DNA of 64,000 bases. It comes from Camelus dromedarius. Lineage: Eukaryota. The stretch spans positions 90,894,001-90,958,000 of the forward strand of contig NC_087472.1 of NCBI RefSeq assembly GCF_036321535.1, read 5' to 3'. Below the pieces are notes generated by a model. The model had not been told where the DNA came from. It was given only the letters and a program-made list of their open reading frames with translations, and did no database searches. Below are positions 1-64,000 of the stretch, in pieces; the stretch's first letter is position 1, and each line of letters starts with the position of its first letter. Position numbers and translations under genes: made by a program.

Positions 1-84
1 TCTCTGGAGGAAAAGCCTTGAATTTGTAGTGTTTGCCAATTTCCAAGATATAGATACTCTGGTCACAGCCAATTCCAAGTTATC

Positions 85-640
85 AATGTGATATCAAGAG
101 ATATGAAAACATATGTCCACACAAAGACTTATACAAAAATGTTCATAATAGCCAAAAAGTAGAAACAATCCAAATATCTATCAACCAATAAATGGATAAA
201 AAAACTTGTGATATATCTAATCCAATAGAATAGAATAGATATATCCATACAATAGAATACTACTCAGCAATAAAAAGGAATGAACTTTTGGTACATGCAA
301 CGATATGGATGCATGTCAAAACAATCATACTGAACGAAAGAAACAGAGAAAAGCATATACTGTATGATGCCATTTACGTACAATTCTAGAAAGTGCAAAT
401 TATTTTAACAGAAAAGTGGTCAGAGGCTGCTTAGGGATGAGGAGGAGCCAGAGGGAGGGATTATAAAAGGGCAGGAGAAAACTTTTGGAAGCGATGGCTA
501 TGTTCAATCTTGACTGTGGCGAGTTTCATATATACATATGTCAAAATTCATCAAATAGTACACTTTAAATATATATAGTTTATTATATATCAATTATACC
601 ACAACAAAACTCATTTAAAAGAAAAACAAACAAAAAAAGG
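85..640 (+). mobile_element. Old LINE-1 3' end (L1M)
   Basis: GAATACTACTCAGCAATAAAAAGGAATGAA, L1M-type 3'UTR and A-rich end. Confidence 0.85.
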
Positions 641-644
641 CTAA

Positions 645-1108
645 TCGGTATCTCCTGTGCTCCTAGCCCACTTAAACTTCCCCTGTACTTCACCTGACTT
701 CCAAAGGCTAACAGCCACATCTTGGTCAGAAGCCTGCCTCAGGCTGCCAGCACCCACACTGTCCTATAAACTGGATGGAAGTGCCTAGAAGCTAACATTT
801 CCCCACCTCCTGCCCTTCTGCCTCCACTCCCGTGGGCAGCCTTTAATGACTGACAGGTGCAGGGGCATAAATGCCCAGCTCCCTTTCCTCTTGGCTGGGC
901 CCATTCTCAGGTAAATTGTTAATACTGGTGGGATTAAGTTTCAGTTGCTCCTGATGGTAGCTGGTCTAATAATAAACCCACTGCGGGCTGTCTTTCCTTC
1001 CCTATGTCACTTCTCCACTCCCCAACCCGTGTCCATGCACCCAAATAAACTACGTGTACTCCAATCCTTGTGCCAACGTCGGCTTCTAGGGGAGCCCAAT
1101 TCAGACAG
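645..1108 (+). mobile_element. ERVL solo LTR (LTR16-like)
   Basis: Resembles the LTR16 consensus (CCCAGCTCCCTTTCCTC, CCAAATAAACTAC...GGGAGCCCAATTCAGACA). Confidence 0.6.
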
Positions 1109-1689
1109 GGTCAAAGCCCTGGTGAAGATTTTCCCCAAGAAACTGGAAGAAGAGATTGATCTGAGTATCTGAGTTCTAAGGCACTGTCTCTCAGGTCCCT
1201 TTGCATTCAAGTACAGTTTCTAAAGCTAATACCTGGCACAAAGACATGGATGGGTAATAAAAAGCAAAGCATGAAAGGCAGGTCAGCATGATCCCACCCA
1301 CATTATTGGAAGACAATACTGGAAGAGATGGAGAAATTACAAGAAGAGGAACCATTGGTTTAAAAGACCAAGGTATTTGTGTAGATTGGATTTGGGAAAA
1401 AAATACTTGGCCTTCCAGTTCCTTCTCCCCTTACCAATATCTGCAGCTAACATTTGTTCTTATTAGGTACCTCATCTCAGCCAGAAACTGTTCCATGTGC
1501 TGGGAACATGGCATTGAAGAAGACAAATAACATCTTTACTTTCATAGAACACACATTCTTACAAGGGGAGACAGACAATAAACTTCATAAATAAACATAA
1601 AAATATCAGGGAGTAATCAATTATTCACAGAGAATTAAAATTGGGTGAGATGAGGGTGAGGACTGATGGTGTGGCTCCTTTAGATTTGA

Positions 1690-2410
1690 CAGTGTGGTAG
1701 ATTAGATAATTGTTCCACAAATATCTCCCTCTGTGGGAAGAGGACCTTCCCTCCCCACTGATGCTGGCCATGTGGACTGATTTGGACAGTGGGGAGAAGG
1801 GCAGTGTGTGAGTGCAGAGTTTGGGCCTTAGAGCCTTGAGAACTTTCGTTTGCTTATCCGGGAGGCAATGTGGACCCTAGACTGAGATGCAGAGTAGGAC
1901 TGCCCCAATCATCTCATGGGCCTGTGGATGTGAGATTAATCCTTGTTCTTTTAAGCCACTGAACTTTGAGGTTGTTTTTTTATGAAACATCATTATAGTA
2001 GCAGCTGACTGATCCCCATAGTCGACGAAGTATCTCTGAGGAGGTGATATTTAAGCTGAGATCTGAATGATAAGAAGACAGTCCCGTGATGATCATTCCA
2101 GGCAAAGAGACCTTCTAACACGCGTAAAAAGATGTGCAAAAGTGGGAACTGGCTTGGCATGTCCAGGGAACTGAAAGACAACCTGTGAGGCTGGACGAGG
2201 TGAGGGGCTGAGCGGGAGAGTGGTATGAAATGAGACTGAAGGGGAATCAAGCAAAGGCCAGCATGTAGAGGCTTCTGCAAACTTGAATAAGGAGTCTGCT
2301 TTTCATTCTAAGTACAGCAGAAAAGCCCTGGAGAATGTAAGCAATGTAGTAACACAATCCCATTGATCTTTAAAAGATCACTCTGGCTGCTATGTAGAGA
2401 ATAGGTTAAA
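1690..2410. mobile_element. MLT1 (MaLR) LTR nested in L2 fragment
   Basis: MLT1-type end (TTTTAAGCCACTGAACTTTGAGGTTG...GCAGCTGACTGAT), flanked by antisense L2 motifs (AAAAGATCACTCTGGCTGCT). Confidence 0.6.
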
Positions 2411-2564
2411 TGAGGGACACACATACTCTTCTGCTAACCCAGGATGCAGACTCAGAATCTTTCTCAACCCAGAGTTCCTGAACTACTTAACAGAGTTAAC
2501 ATCTAGATGACAACTTCAATTTAGGTGGCGATAGACACCTAGTTAAAATCCACACAAAGTAAGC

Positions 2565-3040
2565 TTAGGTACTATTTCATTCATATGTAACAAACCACCC
2601 CAAAACCCAATGACATAAAGCAGCAATCACTCACGTGTTCACAATTCTGCAATTTGGGCAGGGCTTGATGGGGACGGCTCATCTCTGTTTCGTGTGGAAT
2701 CAGCTGAGGAGGATCCACTGAGGACTGGAAGATCTGTTTCCAAGACAGCCTCATTCACGTAGCTCGCAACTCGAGGCTAGTTGTTTTCTTCCGTGTACGA
2801 CTCTCCACGTGGCTGCTTGGACTTCCTCACAGCTTGGTGGCTGGGTTCTAAGAGCAAGCATTCCAAGAGAACAAGCCCCAGTGTGCAAGTGATTATCAAG
2901 CCTCCGCTTGCATCATACTTGCTAATTCCCTATTCGCCAAAGCTAGTCACATGGCCTAGCCCAGCCTCAAAGTGGGAGGGGACTACACAGGACATGAATA
3001 CTGGGAGGTATAACCTGTTGGGGGTTAACGATGTAACAAA
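2565..3040 (-). mobile_element. MLT1 (MaLR) LTR
   Basis: GTAACAAACCACCCCAAAAC...CACAATTCTGCAATTTGGGCAGGGC...GGGACTACACAGGACATGAATACTGGGAGG. Confidence 0.7.
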
Positions 3041-4039
3041 ACAAAAGCCAGACCAAACCAAACTTGAAGTGAACTTTTTAAAGAAACCACTGATTTTAAA
3101 AGACTTGCTTCAATACCCAAGGGAAAGAAGGTCTGTGTACTCACAACAGGTTCATTTCTCAAACTTAGTTTTAAATAACTACATAGGCTTCTTTTTAGTA
3201 CCTATGACATCCACTTTTTAGAAATGCACTTCATTCATAGTTACATAAAATGTAAAATACTTAACATGATATACATGAATAACATGTCGTAACAGTGACT
3301 GTTTATTTTCAAAAAATTAGGAAGCACATGGAACCCAAAAAAAAAAAAGGAAAAAAGACAATCCTTAACAGCATTCCAAGGCAGAATATCACATAATGCT
3401 CGGATTTTTCCTTCTTTCCTCGTGCATATTTCACAGTTTAGTCAGTGTAGACTAGATACCAACCCAATGCCACTTCAAGCTTGTAATGTGATACTCTGTG
3501 GCATTAAAAGGGGACATATTTGTCACTCTTCCTTCCCCTCTGTCCTCTTTCCGCACATCTGCCTCTGCAGTCCCCACAGCCTTGCCCGGGTCTGATGCAG
3601 CTCCGTTCACCTGCCAGAACCATGCTGACACACTGAAGATGAATAGCAGGTAGTCATGCCATTTTCAGCACCTGAATGACCAGGGGTTTGGCTTTAATCT
3701 TTCAGGGCCTCGTGTATTTCTATTGACTCTAAGTAGACAAAGAGGGAGATTTTCCGTAATTGTGCCCTGCCACTATTGTGACCACGAGCTGTTAACAGGA
3801 GATAAGCTAAGCAAAGGCTGGCCAACCCCACGCGGTGATACACACCCCACTGTAGCTCTTACACCGTCCCTGGGAAAAGGCAAAGTTGGGACAGTTAGGA
3901 TTGATTTCCTCTGAATCAACTGACCGCAGAAGAAGACATAGTTCTTCAATATTCCCTGAGGAAACTGAGTAAGAATACCTGGTGAAAGCATAAGTTAGAT
4001 CAGGGGGCCTGTAAGTCTGACACCTTGAATTAATTTTGC

Positions 4040-4700
4040 TATTTTTTTAATCAAAGCATAACTTACATACTATAAAAGCACAGATTTTACATATACAACC
4101 TGATGAGCTTTGACACCATTGTAACTACCATCCCAAGCAAGTTATGAATATTTCCATCATCCTAGAAATTTCCCTTCATCCCTTTCTAGTCAAAACCCTT
4201 GCCAGAGGCAACTGCTTTCTGACTTTTCCGGCCATAGCTTAATCTGGCCAGTTATTGAACTTCATCTAAGTGGAAATATACAGTATTTTGTGTGCGTATT
4301 AGGCGTCTTTCACTCAACGCAGTATCTTTGAGATTCATACATGTTGTTGAGAATATCAGTGACTCAGTCCTTTTTTATTGTTGAGTATTAATTATATGAA
4401 TATACAATTTATTTATCCATTTATCTGTTGACGGGCATTCGGGTTATTTCCAGTGTGGCTACTATGAATGAAGGTGCCCCGACCATTCTTTTATAGTTCT
4501 TTTGGTGTATACATGTTCTATATCACCTGCCACGTTAGGAATAGAATTTCTGGGTCATAGGATAGGTCCACAATTTAATTTTATAAGAAATCACCATACT
4601 GTTTTCCGAAGTGGTTATACCATTTTATATCTTCATTCCACGTTCACTAAAACTTGCCACTGTCTTTTAGCCAGTCTAAAGGTACAATGGCATCTCATTG
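4040..4700 (-). mobile_element. Old LINE-1 3' fragment (L1M)
   Basis: Antisense L1 motifs (TTTATCCATTTATCTGTTGACGGGCATT, CCATACTGTTTTCCGAAGTGGTTATACCATTTTA). Confidence 0.8.
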
Positions 4701-5969
4701 ATGATAAACTGAATGAGTACTTTCAAAATTGAAGGAGCCTGGAAGTTGGAATTGAAGTATAACGTCAGCCCAGACCCTTCCCATTCAACTTGGATGTGGG
4801 TCCAGATCTGCAGCCACAACTCAACTGCTGCTCACTCTGGGTCAGCATGGACTTGACAATCCATAAACAAAGGGCTTGATGGAAAGTTCACATCGTACCA
4901 TATTCAGTAGAACTGAGACACCTTCCATCTTTAACTCACTCTTCTCCCCCCAAATCTTGATGCCAATATTCAATCAAATATATGACCCATATCTGATAAA
5001 TACCCAGAGAGAACCAGACTGAAATCTCTATTTCAGAATATTACCTATAACACCAAAAAACATTCAGATTCACAGCTGAAATTAAACCCATGGGTTTATT
5101 ACCACAGGAAAGGCTAAAGGCTAAGTTGGAAAGCCCAGAAGACTATGATCCTTAAACTACAGTCATTCACCTCATAACTTCAACCAAGTTTCTATCCCAG
5201 CCAGGGTTCTTGAGTCCTCAGCTATAAAATAGTTGTGTCAAACCCGAGAATCAGAGGTATTTGATTACAACTGATTAAGTGTGAAAAAAATCCGAACTTC
5301 CTTGGAAAAGATTTCCTACAAAATACAAGATTAAAAATAAAACTTACAACTATGCTTTAATTTACATTTAAAGAAAAGGGAAAAAATCAAAGGCGAAAGC
5401 CTACTGTTTTGTTCTTTTCAGTTTGTTTCCTAGTTTGTCCTTTTTGTCCTCTTACTTCTGGATACCACAGCTAATCATAAATAATGCCCATTGACTAACC
5501 TTCTTTACTTCGCCCACGGGGTGACACAGAACAACTGTTTAGGGTAACACCTCCTTTGCAGTCTATACCCTCAAGCTTCCTGGAGTTAAATAATAAATAA
5601 TCGAAAAGAGATAGCATGAAAGAAACGAAGAGGTGGAGAAAGAGGAGCAGTGCTCTTTCTACAGCTGAAATTTGACAAGCTTAATAACCAGAGCCGCTGC
5701 GTGCAGCACGCTGGGAAGAGAGGAGCCTCACTTTGGGGATGTAGCTGTCCTAGCACATCATGAAAGCCTTCCTCAGCTGAGCAGGTGATGCTAAGGAGCA
5801 CAGCCCACCCACCGAATGGGCCTCCCTGCGCACACTTGCACAGTCACGATCTACCAGCCACCTAGCCCCAGAATTCACTATACGTCCACGCTACAAACTG
5901 TGAAAGATACGGGCACGATGGCTATGTGCCAGTGACCTCTGTGCTCGAGAACGTAGGAAATATAACTAG

Positions 5970-6462
5970 GGAAACCACTCGCAGTGTTCTGCCAATACTT
6001 GCAGCCTCCCCTTCCCAGGCACATGGAGAGGTGGCCTTTCTCTGTCCTCTTTGAAGTCAGAGCATGAAATTTCCTTTGGCCAATGAAATGTAAGCAGAGG
6101 TGGCATACGTCCTTTCTCGGTGGAAGCTTTAAGAGCCAATGTGCAATTTGCCATGTTTCCGTCCCACTGCTCCGGTGATCATGGAAGTATATGTTGAGAT
6201 GAGGCCTCTGTCAGTTTGGATCCCTGCGTGGCAATAATGAACAGGGCCTTTTATCGATGCACAATAGACATCTACTATAAGCAAGACCCTGTGCTTTTGT
6301 GACCCCGAGAGTAGGTGCCTCCTTCAATTTTGTGCCCCAGGCACTCACTGGCCTCACTGGCCCTGAGCAAGAAGTAAGTTCTTACTGCGTTCAGACACTG
6401 AGATTCGAGGGAGGGAGGGATTTGTTATGGAAGCACTCTGTAGCCCATTCTGACTGATAAGA
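5970..6462 (+). mobile_element. MLT1 LTR with nested MER91-like hAT fragment (~6305-6365)
   Basis: TTTGGCCAATGAAATGTAAGCAGAGGTG...CATTCTGACTGATA, interrupted by GGTGCCTCCTTCAATTTTGTGCCCCAGGC. Confidence 0.65.
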
Positions 6463-7559
6463 CACCCCAGCACTGGACTGGAAAGAGGAACATAGACAAG
6501 ACTCCAGCACTGGGCCTGAGCTTTCCGTGACCTGGAGATTCCACCCCTGAAATCACGTCTGTTTTAATTAGTAAGGAAGCCATGACATTTAGGAAAATAA
6601 AAGCACATTAAATAATTAAATTAAGTGAACTTACAGATATTCCTGTATGTGACAGGCATGGCCAGAAGGGGAAAAAATGAGCAGGTTAGCAATACAATTA
6701 TCTCAGGGTAGGGCGATTGTACATAAATAGAAAGTAAGAAGGTAAACAGGCTGGTCAAGATTCAGGTCAGGTGAAATGCCTACTCTGCTTCTCTCAGAGC
6801 CCATTCAAAGCAGTAAAATTGCATTTCTAACATACATACACATCTGCCACAAATTACCTGCTGGGGTCCAATCGAGCGCTCCATGTACACAGGGGTGGAT
6901 ATAAGCAGTTCCGTCAACACAGCACAGAAAGCCTGAAATATTCTTTATTACAGCGCTTTAGATACCTGCCTTAAAGTACTCCATTTGTCTTCACAATAAC
7001 CAACTAGTTAAGTACCATGCAGTACAAAGTTGGATTCTTTGGAATCACAGAACCGTGATGAGCTCTCAGACCTTTTCTAGAACATCAAAGAAACTTCCCC
7101 TTGCTGCAAACCTTCAGACATCTCATATAATTAGGACGACTGGCATATCGTGCAGCCTTATACTGGGAGATGGCCAGGTGTGTGGGGAGTAGGCCTAATA
7201 AAGCCAGGACTGAGCTGAAACCCCACCCCGGTGGGTCAGTCAGTGTCCCACAGAGAAAATCCTTCACAGCCACAAACTACACCCACAATCGTGATCTCAA
7301 GACAAATTCTGTCAAATTAACCACCAGAGGAGCCTGGATAAGCATGTCCATAGCTCTCCACCACCCGCAACTAATGGAAAAATGAGGCCTAACACTCGTC
7401 TTCCTGGCTACATCGTCTCTCCAGGGTTCTGCCTACTATCACACCATCTTTCAGACGTGCTCTTCCCCAAACTATCACTACAACAGAATAAATACTCAGC
7501 AAACAGCTTCATTTTGGCATAGGTTCTGGATACTTTTTAAAAAAAAAAAACAACTATGA

Positions 7560-9000
7560 TGGTAACTGAGCCATTTCCCCTAAACTCTGAACCCAGGAAT
7601 CCCAGTCCTACATGGCCCCCTGATGTCCAGGAACTCACAGGGCTCAATTAACACCCAGGCCATCGCCTTCCTCCCCCACCTATTTGGCCTTCTGTATGGC
7701 CTGCCTTGAGAATGCTGAATCAAAGCCTGAAATCAGGGAGTCCTAGGTTCCTCTCTTTCCCTCATTACCAACATCCATCTTCAAATGCCGTTGCTTTTCC
7801 AGCTCCATGACATCTGTACCCCATCCTTCCTCTCCATTTCCCTTGCCGCTGCCCCACTCCACGCCTCATCTTCTCCCCCCGGATCATTACAGAAGTCTCC
7901 TGGCTGTTTGTTCTCTTTCTCTGCAGTCTCATGCCCGCACCACTAACCTACCTCTCACCCATGCCAGAGTGATGTGTCTGAGACAAAAGTCTGATTTTGA
8001 CAGTCCTTTGTTTTGAAAAGTCCCAAGTGCACCATTGGGTAGAGAATAAATCCCAGAGCCTGGCTCCTGGATTTCCAGTTCTCTCTCAAAATACCTGTAG
8101 CTCCCCTTTGCATTCACGCATCATCCATCACAAACTGCTTGTAGTTGTCTGCACCTGTCGCATACTTTCACAACCCCATGCTGTTCCTCCTGCGGGGTTC
8201 CTAACTGGAAAGCCCTTCCCTTCAATTTCTGCTTGGGGAATTTCTCCTCATCAGCTCAAATGTCACCTCACTAAGGACATTACTGAGCTTCCTTCATCCT
8301 TCTCCTTCCTTTGTGAACCCACTGTACCGGTAAGACTTTCTGATCCATGTTTCAGTTATCTTTTGCTGCAAATCAACCCCCTCCTCCTGCAAAACATAGT
8401 AGATTAAAACCACCACCATTTCATGACTGGTCATAATTCTGTGTGTGAACTGGTTCAACTCAGTGATTACTCTGCTCTTTATGATGTCAGCTGGGGCTGC
8501 AATCATCTGGAATATCTAAAATGGCTCACTCACATGGCTTGCAGTTGGTGTCAGCTGTTGTCTGGAAACTCAGCCTCTTTCCCTCTCCTTCATGTGTTTT
8601 GATCTTCTCATAGCAAGTTGGCTAAATTCAGAGGCAAGACAGTGTCCCAAGAACAAAACTTCTAAATGAAAGGAAGAAAAATCTTCCATCCTCTCGGAAG
8701 TCTCAGAATACCTCTTCCACCACATTCTACTGGTCAAGGCAGTCACTGTGTGGGAAAAAATAAATGCCAACTCTTTAAATGAGGAGCAGCATGCTCAAAT
8801 GAGGGGAGGAATTGTCCAGGCCATCTTTGGACACTAGCTACCACATACTGCTGGTACGTATTCAGTCCATTCCTAAAATTCTAAATGCCTCTTGAGGATA
8901 AGCACTGTGTTTCAAACATCTCTTTACCCACAGCTCTTAGCATAGATCCTAAAACATAATACTTAGATGACTCATACATGTTTGCTGACTCTATCAATCC
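7560..9000. mobile_element. Degenerate L2 interrupted by an MLT1 LTR (~8347-8846)
   Basis: L2-type pyrimidine-rich motifs (CAGCTCAAATGTCACCTC) and MLT1 motifs (AAATGGCTCACTCACATGGCTTGCAGTTGG, CTACCACA end). Confidence 0.55.
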
Positions 9001-9423
9001 AATTAAATCAGATTAAATCAGCCCATCGTTTCTGAGTTCCTATTCTGTGCTCTTCTATCTTCTGTGCTGTGGAGTTGAAGAAAAGGTGTTTGTCCTCCAG
9101 AAGGTTATGAGTAGGAGATAACATTGCACCAAAGGGACACAACAGAAAAGGAGATGATTAATAGTTCAGGAGAGTTACAGGCAAATCATCACTGGACAGT
9201 CCATGATTGATTGCCATCCTAATTGTGTGGACACTAATCCCTATAGATCTTTAAGGAGGCGATGTTCACTTCAGACGGAAGTGGTTTTAGGTAGGAGATA
9301 GGGTTGGATCTGAGTCTGAATGTCAAGCTAGGATTGGCATGGGAAAAAAATATGCCCCTTGTGGAATACTAGAAGCAATTATATGCAAATGGGACCACAC
9401 AAGTTGCATTACTTAGTATGCTT

Positions 9424-9451
9424 ACACACACACACACACACACACACACAC
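9424..9451. repeat. (AC)14 microsatellite
   Basis: Direct reading. Confidence 0.97.
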
Positions 9452-9589
9452 GCCCAATTGTAAATTTGTTTTTCAAAAGTATCCTTGTTATAAACACACT
9501 CTAATAAGTAAGTAAATAATAGTGGTCAAAAATGTGAGTTCTAAATAATTTTTTAAAAATAACTTAGAGTAATGGATCAAACGTGCATG

Positions 9590-9942
9590 GCATAGATTAT
9601 ATTTCTCACTAAATATCACATGCTTTCCCAGCCTCTTTAGAAGTTGGTTTGGGCTGAAGTGCATATGACTTCTGGTCCAAGGTAATAAAGAGCTAGTGGG
9701 AGGTCTCCATGCATCCTCTTTCCCTTCTGTACAGTTGAAAGTGAACAGTTCTCAGATGGTAGAACTGCAGGATGGAATGTCGACTGCATCTGTAAGTTAA
9801 TCTTTGTTAGAGAGCCATGAAAGAGAGCCACTTCACCTGCCTTAGACTGTGATGTGAGCAAGAAATAAATATTGTCTTCTGCCATACAGAATTTTAGGTT
9901 TTATTTGTTACTGCAGCATAGCTTACCCTATTCTGACTATTA
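9590..9942 (+). mobile_element. MLT1 LTR
   Basis: TGTGAGCAAGAAATAAATATTG...TTTGTTACTGCAGCATAGCTTACCCTATTCTGACTA end. Confidence 0.7.
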
Positions 9943-10799
9943 AACCTAGTGTTCTCCAGAAAGGAACTGAATATCACATAATAAAAACTAGTCCTCTTCT
10001 ATTGAGAAAAGACAACAAGCAAAGAAAGCTTTTAAAATCTACTTTTGGCTACCTACAATTGAGAGTTATATCTTCCTGCCTAACAGCAAATGATTAAGAG
10101 GTGTCTAATTAAATAGTCATCATCTACACTCCCTTGTGTACATTGATTGAACTCACTTATGCAGTGCTGTGCAGAACTCTCTGCAGTAGCTCTAATCACC
10201 AGCAGTAGGTGAGCAAAGGACAAAGGTTATTTGAAATAAGCAGATAATCCTCAAACCATATTTATGAAGTCAACATCTTTCCCTAACCAGACTTTTTAAC
10301 ATGGATACTTACCAGTAGAAAATGACACTCCCTGCTTCCTATTCTTTGCTCCTCACCTAATTAGATGAGAAATAACCAAAAGGCCTATTACCTAAGAAAA
10401 GAAAGGAGCCAGAGGCCAGAGAAATCCACAAGCTAGAAAACTACAGCCTGAATCTTGGGTGGCAGCTCCACTCGGGCCATTATTTTACTGCCTGAGACTG
10501 TCTTAGATGAGGCACTTTATTTCTTCTATCAGCTCCATTTATTCTCTGGCTTGAAGGAATGTCCAGCTGCACACTGGTTTCTGGGTCCTCATGAATTTCT
10601 TAGGCTGCGCATTAAACTTGAGACAAAGAAAACTTGTTCTTTGGAGTAAATTCGTCTTAAGTGAATAGTGTTTGCAGAAGGCCCATTCTGAGAATGGTCC
10701 TACTTCACTAAGGGAGCAAAATCTATAAAAGGGAAATAGATTCGCCTCTTAATTATCTGCCCTGCAGAGAGGGAGCCAAGAGAATAAAAATCCCAGTCT

Positions 10800-11042
10800 C
10801 AGGAGTGGAGGGATAAATTAGGACTTCAGGATTTGCAGATACTAACTACTATGTGTAAAGTAGATAACAAGGCTCTACTGCATAGCACAGGGAACTATAT
10901 TAGATACCTTGCAACAGCCTATAATGAAAAATAATATGAAAAGGAATATATTTGTCTAACTGAATAACTATGCTGTACACCAGAAATTAACATAACATTG
11001 TAAACTGAGTATTCTTCAATTTTAAAAAATTATAAAATAAAT
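10800..11042 (+). mobile_element. Short L1 3'UTR insertion (cetartiodactyl type)
   Basis: GCATAGCACAGGGAACTATATT...ATGCTGTACACCAGAAATTAACA; homologous to 19300-19540. Confidence 0.88.
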
Positions 11043-11225
11043 CCCAATCTCACTCTCCTCTTGCCCTCCATCTCCTGCCAGTGCCTCCCATTGGCTGAAC
11101 CCACCCAGAAGCCAGAGGGCAGAGGCGCCCATGGGTGCAGTCCATACAGGCCAGCCTCCCAGGGCTCAGAGTAAGATGGAGAAGGATAAAAACCAGTCCT
11201 AGAGAGGCTAATGGAGAATATCCAG
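11043..11225 (-). mobile_element. ERVL LTR fragment (LTR33-like)
   Basis: CTGCCAGTGCCTCCCATTGGCTGAACCCACCCAGAAGCCAGAGGGCA motif. Confidence 0.6.
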
Positions 11226-12184
11226 CACATTGACTAAAAAACTGAAAGGTTAAATTTCCTTTGCCCCTCAAAACAGTGATTCTCCTTTTTTCCTCCAAAT
11301 CAGAACAGTGAGGAAGTGGAGAGTGCAAGGACCTTTCTCTTCTTCAGACTATAACGGATGTGGGTGTTGGACAGGTCTCATCAGTACCAAACCAAATAGG
11401 CACCACCACACAACTTTCTTATGGCCTTTGTGCTAAAAAAGATGCCCTTTAGTGGAGCCAACCAGAATGCATAAGAACTTCCCTATCTCTGATCACCAGC
11501 CAGAAAAAGCTTCCTTGGAAGGTGAAGCCCATGGTCCAGTCCTGAATACTTCACACCCTCAGTATCTGTGCGTCCCAACAACCCTTTCAAGAGTATGACT
11601 CGGGTAGCACAAAAGTGCTGATGAAGGAATCCTTTCTCCTGGCTCTAAAAGCTCACGTTTCTACTTCGTTTCAGTGTTAATTCTACCCAGATCATGCATC
11701 TCACACTGTCGGATTCCCATGTAAGTCAGGTCAATCCTCCACTCCTCAGATCTCTGCTGATTCCTTTCCCTGCCTGGAAGCTCTCACCAGTCCCCTGGTT
11801 TTCAGCTGCTTCTGGTTCTCCACGGGTCTCTACTGGCCATGCCTGCTTCCCTGCCCTCCCTAGCAAGCACTGAGCTAGCCTCAGCCCACAGTGGTATAGT
11901 GTTCTGCCAGTAAGACCCCTCCTATGACATACTCTCTAAATGCCTCCTTCCTTCGCTGATTTGTCCTGGTTCCCTGCTTCCCCACAATACCCTTTGCCTC
12001 CTTCTCCTCAGAGATGCTATCCTTTCAGTCTACATCCCAGTCAGGAATTCTGTGCCTTTAGATCCCAAATGCTTTTCTGGAATCACATATCTGGTGAGCA
12101 GCCCATAAAAGTGCTTAATGTACTAAGCTAACTACTGTGAGCTTTGATTGTGTTCTTAGTGGGGTAGGGATGAGAAAGAGAAAT

Positions 12185-12500
12185 GTTAGAGGATAATTTT
12201 TTAAAATAAAGTAAATCATGGCTCTCATGTAAATATAAAATAAATATATGTCAAAGATTTTACTTAACTCATTAATGAGGAAACCAGTAAGATGTTACAG
12301 ATGGTTCAAAGGAGCCATACATATACATAGGCAGGCAATAAGTAATGTTGAGATGAACGTACAAATAGATGCAAAATTAGTTCAAAATAAGTTGCATCCC
12401 ACCAGATACAATTCATTTGCATTTCTGTGGACAAGAATAATTTGCATTATTATTAGTTTTCTACAAGTTAGAGTTATAAAATAGCTCAAAATCAGTGAAA
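12185..12500. mobile_element. DNA transposon relic (Looper/piggyBac-like)
   Basis: TGTCAAAGATTTTACTTAACTCATTAATGAGGAAACCAGTAAGATGTTACA resembles the Looper 5' consensus as recalled. Confidence 0.5.
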
Positions 12501-12726
12501 GGTGGAGATAACCACGAAGGGTACTCTAAAAAGGACACCCAATAAGCGTCTTCTTTGTCAATTTTAAATTCTTTAACGATCTTTCTTGATAGGAGGAAAG
12601 CCTTTCCCCTTTCCCATAGGAACTCACATCTAATACAACTATCAGAAGTGCTGTCTGTGAGGTGGGAAAAGGCATTTCTGCTTATGGAGACCAAGATGTG
12701 TCTCCTTAACTCCAAACCTCAATAAG

Positions 12727-13094
12727 TGCTATAGAATGAATGTCTGTATCCCCCACTCAAAACTTGTATGTAGAAATTTTAACCCCAAATGTAACAGTCT
12801 TAAGTGGTGGGGTCCTTGAGAGGTGACTGCATCATGAGAATGCAGCCCTTGCAAATGGGATTAGTACCCTTATAAAACAGACTCTGGAGAGCTCCCTCAC
12901 CCCTTCGACCATCTGAGGACACAGCAAGAAGATGGCCATGTGTGATGCAGAAGAGAGTTCTCACCAGAACCCGACAATGCTGGCATCCTAAACTTGGACT
13001 TCCAGCCTCCAGAACTGTAAGAAATAAATTTCTGTTGTTTATAAGCCACCCAGTCTATGGTACTTTGTTACAGCAGGTTGAATAGACTAAGACA
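12727..13094 (+). mobile_element. MLT1A-type MaLR solo LTR
   Basis: TGCTATAG...GACTAAGACA termini and TTGGACTTCCAGCCTCCAGAACTGTAAGAAATAAATTTCTGTTG. Confidence 0.88.
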
Positions 13095-13232
13095 ACAAAG
13101 GATGGCAGCTTCTTCCCTTTTAGAGCATTGTTATTAAGAATGTGGTCTAGCATTACCTGAAAGCTTATTTAGAAATTCAGATTTTGGCTCCAGTCTAAAT
13201 CAGAATCTATATTTTAAAAGGTCTGAGACCTC

Positions 13233-14852
13233 TATAAATTGAAAAATATCCCATGTTTATGGATCAGAAGACTCAATATTGTTAAGATATCAATAGTCCC
13301 CCAAATTATCTACAGACTCAATGCAATCCCTATCAACAGTCCAGCTGGCTTTCTGGGGGAAAAAATTGACAAGTTTATCCTAAAATTCACATGGAAATAT
13401 AAGGGACACAGAACAGCTAAAACAATCTTGAAAAAGAAGAATAAAGTTGGAAGACTCATATATTTTCCTATTTCAAAACTTATTACAGACCTACAGTAAT
13501 CAAGACAGTGTTGTATTATCATAAGTTTAGATATACAGATTTATAGAACAGAATTGGGAGTCCAAAAATAAGCCCATATATCTGTGGTCAATTGATTTTT
13601 GACAAGTGTGCCAAGACCATCCAATGGGGAAAGAATAGCCTTCTCAACAAATGTTTCTGGGATAACTGAAGATCCACATACAAAAGAATGAAGTTAGATC
13701 CCTGCCTTACATAATATACAAACATTAACTCAAAATGGATCTGAGACCTAAATGTATCTAAATCTAATAGCTAAAACCATAAAATTCTTAGAAGAAAAAC
13801 TGGTTGTAAATATTTGTGACCTTGAATTAGGCAATGGCTTCTTGGATATGACATCAAAGACACAAGTGACAAAAGAAAAAAATAGATAAATTGGACTTAA
13901 TCATAATTAAGAACTTTTGGGCTTCAAAGGAATCACCATTAAGAAAGTGAAAAGACAATCCACAGAATGGAAGAAATATATCCAGAATATATGCAGAACT
14001 CTTACAACTCAACAATAAACAAATAATTCTATTTTTAAAAGGGGAAAAGATATGAATAGACATTTCTCCAAAGATGATATACAAATAGCCAATAAGTACA
14101 TACAAAGTACTGAACATCACTAGTCATCAGGGAAATGCAAATCAAAATCACAATGTGATACCACTTTATATTCACTAAGACGATTAAAATTTCTTTTTAA
14201 AAAAAACAGACAATAACAGTGTTGGAAACTTCACACATTGCTGGTGGGAATGTAAAAATGGTGCAATCACTTTGGAGAACATTCTGGGAGTTCCTCAAAA
14301 TATTAAACATAGAGTTACCATCAACCCAGCAATTCCATTCCTATGTATATTCCCAACAGAATCGAAAACATGAGTCTACACAAAAACCTGTACACAAATG
14401 TTCATAGTAACATTCCTCATAATAGCCACAAAATGGAAACAACTCAGATGTCTATCAATTGAAAGGATAAATAAATTGTGGTATATGCCTATAATGGAAT
14501 ACTACTCAGCAATAAAAAGGATAAAGATTAAAAACATTATGTTAAGTAAAAGAAGGGAGATACAAAAGGTCATATATTGTATGACTTCATTTATTTGAAA
14601 AGTCCAGAATAGGCAAATCTATAGAGACAGAAAGTTGATTAGTGGTCACCAACCCTGGAGGGAGGCAGCATGGAGAGTGACTGCTAATAAGTAGGGAAAT
14701 TTTCATTTTGGAGTGACAAAAACATTTTGTGATTAGAGTGTGATGATGGTTGCACAACTCTACGAATATACTAAAAACAAGGTAAATACTCACTTTCAAA
14801 AGGTTAATTTTATAGTATATGAGTTATATCTCAATAGGGCTACTTTTTAAAA
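13233..14852 (+). mobile_element. Older LINE-1 (L1MB/L1MC-like) ORF2 3' part and 3'UTR
   Basis: ORF2 remnants (KNIPCLWIRRLNIVKISIVPQIIYRLNAIPI, MEYYSAIK) and a typical L1M 3'UTR ending TATATCTCAATA. Confidence 0.9.
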
Positions 14853-14924
14853 GATGGTTTCAAGACAGTGCAGACTTGGCCTGGGATTTCCTGCTTCGCC
14901 CAGGCTCCTATGAAGCCTAGAACA

Positions 14925-15790
<866 letters not shown>

Positions 15791-15884
15791 TCACCCTGCC
15801 TGGCATGCATAGCGCAATATTGCCCTTGCAAAAAAAAAAAAAGTTCACTTAAGTTTTTCTTCTTTCAATGTTATCATTCCTTCC

Positions 15885-15910
15885 AATAAAGTTACTGGTG
15901 CTTAAATAAA
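15885..15910 (+). terminator. Tandem polyadenylation signals of the ferritin-like gene
   Basis: AATAAA at 15885-15890 and 15905-15910, followed by GT-rich sequence (GGTGTCTGGTTACTTTGT). The first sits in FTH1-like context CATTCCTTCcAATAAA. Confidence 0.75.
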
Positions 15911-18900
15911 GGTGTCTGGTTACTTTGTATGTGCAAAACCCTAACCTTTTAAGTTTAAAACGGGTATGCAGGAGTCTCTTCACCTACCCCCACTCCATCC
16001 ATATGCAGCTCAGGGTCTCCATGGATGGAGGGAGGATTCCATGGGACCCTGAAAAACACAAAATCAATCTTCCCCTTATTAAAAGGGGGGGGGGGTGTGG
16101 AGTGAGGTGAGATGGGTGATCCGAGGCCCTGTGCCTAGGTAGGTGGTGTCTGTGGGTGCCTGTGTATGGTAAAGATACAAAAGAACATGGTCTAGAATTT
16201 ATCACAGTAGTTGCCTTTGGGGAAGAAGTGAAGGAAATAGGATTGGACAGGGATGAAAAGAAAAGGGATCTTTAGATTTATACAATATATTTTACTTCAA
16301 TTAATTATGCAAATGTTAATGTTTATTGAGTCTCACTAGCAAGCCAGGGGCCCTGGAAGACAGCATGGCTGAGACTGCCTCTGACAGGTTGACACTGGGC
16401 TATAGTGATAAGGGGGGATGAGCCTTGGGCTGTCTTCCTCATAGCCAAGGGGTTGACAAACTAGAATAAAATGTGATTAGCACTTTGCAGCTCCAAGTCC
16501 TTTTATTTACATTATTGTATATTATTTTTATAAGAACCTCAAGAAGTAAGAAGGATAGGTGTTAACGACCATGTCTTTATCAGTGAGCAAAAGGGAGGCA
16601 CACAGGTAAAAAGTAATGGAATGTGGACACATACACAGATCTTCTAATGCCTTCTGTTTTTTTCCTGTTACTCCACAAGTGTAACAATGGGTTAAGAAAG
16701 ACTGTGTGAGTAGACTGGGAATCCAGCCATATAACCAGCCCCAGAAGGGAGGGAAATCCCCAACACTTGTAAAGACAGCCCTGATCCCTGCAGTCTTCCC
16801 TCTAATTACAGGTGTGCCTCCCGCCTAGGGTGCGGATGGCTTCTAGACCTCAGCCAGAATCCTTCTCATAGGAAAGAGGTCTTCAGAATTGGCCACAGAA
16901 TGCGTAAGAGGCAGCAGGGCACCGCACAAGAAGGTAGTCAAAACCCGTACACCGGAATCACTCTGTTCAGGCCCTGCCCTACACAGGCAGCAATACTGCT
17001 ACCCTGAGTTAGCCCTGAATTCCTGGGGGACCTCAGGACTGCAAATCCCCGGAGATTACACCTTTCACTCTGAGTGGCTTCTCTTCAGTCACAAGAGGTA
17101 AAGGGGACCGCTACAAAACAGGTATGTTCTGCCTGCAAATTCAGCTCATCTGGACAGAGAAACCCTGTATTTTTGTTATGCACAGGATGCTGTAATCTAT
17201 ATACCGAACAATTGCCTGTTATGGGCCCTTCACTGGGATCTAAAGCTGACCCCAATTTGGGCTGCAGGGCCCCCTTTTTATCCCATCTTTCCCTTTTGTG
17301 TCATACAGAGGGACTCCCTGGGATGATACAGAGAATTCTTAGACCTGCATCCTCTAGGATGTGGGATTTCCTCACCTACAAGATTCAAAGAGAACTGTGA
17401 TTATTACATTCCAGTGCCTATTACAAGCCCCTACTTGTAGTGTCACATTTCACAGCTTTTCTTTAAGAATCCCTGGCAGGGAAGTTTAGACACAGTGACA
17501 GCTCAATTGTTTCTTTCCTTCTTGTTCTTCTGCAAGACAAAAGTGAATGCTCTAAATTGCCCTTTTCCTGGTTCAGCTTTGGGGTCCACAAACAGCCTTT
17601 GGAATATGTGGGCAGTGACGGAAAGAAGAAACATTCAGATGAATGAAGTCTGCCCTGTTGCACTTTCCTATTTCTTGACTTTGTCCATTGCTGTAAGTCT
17701 CCTTATTTTCCCACCCTCCCCTGCCACATACCTCTCAAAAGGAGTGAGTAAACTTCTTGTGGGTGTGTCACCTTCCTGCATACTCACAGCCTTCCCAACT
17801 CCTTGATAACCTGACTCTCAAGACATGGTAGTGAGTTGTGACTTGGTCTTCCAGTCCTGGAAGATACCACCCTGAGATGCACAGCTGGATAACTGTCAGT
17901 CATTGGCCGTGCTCTGTTGCTTAGGGGAATGATGTCTGAAATAGTGGCTGTTGCTATGGGTACCAGAATCTCAGGCACCGATAATATCAGGACAGACTGA
18001 GGGAAAATGATAATAAAATTGATAACTTCATCTCAGGCTCAAACACGGATTCAAATTAACTGTGTTGAATAATTTACCTCTGGGGGAAAAAAATCTTCAC
18101 TCTATCACAAAAGGAAATTTCTTAATAAATGGTTGTCACTGACAAGTTGTACTTCATTTTCCAGAAAAAGGAAAAGTATTTTTTTCCCTCAGAAATGTGT
18201 GACACACAGTACAAAGCACCCATTAATTTCTCCTGCATCTTCTCTACTCTTGAAATTTGTTCTACATTTCTGATTTTTAAATTCTCTTTAATTTTTTTTT
18301 CATTTGCCAGCAATTCCAGTTTCTTTTCACAAGCCCAACAGACATATCTAATCAAGTATTCAGTAGAGGGAGGCATTACCACTAATCTTGGAAGTGATAC
18401 TATGCTTCAGATTTTAAAATAACAGAAATTTTTATTACAATTTTTTTTGCAGTCCTGAGTTCAGCTTCAGAGGGATATTGATGGAATCTGCTTCAGTAAA
18501 GCTAAAGTGAAGGGTGAAATGAGGGTAATTAGCAAAGTTTAGGACACCTAAACAGTAAAGAAATTTATGCCTTGATTCATTAGTCCAGGAGGACGTAAGA
18601 GTGGGTTAAGTTACAGTGGGAAAGCAAAGTAATAATGGTTAACATAATAATCGTGTATCAGTTTGGGTTGGGTTTGACTATGAGTAACAAAGATCAGAAA
18701 AGCAGTGGCTTTAAAAAAAATAAAGGTTTTCTCTCCCATATATAAAATAAGGACGGAGGAAAACAGTTCAGGCTGCTGAGGGAGCTCCTTCCACCTCATT
18801 TCACTGATTCTAAGAGGTGCATTTTTTTCCCCACATTTTAACATCTTTGAAATTGGAATGAATCTTACAATCCCTGTTGGCCATAAGCTGTCACTGCCTG

Positions 18901-19017
18901 AGCAGGCACATCAAGACTCAGCAGAGTGGCATCATTGGCCATGAACAAATTTCTAGAAACATAAGAAGAGTACTCTTAAGAAATTCTGCATCACTAACAC
19001 TCGATGGTACAGAGGAT

Positions 19018-19555
19018 GCTAAATGTCCATCAACAGATGACTGGATAAAGAGGTTGTGATATATTTATATAATGGAATACTACTCAGCCATAAAAAAGAA
19101 TAAAATAATGACATTTGCAGCAACATGGATGGACATGGAGATTGTCATTCTAAGTGAAGTAAGCCAGAAAGAGAAAGAAAAATACCATATGATAGCAATT
19201 ATATGTGGAATCTAAAAAAAAAAAAAAAGACAAACGAACTTACTTACAAAACAGAAACAGATTCATGGACATAGAAAACAAACTTATGGTTACCAGAGGG
19301 GAAGGGAGTGGGAAGGACTAAACTGTGAGCTTGAGATTTGCAGATACTAACTACTATATATAAAATAAACAACAAGTTCATAGTGTATAGCACAGGGAAC
19401 TATATTCAGTTCTTGTAGTAACCTATGGTGAAAAAGAATATGAAAACAAATATATGTATGTTCATGTATGACTGAAGCATTATGCTATACACCAGAAATT
19501 GACACAAAATTGTAAACTGACTATACTTCAATAAAAAAAAAATACATACCAAAAA
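19018..19555 (+). mobile_element. L1 3' end (lineage-specific)
   Basis: KCPSTDDWIK-coding end of ORF2, 3'UTR, AATAAA and A-tail. Confidence 0.9.
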
Positions 19556-19796
19556 AGAGATACCAATGATTCTGAGTACAAAAGTGATTTAGAAAAATTG
19601 AAAATTATTTTATTTAAATTATTTACTTATTCTAGTTTCCTTGAGGTATAATTGACATATTGTGTAAGTTTAAGGTGTACAATGTGATGACTTGACACAC
19701 ATATATTTTGTGAAATGATTATCATAGTGAAGTTAACACATCCTTCACTTCACATAATTACCTTTTTGTGTGTGGTGAGAGCATTTAAGATTTACT

Positions 19797-20357
19797 TGAA
19801 ACCATCAACAAAACAAAAAGACAAACTGCTGAATGAGAGAAACTATTTGCAAATGATATGACCAATAAGGGGTTAATATCCAAAATATATACATACAACC
19901 TGATTAAAAATGGGCAGAAGATCTGAATAAACATTTTTCCAAATAAGACATCCAGATGGCCAACAGGTACATGAAAAGATGCTCGACATCACTAATCATT
20001 AGAGAAGTGTAACTCAAAACCACAGTGAGATATCATCTCACACCTGTCAGAATGGCTATCATCAAAAAGTCTACAAATAACAAATATTGGCAAGAATGTA
20101 GAAAAAAGGGAACCCTCATATATTGTTGATAGGAGTTGGTACAGCCACTATGGAAAAAAGTATGGAGGTTCTTCAAAACACTAAAAATAGAACTACCATA
20201 TGATCCAGCAGTTCCACTTCTGGGTATACATCCAGGGAAAAAAAAACATTACTTTGAAAAGATATACCCACCCCAGTGTAGCAGCATTATTCACAATAGC
20301 CAAGATATGGAAACAACCTATGTGTTCATCAGCAGATCAAGGGATAAAGAAGATATG

Positions 20358-20407
<50 letters not shown>

Positions 20408-20855
20408 GAAGGAAGATTACTCATCCATAAAAAAGAATGAAATTTTTCCATGTGCAACAACATGGATGGACTGGGAGGGTATTATACTAGTGACATAAGT
20501 CAGATAGAGAAAGACAAATACTGTATATTATCACTTATATGTAGAATCTAAAAGTAAAACAAACAAATGTATATAACAAAACAGAAACAGACTTACACAT
20601 ATAGAGAACTAACTAGTGGCTACTAGTGGGGAGGGGCAAAATAGGGGTATGGGATTAAGAGATACAAACTACTATGTATAAAGTAGATAAGCAACAAGGA
20701 GACATTGAACAACTCCAGGAACTATAGCCATTATTTTGTAACAACTTCAAATGGAGTATAATCTATAAAAATACTGATCACTATGCTGTACACCTGAAAC
20801 TAATATAATATTGTAAATCAACTATACTTCAATAAAAGAAAGTTAAAATTTTTTA
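19797..20855 (+). mobile_element. 5'-truncated L1 with perfect 10-bp TSD
   Basis: ORF2 C-terminus ([30 protein letters not shown]) and 3'UTR; TSD AAGATTTACT at 19787-19796 and 20856-20865. Confidence 0.9.
20358..20407. repeat. (AGAT)12 tetranucleotide microsatellite inside L1
   Basis: Direct reading. Confidence 0.95.
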
Positions 20856-21715
20856 AAGATTTACTCCTTTAGCAACTTTCAAGTATATAATGCAAGACTG
20901 TTAACTATAGTCACCATGATGTATATTAGATCCCTAGAACTTATATATCTTATGACTGAGAGTCTGTACCCTTTGACCAATATCTCCCCATTTCTCCCAC
21001 CCCCCAGCACCATTCTACTATTTCTATTCGTTTGGTTTTTTTTAGATTACACATATAAGTGAGATCACACAGAATTTGTCTTTTTTGTCTGACTTGTTTC
21101 ACTTAGAATAATGCCTTCATAGTCCATCCTTGTTGCAAATGGCAGGATTCCCTTCCTTTTTTTACCATTGTATATATATACCACATATTCTTTATCCCTG
21201 TGTCTGTCAATGGACACTTAGGTTGTTTCTAGGTCTTGGCTATTGTGAATAATGCTGCAATAAACATGGGGGTGCAGATATCTTAGAAGAGATGAAACTT
21301 GAATCTGAAGAATTTCTAGCAGAACCATAAACAATTTATCTAATGCATGGTTTCCTTTTTGTGTGTATGCACAAGAGTGACCTAATGACAAAGAAAATCT
21401 ATGTCTAAATAAATGTGAAAGAGATCTTTTAATAAGTATAAATTGAAAAATCTAAGAAAAATTCAATGGATTAAAAAAGGTTATGTCAATTTAATTGGTC
21501 GCATTTTTTTCCTTTCTTCGTGGTACATAAAATAATGGTGTGCCTTAGAAGTGACATATTTGATTTGACACAATACATTATTTTCTTGTTCCATTATACA
21601 GGGCTTCTGGTCTTAAGGTTATCTTTTTTCTAATACAGCTACTGGAGCTCCAACCATTTACATCAGCATACCAGGAAGAAGAAAGAATAGACAGAAACAG
21701 ATACAGATATATTTT

Positions 21716-21790
21716 TATATATATATATATACACACATACACATATATATGTGTGTGTATGTGTGTGTGTGTATAAATATATAAATATAT
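21716..21790. repeat. Compound (TA)n/(CA)n/(TG)n microsatellite
   Basis: Direct reading. Confidence 0.85.
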
Positions 21791-22024
21791 AAAATGAGCA
21801 GGGAAAGATAGGGACCTTTACTAGGAGGAAGGAAAAGATTGTAAATCTGGGTGCCATAAATTGAGGGCTTATCTTTGAGTTAAGGGGTGGTGGCTTACTG
21901 TGATTTCTGATTCAGGGGAGCAGTGTCATGGGAACATGTATTTTTCAAAATCAGAGGATCCAACAGATGGTCCCAGGCCAGATTCACCTGCAGATGTATT
22001 TTGTTCCAACTAATGATTTTTAAA

Positions 22025-23078
22025 CTAATTTTTAAATTTTGGGAAGAGTGTAGATTTACAGAAATGTTGCAAAGATAGTAGAGAGTTCCTGTATATCCTT
22101 GACCCAGTTTCCTCTGTTAACACCTTACATGTGTTAAAAATAAGAAATTAAAACTAGCACATTATGATTAACTAAACTCAACAGTATATTCAGATTTCAC
22201 CAATTTGGCCACTTAAGTCCTTTTTCTGTTCTGGGTTCCAATCCAGGACATCACATTGCATTTAATGTCAAGTCTCCTTGACCTCTTCTGTCTCAGTCTT
22301 CCCTTGTTTTTCATGACCTTGAGAGTTTTGAAGAGTACTGGTCAAGTATTTTGTAGCATGTTTATCAATTTGGGTTTGTCTGAGGTTTTCTCCTGAATAG
22401 ACAGGGTTATGGGTTTGGAGGAAGAGGACCACAGAGGTATGTGCTCCTCTCATCACTTCATATCAGGGGCTCCATGCTCTCCATATGACATCACCAGTGA
22501 TGCTGACCTTGACCTCTTGGGTAAGGTGAGATCTGCTAGTTTCTCGACTGCAAAGTTACTATTTTCCCCTTTCCATTCTCTACTCTTCAGAAATCAGTCA
22601 CTAAGTCGAGGTCACTCTCAAGGAGTGGGGAAGAGGAACTAAATGTCACCTCCTGGATGGGGAGAGTGTCTACCTATAATATTTGAAATTCTTCTGAAAT
22701 GAAAACTTGTAGCTTCTCTACCATTTGTTTATTTATTCAGTCATCTATTTATATCAGTATGGACTCGTTGATACTTACTTACTACTTTGAGTTATAAACC
22801 AATACTATGTTATTTATTTAGTTGCTCAAATTGTTCCCAATTTGGCCATTGGGAACTTTCTGTTGGCTCTTGACATACTTCCATGAGAGAGAGAGAGAGA
22901 GAGAGCGAGCGAGAGAGAGCGAGAGCGAGCGAGCACGTAGAGTACTTTCTTACTTTCTGGCACTACAAGATGGTCCAAGCTTATGATGTATTTTCTCTGC
23001 CCCTGTCCTAGGATCAGCCACTTCTCCAAGGACCTCTAGTTCCTTTTGTTGGTTAGATGGTATTTAGAAACTAAAATC
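22025..23078 (-). mobile_element. Old L1 3'UTR (L1MC/MD-like) with (GA)n(GCGA)n repeat at 22885-22933
   Basis: GATTTACAGAAATGTTGCAAAGATAGTAGAGAGTTCC start and CAGCCACTTCTCCAAGGA...GGTATTTAGAAAC end; flanked by hAT/MER102-like pieces. Confidence 0.75.
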
Positions 23079-26000
23079 TTGACAAACTAGTGAGTTTTGA
23101 ACTGGAAGAATTCTCATAAAATTCTAAATGTCTGGCTTCTCTTAAAAACGTTAACTGTTTGGCCACACTGGGCCCTGTCCCATGGGAACTTTCATATGGA
23201 GCTGAGTTTTAGCTAACATCTTCAATTACATTCTCCAATTCACCACAGTACATGCCATTCATGTATTCATGCCACCAATGTAACTTAGGTACCCAAATGT
23301 GCCTCTTCATTGATTTAAATTACCTGCTGGGCACTGCAGGTACTCACTTTTGTGTTGTTGTACCTAGACTGTCTCAAGCACCACAGAGTGTGTAGGAGTC
23401 AGTAACTCAGGATGGATCCTTTGACCCAGAAAAAGAATGGTTCCTGTCTCTTGGTTTGATGTACCCCTGTATCTCTGGGCCTCTAACGGTATTTGGGAGA
23501 TGAAACTTGGGTCCTTAGGTTGTCTATTTCCTTGCTGCTTAGAAGTCAAAAGAGCTCAGCTTATAATTTAATCTACAGGTGTCTTTGTCAGTTTCTTGTC
23601 CCCTTATTGGCCAAAGTACTCAATCTGTTTACCTCTTGTTATCACTCTATGTCACAATGAGAAATCACCTTGATGTTTGTGTAGACTTCAACTATATCAC
23701 CAGGCAGAATATACAAGACGTCACAGACCAAACAGCTCACAGATCCAACTAAGATGGCTTGGATCCCACTGTCTACTGAATTATTTAGAACAGTGAGAAT
23801 CAAGTGGGGGGGGGGGGAGAGAGCACACGAGAACACTAGCGCAATGGAAGGACCGTGCAGCCTGAATCCTATGTCACACAATGTTCACATGTCCATTCTC
23901 TCTGCTGCTTTAGCTTTCTCCGCTTCGTATGGTTATGAAGACCAGTGATAAAGATATGTAGAGCTAATATACACCAGTTCTGTCAGAGACATCAAGGGAC
24001 AAGTACTCCTAGTATGTAGGGCAGAGGATATGTGGGACCAAAACTGGGTGCCACCAGTGGGTGGCTGATCTAAGGATGCAACAATTGTCATGAATACTTG
24101 GTGTCTCCTTGGTCGTTCCATCCCTTCCTATTCAGAACACGTATATTCTGCCTACTTTATCCATGTCTAATATGTCTCACAAGGATTAGCTATACTTAGT
24201 TTTGTCTATCCTCCTTATTTTTCTTCTCTATTACAGAATACTCTTAAATAAACAGCAAACAAACATTTTCCTATACAAGCATCTTCTAATCTGTTCCTCA
24301 GAGATGACCTGGCCCAGATAGGTGTCGTAAATATTTTGCAGGGTATTGTTAGGTTGATTCCTGTCCTGGCTCTGTTGACTAGAATCTTTATTGCCCACCT
24401 TGATGATCATCTTGAAACCCTCCCAGGAGCATATCGAGCTTACCATAATGGGAGTCATGACCACATTTTCTTTAAGGACCTTGATTCCATAGCCCCTAAT
24501 ACCTTGAGGAAATCATTGTCTTCAGCAATCTGGAAAGGAAAGAAACAAAGTCTTCCTAAAAAGGGGTATCCCTGCCTAGTTGTCCCACCTTTGTACTAGT
24601 CTGATACCTGTAGTGGACTAGGTCTAGGAGGCTCTTGGACAAAGATGGGGGCAGGAAGTTGATTTCATAAGCTAAGAGTCAATGGAAAGTAAAGATATGG
24701 ACAATGGAGAGTAGACACAGATGCAGGGAGTTTCAAGAAGCCACTGGAAGTTCATTGAATAGCTATTTATGAGAACCAAAAAATGGGAGGCAGCACGGGA
24801 CTGATTAAATGTAGTCCCAAATATGCAGTATTAAGCAGTCATTAAACTTATGTTTTCTCAAGCAAGTTCACTTTTGCCCATTAGGAGACTAGATCAAGGA
24901 GTGACTCAAGGCCAATAAATCCAGGGACCAATGATGAAGCAAAAAAGTCATCCAAGTCCTCAGAAAAGGGAATAACCAGAATGGTGCCTTGCTGGTCTCT
25001 GGTGAAGACATCCTGTGGGCTTCACAACCAGGCAACTGAGCTCCGTTCTCTCCCAATTTGCTCTGGACGGATCTTTTCTTCACAAACAGAATTTCCTTTG
25101 ATTGGAGAGAACTTCCACTTTTTCATCTGAAGGTTCCCAAGAGGGACCTAGTGAAAAAGGTGAAGAAGAAGACCGGAGGGTCCTTTGGCGAGCCTACTTG
25201 GTTTCGGGACAGTCCCCCGATGCAGGACTGCTGCTGGCACAGCAGCGCTCAGTGACGCCAGGACTGGGCAGGGCACGAGAGCTTCACTGTTTATCTGTCA
25301 ATCCGCATCTTGATGAAAATAACAATGTTACAAGAAGAGGGGGGTTGTGGAAAGAGATGAGGGGTGCTTTCCCCTCAACAAACAAAGAAAACCTACTTCA
25401 CCTATCTGATCTGTTTACGGCAGCAAAAGGAGAGTAGCTTTCACGGAAAGAAGTTTGGGAGAAAAGGAGAATGCCCAACTTGTCCAAGATGTTAGGAAGA
25501 GAAGACCTGAGGGTGGCAGGAAGATGGCAAACCCAATCATAAGCATAATCATTAGGGTCCAATTCATAAAGGTATTAAGTTTGGCAGAAATGCATGCTCT
25601 GTCTGGGAGGATTTCACAGTAAACAAAGCAACTTTAAAACCAAAAGAATTGTTAGCTTCTTTCCCTCCACTCCTTCTTCAAAGATGTGAACATGTATGGA
25701 AAACAGAGGGTAAAGAAGTGAAAGAAAGAGTATCCCATTGATTGAAAAGCCACGATTTGGATAATTCCCTGGGAGATGGTTAGCTTGAAGATGAAGCTTG
25801 TGAGAGGAGGAGAAGTTGGCCTGACAGATGCGAAGGTAAAAACAACATGAGACAGACTTCCAAATCAGGGCCTGCGGGGACTGAGGACATAGCCCAGAAA
25901 GGGAGCTCCTCTGCTGTGAAAGGAAGAAGTATAACTCAAGGGGGGATGATAAAAGATGAAGCATGGCGGGCAGCCTAAGGCCAAGCATACAGTTTTTATG

Positions 26001-29000
26001 TTTAAGTAAAAGGCCATTTGGAGGAAACAGTAGATTTGGATCCGCACTTCAGGAGTGGGTTAGTAAACCCCTCCATGGAGAAATCCTGGGATGAGAAGGG
26101 CGACAAGTGACAGACACCTGAGATGAACAATAAAATCTGAAACTAATGAGCCTGTGTTTGAAGAGGCAGAGAGAGCATTCTCTCTAATCAGGCAAGTGGC
26201 ATCAAAAATTCTGTATATGGTCTTGCTGTCCTTTTTCTTTTTCTATGAGAGTTTGACCATTGTTTTGATTTGCTACTTCAGAAGAGTACAAGTCCAGATG
26301 TCAGAATGTCAGGAGCGCTAGAACTTCAAAGCCCCTGGTGGTGCCGGCACAAGTGTTTTAGAGCAACATCAAAGAAATGCAGGGCTTACACACTCCCGCC
26401 CAGAGAAAGAGCATGAGACTCAGCTCTGGTGCTTTTTGCCTCTCTTAAAAAAACCATTCACCATTTTTGTCAGACATTTGGAAGAAGGAAGTTTATCAGC
26501 AAGCCCTGAAGTTTAAAAGATGCCAGTGTACCTTATCCAGCCAGTCATTCCTAGGGAACACATGTGTGTCAGAATCAAGGAACAACGGTGAGGTTATATG
26601 CAGCATGGCATTTCCCCACTGGACTGTTCAACTAACAAAACACGACCACCCTTCCCAGACCTCCACATTTCTATGGCAGATGTGAAGAGGGGTCCCCTGG
26701 AAATTCCCCAACCTCTAAAACTGACAGCCTCACCATCACTGTCTGCCTTGCATTCCCAGGGTTGAATCTCAAATTGTCTTTGATCTCTGCTGATGTTCAT
26801 GACCACAAGAACTACTCCCGCCCCCGTTTCCCAGGGCATGACTCATCCTTCATACTCTAATCCTCAAAAGGCTGTGCACTTTTCCTTTCTGTCCCCTTCT
26901 CTTACCCTTCCCCAGCTTTGGAAATCTTTCCCTTGTGCTTTTTGGAACTCATGGATCATTATCAGCACCATCTCTGTGTTCTCAACTTCTTTCCTGAACA
27001 CTTTCTGCATCTTCTTGCTCCAACTGCAATCTGGAATCCCCCCAAGGACACTGCTGCCAGAGCAGCCCTCTCAAGTCCTGGTCATGTTCTCCCCACACAC
27101 AGCACTACCGAGCCTGAGAGTAAGATGTCTTTCTTCCTTGTTGACACTTTCAGGCCATCCTTTCTTCTGTCCCTCCTCCCTCAAATCACCTCATTCAGAA
27201 TTTAATGACATCACATTATGCCCCCTACTACTGCCCCTTGTTACAGTTACCCAGGGACCCCTCCCGCCACATTGCTGGATTATTTTAGCTCCTGGCTGAT
27301 GGCAATCTTCTCCAGCGTCAGCCCTGTCCTAATTCCTGATGAAACCACTATCCACATAGATAATCCTTCCACAACCTGGCCTCTTTATTTTTTCTCCTCC
27401 CCCGATCTGGTCCTCCAATCTATTCAGCCTCTCATTGCTGTTAAGTCAGACTACAGACCTGTCATCTATGAAAACTGTTTTCCTTCCATCATCTCTAATT
27501 CACATATCAGACTCTGACCACAACCTCCTCTTTTTCTAATTCATCCTCCCTGCTGTCCTGATGCCAAAAATCCTTTAATCCCTCTGAGAAATCCAATCAA
27601 TTGGTCCAACAACATTTTCACTGCATTTCAGCTGGTTGGTCTCCTCTATTTTCTGAGGTGAAATCCCATGGTAAACAATGATAATCATTCCCTTGTATGC
27701 TTTTCCACTTTACCTGACCCTCTGACTTTGTTGTATTTGCTTGGCAAAAATTCTTCAGCTGACTAAATCCATTTCTCCTCTACACCACACCAGCAACCGT
27801 GCAACTGAATGTGGCTAGAGAAAGACCCAACTATACTGACCGAGCGCACTTAAACTTAACGACTGTAACTCTTAAGTGGGCCCTTAGTAATGCCCGCAAT
27901 CATACTGTATTTCCCCATTCTTCTTTCTCGCCTACTCTCTCTGTCCATCATTTGTACATCCTCCTCTGTATCTAGCAGCCATTGCTACGTATCAAGCCAT
28001 CCCAATAAATAGTGGCTTAAATCCATAAATACTTTATTTGCTCATGATTTTGTGGGTCAGCAATCTGGGTTGGCATCAGTTGGGTAGTTCTTCTGCTGGA
28101 CTTGCTTGGTGTTGCTCATGTGGCTGTGTTCATCTGGTGACTTGAATGGGGCTGACTAGTCTAAGATGGCAGTTGGTGCTTGCTACTGGATGAGCTACAT
28201 GTCTCCAGCAGGCTAGTTCGAGCTTCTTCAAGTGGTGGTGAGAGAATTCCCAGGAACGAGCATTTTTTAAGCCACTATATGCATCGTATTTGCCAATGTC
28301 CTGTTAGCTAGAGAAAATCATGTAGCCAAGCCCAGAATCAATGTGGGAGAGGAAACGCAAGGGCCCAATGTGCTAGGAGTTATTACTTTACAGTCTACTA
28401 CTTCCTCCAGCCTCTAACTACTCGCACGTCCTCCCAGTCCTCACTCTCAACTGATAACCTTGCTTCCTATTTCACTGAATAGAAACTATAAAACCTCCAG
28501 ATTTCTGCCTACCACCATAACCTCCCATCCATGAGCATCTAGACACTTTTACTCTACCCTCTCCTCTGTTACTAGAACAACTCTCCATGCCTCTAAGGCT
28601 AACCCCTCCATTTTTGCCCTAGAGCCCATCCCTTCTTGTCCACTCAAGGCCCTTGCTTCTATTTCCCATCTGGAGTTAACTCATGCCATTGCAGTAGTCT
28701 GGTGGCTTGAATGGGCTGCAAAGTCTAAGATGGCCTCACCTTTTCTGCATCATCATTTTCTCTCTCTTTATTGGATCATTCTCTTCAGAATAAAACAATG
28801 ATATCTTTTATCTTACTCTAAAACAATCCCCTAATGACCCTCCAGTAGATGATCTATTACTGATCCATTTCTCTTTGCACATCTTCAAAAGTGCTCTCCA
28901 CACTCAGAGAGTCTTCATTTTCACTCCTCCCAAATTGTCTTAAACACATAGCTACCAGGCTTTCATATCTGTAACTCCACTGATGTTGTCACAGTCTCCA

Positions 29001-30456
29001 ACTTCCTCCACAGTGATAAATCCAAGAGTTAACTCTTAGCTTTCATCTTACTTGAATACTCTCCTAAGCTAACCTTCCAGATATTACACTCTCCAAGTTC
29101 TCTTTATATCTCTCTGGCCTTTCCTATCCCAGTCTCCGGCCCCTTGCTTTAGTGTTCCTCAATTCCTCTTCATCATCTCCCTGACAGCTTAGTGTTGGAA
29201 TGCCCCAAGGCTCCCTTCTTAAGGCTTTTCTCTCCCCTGTGTATGTGCACTCCTTTGGCAATCTCATCAATCTCATAGATATAAAATGCTCTCTGTGCTG
29301 ATGATTTCAAATTTGTACCTCCAGTCTAATCCTCTTCCCTGAAACCAGACCCATGTATACAAACACCTACTCAAATTCCTCATAGACATCTTATATTTAA
29401 TGTGCCACATAGAACTCCTCATATTTTCCCCGAAACGTTCTCTACCTGCAGTCTTCTCCATTTCAAATTAATGGCAATTTCCAGGACAAAATCCATGAAG
29501 TCATCTTTAATTACTTTCTTTCTTATATGCCCTACATCCAAATTATGAGTGCATCTTATCTAAAATATACCCAAATTCAGATCCCTTCTCACAACTTTCA
29601 TTGCTAGCATCCACATCCAACCTCCCACCCAGGTTATCACAGTAGACTCTTAACAGACCTCCGTGCTTCTGCCCTCGTACCTCAGGGTTTATTTTCAACA
29701 TAGCAACTAGACCAAGCTTTTTAAAACGTTAAGTTAAATCATGTCACTCCTCTGCTGCAGTGGTCCTCACGGCTCTTACAATCTGCCTGTCCCATCCCCT
29801 CCATCTTTTTTATTCTGCACTTACTTCCTACTACTCTCCTCCTTGTTCATTTGGCTCCAGTAACATTGCTCTGTTTATAAGGCCTAGAGTATCACAAGCA
29901 TACTCCCTTGTCAGGATTTTTGTATCTGGTTTCTTCTGTCTAGGACATTGTAGCGGTTAGTTTTTGCATGTGTAACAAACCAATTCAAAACATAACGGCT
30001 TAAAATAAAAATTATTATTTCTCATGGTTCTCTAGGTTGACTGGACCGTTCTTGTCTAAGCCCGCTTGACTGAAGCTATTTGGTCTAGGAAGGAGTTGGC
30101 AAGCTACAGGCTGCTGCCCAAACAGAACCTGCCACCTCTTTTCATAAATTAGGTTTGACTTGAGCACAGCCATACCTATATGTTTATGTATCATCTATGA
30201 CTGCTTTCATACTACAATAGCAGTGGCTTGACATCGATGGGTAAGTGGGGATTGCTTAACCACATGTTTCTCATCATCCATCAGGGTAGCTCAGGCTCAT
30301 TTACATATGGCAGTCACAAGATTTCCTGAGATCAGACAGCTAGGTCACACTTGATATTGTCCCATTTTCCAAAGCAGGTCATATGGCTAAGCCCAGAATC
30401 AGTCTGAAAGAGGCTACCCAAAGATGTGGCTATAAAGATAAGAATTCCTAGAGAAG

Positions 30457-30467
30457 CAAGATGGCGG
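30457..30467 (+). promoter_or_regulatory. YY1 site at L1 5' terminus (internal promoter)
   Basis: CAAGATGGCGG within ~10 nt of the element start, the canonical position in mammalian L1 promoters. Confidence 0.75.
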
Positions 30468-31561
30468 AGTAGAAGGATGCTTGTAGCTCACCCTCTCCCA
30501 CAAATACACCAAAACTCACATCTACGGACCCACTCAGCCAACCAGAGCACCTGCGGAACTCCAACAGAACATTGCCCTCTTTGAAAGACAAAGATGTCAA
30601 AAATCTGGTAGGAAAAAAAGAAGAAAAAGCAAAACAGTGCAGGACCAGTCCTGCGGGGAGGAAGCAGCAAAGAAGGAATAGCACTCGTTGGCTGGGTCTC
30701 CCCCCTCCAATGGAGAGGCCAGTGGGATGGAGGGGGAGCCTCCGAGGCTCAGATCTGCCCAGAGCACCCCTTGACCAACAGAACCAAGTTAAATGGGCAC
30801 AAAGGGTCCCTGCAACACCCAGCCCGAGACACGAGCCGGCAGCTGGGGGCTGGGACAGGCCACCCAAGCCGGGCAGAGGACTGGGGCGGCTGCACTGATG
30901 CAGCCCCAGGGAACTGCAGGGGGCTGCGCGTCATGGCTGGGAGGGGATACAGAGCAGAACAACCTCGGTCCCCCATAAATTGTGAAAAAAGCAAAGCAAC
31001 ACAGCTGGTGTGCCCTGGGGGGAGGGGCGCCGTAGCCTTTGTCTCCTCAGACCCGCAGCGCCATTACTGGCACTTCTTGCGAGAAGAGAGGCAGGGCGCA
31101 GCCACAGCCACCACCTCCTCCTGTGCGCAGCGCCCGGGCGGGGGCGGGGCCGAGCCCTGAATCCACACCCAGAGGCTCTGCAACCTCCTAGGCAGGACTG
31201 AGACTTGTTTACAGCCTGCGGTAGATAGGATCTTTCTGCCCTGGCACCTCAGAGAACTCGTGCCACCAAGACAAACAAGGAGCTGAGATTTGGCACGGAG
31301 CAGGGGTGGGGCCATTCTGCAGTCTTCCCCGAGCCCGCCTACCAAGCGCCAACCGGAAGCGGAGCAGGTAGCTGCCCAGAGCAGTGGAGCCACCGGCGCC
31401 GGGAGAGGGCGGGCGGCCACTCACCTTCCTGGCAGGAACGCAGCACCTGACCACGGTGCTGGAAGGGGGCGTGATCCACCCACCTGCCTTGCCCAAGTGC
31501 AGCATCTGACTGCGGCATCGGGAGGGGGAGTGACACGTCCGCCCACCAGTGCCAGAGAGAT

Positions 31562-32451
31562 ATGAGCAATATGAAGAAGCAGAGGAACCACTCCCAATTA
31601 AAAGATCAAGAGAAATCCCCTGAAAGTACGATCAAGGAAATAGACACTGATGTCCTACTAGATCAAGATTTCAAAAAGGAGTGATCAAAGTACTGAAGGA
31701 ACTGAAAGAAATAGTGTTTAGAGATATAAAATATGTCAAAAATGAAATAGAAGCTATAAAGAAGAGCCAAATAGAATTGGCTGAGATGAGAGCTGACCTA
31801 AAGGCTGTACAAAGCAGGCTAGATAATGCAGAGGAACGAATAAGTGACCTAGAAGATAGGACACCAGAAAGCACCCAATCAGAACAGCTGAGAGAAAAAC
31901 AAATAAAAAACAATGAAAACAATATAAGGGACCTATGGGATAATATAAAGCATGCCAATCTACGCATATTAGGGGTTCCAGAAGGAGAAGAAAGAACAAA
32001 GGGGATTGAAAAGGTATTTGAAGAAATCATGACTGAAAACTTCCCAAACCTAAAGAAGGAATCAGATATCCAAGTACAGGAGTCTCAGAGGGTCCCAAAC
32101 AGGAAGAACCCAAACAGACCCACACCAAGATGTATCATAATCAAGATGGCCAGAGTCAAGGATAAAGAAATGATCCTAAAGGCAGCAAGAGAAAAGCAAA
32201 GAGTGAGTTACAAGGGAACCCCCATAAGGCTCTCAGCTGATTTCTCTACACAAACACTACAGGCCAGAAGGGAGTGGCAAAATATATTCAAAGTCCTGAA
32301 TGAAAAAAAGATGCAGCCTAGGATACTCTATCCAGCAAGGCTATCCTTTAGAATAGAAGGAGAGATAAAGAACTTCACAGACAAGCAAAAGCTAAAAGAG
32401 TTTAGCAACACTAAACCCATGCTAAAAGAAATATTCACAGGTCTACTCTAA
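31562..32451 (+). pseudogene. L1 ORF1p (coiled coil-RRM-CTD), ~296 aa if one frameshift is repaired
   Basis: ATG at 31562 reads MSNMKKQRNHSQLKDQEKSPE...FKKE* and stops at 31682-31684. One extra A in the A5 run at 31673-31677 joins it to the 256-aa frame. That frame contains ORF1p motifs NLRILGVPE, REKQRVSYKG, ARREW and YPARLSF. Confidence 0.88.
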
Positions 32452-34648
32452 ATAGAAAAGAAGCAGGATGCTACAAAAATGAGAAACTCATAACTGGAAA
32501 GGTGATAACTACCATGAATTACAAATAGAATAAACACAAAATTGAAAAAGAAGACAGCTAAATCATTAAGAGTGGGAGAGGGAAGCAAGAAAAGTCACTG
32601 TGGAAAACAGTATGAAGATTCCTCAAAAGACTAGGAATAGACTTACCATATGACCCAGGAATCCCACTCCTGGGCATATATCCAAGAAGGAACCCTACTT
32701 CAGGATGACACCTGCACCCCAGTGTTCATAGCAGCACTATTTACAATAGCCAAGACATGGAGACAGCCTAAATGTCCATCAACAGATGACTGGATAAAGA
32801 AGAGGTGGTATATTTTTACAATGGAATACTACTCAGTCATAAAAACCGACAACATAATACCATTTGCCGCAACATGGATGCTCCTGGAGAATGTCATTCT
32901 AAGTGAAGTAAGCCAGAAAGAGAAAGAAAAATACCATATGAGATCACTCACATGTGGAATCTAAAATAAAAAAAAAAAGAACATACATACAAAACAGACT
33001 CATAGACATAGAATACAAACTTGTGGTTGCCAAGGGGGCAGGGGGTGGGAGGGGACAGACTGGGATTTTAAAATATAGAATAGATAAACAAGATTATACT
33101 GTATAGCACAGGAAAATATATACAAGATCTTATGGTAGCTCACAGAAAAAAAAAAGGTGACAATGAATATATGTATGTTCATGTATAACTGAAAAAGTGT
33201 GCTCTACACTGGAAATTGACACAACATTGTAAAATGACTGTAACTCAATAAAAAAAATTTTTAAAGAAAAAAAGAAAAGAAAAAGAACTCCTGTGGTCAT
33301 CTTTGCAAACAACGTACCATAAACATTATTCCTCCTTCATGACTTGTTGCCTCACCTCCTACAACTCTCCGCCCAAGTAACACTTTTTTAGTGAGCCTTC
33401 CTTGATGAGCTTCCTCTCCCTACTCCCTATGCGTCTTTCCTGCCTCATTTCCCTCTGTAACATCTATCACTTTCTTACCTTATTTTGTTCACTGCCTAAT
33501 ACTTCTAGAATATAAAATCCATAAGAACAGGGATTTTTGTTTGTTTTGTCTACTGTTTTACCTCAAGTGCCTAGAACGTTGCCTAGGAACGTAGGAAATT
33601 GAAACACATTTCTGAATGAATGGATGGATGATCTGATGCTGTTTAGGATTTGAAGCAGGAGCACACCTTGCTAGTCATAACAGCGCTACTGATGTTTGGG
33701 TCTAGAATCCACCAGTTATCCTTCTTGGTGTAACACTACTAATGTTATGATAGAATAATATATATTAAGTGCTTAGAAAATACCAAGAATTTAAGAAGAG
33801 AATTACTAATGCTTTGCTTTTTATACCTTAGTTAAGTTTGGTCTTAACTCACTCAATAGGTAGCAGCCACCAGTGACTATATTTAATCCTCTTAAATGGA
33901 CCAGGACACTGCAATGATCTATTTTGGCATAGTAATGTCTTAGAGGAGGGGCTATTTCTAAAACAATGCTCTGATCACATTGAACATATCCTTACCCACT
34001 ATCTTGAATTTTTTTTTCTGCCTGCACAATAAAGTCCTGCCAAATTAGTACCCATTTTGCTTTTCAGGCATTATGCATTCTTTATAGGTTTAGCTAGGTC
34101 TTAAAGAAAGGGCACGACTGAGAATAGGGTGACATGAGGGGTGGGGGAATTGAGACAGGGACCAGAATGTGAGGTCTTTTCAGAAACAAGTTGTGGAGCA
34201 ATTTGCCTGGGATAGAGGAGCCATATGACGCAACATAATATAGCAGAAGTATGGCAAATGCATGGGGAGTGCCATGTTTTGAATTATCATAAAACAAGAG
34301 CAAGCCCTAGGCCCACCATATGTCCAAAAGAATATATGAAACCAGACAAAGTCTGACAACGTGATGAGCTTTTCTTATGCCTTTTGGTTCTTGTACTTAC
34401 TCCTCTTACTGAATTACATATATTTTCTTTTCCATTCTAAATTCTGTATAAATTTAAGATACTGAAACCAGTGAGCCGATAGATTTTTCTAATTTTTAAT
34501 AGTTTCATCAAGAGCAGAATTCTGGTTTGTTAAATTCTTGATCTGCTATTATGTCTCTCTCTCACACAACTTCCTCAGTGGTTATTTATACCTCATCTAC
34601 AGCTCCCAGACGGTAAACTGAAAGGTCCTAAAACTTATGGAAGAAGTT

Positions 34649-34672
34649 GAGAGAGAGAGAGAGAGAGAGAGA
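34649..34672. repeat. (GA)12 microsatellite
   Basis: Direct reading. Confidence 0.95.
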
Positions 34673-34959
34673 GCTCTGTATCTTGTGAAACAGACAAGGT
34701 CATTGCTTAGTCAACCTTTCTTACAAAAGAGTTCTATGGTAACAGCCAAATTAGAGCCCTGGTAAACCGCAACTGATGATGGGCTCTGTTGATGGGTGCC
34801 CTTGGCTAGACCCGAAAGTGATGTCCTGGGAAATGGCTGCACTTCTGCTCAGTAAGCCAAAGATGTATCCATTAAAGGCTGAGGTAGGGGAGGATAGGAC
34901 AGAGAGTAAGAAAAGAGAAAAGGTGCTGGAAAAGAAGCAAGACATATGAGAGGAAACCT

Positions 34960-35430
34960 GGCAGTTCAACTACAAGGTTTTAATTTTATGTGAAAAGCAA
35001 TGAAATGTCACTGATGATTTTTTTCTGAGTGATCAGATTTTCCATTCAGAACATAGACAAATGTGGAGGATGAATAAAGCATCTGAGCACAGATGAGGCT
35101 AGAGGCCTGAGAGCTATTCGTGGACTGCTGTAGAAAATCTGGAGAGAAGTGGTGAAGGCTCAGCTAAGACAGAGCAGCAAAGAAGAAAGGAGAGAGTGAT
35201 GTTGAGAGATACTGAGAACTAGAAATTATAGTTCTTGGTGACCAGATGGGCAGCAAAGGCGAGAAAAGAATTTTGAAGGGCAATGTTTGGATTTCTAGCT
35301 TTGGGCATTTGGGTAGAGAGTGACATCATTGTCAGAGAAGGGGAACACAAGAGGAGAAATGGGAACTTTGGAAGAAAGTAGGGTCTCTTCCCAAGTTCAA
35401 GATGCCATGGAACATGTAGCTAGAGGTGGA
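34960..35430 (-). mobile_element. L2 fragment
   Basis: Purine-rich antisense L2-like motifs (TTTCTAGCTTTGGGCATTTGGGTAGAGAGTGACATCATT). Confidence 0.5.
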
Positions 35431-37739
35431 AATGAAATGAAATGTGGCAATTACATAGTTAGACTACACAGAATTAAAAGTGAAGCGTAAACTTTCCCAC
35501 ACCGAATTCCCTTCTGCCTTCATATATCCTGGCTCCTTTCTTGTAGAAAAAGCCTCCATCTGAATGATAGGAAGGTAAAGAGAGAAGGCCTCATGGATGG
35601 TGTGGAAGGTGGGTGGGAACCGGAGGAAAGGCAGGAATTTGAATAGGTCAAGGGGAAAAGAAAAGGCAATTCAGGGAGGGAACAAAGAACAAAAGTAGGA
35701 TACTATTACCAAGCAAGACAAGAGCAGAGGGTTCAAAAGGGGAAAACAAGCATTACCAAGAGGATGGTGCTGGATTTCCTCAAGAATTTATTCTCTGGCT
35801 GGATGCTGGGGTGTTTACAGACTTTAAGCCACCAGCAATAAGAAGCCCTGGTAGGTGTTTGAACAGAGGAGGAATGTTACAAGATTCATATTTTTAGAAA
35901 TATGGTCTGGAAACCAGCATCCAAGAGGAAAAGTAAGCATAAGTGGAGGCAGAGAGCTGCTGAACAGGTGATTAGATCTTCCAGTCCCTCCAGTGCTTTG
36001 TAAGGGGGAGAAGAGCTTCCAGGGATACTGCAGGGACAACTCTCCCCTGTTAGGAATATGGTAGCACTTGGGCGACTGGGATTGAGAAAAGTCATGCTAT
36101 GCGTTCCTTCAAAGGGACCTAGCCATTGCCTTCTTGAAGAAGCAGGGAAAGAGCCCTGAGTATTTTTTCCTTTAGAGAACTACAGAGGCAAATAAAAATA
36201 AAGCTTGCAGTAATGACTATTTTTTACCCAATTACACATGCATTACTAAGTGTCACAAATCCCATGAGCTGGAAGGTGTGATTTTCTGAGTCGGCTGCTG
36301 AGTTGAGATGAGAGGAATTGCTCAGTGTTGATAACACTGTTGGATGTTGCTAATGTAATTAAAGTTTCCCAGACTGGTCTCAAAAATTGAGGTTCTTCTA
36401 TTTTCTATTTTCATTTCCATTTGGAGGAGATAATAATAAAAATGTACAAACTTGCTTGGTTCGACTTTACACCCAGTTTTCATGACATTTTTATTGTGTC
36501 TTATCCTGCATGGATTGATTTTTTTTTTCAACCTGTCTTTGAAAATGTCACTTACACAGAAAGATTGAGTGGACTTATAATTTGTTTAGTCTTGCAAAAT
36601 GATGCTTATAAGTGGGCCATGATAATTCAGTAAATATATCATGTGAAGGGAGATGGTATGAACAACTGAAAGAATTATTCACAGTGTATGGGAAACAAAA
36701 ATGGATAAAAGGAAGGGAGCTAACAAATAGGACTGAGATGTTAGAATAAAGATGAATGTAAGGCATTCTTATTCGTTGTCCCATTAACACACAATGTGAA
36801 TTTAGAGAATTTCTTTGTGTCATTACGGCTTTGTTGCTGCTGCTGTAGTTAATGATATACAGAAGTGGCCCAACATAACTAATGTAAATTTCTCCTCCAT
36901 GCTTCTTTAAGCATCATAGACACTTGAGCTTAACTGAATTTCTGCTTCAGAGAATCATAAAGTACCATTATAAGATTTAATACGTTTCCCATTTTCTTGT
37001 CCTTTTCCACTGTCTCTCTTCTAACACAACTTCCACATTTGGTCCACTTTTAAAACAATCTTCAGCTTCCTAATTCATTATCATTATGTGTGCTGCAACT
37101 GCTGATAACCATAGATGAACCAAGTTTTAAAATACTTTGTAAAGGAATGATAAATGATCAGAGAAGTGACTGGTTTTTGTGTTGTTTTTGTTTTATGGAA
37201 AGATTCTTTAACTTCTATAGTGCTTTACAATTTTCAAAAGTTTCACACACATGATTCCATATAATCCCATAATAACCACTTTTTTGCCCCTCCCCGCTTC
37301 CCTCTCTCCACTGGTAACCAGCCGCTAGTTTGTTCTCTGTATCTGTGAGTCTGGAGAAGAAACTGTTTTAAATGGCATTTTTAGGCATGTAAAATTCATG
37401 AATAATCTGAGATGCTATAAGCAGGTACAATGTATTCAGCATCTGCAAAGTGCTCTCATGTATAACAGCTCATGGGAACCTGTCACTTAACATTTGAATC
37501 AAGCCATAGCACAGCATGGTCAAAGAGGCTAAGTTAAGAAAAAATGGCAACTATGTGGTCTTAAATATCAGACCTCTTTTTTTCCCTCCTTAGATCACCT
37601 TAAGGTACCAATGTTCCATGGAATGGACCTTGGAAGCATGGGGAAGAGGAACTTTAGAATAAGTTCTTGCTCAGATCTTTTCTTTTAGGGGAAAACAACC
37701 AACTAACATAAGTACTGTTTTCCAATTATGCACTGCACA

Positions 37740-37955
37740 GGGAGGTGAGGCAGTATAGAATGTGGAGTCAGACTTCCTGGGTTCAGAGCCACCTGCTAGC
37801 TGGGTGACCTCAGAAAAGTTAATAAACTGCTCTGTGCCTCAGTAGCCTTATCTGTAAAGTGGGAATAACAGTCTTACCTCACAGGGCTGTTGTATATATG
37901 AAACGCTTTACATGCAGAGGGCAGTGTAAAAACTCAATGAAGGTTAAAAAATAAT
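37740..37955 (+). mobile_element. MIR SINE
   Basis: MIR core: CTCTGTGCCTCAGTAGCCTTATCTGTAAAGTGGGAATAA...ACCTCACAGGGCTGTTG. Confidence 0.8.
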
Positions 37956-38362
37956 GATAGAGAAGAGCTTGACACCTAGTATTTTATCTTTTGCATAAAA
38001 ATAACATATGGACTATCATAAACTTAAGTAGTTCCATAGTTCCAATTATAGTGAATGGACACCTCTGGTTTCTACCCAACAATAAGAAATTCATTATTAA
38101 CACTTTAACTTAAAACCCTCTATAGTCTTCTTGAAACTAAGTTAATTTATGAAAGTTCTTCACATACAAATGAAAACCAGGTTATTGGCTCTTGCTAGAC
38201 AGCTTATGTACTGAAAAGCAACTCTCTAAAACCAGTGACAGCAAACATGTTCTTAAGGCAAGTGAGCCTTCTTGGTGACATCACACTCTCCGGATATCTA
38301 TGGTGGAGACAGATCCAGAGTACTGTATCCAGCTCTAGAGGCTCAGTTTTACGGCAGCCACT

Positions 38363-40080
38363 CAATACTGACCAAGGCAATCTACAGATTAAAGCAATCC
38401 CTATCAAATTACCCAGGACATTTTACATAGAACTATGACAAATAATCCTAAAATTTATATGGAATCACAAAAGACGAGAATTGCCGAAGCAATATTGAAG
38501 AAAAAGAACAAAGCTGGAGGAATAACCCTTACAGACTTCAGACAATACTACAGAGCTACAGTAATCAAAACAGCATGCTACAGGCATAAAAACAGACATA
38601 TGGATCAATGGAACAGAATGGAAAGTCCAGAAATACACCCACAGATCTATGCTCAATTAATCTTTGACAAAGGAGACATGACTATACAATGGAGAAAAGG
38701 TAGTCTCTTCAGCAGGTGGTGTTGGGAAAACTGAACAGCAGCACAGAAATCGATGAAGTCAGAACATTCCCTCACTCCATACACAAAAATAAACTCAAAA
38801 TGGCTTAAAGACTTAAATATAAGACAAGACATGATAAACCTCCAAGAAGAAAACATAGGCAAAACATTCTTTGACATAAATCTTAGCAATGTTCTCCTAG
38901 GGCAATCTACCCATGCAATAGAAATAAAAGCAAAAATTTACCAATGGGACCTAATTAAACTTATAAGCTTTTGCACAGCAAAGGAAACCATAAACAAAAC
39001 AAAACGACAACATAAAGAATGGGAGAAAATATTTGCAAACAATGCAACTGACAAAGGCTTAATTTCCAGAATATATAAACAGCTCATACAACTTAATAAC
39101 AAAAAACAAACAACCCAATCCAAAAATAGGCAGAAGACCTAAACAAGCAACTCTCCAATGAAGACATACAAATGGCCAAGAGGCACATGAAAAAATGCTC
39201 AGTATCACTAATTATCAAAGAAATGCAAATCAAAACTACAAAGAGGTATCTATAGCCTCACATCAGTCAGAATGGCCATCATTCAAAAGTCCACAAATGA
39301 CAAATGCTGTAGAGGCTGTGGAAAAAAGAGAACCCTCCTATACTGTTGGTGGGAATGTAGTTTGGTGCAGCCACTGTGGAAAACAGTATGGAGATTCCTC
39401 AATAAACTAAAAATAGACTTACTATATGATACAGCAATCCTCCTCCTGGGCATATATCCGGAAGGAACTCAAATTCAAAAAGACACATGCCCCCCAATGT
39501 TCATAGCAGCACTGTATACAATAGCCAAGACATAGAAACAACCTAAATGTCCATCAACAGATGACTGGATTAAAAAGTTGTGGTATATTTATACAATGGA
39601 ATACTACTCAGCCATAAAAAGAATAAAGTAATGCCATTTGCAGCAACACAGATGGACCTAGAGATCACCATTCTAAGTGAAGTAAGCCAGAAGGAGAAAG
39701 AAAAATACCATATGATATAACTTATATATGGAATCTAAAAAAAAAAAAAAAGGACACTATGAATTCATCTACAGAACAGAAACAGACTCACAGACATAGT
39801 AAACAATCTTATGGTTACCAGGGAAAGGGGATGGGAAGGGATAAATTTGGGAGTTTGAGATTTGCAAATGTTAGCTACTAAATATAAAAATAGATTTAAA
39901 AAAAAAAGTTCCTTCAGTATGGCACAGAGAACTATATTCTATATCTTGTACTAACCTTTAATGAAAAACAATATGAAAATGTATATATGTATGTATATGC
40001 ATGACTGGGACATTATGCTGTACACCAGAAATTGACACATTGTAACTGACTGTACTTCAATATAAAAAAATATAAAAAAA
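38363..40080 (+). mobile_element. 5'-truncated LINE-1 (lineage-specific), ORF2 3' part + 3'UTR
   Basis: Broken ORF2 peptides ([45 protein letters not shown]) and an A-tail. TSD is TACGGCAGCCACT (38350-38362) / TATAGCAGCCACT (40081-40093). Confidence 0.92.
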
Positions 40081-42289
40081 TATAGCAGCCACTAACAAAT
40101 GGAAAGGTCTGGAACACTGAAGAGCATGAAAATTCACGTCATATGAGAAGCCATTGAAAGCACTGGAATTTTAGCCTGTAGGAAAGGATGACCCAGAAGC
40201 TAGTCAGAAACATAAAAGAGCTCTCTGAGGTGAGAAGAATGGGACTTGTTCAGGAAGTCACTGGAAGAAGTGGGTGAATGTTATGTGTCATTTGCACAAA
40301 ATAAGACATCTGGCAATGAAATGGGTTGCTTCTCAAAATAGCAAGTACCCAGTACTAAAAGTATTTACGCCAAGTTTCCACAACCTACTTAAGAGAATGA
40401 TTTAAGATAAGATTCCTACTTTGTTATGGGAAAGTTGAATAATAATTTCTGGATTCTAGAGCCTAACACTTGTCTTGTCACTCGATTTTAATTCTAATTT
40501 CTTTTTAATATTGCAAATAAGTTTTCAGATGCTGTCCCTTCGTTCAAAGCCCCCTGGGGTACATGCTATGGCTGAAAGATGGAGGTACAGCCAGCCTTCT
40601 CTGTGCCAACATCACCAAGATATTTTTGCCAAGAGGTTAATTAGAACCTCTTGGAGAATTTCACAAGGTTTTAAACTTCTAATGCTTAAGTTAACATTTT
40701 CCATCATTTTATTTTGGCCTGCTGTTAAATGGAAAAGAGGTGCCATTTTATGGAAATAACAGTTCCATGAAGACCAAAAAAATCTCTCAAGTAGGAAACA
40801 TCTGCAGTCTGTTTACATTATTTTATCCCATTTGATCCCTTACCAGGGACAGTAATATCACTATTTCCATTTTATAGATGAGGTTCTGATTATTAAGTAG
40901 CAGGGTTCAGACCTGATATAGATCTTCTGACTCCAAATCCAGCGCTCCTTCCCTTTGCCCTCACTCACTGATTCAAACTCTTTGGTCCACATACATGTGA
41001 GGACCAAAAGCAGGGATGAAAAGCCTTGTCAATGAAACTCAGTAATCAAAGAAAAAAAGAAACCGGGTAAATGCTCTGCCAGAAGTCAAGCTCAAAAGGA
41101 CACACGGAGCCAGAAATTCAATTAGAGAACATCGTGGAGAGATTTTAAGACTAAAACACATATGGATTAATTACGAAAATAAAATTAGGTAACCAAAAGG
41201 GTCATGGTTTAGAAACAATATATTAGAGTCAGAAGAAAGATATGTTTGGGATCTGGGACACGAAGGGAGAGTGGAGAATTAGGAAAGAATGCAGCTAAAG
41301 TGAACGGACGTGGTGAAGGAAGAGGGAGAAACATCGAGAACAATACTAATATAAGCTGGAGCCGGAGCCTCGCACGGAACAACAGGACTACCAAGACGGG
41401 GAAGGAGCGAGAAATAAAAGAGCACTCCTAAATGGCAAAGCACCATTAAACAAAAATAACACGACAGACACAAAAAGACAGCCATGAGAACCAGAACCTG
41501 AATTAAGCACAATAGATTTGGTTTCGCACATTGTTTTCTACAGGGGCAAAATTTTATTTTCCTTTCTTTGGGCTTATTTTCTTCCCACTATGCCTCCCTC
41601 TTAAGCTCTCCAAAAGGGAAATGCAGAGGGTGTGAAGGGGATGAAAAGTCAAGCTGCATATTTTTAATGTGTTTCCGAATGCCACCGAGAAAGCTACTGC
41701 AGCCTACTTGGTATGTAACATATATTTTAAAACTGCTAAACTGTGCTAGTCATGATGAAAGCACTAGCTGGCATCGGCGAGGGGAGAACCATGAGGCAGA
41801 TTAGAAAAATAAATAAATATTGGCAGTTGGCTGCTCGCATATTTGATCTTGTATAGCATTATGAGTCTATTTAAAACAGTATCATGGTTTTTGAATTGAT
41901 AGATTGATAGATTGAAAAAGAACTTTTAGACCCTTGGATAAAAAAATACCCAATAACTAAAGTACAGTATTATCATATATATTAGAAAGAGCAGAACAAT
42001 GCTTTTGCACCTGCCTCAGCATATCGTCCAAACACACACAAACTGCCATAGAGATATATTGAAGCTCTGAATCAGGCAACTTGATCTGCCCTTGGCCACC
42101 CCATCAAATATGTGCTCTAGAAGTAGCTTCTCCCCAGGGAGCAATGTCCTCAAAAAAATGTCCAGAACAAAGTGACTTCTCTCTGACATTGACATCAGGA
42201 ATTTTCTCCACAGAGAAAAGGGAAATGTAGATAAAAAAATGGACAGAGGAGGGAGAAGGGAGCGGAAGGAATATGAGAGAAGCTGTTCG

Positions 42290-42920
42290 GTGACTCAGAC
42301 GTGTTCCCAGCTCTGGAGCCTTCTTTCAACTCTCTAAAGCCTCAGTTTTGTCAGCTGTTAAATAAGGATAAGGATGGTACTTATCTTAGGGTTGTAGTAC
42401 AAACTGAATGGCGTAACATATGCAAAGCATTTAATGCAATGCCTAGCATTATATATAGTAAATGCTCAATAAATGTTAGATATTATGATTATTACCATTC
42501 CTTTGCATCTATTTTTGCCTTCATTCATTCTTTACTTTATTTAACAAATGTTTGTTGAGTGCTTACTTATGCCAGGCTCTGCTGGGAACCAGGGGTGCAG
42601 ACCTGTGTAAGTCAGACATCTCTCTGCCCCCGTAGACTTTACAGTGTAGTAAAGAAGATATAACATGAAAATTAACTATTACATTAATTATTTAGTTATA
42701 TTTATAATAAACACTATGAAAGGGAAGTCCTGGATGCCAGGAAAGAGTATAATGGGGGAACTGATCTAATCTAGGGCTTCCTTCAGGAAGTAAGTATTGA
42801 GCTACATTCTGAAGGATGAGTAAAAATTAGCTAGAAAGGGTAGGGGCGTAGTTTGAGGTGAGAGAGAAAGATCGAAGAGCATTCCAAATAGAGGAAACAT
42901 TATTTACAAATGCTTGGAGG
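42290..42920. mobile_element. MIR (+, ~42290-42490) followed by L2 3' end (-, ~42520-42920)
   Basis: CTCTAAAGCCTCAGTTTT...AAATGCTCAATAAATGTTAG, then TTCATTCATT...AACAAATGTTTGTTGAGTGCTTAC. Confidence 0.75.
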
Positions 42921-44009
42921 CAAAACTTACAGAAAGCAGATAATTGGTAGAGCTTTTGTGACTTTCCCTACCCGTGGCCTTATTTTAATTTAAGCAAACT
43001 AACCTAACTGGTAACCCCAGGAAGAAAAAGACAGTAGTTTCCAGTCATTTACTTCTTGCTGGAAGAAACAGAGCAAATCAGAATGAAATCTTTGTTTGCC
43101 CATCCTAAATCCAGAACTCTCTTTTGTCAGAGAGAAAGAGGTGATGAAAGTCCACTTAAGAAACCAAAACCTAAATCTATTCTGTAGGTTAAAATATACA
43201 TCGAGGTTTATAATTCCATTTTACATGTAGTTCTGCATCACGTCTAAAAGTTCGGAGCTGAGAATCATGTAGATGGAAGTGTTACACTGACTACTGAAAT
43301 GTCTTTCGGGCAGAAGAGAACCAAAATAATAAATGGGGTACGTGCCAAGCCTGCCTTGTGCTGTTAGAGTTAATGCTGCTAGGATGTTTATATTATACAC
43401 TTCAGCTTTAAGGCTCTAAGATTTGGCCATAAAATCTCTTCCCAGCTGAAATGTGGCATATAAATAAGGTCTCTGCTTAAGGGCTGAATTGCTCTGTTGC
43501 TCTTTTAAGCTGTCCTTTCGCTGGATACAACTCTGGGTGACTTTTTAACGCTATTTGACACCACCACCCACTTTTAACCCTTCATGCTTAGGAAAGGTGC
43601 CCCAAAAGCCCCTTATCATGGCTGCCTAGAATTTAAAAGTGAGTGGAAAATTAGACAATTTGTAATGTGGCTAGAAAACCAGACATTTGTATAGTGAGAA
43701 GAAAATTATATTCTGATCAGAGAATAATTTCAACACAAAATTCCTTTTTAAAAATTTATTCCCTCTCTAGTCTGTAGGATGTTAAAGCTCTGATGGTAAC
43801 ATGATGTAGCCAGCCCAAGAAAGAAAAAAACACAACCTGGTAATTTTATTAAGGAAACTGTAGTACCAATCATATGTCTCTTCAAAATCTAGTTTTTATC
43901 CAATTAATCCAACAGGAAACCAGTATTACTGAGGATTTTTTTCACTCATTTTGCTGATTCAGTTGGCTATTGACCCTCTGAGACTGGGGCTACAATTTTA
44001 TTGTCGGTA

Positions 44010-45640
44010 ATTTTTTAACTTTTAATTTTGAAGTAAATATTATAGATTCACAAGAAGCTGCAAAAAGTGGTACAGGACAATGTACCCGTCACCACGCCTC
44101 CCCCAGGGGTAACATCTTACATAACAATTATGCATCCTCAAAACCAGGAAATTAATTGGCATAATATAATTTACTAGACTATAGATTGTACTCTGATTTT
44201 ACCCGTTTTTGTGTGCACTCATTTTTGTACGTCTCTGTATAATTCTATGGTATTTTGTCACATATATGAATTTGTGAAACTACCATCACAATAAAGACAC
44301 AGAACCATTACCACAAATGAACTGCTTCGTGCTGCCCCATTTATAGTCACTCCTCCTTTCCTCCCTCCTTCCCCCCTTCCCTCACTTCTGACGACCCTTT
44401 ATCTCTTCTCCATCTCCATACTTTAGTCATTTCAAGACAAAAAAAAAATGGAATCACAAAGTACATAGATTTCTCAACTGGCTTCCCCCTCCCCCGCCTC
44501 AATGCTATGATCAGAATGTTGTGTCCCCCCAAAATTCATATGTTGAAATCCTAACCCCCACAAAGATGATAGTATTAGGAGGTGGAACCTGTGGAAGAGG
44601 CTTAGATCATGAGAGTAAAGCCCTTATGAATGGGATTGATGTTCTTAAAAAAGAGACCCCACAGAGCTCCCTCACCCCTTCCATCATGTGAGGACCTCGT
44701 GATAAAGCTAAGAACCAGGAAGGGGGCTCTCACCAGAATGTGACCATGCTGGTACCTTGATCTTGGACTTTCCAGGCTCCAGAACCATAAAAAGTAAATT
44801 TCTTTTGTTTATAAGCCGATCAGTCTATCCTATTTTGTTATAGCAATCCAAACAGCCTAAGACATTCAACATAATGCCCTTAAATCCATTCAGGTTGTTG
44901 TGTGTATCACTAGTTCATTCCTTTATTGCTGAGTAGTATTCCATTGCCGAGTAGTAGACCATAATTTGTTCAATTATTGACTTGATGAAGCAAATCTGGG
45001 TTGTTGATAGTTTTGGGCTACTGCAAATTAAATTCCTATGAATATTCATGTATAGCATTTTGCATAAATATAAGTTTTCATTTCTGTAAAATAAATGCCC
45101 AGGTACGTAATGATTGCTCAGTTGTATGCTAAGTGTATGTTTAACTTTTTAACGAAATTACCATACTGCTTTCCAGGCAGTTGTACCATTTAACATTTCT
45201 ACCAGCAATGTATGAAAGATTCAGTATGTCTGTATCCTTGCCAGAATATGGTATTTTCAGTAATTTTTATTTTAGCCATTCTAATGTAGTGGTATCTCAT
45301 CATGAATTTCATTTGCATTTTCCTAATGGCTAACAGTGTTGAATAATATTTCATGTGTTTATTTGTGACCCATATATCTTCTCTGGTGAGTTTCTTTCAA
45401 GTCTTTTGCCCATTTTTCTAATTGTACTTTTTTGGCTCTCTTTAAAAATGTTGAGTTTTGAGAGTTCTTTATTCTAGATACGAGTCTTTTGTTGGATATG
45501 TTTTTCGCAAATATTTTCTGCCTGTCAGTGGCTTGTCTTTTCATCCTCATAACAGTCTTTAGCAAAGCAAAAGTTTTTAATCTGATGAAGTCCAATGTAT
45601 CCTTTTTTTTCTTTTGTGAATTTTGCTTCTGGTATCATAT
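44010..45640 (-). mobile_element. Old L1 (L1MB/MC-like) 3' portion
   Basis: Antisense ORF2 remnant (DFIRLKTF...KRQATDRQKIFA) and 3'UTR; interrupted by MLT1A. Confidence 0.85.
44503..44864 (+). mobile_element. MLT1A-type solo LTR nested in L1
   Basis: TGCTATG...CTAAGACA termini, 5-bp TSD CTCAA/TTCAA; homologous to 12727-13094. Confidence 0.88.
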
Positions 45641-45679
45641 AGGGACTGAAGTTTTCTTCAGTGGATTGAAATGCTACCA

Positions 45680-45915
45680 ATTAGTGACAACAGATAACAT
45701 GTATTATGCACTTACCAGGAGCTGGGAACTGTGCTAAGCCCTTTATAAACATTAGCTAATTTCATCTTTACCTCAGCCCTATGAGGTCCACATGATAAGC
45801 TGCATTTTCACAAATGAGGTGACTGAATTTTAGCAAGGTCAGTCACTTGTTGAGGCTCCCATAGCAAGTAAACAAGTCTGGCTCCCAATTCCAGTATCTC
45901 TGACTCTGAAGTACA
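45680..45915 (-). mobile_element. MIR SINE
   Basis: CATTTTCACAAATGAGGTGACTGA and flanking MIR motifs. Confidence 0.65.
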
Positions 45916-46632
45916 GTGTATAATGAGGAATTAGGCAAAAAAAATGATTAAGAAATGTTCATAAAGAGAATTTCTGTAGGATCTGGGGAGGGATGGAGGA
46001 GGTGGGAAAGGCCATAAGGTGATGACTGGACTTAACCTATCCAGCAAAAAGGTGCAAGAAGGAGCAGCCCCTAAGAAGCACCAGTAACAAAGATTAAGTC
46101 AGCACTCGCCTAGGGTAGAAACCACCAATGAAGTCCTGATTTCAATCCAGCATTTTAGCATGCAGTGAGAATGAACCCATTTGTCCTTTCCACATACATA
46201 GACTTTGCTTCCCAGGAAATAAAAGAAAAGGGTCTTTTGCCCGGCGTGAGTGAAGAGAATGGAATTCTTTCTCCTCCATCTTGAATGTAGCCTGTATTGA
46301 CTACACTGAAGACATGCCCTGTGGAAGGCAAGTGGTTTCTCTGGAAGCTGTTTGCATATTTTGGTAAAGAGGCTGAGAAAGGAAACAGTAACGGGGTGGG
46401 GGTGTGGGATGAAACAGTCATGGACAAGCCAGCTATGGCACTGTTCCTACACCAAGTAATCTAAAGTGACTTGGCTCTGAGCCAATAGACTGTAGAATTT
46501 GTATTAATGTTATTGCAGTGGGGAGAAAGCTCTTACAGTATCTACTGCGGGATGTGAGATTAGCTGACCTATGCTAATCCTAAATAATTAGAGTAGGAAC
46601 TTGCCTTAAAATTTAAGATGCTCTTGATAAAA

Positions 46633-46820
46633 CTGTGGTTCTCAAAGTGTAGTCTCAGGGCTAGCAGCATTAGATCACATGGGAGGCTGTTAGAAATGCA
46701 AATTTTCAGACTCTATCCCAGAGCTACTGATTCAGAAACCCTGGGGATGAGGCCCAGCAGTCTGTGTTTTCAAAAGTCTTCCAAGTGATTCTGATACAGA
46801 CTAAAGGTTGAGAACCCCTG
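46633..46820. mobile_element. MER5A-type hAT MITE
   Basis: Terminal inverted repeats CTGTGGTTCTCAA...TTGAGAACCCCTG and internal TGTTAGAAATGCAAATT. Confidence 0.85.
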
Positions 46821-46839
46821 CAGTAGGAGGAGGTTTATA

Positions 46840-47365
46840 ATTGATTTCAGTTAGGACTAGTCTCAACTGCATATAAAAGGTAAAACTCAAAATATTAGTG
46901 ACAAAACATACCAGACTTGTAATTTCATACAGAAGTCTGAAGGTGGTCTATCCAGGGCTGGTACGTGGTATCAAAAAGCCATGTGAAACGTAAGCTCCAT
47001 CTTTCTATTTTGCCATCCTCAGTACTGGTCTTCATCCTCAAGGGTGCCTCGTTGTCCAAAATGACCACTTAAGCTTTAGCTCTCACGTCTCACATTGAAA
47101 GCAACAGGAAGGAACAAGGGGAAAAGATGAAAGGGGATCCCTCCCAGTGAGTCAGTGACCTTTAAGCAGCAAACCTACATAACATTTCCATTTCATTATC
47201 CAGAACTTAGTTATATGGCCACAACCTTCCACAAAGGAGGCTGGGAAAGGTGGCCTTTAACTGGTTCTGGGGCAGTCTTTGAACACCTTGAATACAATGA
47301 GGGTTCTGTTACTAAGGAAAAGAAGAGAACTGGTATCAGTGACATCCAGAAGCTGCTGCCACAAA
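46840..47365 (-). mobile_element. Old MLT1 LTR
   Basis: CCAGAACTTAGTTATATGGCCACA...AAAGGAGGCTGGGAAA...CTGCCACA. Confidence 0.6.
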
Positions 47366-49904
47366 TCCTTAAGAAGCAGCTAGGAGAATTCTAGAAATTT
47401 GGAAAGCATCTTGGAATCAGCCAAATCTTTACATTTCTATGCTAATCTTCCATTCAAGGCAGTAAGTATTTTGGCTTTTTGGTACAAGTCTCTGGTCAGA
47501 GATGATAAATACTGTGGAACGAGGGAGAGGTTATTTGCATGTCTTAACACACCACTCATCTCCCATAAGATGTCAGCCATGTCCTTTATTTGATCACCAC
47601 AGAAGCAAATGCTTGACTTCGCCCAAAGAGAAATTGGTTCAAGTGAGCTTTTCTGACCTATTTTTACAAAAGAAAATCCCAGCTCTCACTCAGAAAAATA
47701 GACAATAATTTGGCTTTACTGGTTCCCAGCCCCAATTTCTACACAAAACATGGCCCCTAAGCTTTGCTCTCTCCAGAATGGAGTTGGAAAGTGAAGGAGG
47801 CCCAGCCCAAAGAGGGGGTTGCATCAAAGAATCCATGCTCAGCAACATCTCTTAAGTCTTATGTTCTCAAACTTCCCGCGAATGAAACTCATTTGGGGAA
47901 ACTGGCTAACAATGCAAATTCCCAAGCCCGAAACTAAAAGATTCTAATGCTACAAAAAATGAATAGGATCCAGGAATTCGTGCTTTTTTCCCATTACCCA
48001 GTTGATTCCGATGGAACTTTGAGAAACTCTGTCTAACAAGTACCCATGACCCTGCAGCAGGCAACATACGGAACAAATTCATTCAAAAGCTGATGCTTGC
48101 ATATTCTCCAATGTATAACAAAGTTAAAGCAGCTGCTTGATTTGATGAAAAAGATCAAATCAGCTATTTGACAGCATTGTTTGGTAAGTTTAGTTAAAAC
48201 AGGCAGGTCGGGAAATTCTCCATGCCATGAGACCACGATTAAGGGATGCCAGCTCAACAGCAACAAGGACGATGACAACAGTCTGGTCATAGACAAAGGC
48301 CGCCCCAAATCCCCATGTGAATCCTTTGTTAACCTGGGCCCTATTGCTTTCAGTATTAGATGACATTTAAGTTTCCTTCCAGCTCTAACAAGCTATGATT
48401 TTACTTTGAGGTCTTCAGACAAGGACATGTTGCTATGTACTGGGAGCCGTGACACAAGGGAGAAAGAGCCGAGTGGTGAAGTCTGGATATCCGAAAGGAA
48501 AGATGAGGAGAGGAAGGGAGAGAAGGGGAAGAAAGGGTACCTTTGGCACAAAGCTGCTAACTCTTCCCAAAGAGAACGCATGCCACACGAGCACACACAT
48601 GCACGAACCCTCATTATTTTCCAGCTCCCACCTATCTAGATCAGCTGTTGTTAAGCCCCGCGTTGCTGACATGAGTCAGAAAAGTATACACTCTAGTCTA
48701 GCCAAGATTAGAAGTTTTGCTTTGTATTACACCAGCTTCCAACTACAATTTCACTGCAGCAAAAAATGACAGATGAGGGGAAAACACCCCACCCTACGAC
48801 CTACAATGGTGTTTAATATAGGAGATGTGCTCCATCTACTGGTACAGACGACAATCACAGATAAGAGATGAAAACTCCGTACAACAGAATAAAGGCATAC
48901 ATTTTAAATTAGATTCTGGTCATTTGGATAAAAAAGGGCACCTTTTCTTTTTACAAAAAAAACAAGAAAGAAGGAACAAAGGAAGAAAGCCATGAAATTT
49001 ACAGAGACAGAAGCTACAAAGGAAAAAGAGAAACAGACTAGACAGAAACACAATGGGAGGAGCATACAAAAAAAAAAATAGGGAAGAAAGTGCCCAAATG
49101 GCAAAACTGTAAGAAACAAGCTATTTGGTTATCATCTGAACACAGAAGCTTCAAACACAGCCCCCACAAGCTCTGGAAATAACATGCTACATGTCATGTT
49201 TTAGCACCTTCATTTAAATTATTATAAAGAAATATTTTGCAGGGATTTATCCACATTGACACAATCGACTTGAATAAGGCTAAGTCTTAATAGAGAATCA
49301 TTGTACATTTTGTCATTGTCGGGGGACATGCAGACAATAGTGCTAATGCTGGAAGTTCACGCAATTTGGAAAAGACCGGAGGGGCTGAGGCATGACCAGC
49401 CCTTCTGTACCTCTTGCGCAGGCCTATCACTGTTTCCAGTTATGATTCTTAGGCTTCTGATACCTTTTATTCCTCAAACAGCTATGTACTTTCTGAGGTG
49501 CTGATGAATTATTTGATTATCATTTCTCATTCATGGGCACTGACAGTGCAAGTCTGCAAAGCATTCTACAGTTTTTCCACTTCTCATAGACTTGCCTTAT
49601 CCAGGGGTCCTACAGACTCTCAGGATGAAGAGACAACAAAAATAACCCTTACTGAGCATCCACTGGGCACCCATGTCAGTGCTTCAGAGCTTACTGATTT
49701 AATCTTCAGCCCAGCCCTGTGGCGGGCTTTCTTAGTATACCTGTTTTGCAGATGTCAAGACAAAGGCTCAGAGAAGTTAAATAACCATCCCAATGCTATT
49801 ACCTCATGGTTCTGGAAAGCTGGTCAAAGGAACTGTAGTGTGCAAGATCTTCGCTACAGCATGAGAACATATCATGCCAGCAACACTCAGTATTGTAATA
49901 TAAC

Positions 49905-50082
49905 CCAATGTTTCCCAGCATGAGAAGCTGCATCAGGATCTCCTAAGGTTGACTGTTAAAAATGCACATGCCAGATCCTTGGCAGACTGGCTGAGTCAGA
50001 ACCTCTGGTGAGGCCCTAGAATCTGCATTTTAACAAGTGTCAGGAGATGGTTCTGAGTCTCACTAAATTTGGGGACCACCTA
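49905..50082. mobile_element. MER5-type hAT MITE
   Basis: GAATCTGCATTTTAACAAG motif and degenerate TIRs; similar pieces at ~13100-13220 and ~47855-48030. Confidence 0.6.
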
Positions 50083-50344
50083 ATAGAAGCAAAAAAAAAA
50101 AAGCTGATATACCAAGGACATGGTTTTCGAGCTAACAGTATAACAGAAGTTTTCTCTATTTTTCACAGTTCAGGCTGCTATGGTATGGGGCAAGAATGCC
50201 ATCGATTATTATCTGGTTAAGCTACCCTGATTTTCTGAGCTAGTTTACTCAATCTGTAAAATGGGAATCATAGTTTCTGTCTCACACGGTTGTAGTGATG
50301 AGTAATGCATGTGAAAACACTTTGAAAATTCTAAATGGCTCTTT

Positions 50345-50893
50345 GGTACATTATAAAAATGGCCCCCAATCCTCCCCTGACCCCTACATCCACATCTTTG
50401 CAATATTGATGTTGCAGGTCTTCCTATCAAGATACAAGGTACTATCCTCCATTCCTTGAATCTGGGCTACATTTTTTGCTTTGTCTAATTGGACAATAGC
50501 CAATATGACCCAAGCAGAGGCTTAAAGAGCCCTTGCATATTGGGGGTTGCCCTACTGCTGTGCGTGGGATCCTGAAGCCACCATGTGATTGAGTCTCAGC
50601 TAGCCTTCTGGAAGATAAAAAATAACATAAAAAAAAGAACCATAGTTAGCCAGCTGCCAGCCAACAGCCAGCCAACTGCCAGACATGTATGTGAGCCTAT
50701 TCTGGATCATCCAGCCACCTGCTGACTTTCCAGCTAACTATAGACTCATAAATGAAACCAGCAGAAATCAACAGACCCAACCTAGACCAGAATAACTGCC
50801 CGGGCAGCCCAGCAAATTGTGAGCAAAATAAATGATTGTCAAAGCCAGCAAATTTCGGCAAGGTTTGTTATGCAGCAAAAGCTAACTGATACA
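50345..50893 (+). mobile_element. MLT1E/F-type LTR
   Basis: AAAAATGGCCCCCAAT start, CCAGCCAACAGCCAGCCAACTGCCAGACATG, and GTTATGCAGCAAAAGCTAACTGATACA end. Confidence 0.78.
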
Positions 50894-52189
50894 GGCTCTG
50901 TGCACAAGCTACTAGTTAGGTTGTTTAGGGTTTTGAGCATGGCTTCTGTGGTTTTCAAAGACACTGCTCCGAGGGGCAGACCACAGATGAGTAGACATTA
51001 TGGTGCAAATTTTCAGTCAAGCTCTTTCATCACATGGCAACAATGCCCACCAGAAATTGTTTTACAGTCTCTCCTGACCAAAGCACATTCAGGAAGTAGC
51101 AAGGAGCTGAGATGAAAGAACCCTTCCTTATTTCCCTGACTCGTATTGTTTCAAGAAAGGCAGCTCAGCAGCCTTGTGCAGAAGGACATATAACCTAAAT
51201 CTTCTCCAAGCCTATTGTCAATAATAATCTGGCTCCACAAATGCGTGCATAATCCACTGCATACCTTCCCCATGTGCACTCTTTCAACATCCTGCTGCTG
51301 GCACCAAGATAAATGGCTCCATCAAAGGCAGCCAGGGAGGCTTGCGACCTGTTGAGGCAGAAAAGCTTCCTGGGGGATCAGAAACATCCTAATGCCCAAA
51401 TCAAGAATCCTCACTGCCATATGAAGCGTTACTGTGCAGAATACATTAAATAAACCTACAATGGTGAACAGGGCAGGATTGTGCTACCCAGGCTCACCCC
51501 GAGAGTCTTTATGCTATGATTAAATTCCTTTGATAGCCATTTTCAAAGTGTGTTTTTCCTCTTTGCTAAACATGTTTGGCAAGAGAAGACTCGTCATCTG
51601 GAAACATTATCTGAGGAGCCTCATTCAGTAGAACAAGGTGCAAGGGTTTTCTGTCAAATCCACGTTCCACAATTTGAACAGTAAGTATAAAACCAAGAAT
51701 TTTTAAACCTTCCTTTCCTTCTCTCAAGAGATTCAGAGATCATGCAATGAAGGAATACAGCTGTTTTACCATTCATTTGACATACAGCAAATTGCAACTT
51801 GCTCCAGGAGTGACAATTTACAAGGCTGATGCACCATATTCAAATCACATGCTCATTCTGCACCCTTCCCCCACAATACACACTTTACTAGATGGTTATG
51901 GTGCTATTGTTGGTTGAGAATAACCACATAATCCATTTTCTTAAATTTATCTTCAAGCTGTATTGAATCAGGAGGACATCTCAGAATGCCATCAGGTAAC
52001 CCAAAATAAGTCTCAGGCTCCTTCTGCTTATTATACACGGGCTCGAATATGTTCACTTGCACTGAAGAATTTCAAACGCCTTTTTTAAAGCCTAACAGAT
52101 TTTCTGGATATAATTTGGAATTTTAAGCTTCATTCAAGAAATCAAAATAAGTCCATCAACATTAAGTCAACTAATATGAGTTCTAGAAC

Positions 52190-53845
52190 CAGGAGCTTAC
52201 TGGAAGTTTCCTCATACCAGATCAGCTACCCCTGAATTACCATACTACATCAACTACCACAGTTAATTAACAATAAACTTTGATTTGGCCAACAGATTGA
52301 AAAACTAACTGAAGTTGTGTTAGAAATATTTAAGTGCTGGATACAGTCCGTGGCTGAAAATGATCCAAGCACCAAATGACAAAGGAATTGAATAACTAGT
52401 AGAGAATAAAGACAGAAACCATCACATGAACACAACCAGAGACAAGAGAGCCGTGCAGATGACAAGTGGTTTTTAATTGTTGGTAGGAAGGAGGGACACC
52501 TCTTCCATTCTTATAGGAGGGAATGAAAGAGAAGGGTGCAGTTGCAGGGATATCTCTAAGTCTGGAAGGCAGAAATTTTGTGTGCTCCCACCTAATGACT
52601 TTTTTCTTTCTCAGTGAAGTAGGAACCAAGGTACCTCTGCAGAGACTGGAGAGGCAAGGGAGAGACCAGAGGTAACATGAGAGTGAAAAGGGTTTGAAAT
52701 AGTTACTATGGAAACTGAGGACAGAGTTGACTACGGAAACATGGAGGAATTTCCAGGCACCATGGAGGGTGGCCTTAGGTGGAGTTAGACATCATGGATT
52801 TATGGTCGCACCAATGGTGTGATTTTGTCCAGCAGTGCTCTCAGCTGTCAAAATGTAAGCAAAAAGCAGTTGTATCCATCCCACAATAGGGTTGGAGTCA
52901 ATGGAAGGAGTCGATGGGAGGGATGGAACAAAGATGTTAAAAATCCTGGTAAGAGAGAGGTTAGAGTGCTGGACCACAGAACATAAGCTAGACAGATAAG
53001 GAAGACAGGAGGGAGCTGATATTATGTAAGGAGAAATTGATGGAGCAGATGGGGGCTGCTGACCCTTGAGGCTGACTGACAGGTGTAGTGGGAGCAACTG
53101 AGTGAGGAGGGGACGTTTAGGAGACTGTGGTCAGTGGATTGTGTGAACGTAAGATGTCAGAGGATGCAGTTCTAAGGGTGACAAGTTCCAGAACAAGGCC
53201 ATGAAGTGAGTGAATGGAGGGGAGTGTATGTGAAGGTCATGGAAAAAGAGAAAATGTGCAGCTGGAAAGGACGGGGTGTCTGGCTGTCTGCCTGGGTGGG
53301 GAAGTGCACAGGATTATGGCAGGACTGGGGAGGAGAAGAAACAATGGGCCGTCACTGACTGAGGGAGAGCGACCAGCAAGCTAGAAGCTGACAGAGATGA
53401 GGAGATGTAAGGAGCGGCACAGTTACATCATGTGCGCCTCAAAAGCCCGGATAGAGAATGGCCTGCAGGAAGCACAGAGAGCCAGGTGAGGACCTGTCCC
53501 ACTGCCCAGCCTGATACCCTGTGAGAGAGAGATGGACCACCTCCACTTGAGAGAGCCACAAAGAACTGGAGTACAGTTAGGGCTGAGGGGGCAGTGCGTG
53601 AGGATATGGGGAAGTCTACTGTGGGGTAGGAGTTGCACACAGCCCAGCAGAAGGGGAACAGTATAAGTGGAGAGGCAAGGTAACTGGAAGGATGCACACA
53701 CCACGGCAAAGAGGGACCAGAGAAAACTGGCATGGAGGGTTTGGCTGGCTACAAAGTTTTCAAAGAATTGACCCCAGCTTTTTTCTGGTGACTGGGGAGA
53801 GGTGTTAGGGCTGGCTCTCCTGGAACCCAGGCATCCTGCCAACAG
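52190..53845 (-). mobile_element. LINE-2 internal relic (antisense)
   Basis: Long purine-rich stretch that is the mirror image in composition and motifs of the L2 body at 26700-27950. Confidence 0.5.
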
Positions 53846-56199
53846 AGCTGTAGGTTATGTGTGAATAGAATTTAGTTTGAAGCACATGAAATTGCTACTA
53901 TTCACTATTTTTGACCTACAAAAATCATATGGGTCAATCTAAGAGTATCTGCCATACTAAAGGGAGTAATTTTTTTTTTGCAGTGACCTGGGAATAATGG
54001 ACTACTACTTTCTGCTAATTTAAGACCTCAACAGATAGAGCTACAAGTGGAGGTATTAACTTTGGTCTCTTAAGTTACCAAACCAGGAAGCGTTCATCTC
54101 TAGCACCATGCCATGTTCTGCTGTCCAGGGTGGTTAGCAGCGGACGTGCATGACAGGAATGCTCACTTCCTAAGAACAGTCATCAAGCTGTTTCTTGACC
54201 ACTTGGAGCTCAGAGGTGAGAGAATGATCCAGCTGGGGATGTAGGACCAAACAAGAGGACTATGTGGGATTTGGGGGCAGAGGTGGGGAGGCGAGGAATG
54301 AGTGCCGGTCTCAGTAGGAGCAAAGAAACAGAAGGTGACAGGAGGCTGCAGGGCATGAGATCAAAAGAAGAAAAGCAAAGAAGAAACAAAGGCAAAACCT
54401 CAGAAAGTGTCTCATATCAGAAACAGCATCTTCTTTTCCCTAGGAAAGGAAGTGCTGCCTCCCCCAAAACCAATTATAGTGGCAGGAGAGGGAAGGCATG
54501 GCGCACAATAAGGAGAGAAAAATGACTGTAAAGCACTTTGCAAAAATAAGGAGTTATATAAAGTCCCAATAATAATAAATCACCTTGCCTGAGGTATGAA
54601 AACCTTAAAATAACCTGAAAAATCAAAACGTGGAGGAGAAGCAGAAGGCATGGATGAGCTTCCAGAAGGTTTGTATGCTTGCTTTAAATTCCTCCCCCTC
54701 AACTTTGCCAGCCAGGTTCTTTAAGAGCAGTCCTCAATCAGGTTGTGGGCTGAAAATGGGTCTGGCCCCTGCTTAAACCCGCCACCCCCCACTCCATTCA
54801 CCCCTCTGGGTCTGTCAGAGGAGGGCACAGACTCTGGGGGAAACCTCTTTTCTGAATCTGGCATCTGCCTTCTTGAATACCGATGCATCTGTTTTGTACA
54901 GGTTTTCTTTTCTTCCTTTTGTAATATAAAAAGAGAAAGGGTAAAAAAAAAAATATTCATTCCTGGAAAAAAAAAAAAAGAAAAATAGGTCTTTCTGAAT
55001 TCTCAGTACTGGAGCTCCATTCTTTATATATCTACTTGTTCCATTGTTAAATAAACCCACATATTTAAGGGTGACACATTCTCTTAACTAATGCCTTGTC
55101 AGGCCCATGTGCCTTGCTAAAAATGGACCTTGATGACTGCTGTTGCCATTTTTTTCTAAGAAATAATTTGATGATTTTTATCCTGCTTCTCTCTATCACC
55201 ACTCCCAAGAAAATGGTTATCTTTTTGCAAAAACCAGTTTTTGAACAAACCGAGTGTTCAACCGTGTATGAGGCGGAAAGTTTTCTTAAAAACATTTGTA
55301 CAGGTCACACACACATACTCCCTGCCCTGTGGAAATCTGCTTTCAATTGGGAGTAAACGCTCTTCTGCAGTAAAACTGTTTTCTGTTCACCCTCTCCCAG
55401 TGTTAATGTGCATCCTGACGTCTTACCTTGTGCAGACCTGAATATCCCCCAGAAAAGAGATAATTTAATAAAAGCGGGTGATATGAATCACCCAGGGACA
55501 TTTTGAATTATTATCTGTAGATAATTCATTATGCACATATTTCTAGTGAGATTCTTAAATCAGCAGGGCTTCTTAATCAGAGACTTTCAAATTTTGTCTG
55601 TAATAACTAGAGACTTGACCCATAAATCAGCAAATAGGCCAGCAGGCTCACCACATGCTTCACATTTCTTCTTGGGAGAAAAAGACACTTAATTATCCTG
55701 AGGTCACAGAAGAAGGGGAAAATGGACATGAAAGTGGTTGGGGGTTTTGCAGCAAAGTATAACTAATTTCAACATTGTCTTCAAAGTGAGCTCACAAAAA
55801 GACGACGATGAAAACTTTTGAAATCGAGTCAGGTGTTTTATACAGAGAAAAGATGTTTTCAGCGTTTGCAGGAACAATCTTACCAAGCAACCCAGCCTCT
55901 CATTTCCAACAAGACCATTGTCTCGAATTGGAACATTTTTTTCCTTTGTGTGTCATGTTACCAGTTTTTCAAATTAAATTTCTAATATGGAAGACATGGG
56001 TAATGAGGCTGAATAGAAGGATGAAAATATCTAGTCACAGACTTGGAACATAAGGCTTATTTCAATCAATGTAAGTAATGCTGATATAAGAATCAAGTCC
56101 ACCCTCAATTTCTGGTATCCTTCCTTACCCCTACTTCACGGGAACCTCTCACTTATTACTCTGACCCTCTTCCTCCTCCTCAGGTCTTATTATACTACC

Positions 56200-56776
56200 T
56201 CCCATGGTAAAAACCCACACTCAGTGAAGGATCCTATACTGATCACATAGCGCAGTGTGAAGCTGGCGAGAAACTCCATGGGAGATAGCCCCAGAAGACT
56301 GGGTGCAAATCCCAGTGCCCATTAGCACTGTGCAGAGGATGCTGTTGCTGCAATGCCAGACGTCCATTCCCTGGTTGGTGCACTTATCTCCTAGCTGCTG
56401 TAAGTGTAGGGAGCCAGCTGCTCACAGCTGTCCTGTCTCCAGGAAAATGCTCTCCGACAAATGGGAGCCCCTTCTCCCAGGAGATTAAGGCTCCCTCCCC
56501 TCCCAGGAGCAGCCATTTGTCAACTGACTGACAAGAGTACAAAAGGCCAACCATCTCGAGGGGGGACCAATTCTGTGGTGCCCCTTTGTGCCCCAAGGCT
56601 CCCCGGAGATCAGGCTGCAGTCAGCCTGTAGCCAAGACCACTTCCTTGTGTAGCCCCCTTCCCCTGCCCTATCCTGCTTCCGTTTTCCCCCTTCTCCTGA
56701 GAGCACTTACTCAATAAGCCACTTGAAAAAGTATCCCTGCTTCAGGCTCTGCTTTTAGAGACCCCAACCTAAGATG
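56200..56776 (+). mobile_element. ERVL solo LTR (LTR16/LTR41-like)
   Basis: CCCTGCCCTATCCTGCTTCC...TCAATAAGCCACTTG...CAGGCTCTGCTTTTAGAGACCCCAACCTAAGA end. Confidence 0.65.
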
Positions 56777-57619
56777 CACTAAGACCCCGGACACTCACTT
56801 AACACGTCTAGTAGCAGCTCCCTCACACGCAAAGTGAAGATGATAACACACATCTCACAGGACTGTCATACAGGTTAAATGAGAAACTATTGCAAAGACC
56901 ACTGATCAAATAAAGTGCTATCTGAATTTAAGGGATTATTATGACCTTATGTAAATACAAGACAATGGGTATGTTACTTTTCCCACAGATGGAGTGAGGG
57001 GAGCTGAGTGTACTTCCTGGATAAAAGATCTTCTTCCCTTGGCTCCTGGTTCTCCTCTTCCTTCACTAGATCCCCATTGCTGGCTCCTACTCCTCTGCGC
57101 CACCTCTAAATGCAGGCAGCACATGCAGCTAGGGAAAAGCCCAGGCTGCCTCTTTCCGCTCCTAGCACATGCTGACGTTCTCCATATACTGAGGACTCCC
57201 AGCTCTCAAGCCTCAGCTCTGATCTCTCTCTAGAACGCCAGACTCACATTTCCTAGTGTCTAGTTGGCAATTCCATGTGGCTGCCGGGCAGAAATCTGAC
57301 TTAACATGGCCAAAGCATTACTGTTGAGTCCCCGTCTCTCAGTTGGCTTCCCGACCATGGTCCACCTTCCCCAACTGAGTAAACAGTTATCTTCCAGAGA
57401 GTTGCTCAAGTCAAAACTCTAGGAATTATACTTGATTGCTTTTCTCTTTCATCCTTTACGTACAATCCATCAGTAAGCTCTGCCAACTCTTTCTCCAAAT
57501 TCCATTTCCCTCTGTCTCCACTCCCACTGGCATAATCCAAGTGACCATCATTTCTTACTTGAACTACTGCACCCTGACAATCCACTCTCCTTTAAAATAT
57601 CAAGATCATGTCACCGACA

Positions 57620-57781
57620 GGGAAGGTACAACTCAAGTGGTAGAGTGCATGTTTTGCATGCACAAGGTCCTGGGTTCAATCCCCAGTACCTCCTCTAAAA
57701 ATAAATAAACCTAATTACCTCCTCCCTCTAAAAAACATAAATAAATAAAAATAATACAAAAATAGATATTTTTTAAAAAAG
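57620..57781 (+). mobile_element. tRNA-derived SINE, camelid Vic-1 type
   Basis: tRNA-like head (CTCAAGTGGTAGAGTGCATG...GGTCCTGGGTTCAATCCCCAGTACCTCC) with a B box, then AATAAATAAACCTAATTACCTCC and an A-rich tail. TSD is CATGTCACCGA (57607-57617) / CATGTCACTGA (57782-57792). Confidence 0.85.
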
Positions 57782-57837
57782 CATGTCACTGAACTGCTTG
57801 AAATCTTCAAGTGACTTTCTCCTGCTCTTAGAACAAG

Positions 57838-58005
57838 CTCTCTCTGCTGTCTCTCGCTGTTTCTATCTCTCCCTCTGTCTCCTCCTCCCTCTCCATTTTC
57901 CTCTTTCCCTCCCTTCACCTTCTCCCTTTCCCTCTCTTTCCTCCCTCCCTCCTTCCTTCTCTCTCCTTTCTTATTCTCCTCTCTCCCCTTCCCTCCTTCT
58001 CCTGT
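57838..58005. repeat. CT-rich low-complexity polypyrimidine tract
   Basis: About 165 nt almost exclusively C/T. Confidence 0.85.
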
Positions 58006-58984
58006 CTGATACACACACACTCACACATACATACAATATCCCAATCACATTGCTTTCCTTTGGTTCTTTGAAAAATGCCAAAATAGTTCTTGCCTCAGGG
58101 CCTTTGCATTTGCTCTATCTTCAGCCAGGAATATGCTTCCCCAAACTTCCATGGCTGTCTCCGTTTTGCCATTCAAAGTTTGTTGGAGTCTCCCAACAAA
58201 TTTAAAATAGTTGCCCAGGCATGTTCTGTCACATCACTCTATTTTAATTTTCTGGAAATCCTTTCTCACTCATTGTTTACTTATCCATACGTATATATCT
58301 GTCTTCCCCACCACTCTAAGTTTCATGAGAACAGAGATCTTGTTTGTTTTGTTCACAGCTATATCCCAAGGGCCCCAGATCGTGTCTGATTCATATCAAG
58401 TGACCACTAAGTGCAGGTTTTGGATGACTAGATTAACGGGTGGATGCATGAATCAATCAACAGAGCACTGGACCAAAGCTTGGGTTCTAGCTCAGCTATA
58501 CCACTTGCTAGCTGTGAGAACTTGGACAAGTTAATGGATTGTTTCAGGGGCATCTTGGATGAGCCTTGCCAGACTGGTGCTGAAGTGAGAGGTTTTAGCC
58601 TCCCAGAGTGCAGTGAGGCCTTGAAACCTCCTCCTGGGTCCTCGATTCACTCTGAAGCACACATGGTAAAAGCATAATCATGGGGTAAGGGGACCAATCA
58701 CTCTGGTTTGCCCAGGACGGAGGGCTTCTTGGCACGCAAGACTTTCAGCGCTAAATCTGGGAGGGTCCGAGGCAAAACAGGACAGTTGGTCACCCTCCTG
58801 TGGGGTGAGGTGGAGTGTCTTCAGCTCCGGGGCTGGGAGCACTGCAGAGGAACTGCAGTAAAGAAAGCAGCATCTGAGCGGCAAGAGTAAGGGTTAGTTA
58901 GGAGCCTGACAAGGCGTGGTGCTGAACACGTAATGTCTCTGGACACTCTTTAAATCTTGTTGGGCTTTATTATCATTGTTATTT

Positions 58985-59292
58985 CATTTTTTAGTTTGGA
59001 GAAAGTTTCAACTAGAGAAGTCAGTAAGAATAGTACAAAGAACCTCCATATACTTTTTACCCAGATTCAATAATTCTGATCATTTTGCCATATTTGCTTT
59101 GTTATTCTCTTTGTCTCATTTTTTCTGGACCATTTGAGAGCGAACTACATCTTTGTGCTTCTTAACCCCTTAATATTTCAGTGTCTTTGTCCTAAGAACA
59201 AGGATATTCTCTTATAGGACTATGACATAGTTTTTAAATTTAGGAAATTTAACACTGATGCAATACTTACGCTTAATCAGCAGTCTATATTC
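58985..59292 (-). mobile_element. Old L1 3'UTR fragment (L1MC-like)
   Basis: AATAGTACAAAGAACCTCCATATACTTTTTACCCAGATTCA; CCTAAGAACAAGGATATTCTCTTA. Confidence 0.6.
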
Positions 59293-60510
59293 CAATACAA
59301 TGGAGAAAAGACAGTCTCTTCAGCAAGTGATGTTGGGAAAACTGGACAGCAGCATGTAAATCAATGAAGTTAGAACACTCCCTCACTCCATACACAGAAA
59401 TAAACTCAAAATGGCTTAAAGACTTAAACATAAGATGACATACTATAAACCTCCTAGAAGAAAACATAGGCAAAACATTCTTTGACATAAACCTTAGAAA
59501 TGTTCTCCTAGGGCAGTCTACACAGGCAATAGAAATAAAAGCAAAAATTAACCAATGGGACCTAATTAAACTTATAAGCTTTTGCACAGCAAAGGAAACC
59601 ATAAACAAAACAAAACAACAACATAAAGAATGGGAGAAAATATTTGTAAATGATGTGACTGGCAGAGGCTTAATTTCCGGAATATATAAACAGCTCATAC
59701 AACTTAAGAAAAAAACCCAATCCAAGAATGGGCAGAAGACCTAAATAAGCAATTCACCAATGAAGACATACAAATGGCCAATAGGCACATGAAAAAATGC
59801 TCAGCATCACTAATTGTCAGAGAAATGCAAATCAAAACTACAATGAGGTTATCACCTCACACCGGTCAGAATGGCCATTATTAAAATGTCCACAAACAAT
59901 AAACGCTAGAGAAGGTGTGGAGAAAAGGGAGCCCTCCTACACTGCTGGTGGGAATGTAGTTTGGTGCAGCCACTGTGGAAAACAGTATGGAGATTCCTCA
60001 AAAAACTAAAAGTAGACTTACTAAATAATCCAGCAATCCTACTTCTGGGTATATATCTGGAGGGAACTCTAATTTGAAAAGATATATGCACCCCAATGTT
60101 CACAGCAGCACGATTTACAATAGCCAAGACATGGAAGCAACCTAAATGTCCATGGACAGATGACTGGATAAAGAAGTTGTGGTATATTTATATACTAGAA
60201 TTCTACTCAGCCATAAAAATAATAAAATAATGCCATTTGCAGCAACATGGATGGACCTAGCAATTGTCATTCCAAGTGAGGTAAGCCAGAAAGAAAAATA
60301 CCAAATGATATATCACTTATACGTGGAATCTTTAAGAAGAAAAAAAAAAGAAAAAAAGGGCACTATGAACTCATCTACAAAACAGAAGCACACTTGCAAA
60401 CATAGTAAACAATCTTATGGTTACCGAGAAAAGGGGGTGGGAAGGGATAAATTTGGAAGTTTGAGATTTACAAATGTTAGCCACTATATATTACAATAGC
60501 TTTTTAAAAA
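59293..60510 (+). mobile_element. 5'-truncated LINE-1, same subfamily as 38363-40080
   Basis: High similarity to 38680-39900 with ORF2 C-terminal remnants; the terminal part of the 3'UTR is missing. Confidence 0.9.
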
Positions 60511-61934
60511 TTATGACTATACTAAATGCCACTTTAAAATGGTCAACTTTATGTTGTGCGAATTTCACTTCAATTAAAAAAACAAACATAAACTAAAAAA
60601 AAGAAAAGTAGAAAAAACTCTTTCTGCCTTCAAAGAGCTTAGCGGGGAAAAAAATGAAGGTACTTAATGTTCATTGCACATCTACTATGTGATAGGGACT
60701 GCTGTGGTGGGAAACCACCTTGATGAATTGGAAGATTCCACATACACTATTAGAAAAGCTACCCCAGAGGATAAGAAACAGAAAGGCTCACAGATCAAAT
60801 TACAATGCTCAAGTCACATGATTTGAGTTGACTTAAAATATAGAGTGAGAAGGAAAGGGAAAGAGATGGATTGGGTTTCCACATTTGGGATAGGGTGCAA
60901 GTGGGATGGAAAGATGACGATGCCTTAATCACAGGTTATGCAAAGTTCATATGTCCTGTATCTCTCAGTCAGATCTCCTACTGATGTGGTTACCAAGATC
61001 AGAGTCGAGAATGAACAAGGAGACTCAGCAAATGGAAGTTACCTGGAGACAATACCTTGTTGCCCTATCAGTAAGACACAGGGACAAGTATGCCTGGCCA
61101 CTGCTATAATCTGCCAATCATCTACTGAACAGCCATTGCACCGCTTTTGTCTGTGCATCTCAAACAGAGGACATGTGGGGCCAGAACAGACGTCAATAAT
61201 GGGTGGCTGAGTTAAGAAATCTACAGTTCTTAGGAATACTTGGTCGGATTTGGTCCTTCGTGTTGATGTTCAGCATATATGCTCTACTTACCCTATCATG
61301 TCTAATACATCTCAATCTATTAGAAACCTACTGCTTCTCTAATTATTTCACCTCTTGTCTTTAATTCTCTTGTTCTCCATATAGAAGTGAATATTCTTCA
61401 ATAATAAAGCAAACACACATTTTTGGTATTACGTAGGAAGTGTTCACATATCTTCTCATTTAATTCTTATATTTTATTTAAGGAGGTAAAAAGACACATG
61501 TTATATGCATTGAACAATGTGAGAAGAGTACAATGCAACAGATAGCCAATCAACGGCTTGGCGATATGGAAGCCATACTGTAAAGATTCCAGTAAGGAAA
61601 ACTGGGTTTATTCAGTGACGGGGTTCATGGAGGAGTTGTTTCTCTACCTGACCTTGAAGGAAGTGAGGAACTCTACCTGAAAGAGAGTAGGGGTATGTAC
61701 ATTAACAGCAGAGCAAGGAGAGTAAATCTTGGGAACTATAAGGAGAGATCACTGACAGGAAAACAAAGCCATCTTTAGCTGCAAAAAAGAGGTGCAGTCA
61801 GCCTGGAGAAGGTAGAGTTGATAGAAAGAGAAAGCCAAAAGGCTCAAAAGATAATGTTGGACTTGCTCTTCTAAACTAGTGATCTTCAAATATTTTTGAA
61901 GATGCACTACTAGCAAAACACTGGGGGCACACCC

Positions 61935-62297
61935 TTTGTAGATTTTTACTGCTCAAAATATTTGCTGATACTCCTTGTTTAGAATTCTACATCCCTACCC
62001 TATTGGTGTCAGCCTTGGCCAATAGCCTTGCTTTGGCTAATGAAATTGATAGGAAGTGATATGCCGCACTTCTGAAGAAAAGTTTAAGAACCATAGTGTG
62101 ATTCCACCATATTTAACTTTCTAGCAATGCCCCAGACAGAGGATGCCCCTTCACCCTTGGTTCTAAAATGAAAATGGCTTGGAGGCTACAGCCAGCCCAA
62201 TATGGACAAAAAACACAAATAAGAAATAAACTTTTTTTGTACAACAGTGAGATTTGCAGATGGCTTGTTATTATATTGCAACTTAGTTCACTGATAG
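61935..62297 (+). mobile_element. MLT1 LTR
   Basis: TTGCTTTGGCTAATGAAAT...AAGAAATAAACTTTT...TGAGATTTG. Confidence 0.6.
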
Positions 62298-62299
62298 AG

Positions 62300-63770
62300 C
62301 TTCCAGTTAGCACTGTTTTGGAGGTTGTAGCCAGTACAGTAAGACAAAAAAAAAAGTCTTTGGATTGATAAGAAAAAACAAAAAATTTTGGCAGGGGATT
62401 ATAGTTTCCTATGCAGAAGAATCAAGAAAACTTATAGATAAATTATTAGAATTAATAAGATGGATTGGCAAGATTGCTGCCAAACTCAAAATACAAAAAT
62501 CAATAGATTTTCTATACCCCAGAAAACAATTATTTAGAAAACATAATTTTTTAAGTGCCACTTAAATTAGCAGCAGAGATAAATGTTTCTGGGAAGAAAA
62601 TCGAGCAAAAGATGAGTAAGCCCTTTAAGGAAAAATTATAATACTGTATAGAAACACGTTAAAGATAACTTAGGTAAGTGGAGAAATACAGTGTATTCTT
62701 GGTTTAGAAGACTCAGTATTGTAAACATGCATACAGTCAATGCTATTTTAATCAAAGACTCAACAGGGTTAGCGTGGAATTTCACAAACTGATTCTACAA
62801 TTATATAGAAGAGAATTGGACTAGTAATAGCCAAAACACTTCTAAAGAAGAAAACTAAAGTGGGAAGACTTGCCCTATGAGATATCAAGTCTTATTTAAT
62901 GGCTGTAATATTTAAGACAATGTGCTATTGACAAAGGGATATATACATTTCACCAAAGAGAAAATTAAAATGGCCATAACATATGAAAAGATGCTGTGCC
63001 TTTTAAGTATTCACAGGAAAATACAAATTAAAACCACAAGCTACCATTTTCTACACACCAATTGGCAAAATTGAAAAGTCAGATAATGAAAGGGTTGACC
63101 AAAAATGTAAAACATTGTGTACTTTCATCCACTGTTGGTAGAAGCTCATCAATTTTGGGAAAGTAAAGCTGAACATGCACATTATTTGTGACCTTGTTAT
63201 TCCATCTCTAAGTATATGCCCTAGAGAACTTCTTGCATGTGTACCAGGAGATGTAGAAAGAATGCTTACAGCAGCTTCATTCCTGAGAGCAAAACACTGA
63301 AAACAACCAACTCTCCATCATCAGCAAAAATATCATTAGACTGAGACATATAGGATGCTGTGCAGCAGTGGACATGAACAAACTATAGTGCATCAACATG
63401 AATGAGGCTCAAAGATGCAAAGTTCAGTGAAAGGGCCAGCTCACTGAAAAATGCATCCAGTATGAATCTAATTGTCTACCATTCCAATTACAGAAAACTA
63501 AGCAACATATTGTTAAGAGACATATTCATGTGTGGTTTAAAAAAAACTCTATGAAGCAAATGAGCTAATTATCAATACAAAATCCAAGATAATGGTCACC
63601 TGGAAGTCCAGGGACAGGATCTCCAGAGAGCCAATGAGGTAGTAGTAAAGTTCTATTTCTGAAACTGAGTAGATAGGTCCATGAATGTGCATTTTACTAG
63701 TATTATTTACTTTGCATGTGTACATTTCACATCCTATGTATATGATATATTTCATAATAATTTTTAAATT
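62300..63770 (+). mobile_element. Ancient degenerate L1 (L1ME-like)
   Basis: ORF2 traces (KLLELIR..GKIA, IQKSIDFLY; ATAGCCAAAACACTTCTAAAGAAGAAAA) and an L1ME-like 3'UTR. Confidence 0.75.
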
Positions 63771-64000
63771 AATGGGCATAACCATATATATAAATTTTAA
63801 ACATAACTAGTGTACTATACATAAGAATAATAAAACACATAAAAACAGACTCTTTTAAGGGATGGGGTAAAACAGAATAGACGTCCTTTAAGTTTGCCCA
63901 AAATTATGGTTCCAAAAAACACTTCTGTTATCAGTCTGTAGAAGTTTGGCTTCATGTCCTGAATATTTCTGTTTTTAATGTCTTGCTATTCATGATAGCT

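Follow-up and report, generated by a model that had tools for sequence, protein, structure and literature searches.

The window analysed here, a 64,000-nt stretch of the dromedary genome (Camelus dromedarius), carries at 30440..33292 a real but broken camelid LINE-1 (L1), in which the promoter and the first gene are kept and the gene for the copying enzyme is nearly all gone. Elements of this kind are already known, whether the present one is a one-off or belongs to a family. Its parts, together with the older repeat into whose end it is inserted, are collected in Table 1.

Table 1. Features of the element and of its left flank (positions within the window).
Feature	Position	Strand	Details
Old interspersed repeat, L1 inserted into its end	29958..30439	.	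Matches to other copies in the window
Target-site duplication, 5' copy	30440..30449	+	T directly before, giving a bottom-strand TCTT/A nick site
Complete L1 5'UTR	30450..31561	+	1,112 nt, 61% GC, CpG observed/expected 0.45, YY1-type motif 8 nt in
ORF1 pseudogene	31562..32451	+	890 nt; one-base loss and 12-nt in-frame loss; two homologous frames without internal stop
Inter-ORF region, first 143 nt	32452..32594	+	Ends at a purine-rich landmark; by-eye comparison with pig
Deletion junction	32593..32595	+	At most 2 nt (AG) in common with two other L1 copies of the window, in their ORF2 sequence upstream of the break
ORF2, last 370 nt, past the CCHC knuckle	32595..32964	+	TGA 32613-32615; one-base insertion near 32684; 83-90% to camelid ORF2 proteins
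L1 3'UTR	32965..33282	+	G-rich tract about 33034-33054, AATAAA 33247-33252, interrupted A-tail
Target-site duplication, 3' copy	33283..33292	+	One mismatch to the 5' copy

A sequence-only reading of this DNA had described a YY1 site and a CpG-rich 5'UTR of about 1.1 kb, and both are borne out. The CpG observed/expected ratio of the 5'UTR compares with 0.23 for the window, and the motif at 30458-30467, which we take to be a YY1 site, is the sole match within the window. The pig L1 consensuses start with the same kind of YY1-type motif, and a complete YY1 site is treated in PMC2912911 as a mark of a full-length 5' end. Downstream, ORF1 has the Pfam domains Transposase_22, Tnp_22_dsRBD and Tnp_22_trimer, and its protein shows 88% identity to three database ORF1 proteins, versus at most 66% to the named pig ORF1p matches spanning at least 97% of the query. 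At 19 columns, against 1, it groups with two other database copies. The same reading had given ORF1 a length of 890 nt with only one homopolymer indel; the length and the one-base loss, located in an A-run near 31673-31677 (codon 39), stand, but a second lesion is present, as 12 nt (four residues) of the coiled coil are missing in frame at about 31777-31780 in comparison with all six database relatives covering the column. Thus, ORF1 is doubly damaged, and the suggestion that the element supplies its own ORF1p is ruled out today for this copy by the codon-39 frameshift together with the coiled-coil loss.

After ORF1, the proposed spacer of about 140 nt, followed by the last ~370 nt of ORF2, the 3'UTR and an A-tail, was recovered at 143 and 370 nt. 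In pig relatives the inter-ORF region spans 390-529 bp and, by eye, the purine-rich landmark of the element sits within it, so the 143-nt "spacer" appears to be what is left, at its start, of an inter-ORF region that was once longer. In five other L1 copies of the window the ORF2 3' end is similar to the element from 32593-32596 onwards, and the pig lengths suggest that about 3.7 kb is missing at the junction. The absence of the endonuclease (EN) domain and the reverse transcriptase (RT) domain was correctly described but incomplete, since the CCHC zinc knuckle is also gone, with the break lying five codons after its last Cys. The stop and the frameshift that had been reported in the ORF2 stub are both present. 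Neither ORF2p nor a full-length ORF1p can be made from this copy, and it is dead.

The parentage of the stub is camelid: the closest named ORF2 relatives are from Camelus or Vicugna (83-90% identity, with a dromedary ORF2 at 90%), versus 71-74% for the named pig proteins. Of the 92 stub residues only two are unshared. Among 19 camelid-type copies which keep the upstream ORF2 the number is 0-7 (median 3); a 20th copy, P0183, was left out for its non-L1 tail. The star-tree branch of the stub is 0.051 and those of seven others range from 0.063 to 0.115. By these measures the stub is no more derived than ordinary L1 copies. It departs from the commonest residue at seven positions, and three of these variants are common to P0150 (dromedary KAB1260518.1), which retains ORF2 upstream of the break, placing the stub inside an ordinary L1 sub-lineage. 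If ORF1 had been maintained while the stub was released from constraint, the two should differ; the ORF1 branch (0.030) is indeed shorter than that of the stub, the direction predicted for a HAL1, but not significantly so. In the single-copy protein comparison the contrast was 7/227 for ORF1 versus 7/92 for the stub (Fisher p=0.13, not significant), unshared residues amounted to 9/257 versus 2/92 (p=0.73, not significant), and the excess of frame-breaking lesions in the stub, two of three, was not significant either (p=0.21).

The element is bounded by a target-site duplication (TSD) whose two copies are 9/10 identical; a 10-bp duplication had thus been rightly recognized, although it is not perfectly clean. 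At one mismatch or less, the 10-mer occurs at 7 of 63,990 plus-strand positions of the window, both TSD copies counted. The nick site is a variant of the L1 endonuclease preference, given as TTTT/A in PMC5860796 and PMC2912911. An A-tail, a TSD and an EN-type site are all present, as would be expected had the element been inserted as a deleted unit, and a deletion after insertion would leave the same picture. In the left flank, each end of 29958-30421 is matched by two or more further interspersed copies in the window (matches at 2573-2619, 2913-2989, 28290-28360 and 50457-50510), and by resemblance we presume this repeat to be an MLT1-type LTR. The claim that the element splits such an LTR is only partly supported: the right flank gave no above-chance alignment to the continuation of the left-flank repeat copies, with 51 and 202 of 500 shuffles scoring as high.

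Further copies were sought in several ways. The exact junction had no match in metagenome contigs or in viral contigs, collections that hardly sample camelid DNA, and two other short motifs of the element were absent from the viral contigs. Residues derived from the spacer occurred in none of 22 protein matches and none of 311 stored proteins, which is a weak test, since the junction-crossing frame would rarely be annotated: it lacks a start codon, and 11 codons upstream there is a stop. The ORF1-based locus searches confirmed 0 of 115 candidates in one search of genome contigs and 8 of 185 in another, none of 6 and none of 89 candidates from viral contigs, and 1 of 217 in metagenome contigs; in none of the nine confirmed loci was the 5'UTR or the spacer usefully matched. 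In one locus, L001, the inter-ORF region is short and does not resemble that of the element. Among sequencing runs, 14 of 24 rows (six studies, one organism) contained 77-80% of the sampled words and six RNA rows contained 14-49%, shares that are uninformative on the junction, on copy number and on expression. ORF1-only L1 counts in PMC5203782 (supplementary Table 6) are 677, 494 and 519 for camelids, versus 2,737 for the Duroc pig and 7,898 for a sloth, so the camelid counts are unremarkable and show no excess. The term "HAL1" does not occur in the main text of the camelid transposon survey PMC8605555, and our literature search found no paper on a camelid HAL1, though one may figure in the supplements of that survey or in file 1 of PMC5203782.

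With a probability of roughly 0.55, the best reading is that of an ordinary camelid L1 that lost about 3.7 kb in this single copy during or after insertion. The L1 would have been copied into the site by ORF2p through target-primed reverse transcription, and the rest of the inter-ORF region plus all of ORF2 through the CCHC knuckle would have been lost, either during cDNA synthesis and joining or later, by end-joining repair at 1-2 nt of microhomology. Neutral decay over several million years would then have left the dead copy, with a junction presumably private to this locus. The underived stub, its variants in common with P0150, the non-significant ORF1/stub contrast, the failure to find a second junction copy, the camelid ORF1-only counts and the main text of PMC8605555 all speak for a one-off. 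Against it, a single-burst family founded by one deleted master would also have an underived stub, a break just past ORF1 with both ends kept is the HAL1 layout, and a random window probably has a better chance of meeting a multi-copy family than a lone copy with such a shape. Moreover, in the tumour long-read set of 10.1101/2024.08.27.596794 essentially all classified solo L1 insertions are full-length, 5'-deleted or 5'-inverted, so that the colinear loss of several kb at insertion, with the 5' end complete, would seem to be an uncommon event.

The main competitor, less likely but still of some weight, is a camelid HAL1-type family, in which a deleted master with promoter and ORF1 would have been amplified to many loci with this junction, its RNA having been coated by its own ORF1p and reverse-transcribed in trans, via the poly(A) tail, by ORF2p from full-length L1s. 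A complete 5' end and a nearly complete ORF1, together with an intact 3' end and a TSD, fit such a family, as do the break within the inter-ORF region, like that of pig HAL1_SSc, the repeated origins of HAL1s in mammals (PMC5753468) and the ~7,500 copies in rat (PMC2241872). The 19 columns against 1 likewise place ORF1 in a distinct multi-copy lineage, which is defined on ORF1 alone. However, the weak searches yielded no second junction copy, the underived stub has variants in common with a copy retaining ORF2, protection of ORF1 is not significant, camelids have no ORF1-only excess and, unlike HAL1_SSc, the element carries neither a foreign 3' segment that it has captured nor any other mark specific to a family. 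The indirect evidence leans against an old, long-lived family. An uncatalogued camelid HAL1 family at an early stage, in which an L1 sub-lineage changed by nothing but one clean deletion gave an ORF1-only master amplified in trans with its parent still identifiable, is less likely than not. Retrotransposition of a spliced L1 RNA, whose intron would have begun in the inter-ORF region and reached a CAG late in ORF2, is improbable: in each of the two related L1 copies of the window a CAG comes directly before the ORF2 side of the break, fitting a 3' splice site, and human spliced L1 insertions exist (PMC5860796), but the pyrimidine tract ahead of it is poor and a GT follows the matching landmark in 0 of 11 inter-ORF sequences from pig relatives. 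The least probable explanation is a full-length L1 collapsed in the assembly. L1s are commonly misassembled; here, however, the window contains no N bases, the 1-2 nt shared across the junction are too little for an overlap collapse, and both halves fit one camelid element with similar decay.

The likeliest description is a one-off damaged copy, and a small parasitic half-L1 family is the less likely alternative. As a one-off, the element is of no importance, being one among many broken L1s. A family would add one more to the independent origins of HAL1s in mammals and would offer a parent-derivative pair for testing whether cis-made ORF1p helps an RNA to capture ORF2p in trans; it would improve camelid repeat libraries and reveal no new mechanism. 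At an early stage, it would give a direct view of how a HAL1 is born.

HAL1s (half-L1s) are reportedly non-autonomous L1 derivatives, described by Smit in 1999 and by Bao and Jurka in 2010. Like the element, those of pig (HAL1_SSc), rat (RNHAL1) and guinea pig (HAL1) combine an L1 5'UTR and ORF1 with an L1-type tail and a TSD, and have neither EN nor RT. They differ in that the element has a broken ORF1 without significant protection and is known here from one locus. The spliced integrated retrotransposed elements (SpIREs) described in PMC5860796 are likewise 5'-complete, with a clean colinear internal loss and an AG before the downstream break; however, the events described there are intra-5'UTR or 5'UTR/ORF1 ones, and in pig relatives no donor GT stands at the position matching the break. 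Compared with autonomous camelid L1s (KAB1260518.1 and the like), with which it has in common a stub 83-90% identical, a motif of camelid type following the CCHC knuckle, and three variants, the element is probably some 3.7 kb short and makes neither ORF2p nor full-length ORF1p. In pig HAL1_SSc the break also lies inside the inter-ORF region, but ORF2 is replaced by ~0.8 kb that by eye is unlike L1 ORF2, whereas the camelid element has undergone a plain deletion, its remaining ORF2 stub and 3'UTR still matching the parent.

The boundaries of the L1-derived element are well marked. The target-site duplication (TSD) proposed from the sequence alone is present, although its copies differ by one mismatch, and because only 7 of 63,990 plus-strand window positions match the 10-mer within at most one mismatch, both TSD copies counted, a match immediately 3' of the A-tail is hard to ascribe to chance. 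The YY1 site noticed at the 5' end corresponds to a YY1-type motif that starts at 30458 and is unique in the window, and the CpG-rich 5'UTR of ~1.1 kb was likewise recovered (1,112 nt, CpG observed/expected 0.45 versus 0.23 for the window). ORF1 has the length proposed but not the single homopolymer indel as its only damage: besides a one-base loss near codon 39, four coiled-coil residues (~31777-31780) are missing relative to all six database relatives covering that column. The lesions claimed for the stub are both there, a TGA stop at 32613-32615 and a frameshift (one-base insertion) near 32684. Five other L1 copies of the window become similar to the element from 32593-32596 onward; neither ORF1 nor the spacer has a further copy in the window, which is free of N. 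The insertion had also been said to split an MLT1 LTR; the left flank is indeed an old interspersed repeat, presumably MLT1-like by resemblance, whereas its continuation on the right flank does not exceed chance (the observed score was reached in 51 and 202 of 500 shuffles). The bottom-strand nick, read from the base preceding the 5' TSD copy, is TCTT/A, close to the TTTT/A given as the L1 endonuclease preference in passages of PMC5860796 and PMC2912911.

Features of the L1 element and neighboring features (window positions)
Feature	Position	Strand	Remarks
L1-derived element	30440-33292	+	Flanked at both ends by a 10-bp TSD
ORF1	31562-32451	+	890 nt; three Pfam L1 ORF1 domains
ORF2 3' end (stub)	32595-32964	+	370 nt
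Ferritin heavy-chain-like gene	15195-15746	+	Intronless, open, 183 codons; Pfam Ferritin E 7.9e-27; within a CpG island, AATAAA motifs downstream; probably FTHL17-type
L1 3' fragments	38684-40080; 59295-60510		87% identical mutually, 76-80% to the element's 3' end; different subfamily, without the camelid-type motif of the stub
Clustered L1 fragments	12738-14526; 19019-21284; 44514-45640	both	Nested or inverted pieces at 19-21 kb

FTHL17 is located near DMD on the X chromosome.

Judged by protein identity, the element is a camelid L1, as the sequence-only reading had supposed. Identity of the stub is 90% with dromedary KAB1260518.1, 88% with an alpaca protein and 87% with a Bactrian camel protein, versus 71-74% with named pig matches. 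ORF1p matches three unnamed database proteins at 88% identity, grouping with two of them (P0005 and P0046) at 19 columns versus 1 against, and named pig ORF1p at no more than 66% (matches covering at least 97% of the query). The searches also returned L1 sequence in other settings. A protein labelled painted turtle (UniRef100_A0A8C3H5B0, P0272) contains a nearly identical version of the camelid-type ORF2 C-terminal motif, most simply read as contamination of that assembly; in a Bactrian camel GTF2F2 isoform model (XP_074234302.1, P0153), the last ~270 residues or so are L1 ORF2, through either exonisation or an annotation artefact; and eight bacterial genome contigs in GTDB (L002-L009) encode mammalian-type ORF1 fragments, presumably host contamination. 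On a metagenome contig (L001, 301-860), an L1 is broken near the ORF2 start by two apparent insertions in opposite orientations, which we take to be SINEs.

Positioned on camelid ORF2 proteins, the break (32594/32595) is separated by five codons from the final Cys of the CCHC knuckle upstream, so that this domain is lost along with EN and RT. The ~140-nt spacer noted earlier has that length (143 nt) but is a partial inter-ORF region, not a complete one: in the portions of PMC6501411 consulted, this region measures 390-529 bp in most pig L1 subfamilies, and visual comparison places the purine-rich landmark of the break within the inter-ORF region of 11 pig consensuses. From pig lengths, with an ORF2 of ~3.8 kb, the missing part would be roughly 3.7 kb.

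In a long-lived HAL1, the ORF2 remnant is expected to drift while ORF1 is protected, as in the guinea-pig example described in part of PMC3627910. Compared with 20 camelid-type ORF2 fragments, the stub differs from the most frequent residue at 7 of 92 positions, and only 2 of these differences are unshared; unshared residues number 0-7 in the other copies (median 3, n = 19, P0183 being excluded because its tail is not L1). Of the seven differences, three recur in KAB1260518.1, which retains ORF2 upstream of the break. Star-tree branches were 0.051 for the stub (other copies, 0.063-0.115) and 0.030 for ORF1 (0.078-0.084, from three close comparators only, database proteins favouring open frames). 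The contrast between ORF1 and the stub leans toward the HAL1 expectation without reaching significance (P = 0.13), and neither unshared residues (P = 0.73) nor frame-breaking lesions (P = 0.21) reach it. With ~4% overall protein decay, the element may be several million years old, an uncalibrated estimate.

Searches for further junction copies were weak tests, since camelid DNA is scarce in the collections covered and a frame crossing the junction has no start codon. The exact junction had no match in metagenome or viral contigs, and four spacer-derived words none in the 311 collected proteins. A protein query spanning the junction, with the stop written as X, gave 22 matches among 24 candidates (12 of the 22 inspected as sequence), and the named camelid ones cover the ORF2 part only. 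Of the 20 camelid-type proteins, 19 continue into ORF2 upstream of the break, and the remaining one has unrelated sequence. No report of a camelid HAL1 was found in the literature searched: HAL1 is absent from the main text, as far as consulted, of a camelid transposon survey (PMC8605555), and the only mention involving a camelid is that of a 73-bp alpaca fragment labelled as a bat HAL1 (PMC6726744).

We favor, at a probability of roughly 0.55 (a judgement, like our grading of the other readings, and not computed), a one-off deletion in which an ordinary camelid L1 would have lost ~3.7 kb at or after insertion. No more than two bases (AG) at the junction match the ORF2 sequence preceding the break, which is compatible with end-joining or a template jump, and the TSD is equally compatible with loss before, during or after insertion. 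According to the sections consulted of a tumor long-read study (10.1101/2024.08.27.596794), classified solo L1 insertions are nearly all full-length, 5'-deleted or 5'-inverted, and the internal deletions among them are mostly short and lie at inversion junctions. Template switching does happen (PMC11702581, in part). A loss after insertion is therefore no less plausible than one during it. The same AG is part of a CAG, a possible splice acceptor, as retrotransposition of a spliced L1 RNA (SpIRE) would call for; this origin is quite improbable, as GT occupies the matching donor position in 0 of 11 pig inter-ORF sequences, which are relatives and not the camelid parent. Least probable is a misassembly, two shared bases being too few for an assembly overlap collapse.

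Membership in a camelid HAL1-type family is a tentative alternative to the one-off deletion. It would account for the layout, which is that of a HAL1; the break of pig HAL1_SSc likewise lies within the inter-ORF region, HAL1s have originated repeatedly according to the parts seen of PMC5753468, PMC2241872, PMC5786205 and PMC13756887, and a multi-copy family is likelier than a one-off of such shape to turn up in a random window. Against it, the stub is underived and tied to a sub-lineage retaining ORF2, the element has no captured family-specific segment, and no second junction copy appeared in the collections searched, with their little camelid DNA. Nor do camelids have an excess of ORF1-only L1s in supplementary Table 6 of PMC5203782 (dromedary 677, wild camel 494, alpaca 519, versus Duroc pig 2,737 and sloth 7,898; 326 dromedary L1s have both ORFs), counts that depend on assembly quality and that an old or small family would escape. 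As multiple copies are the defining feature of a HAL1 family, membership is unproven, although the element matches the HAL1 layout; on any of these readings, the element belongs to a known kind.
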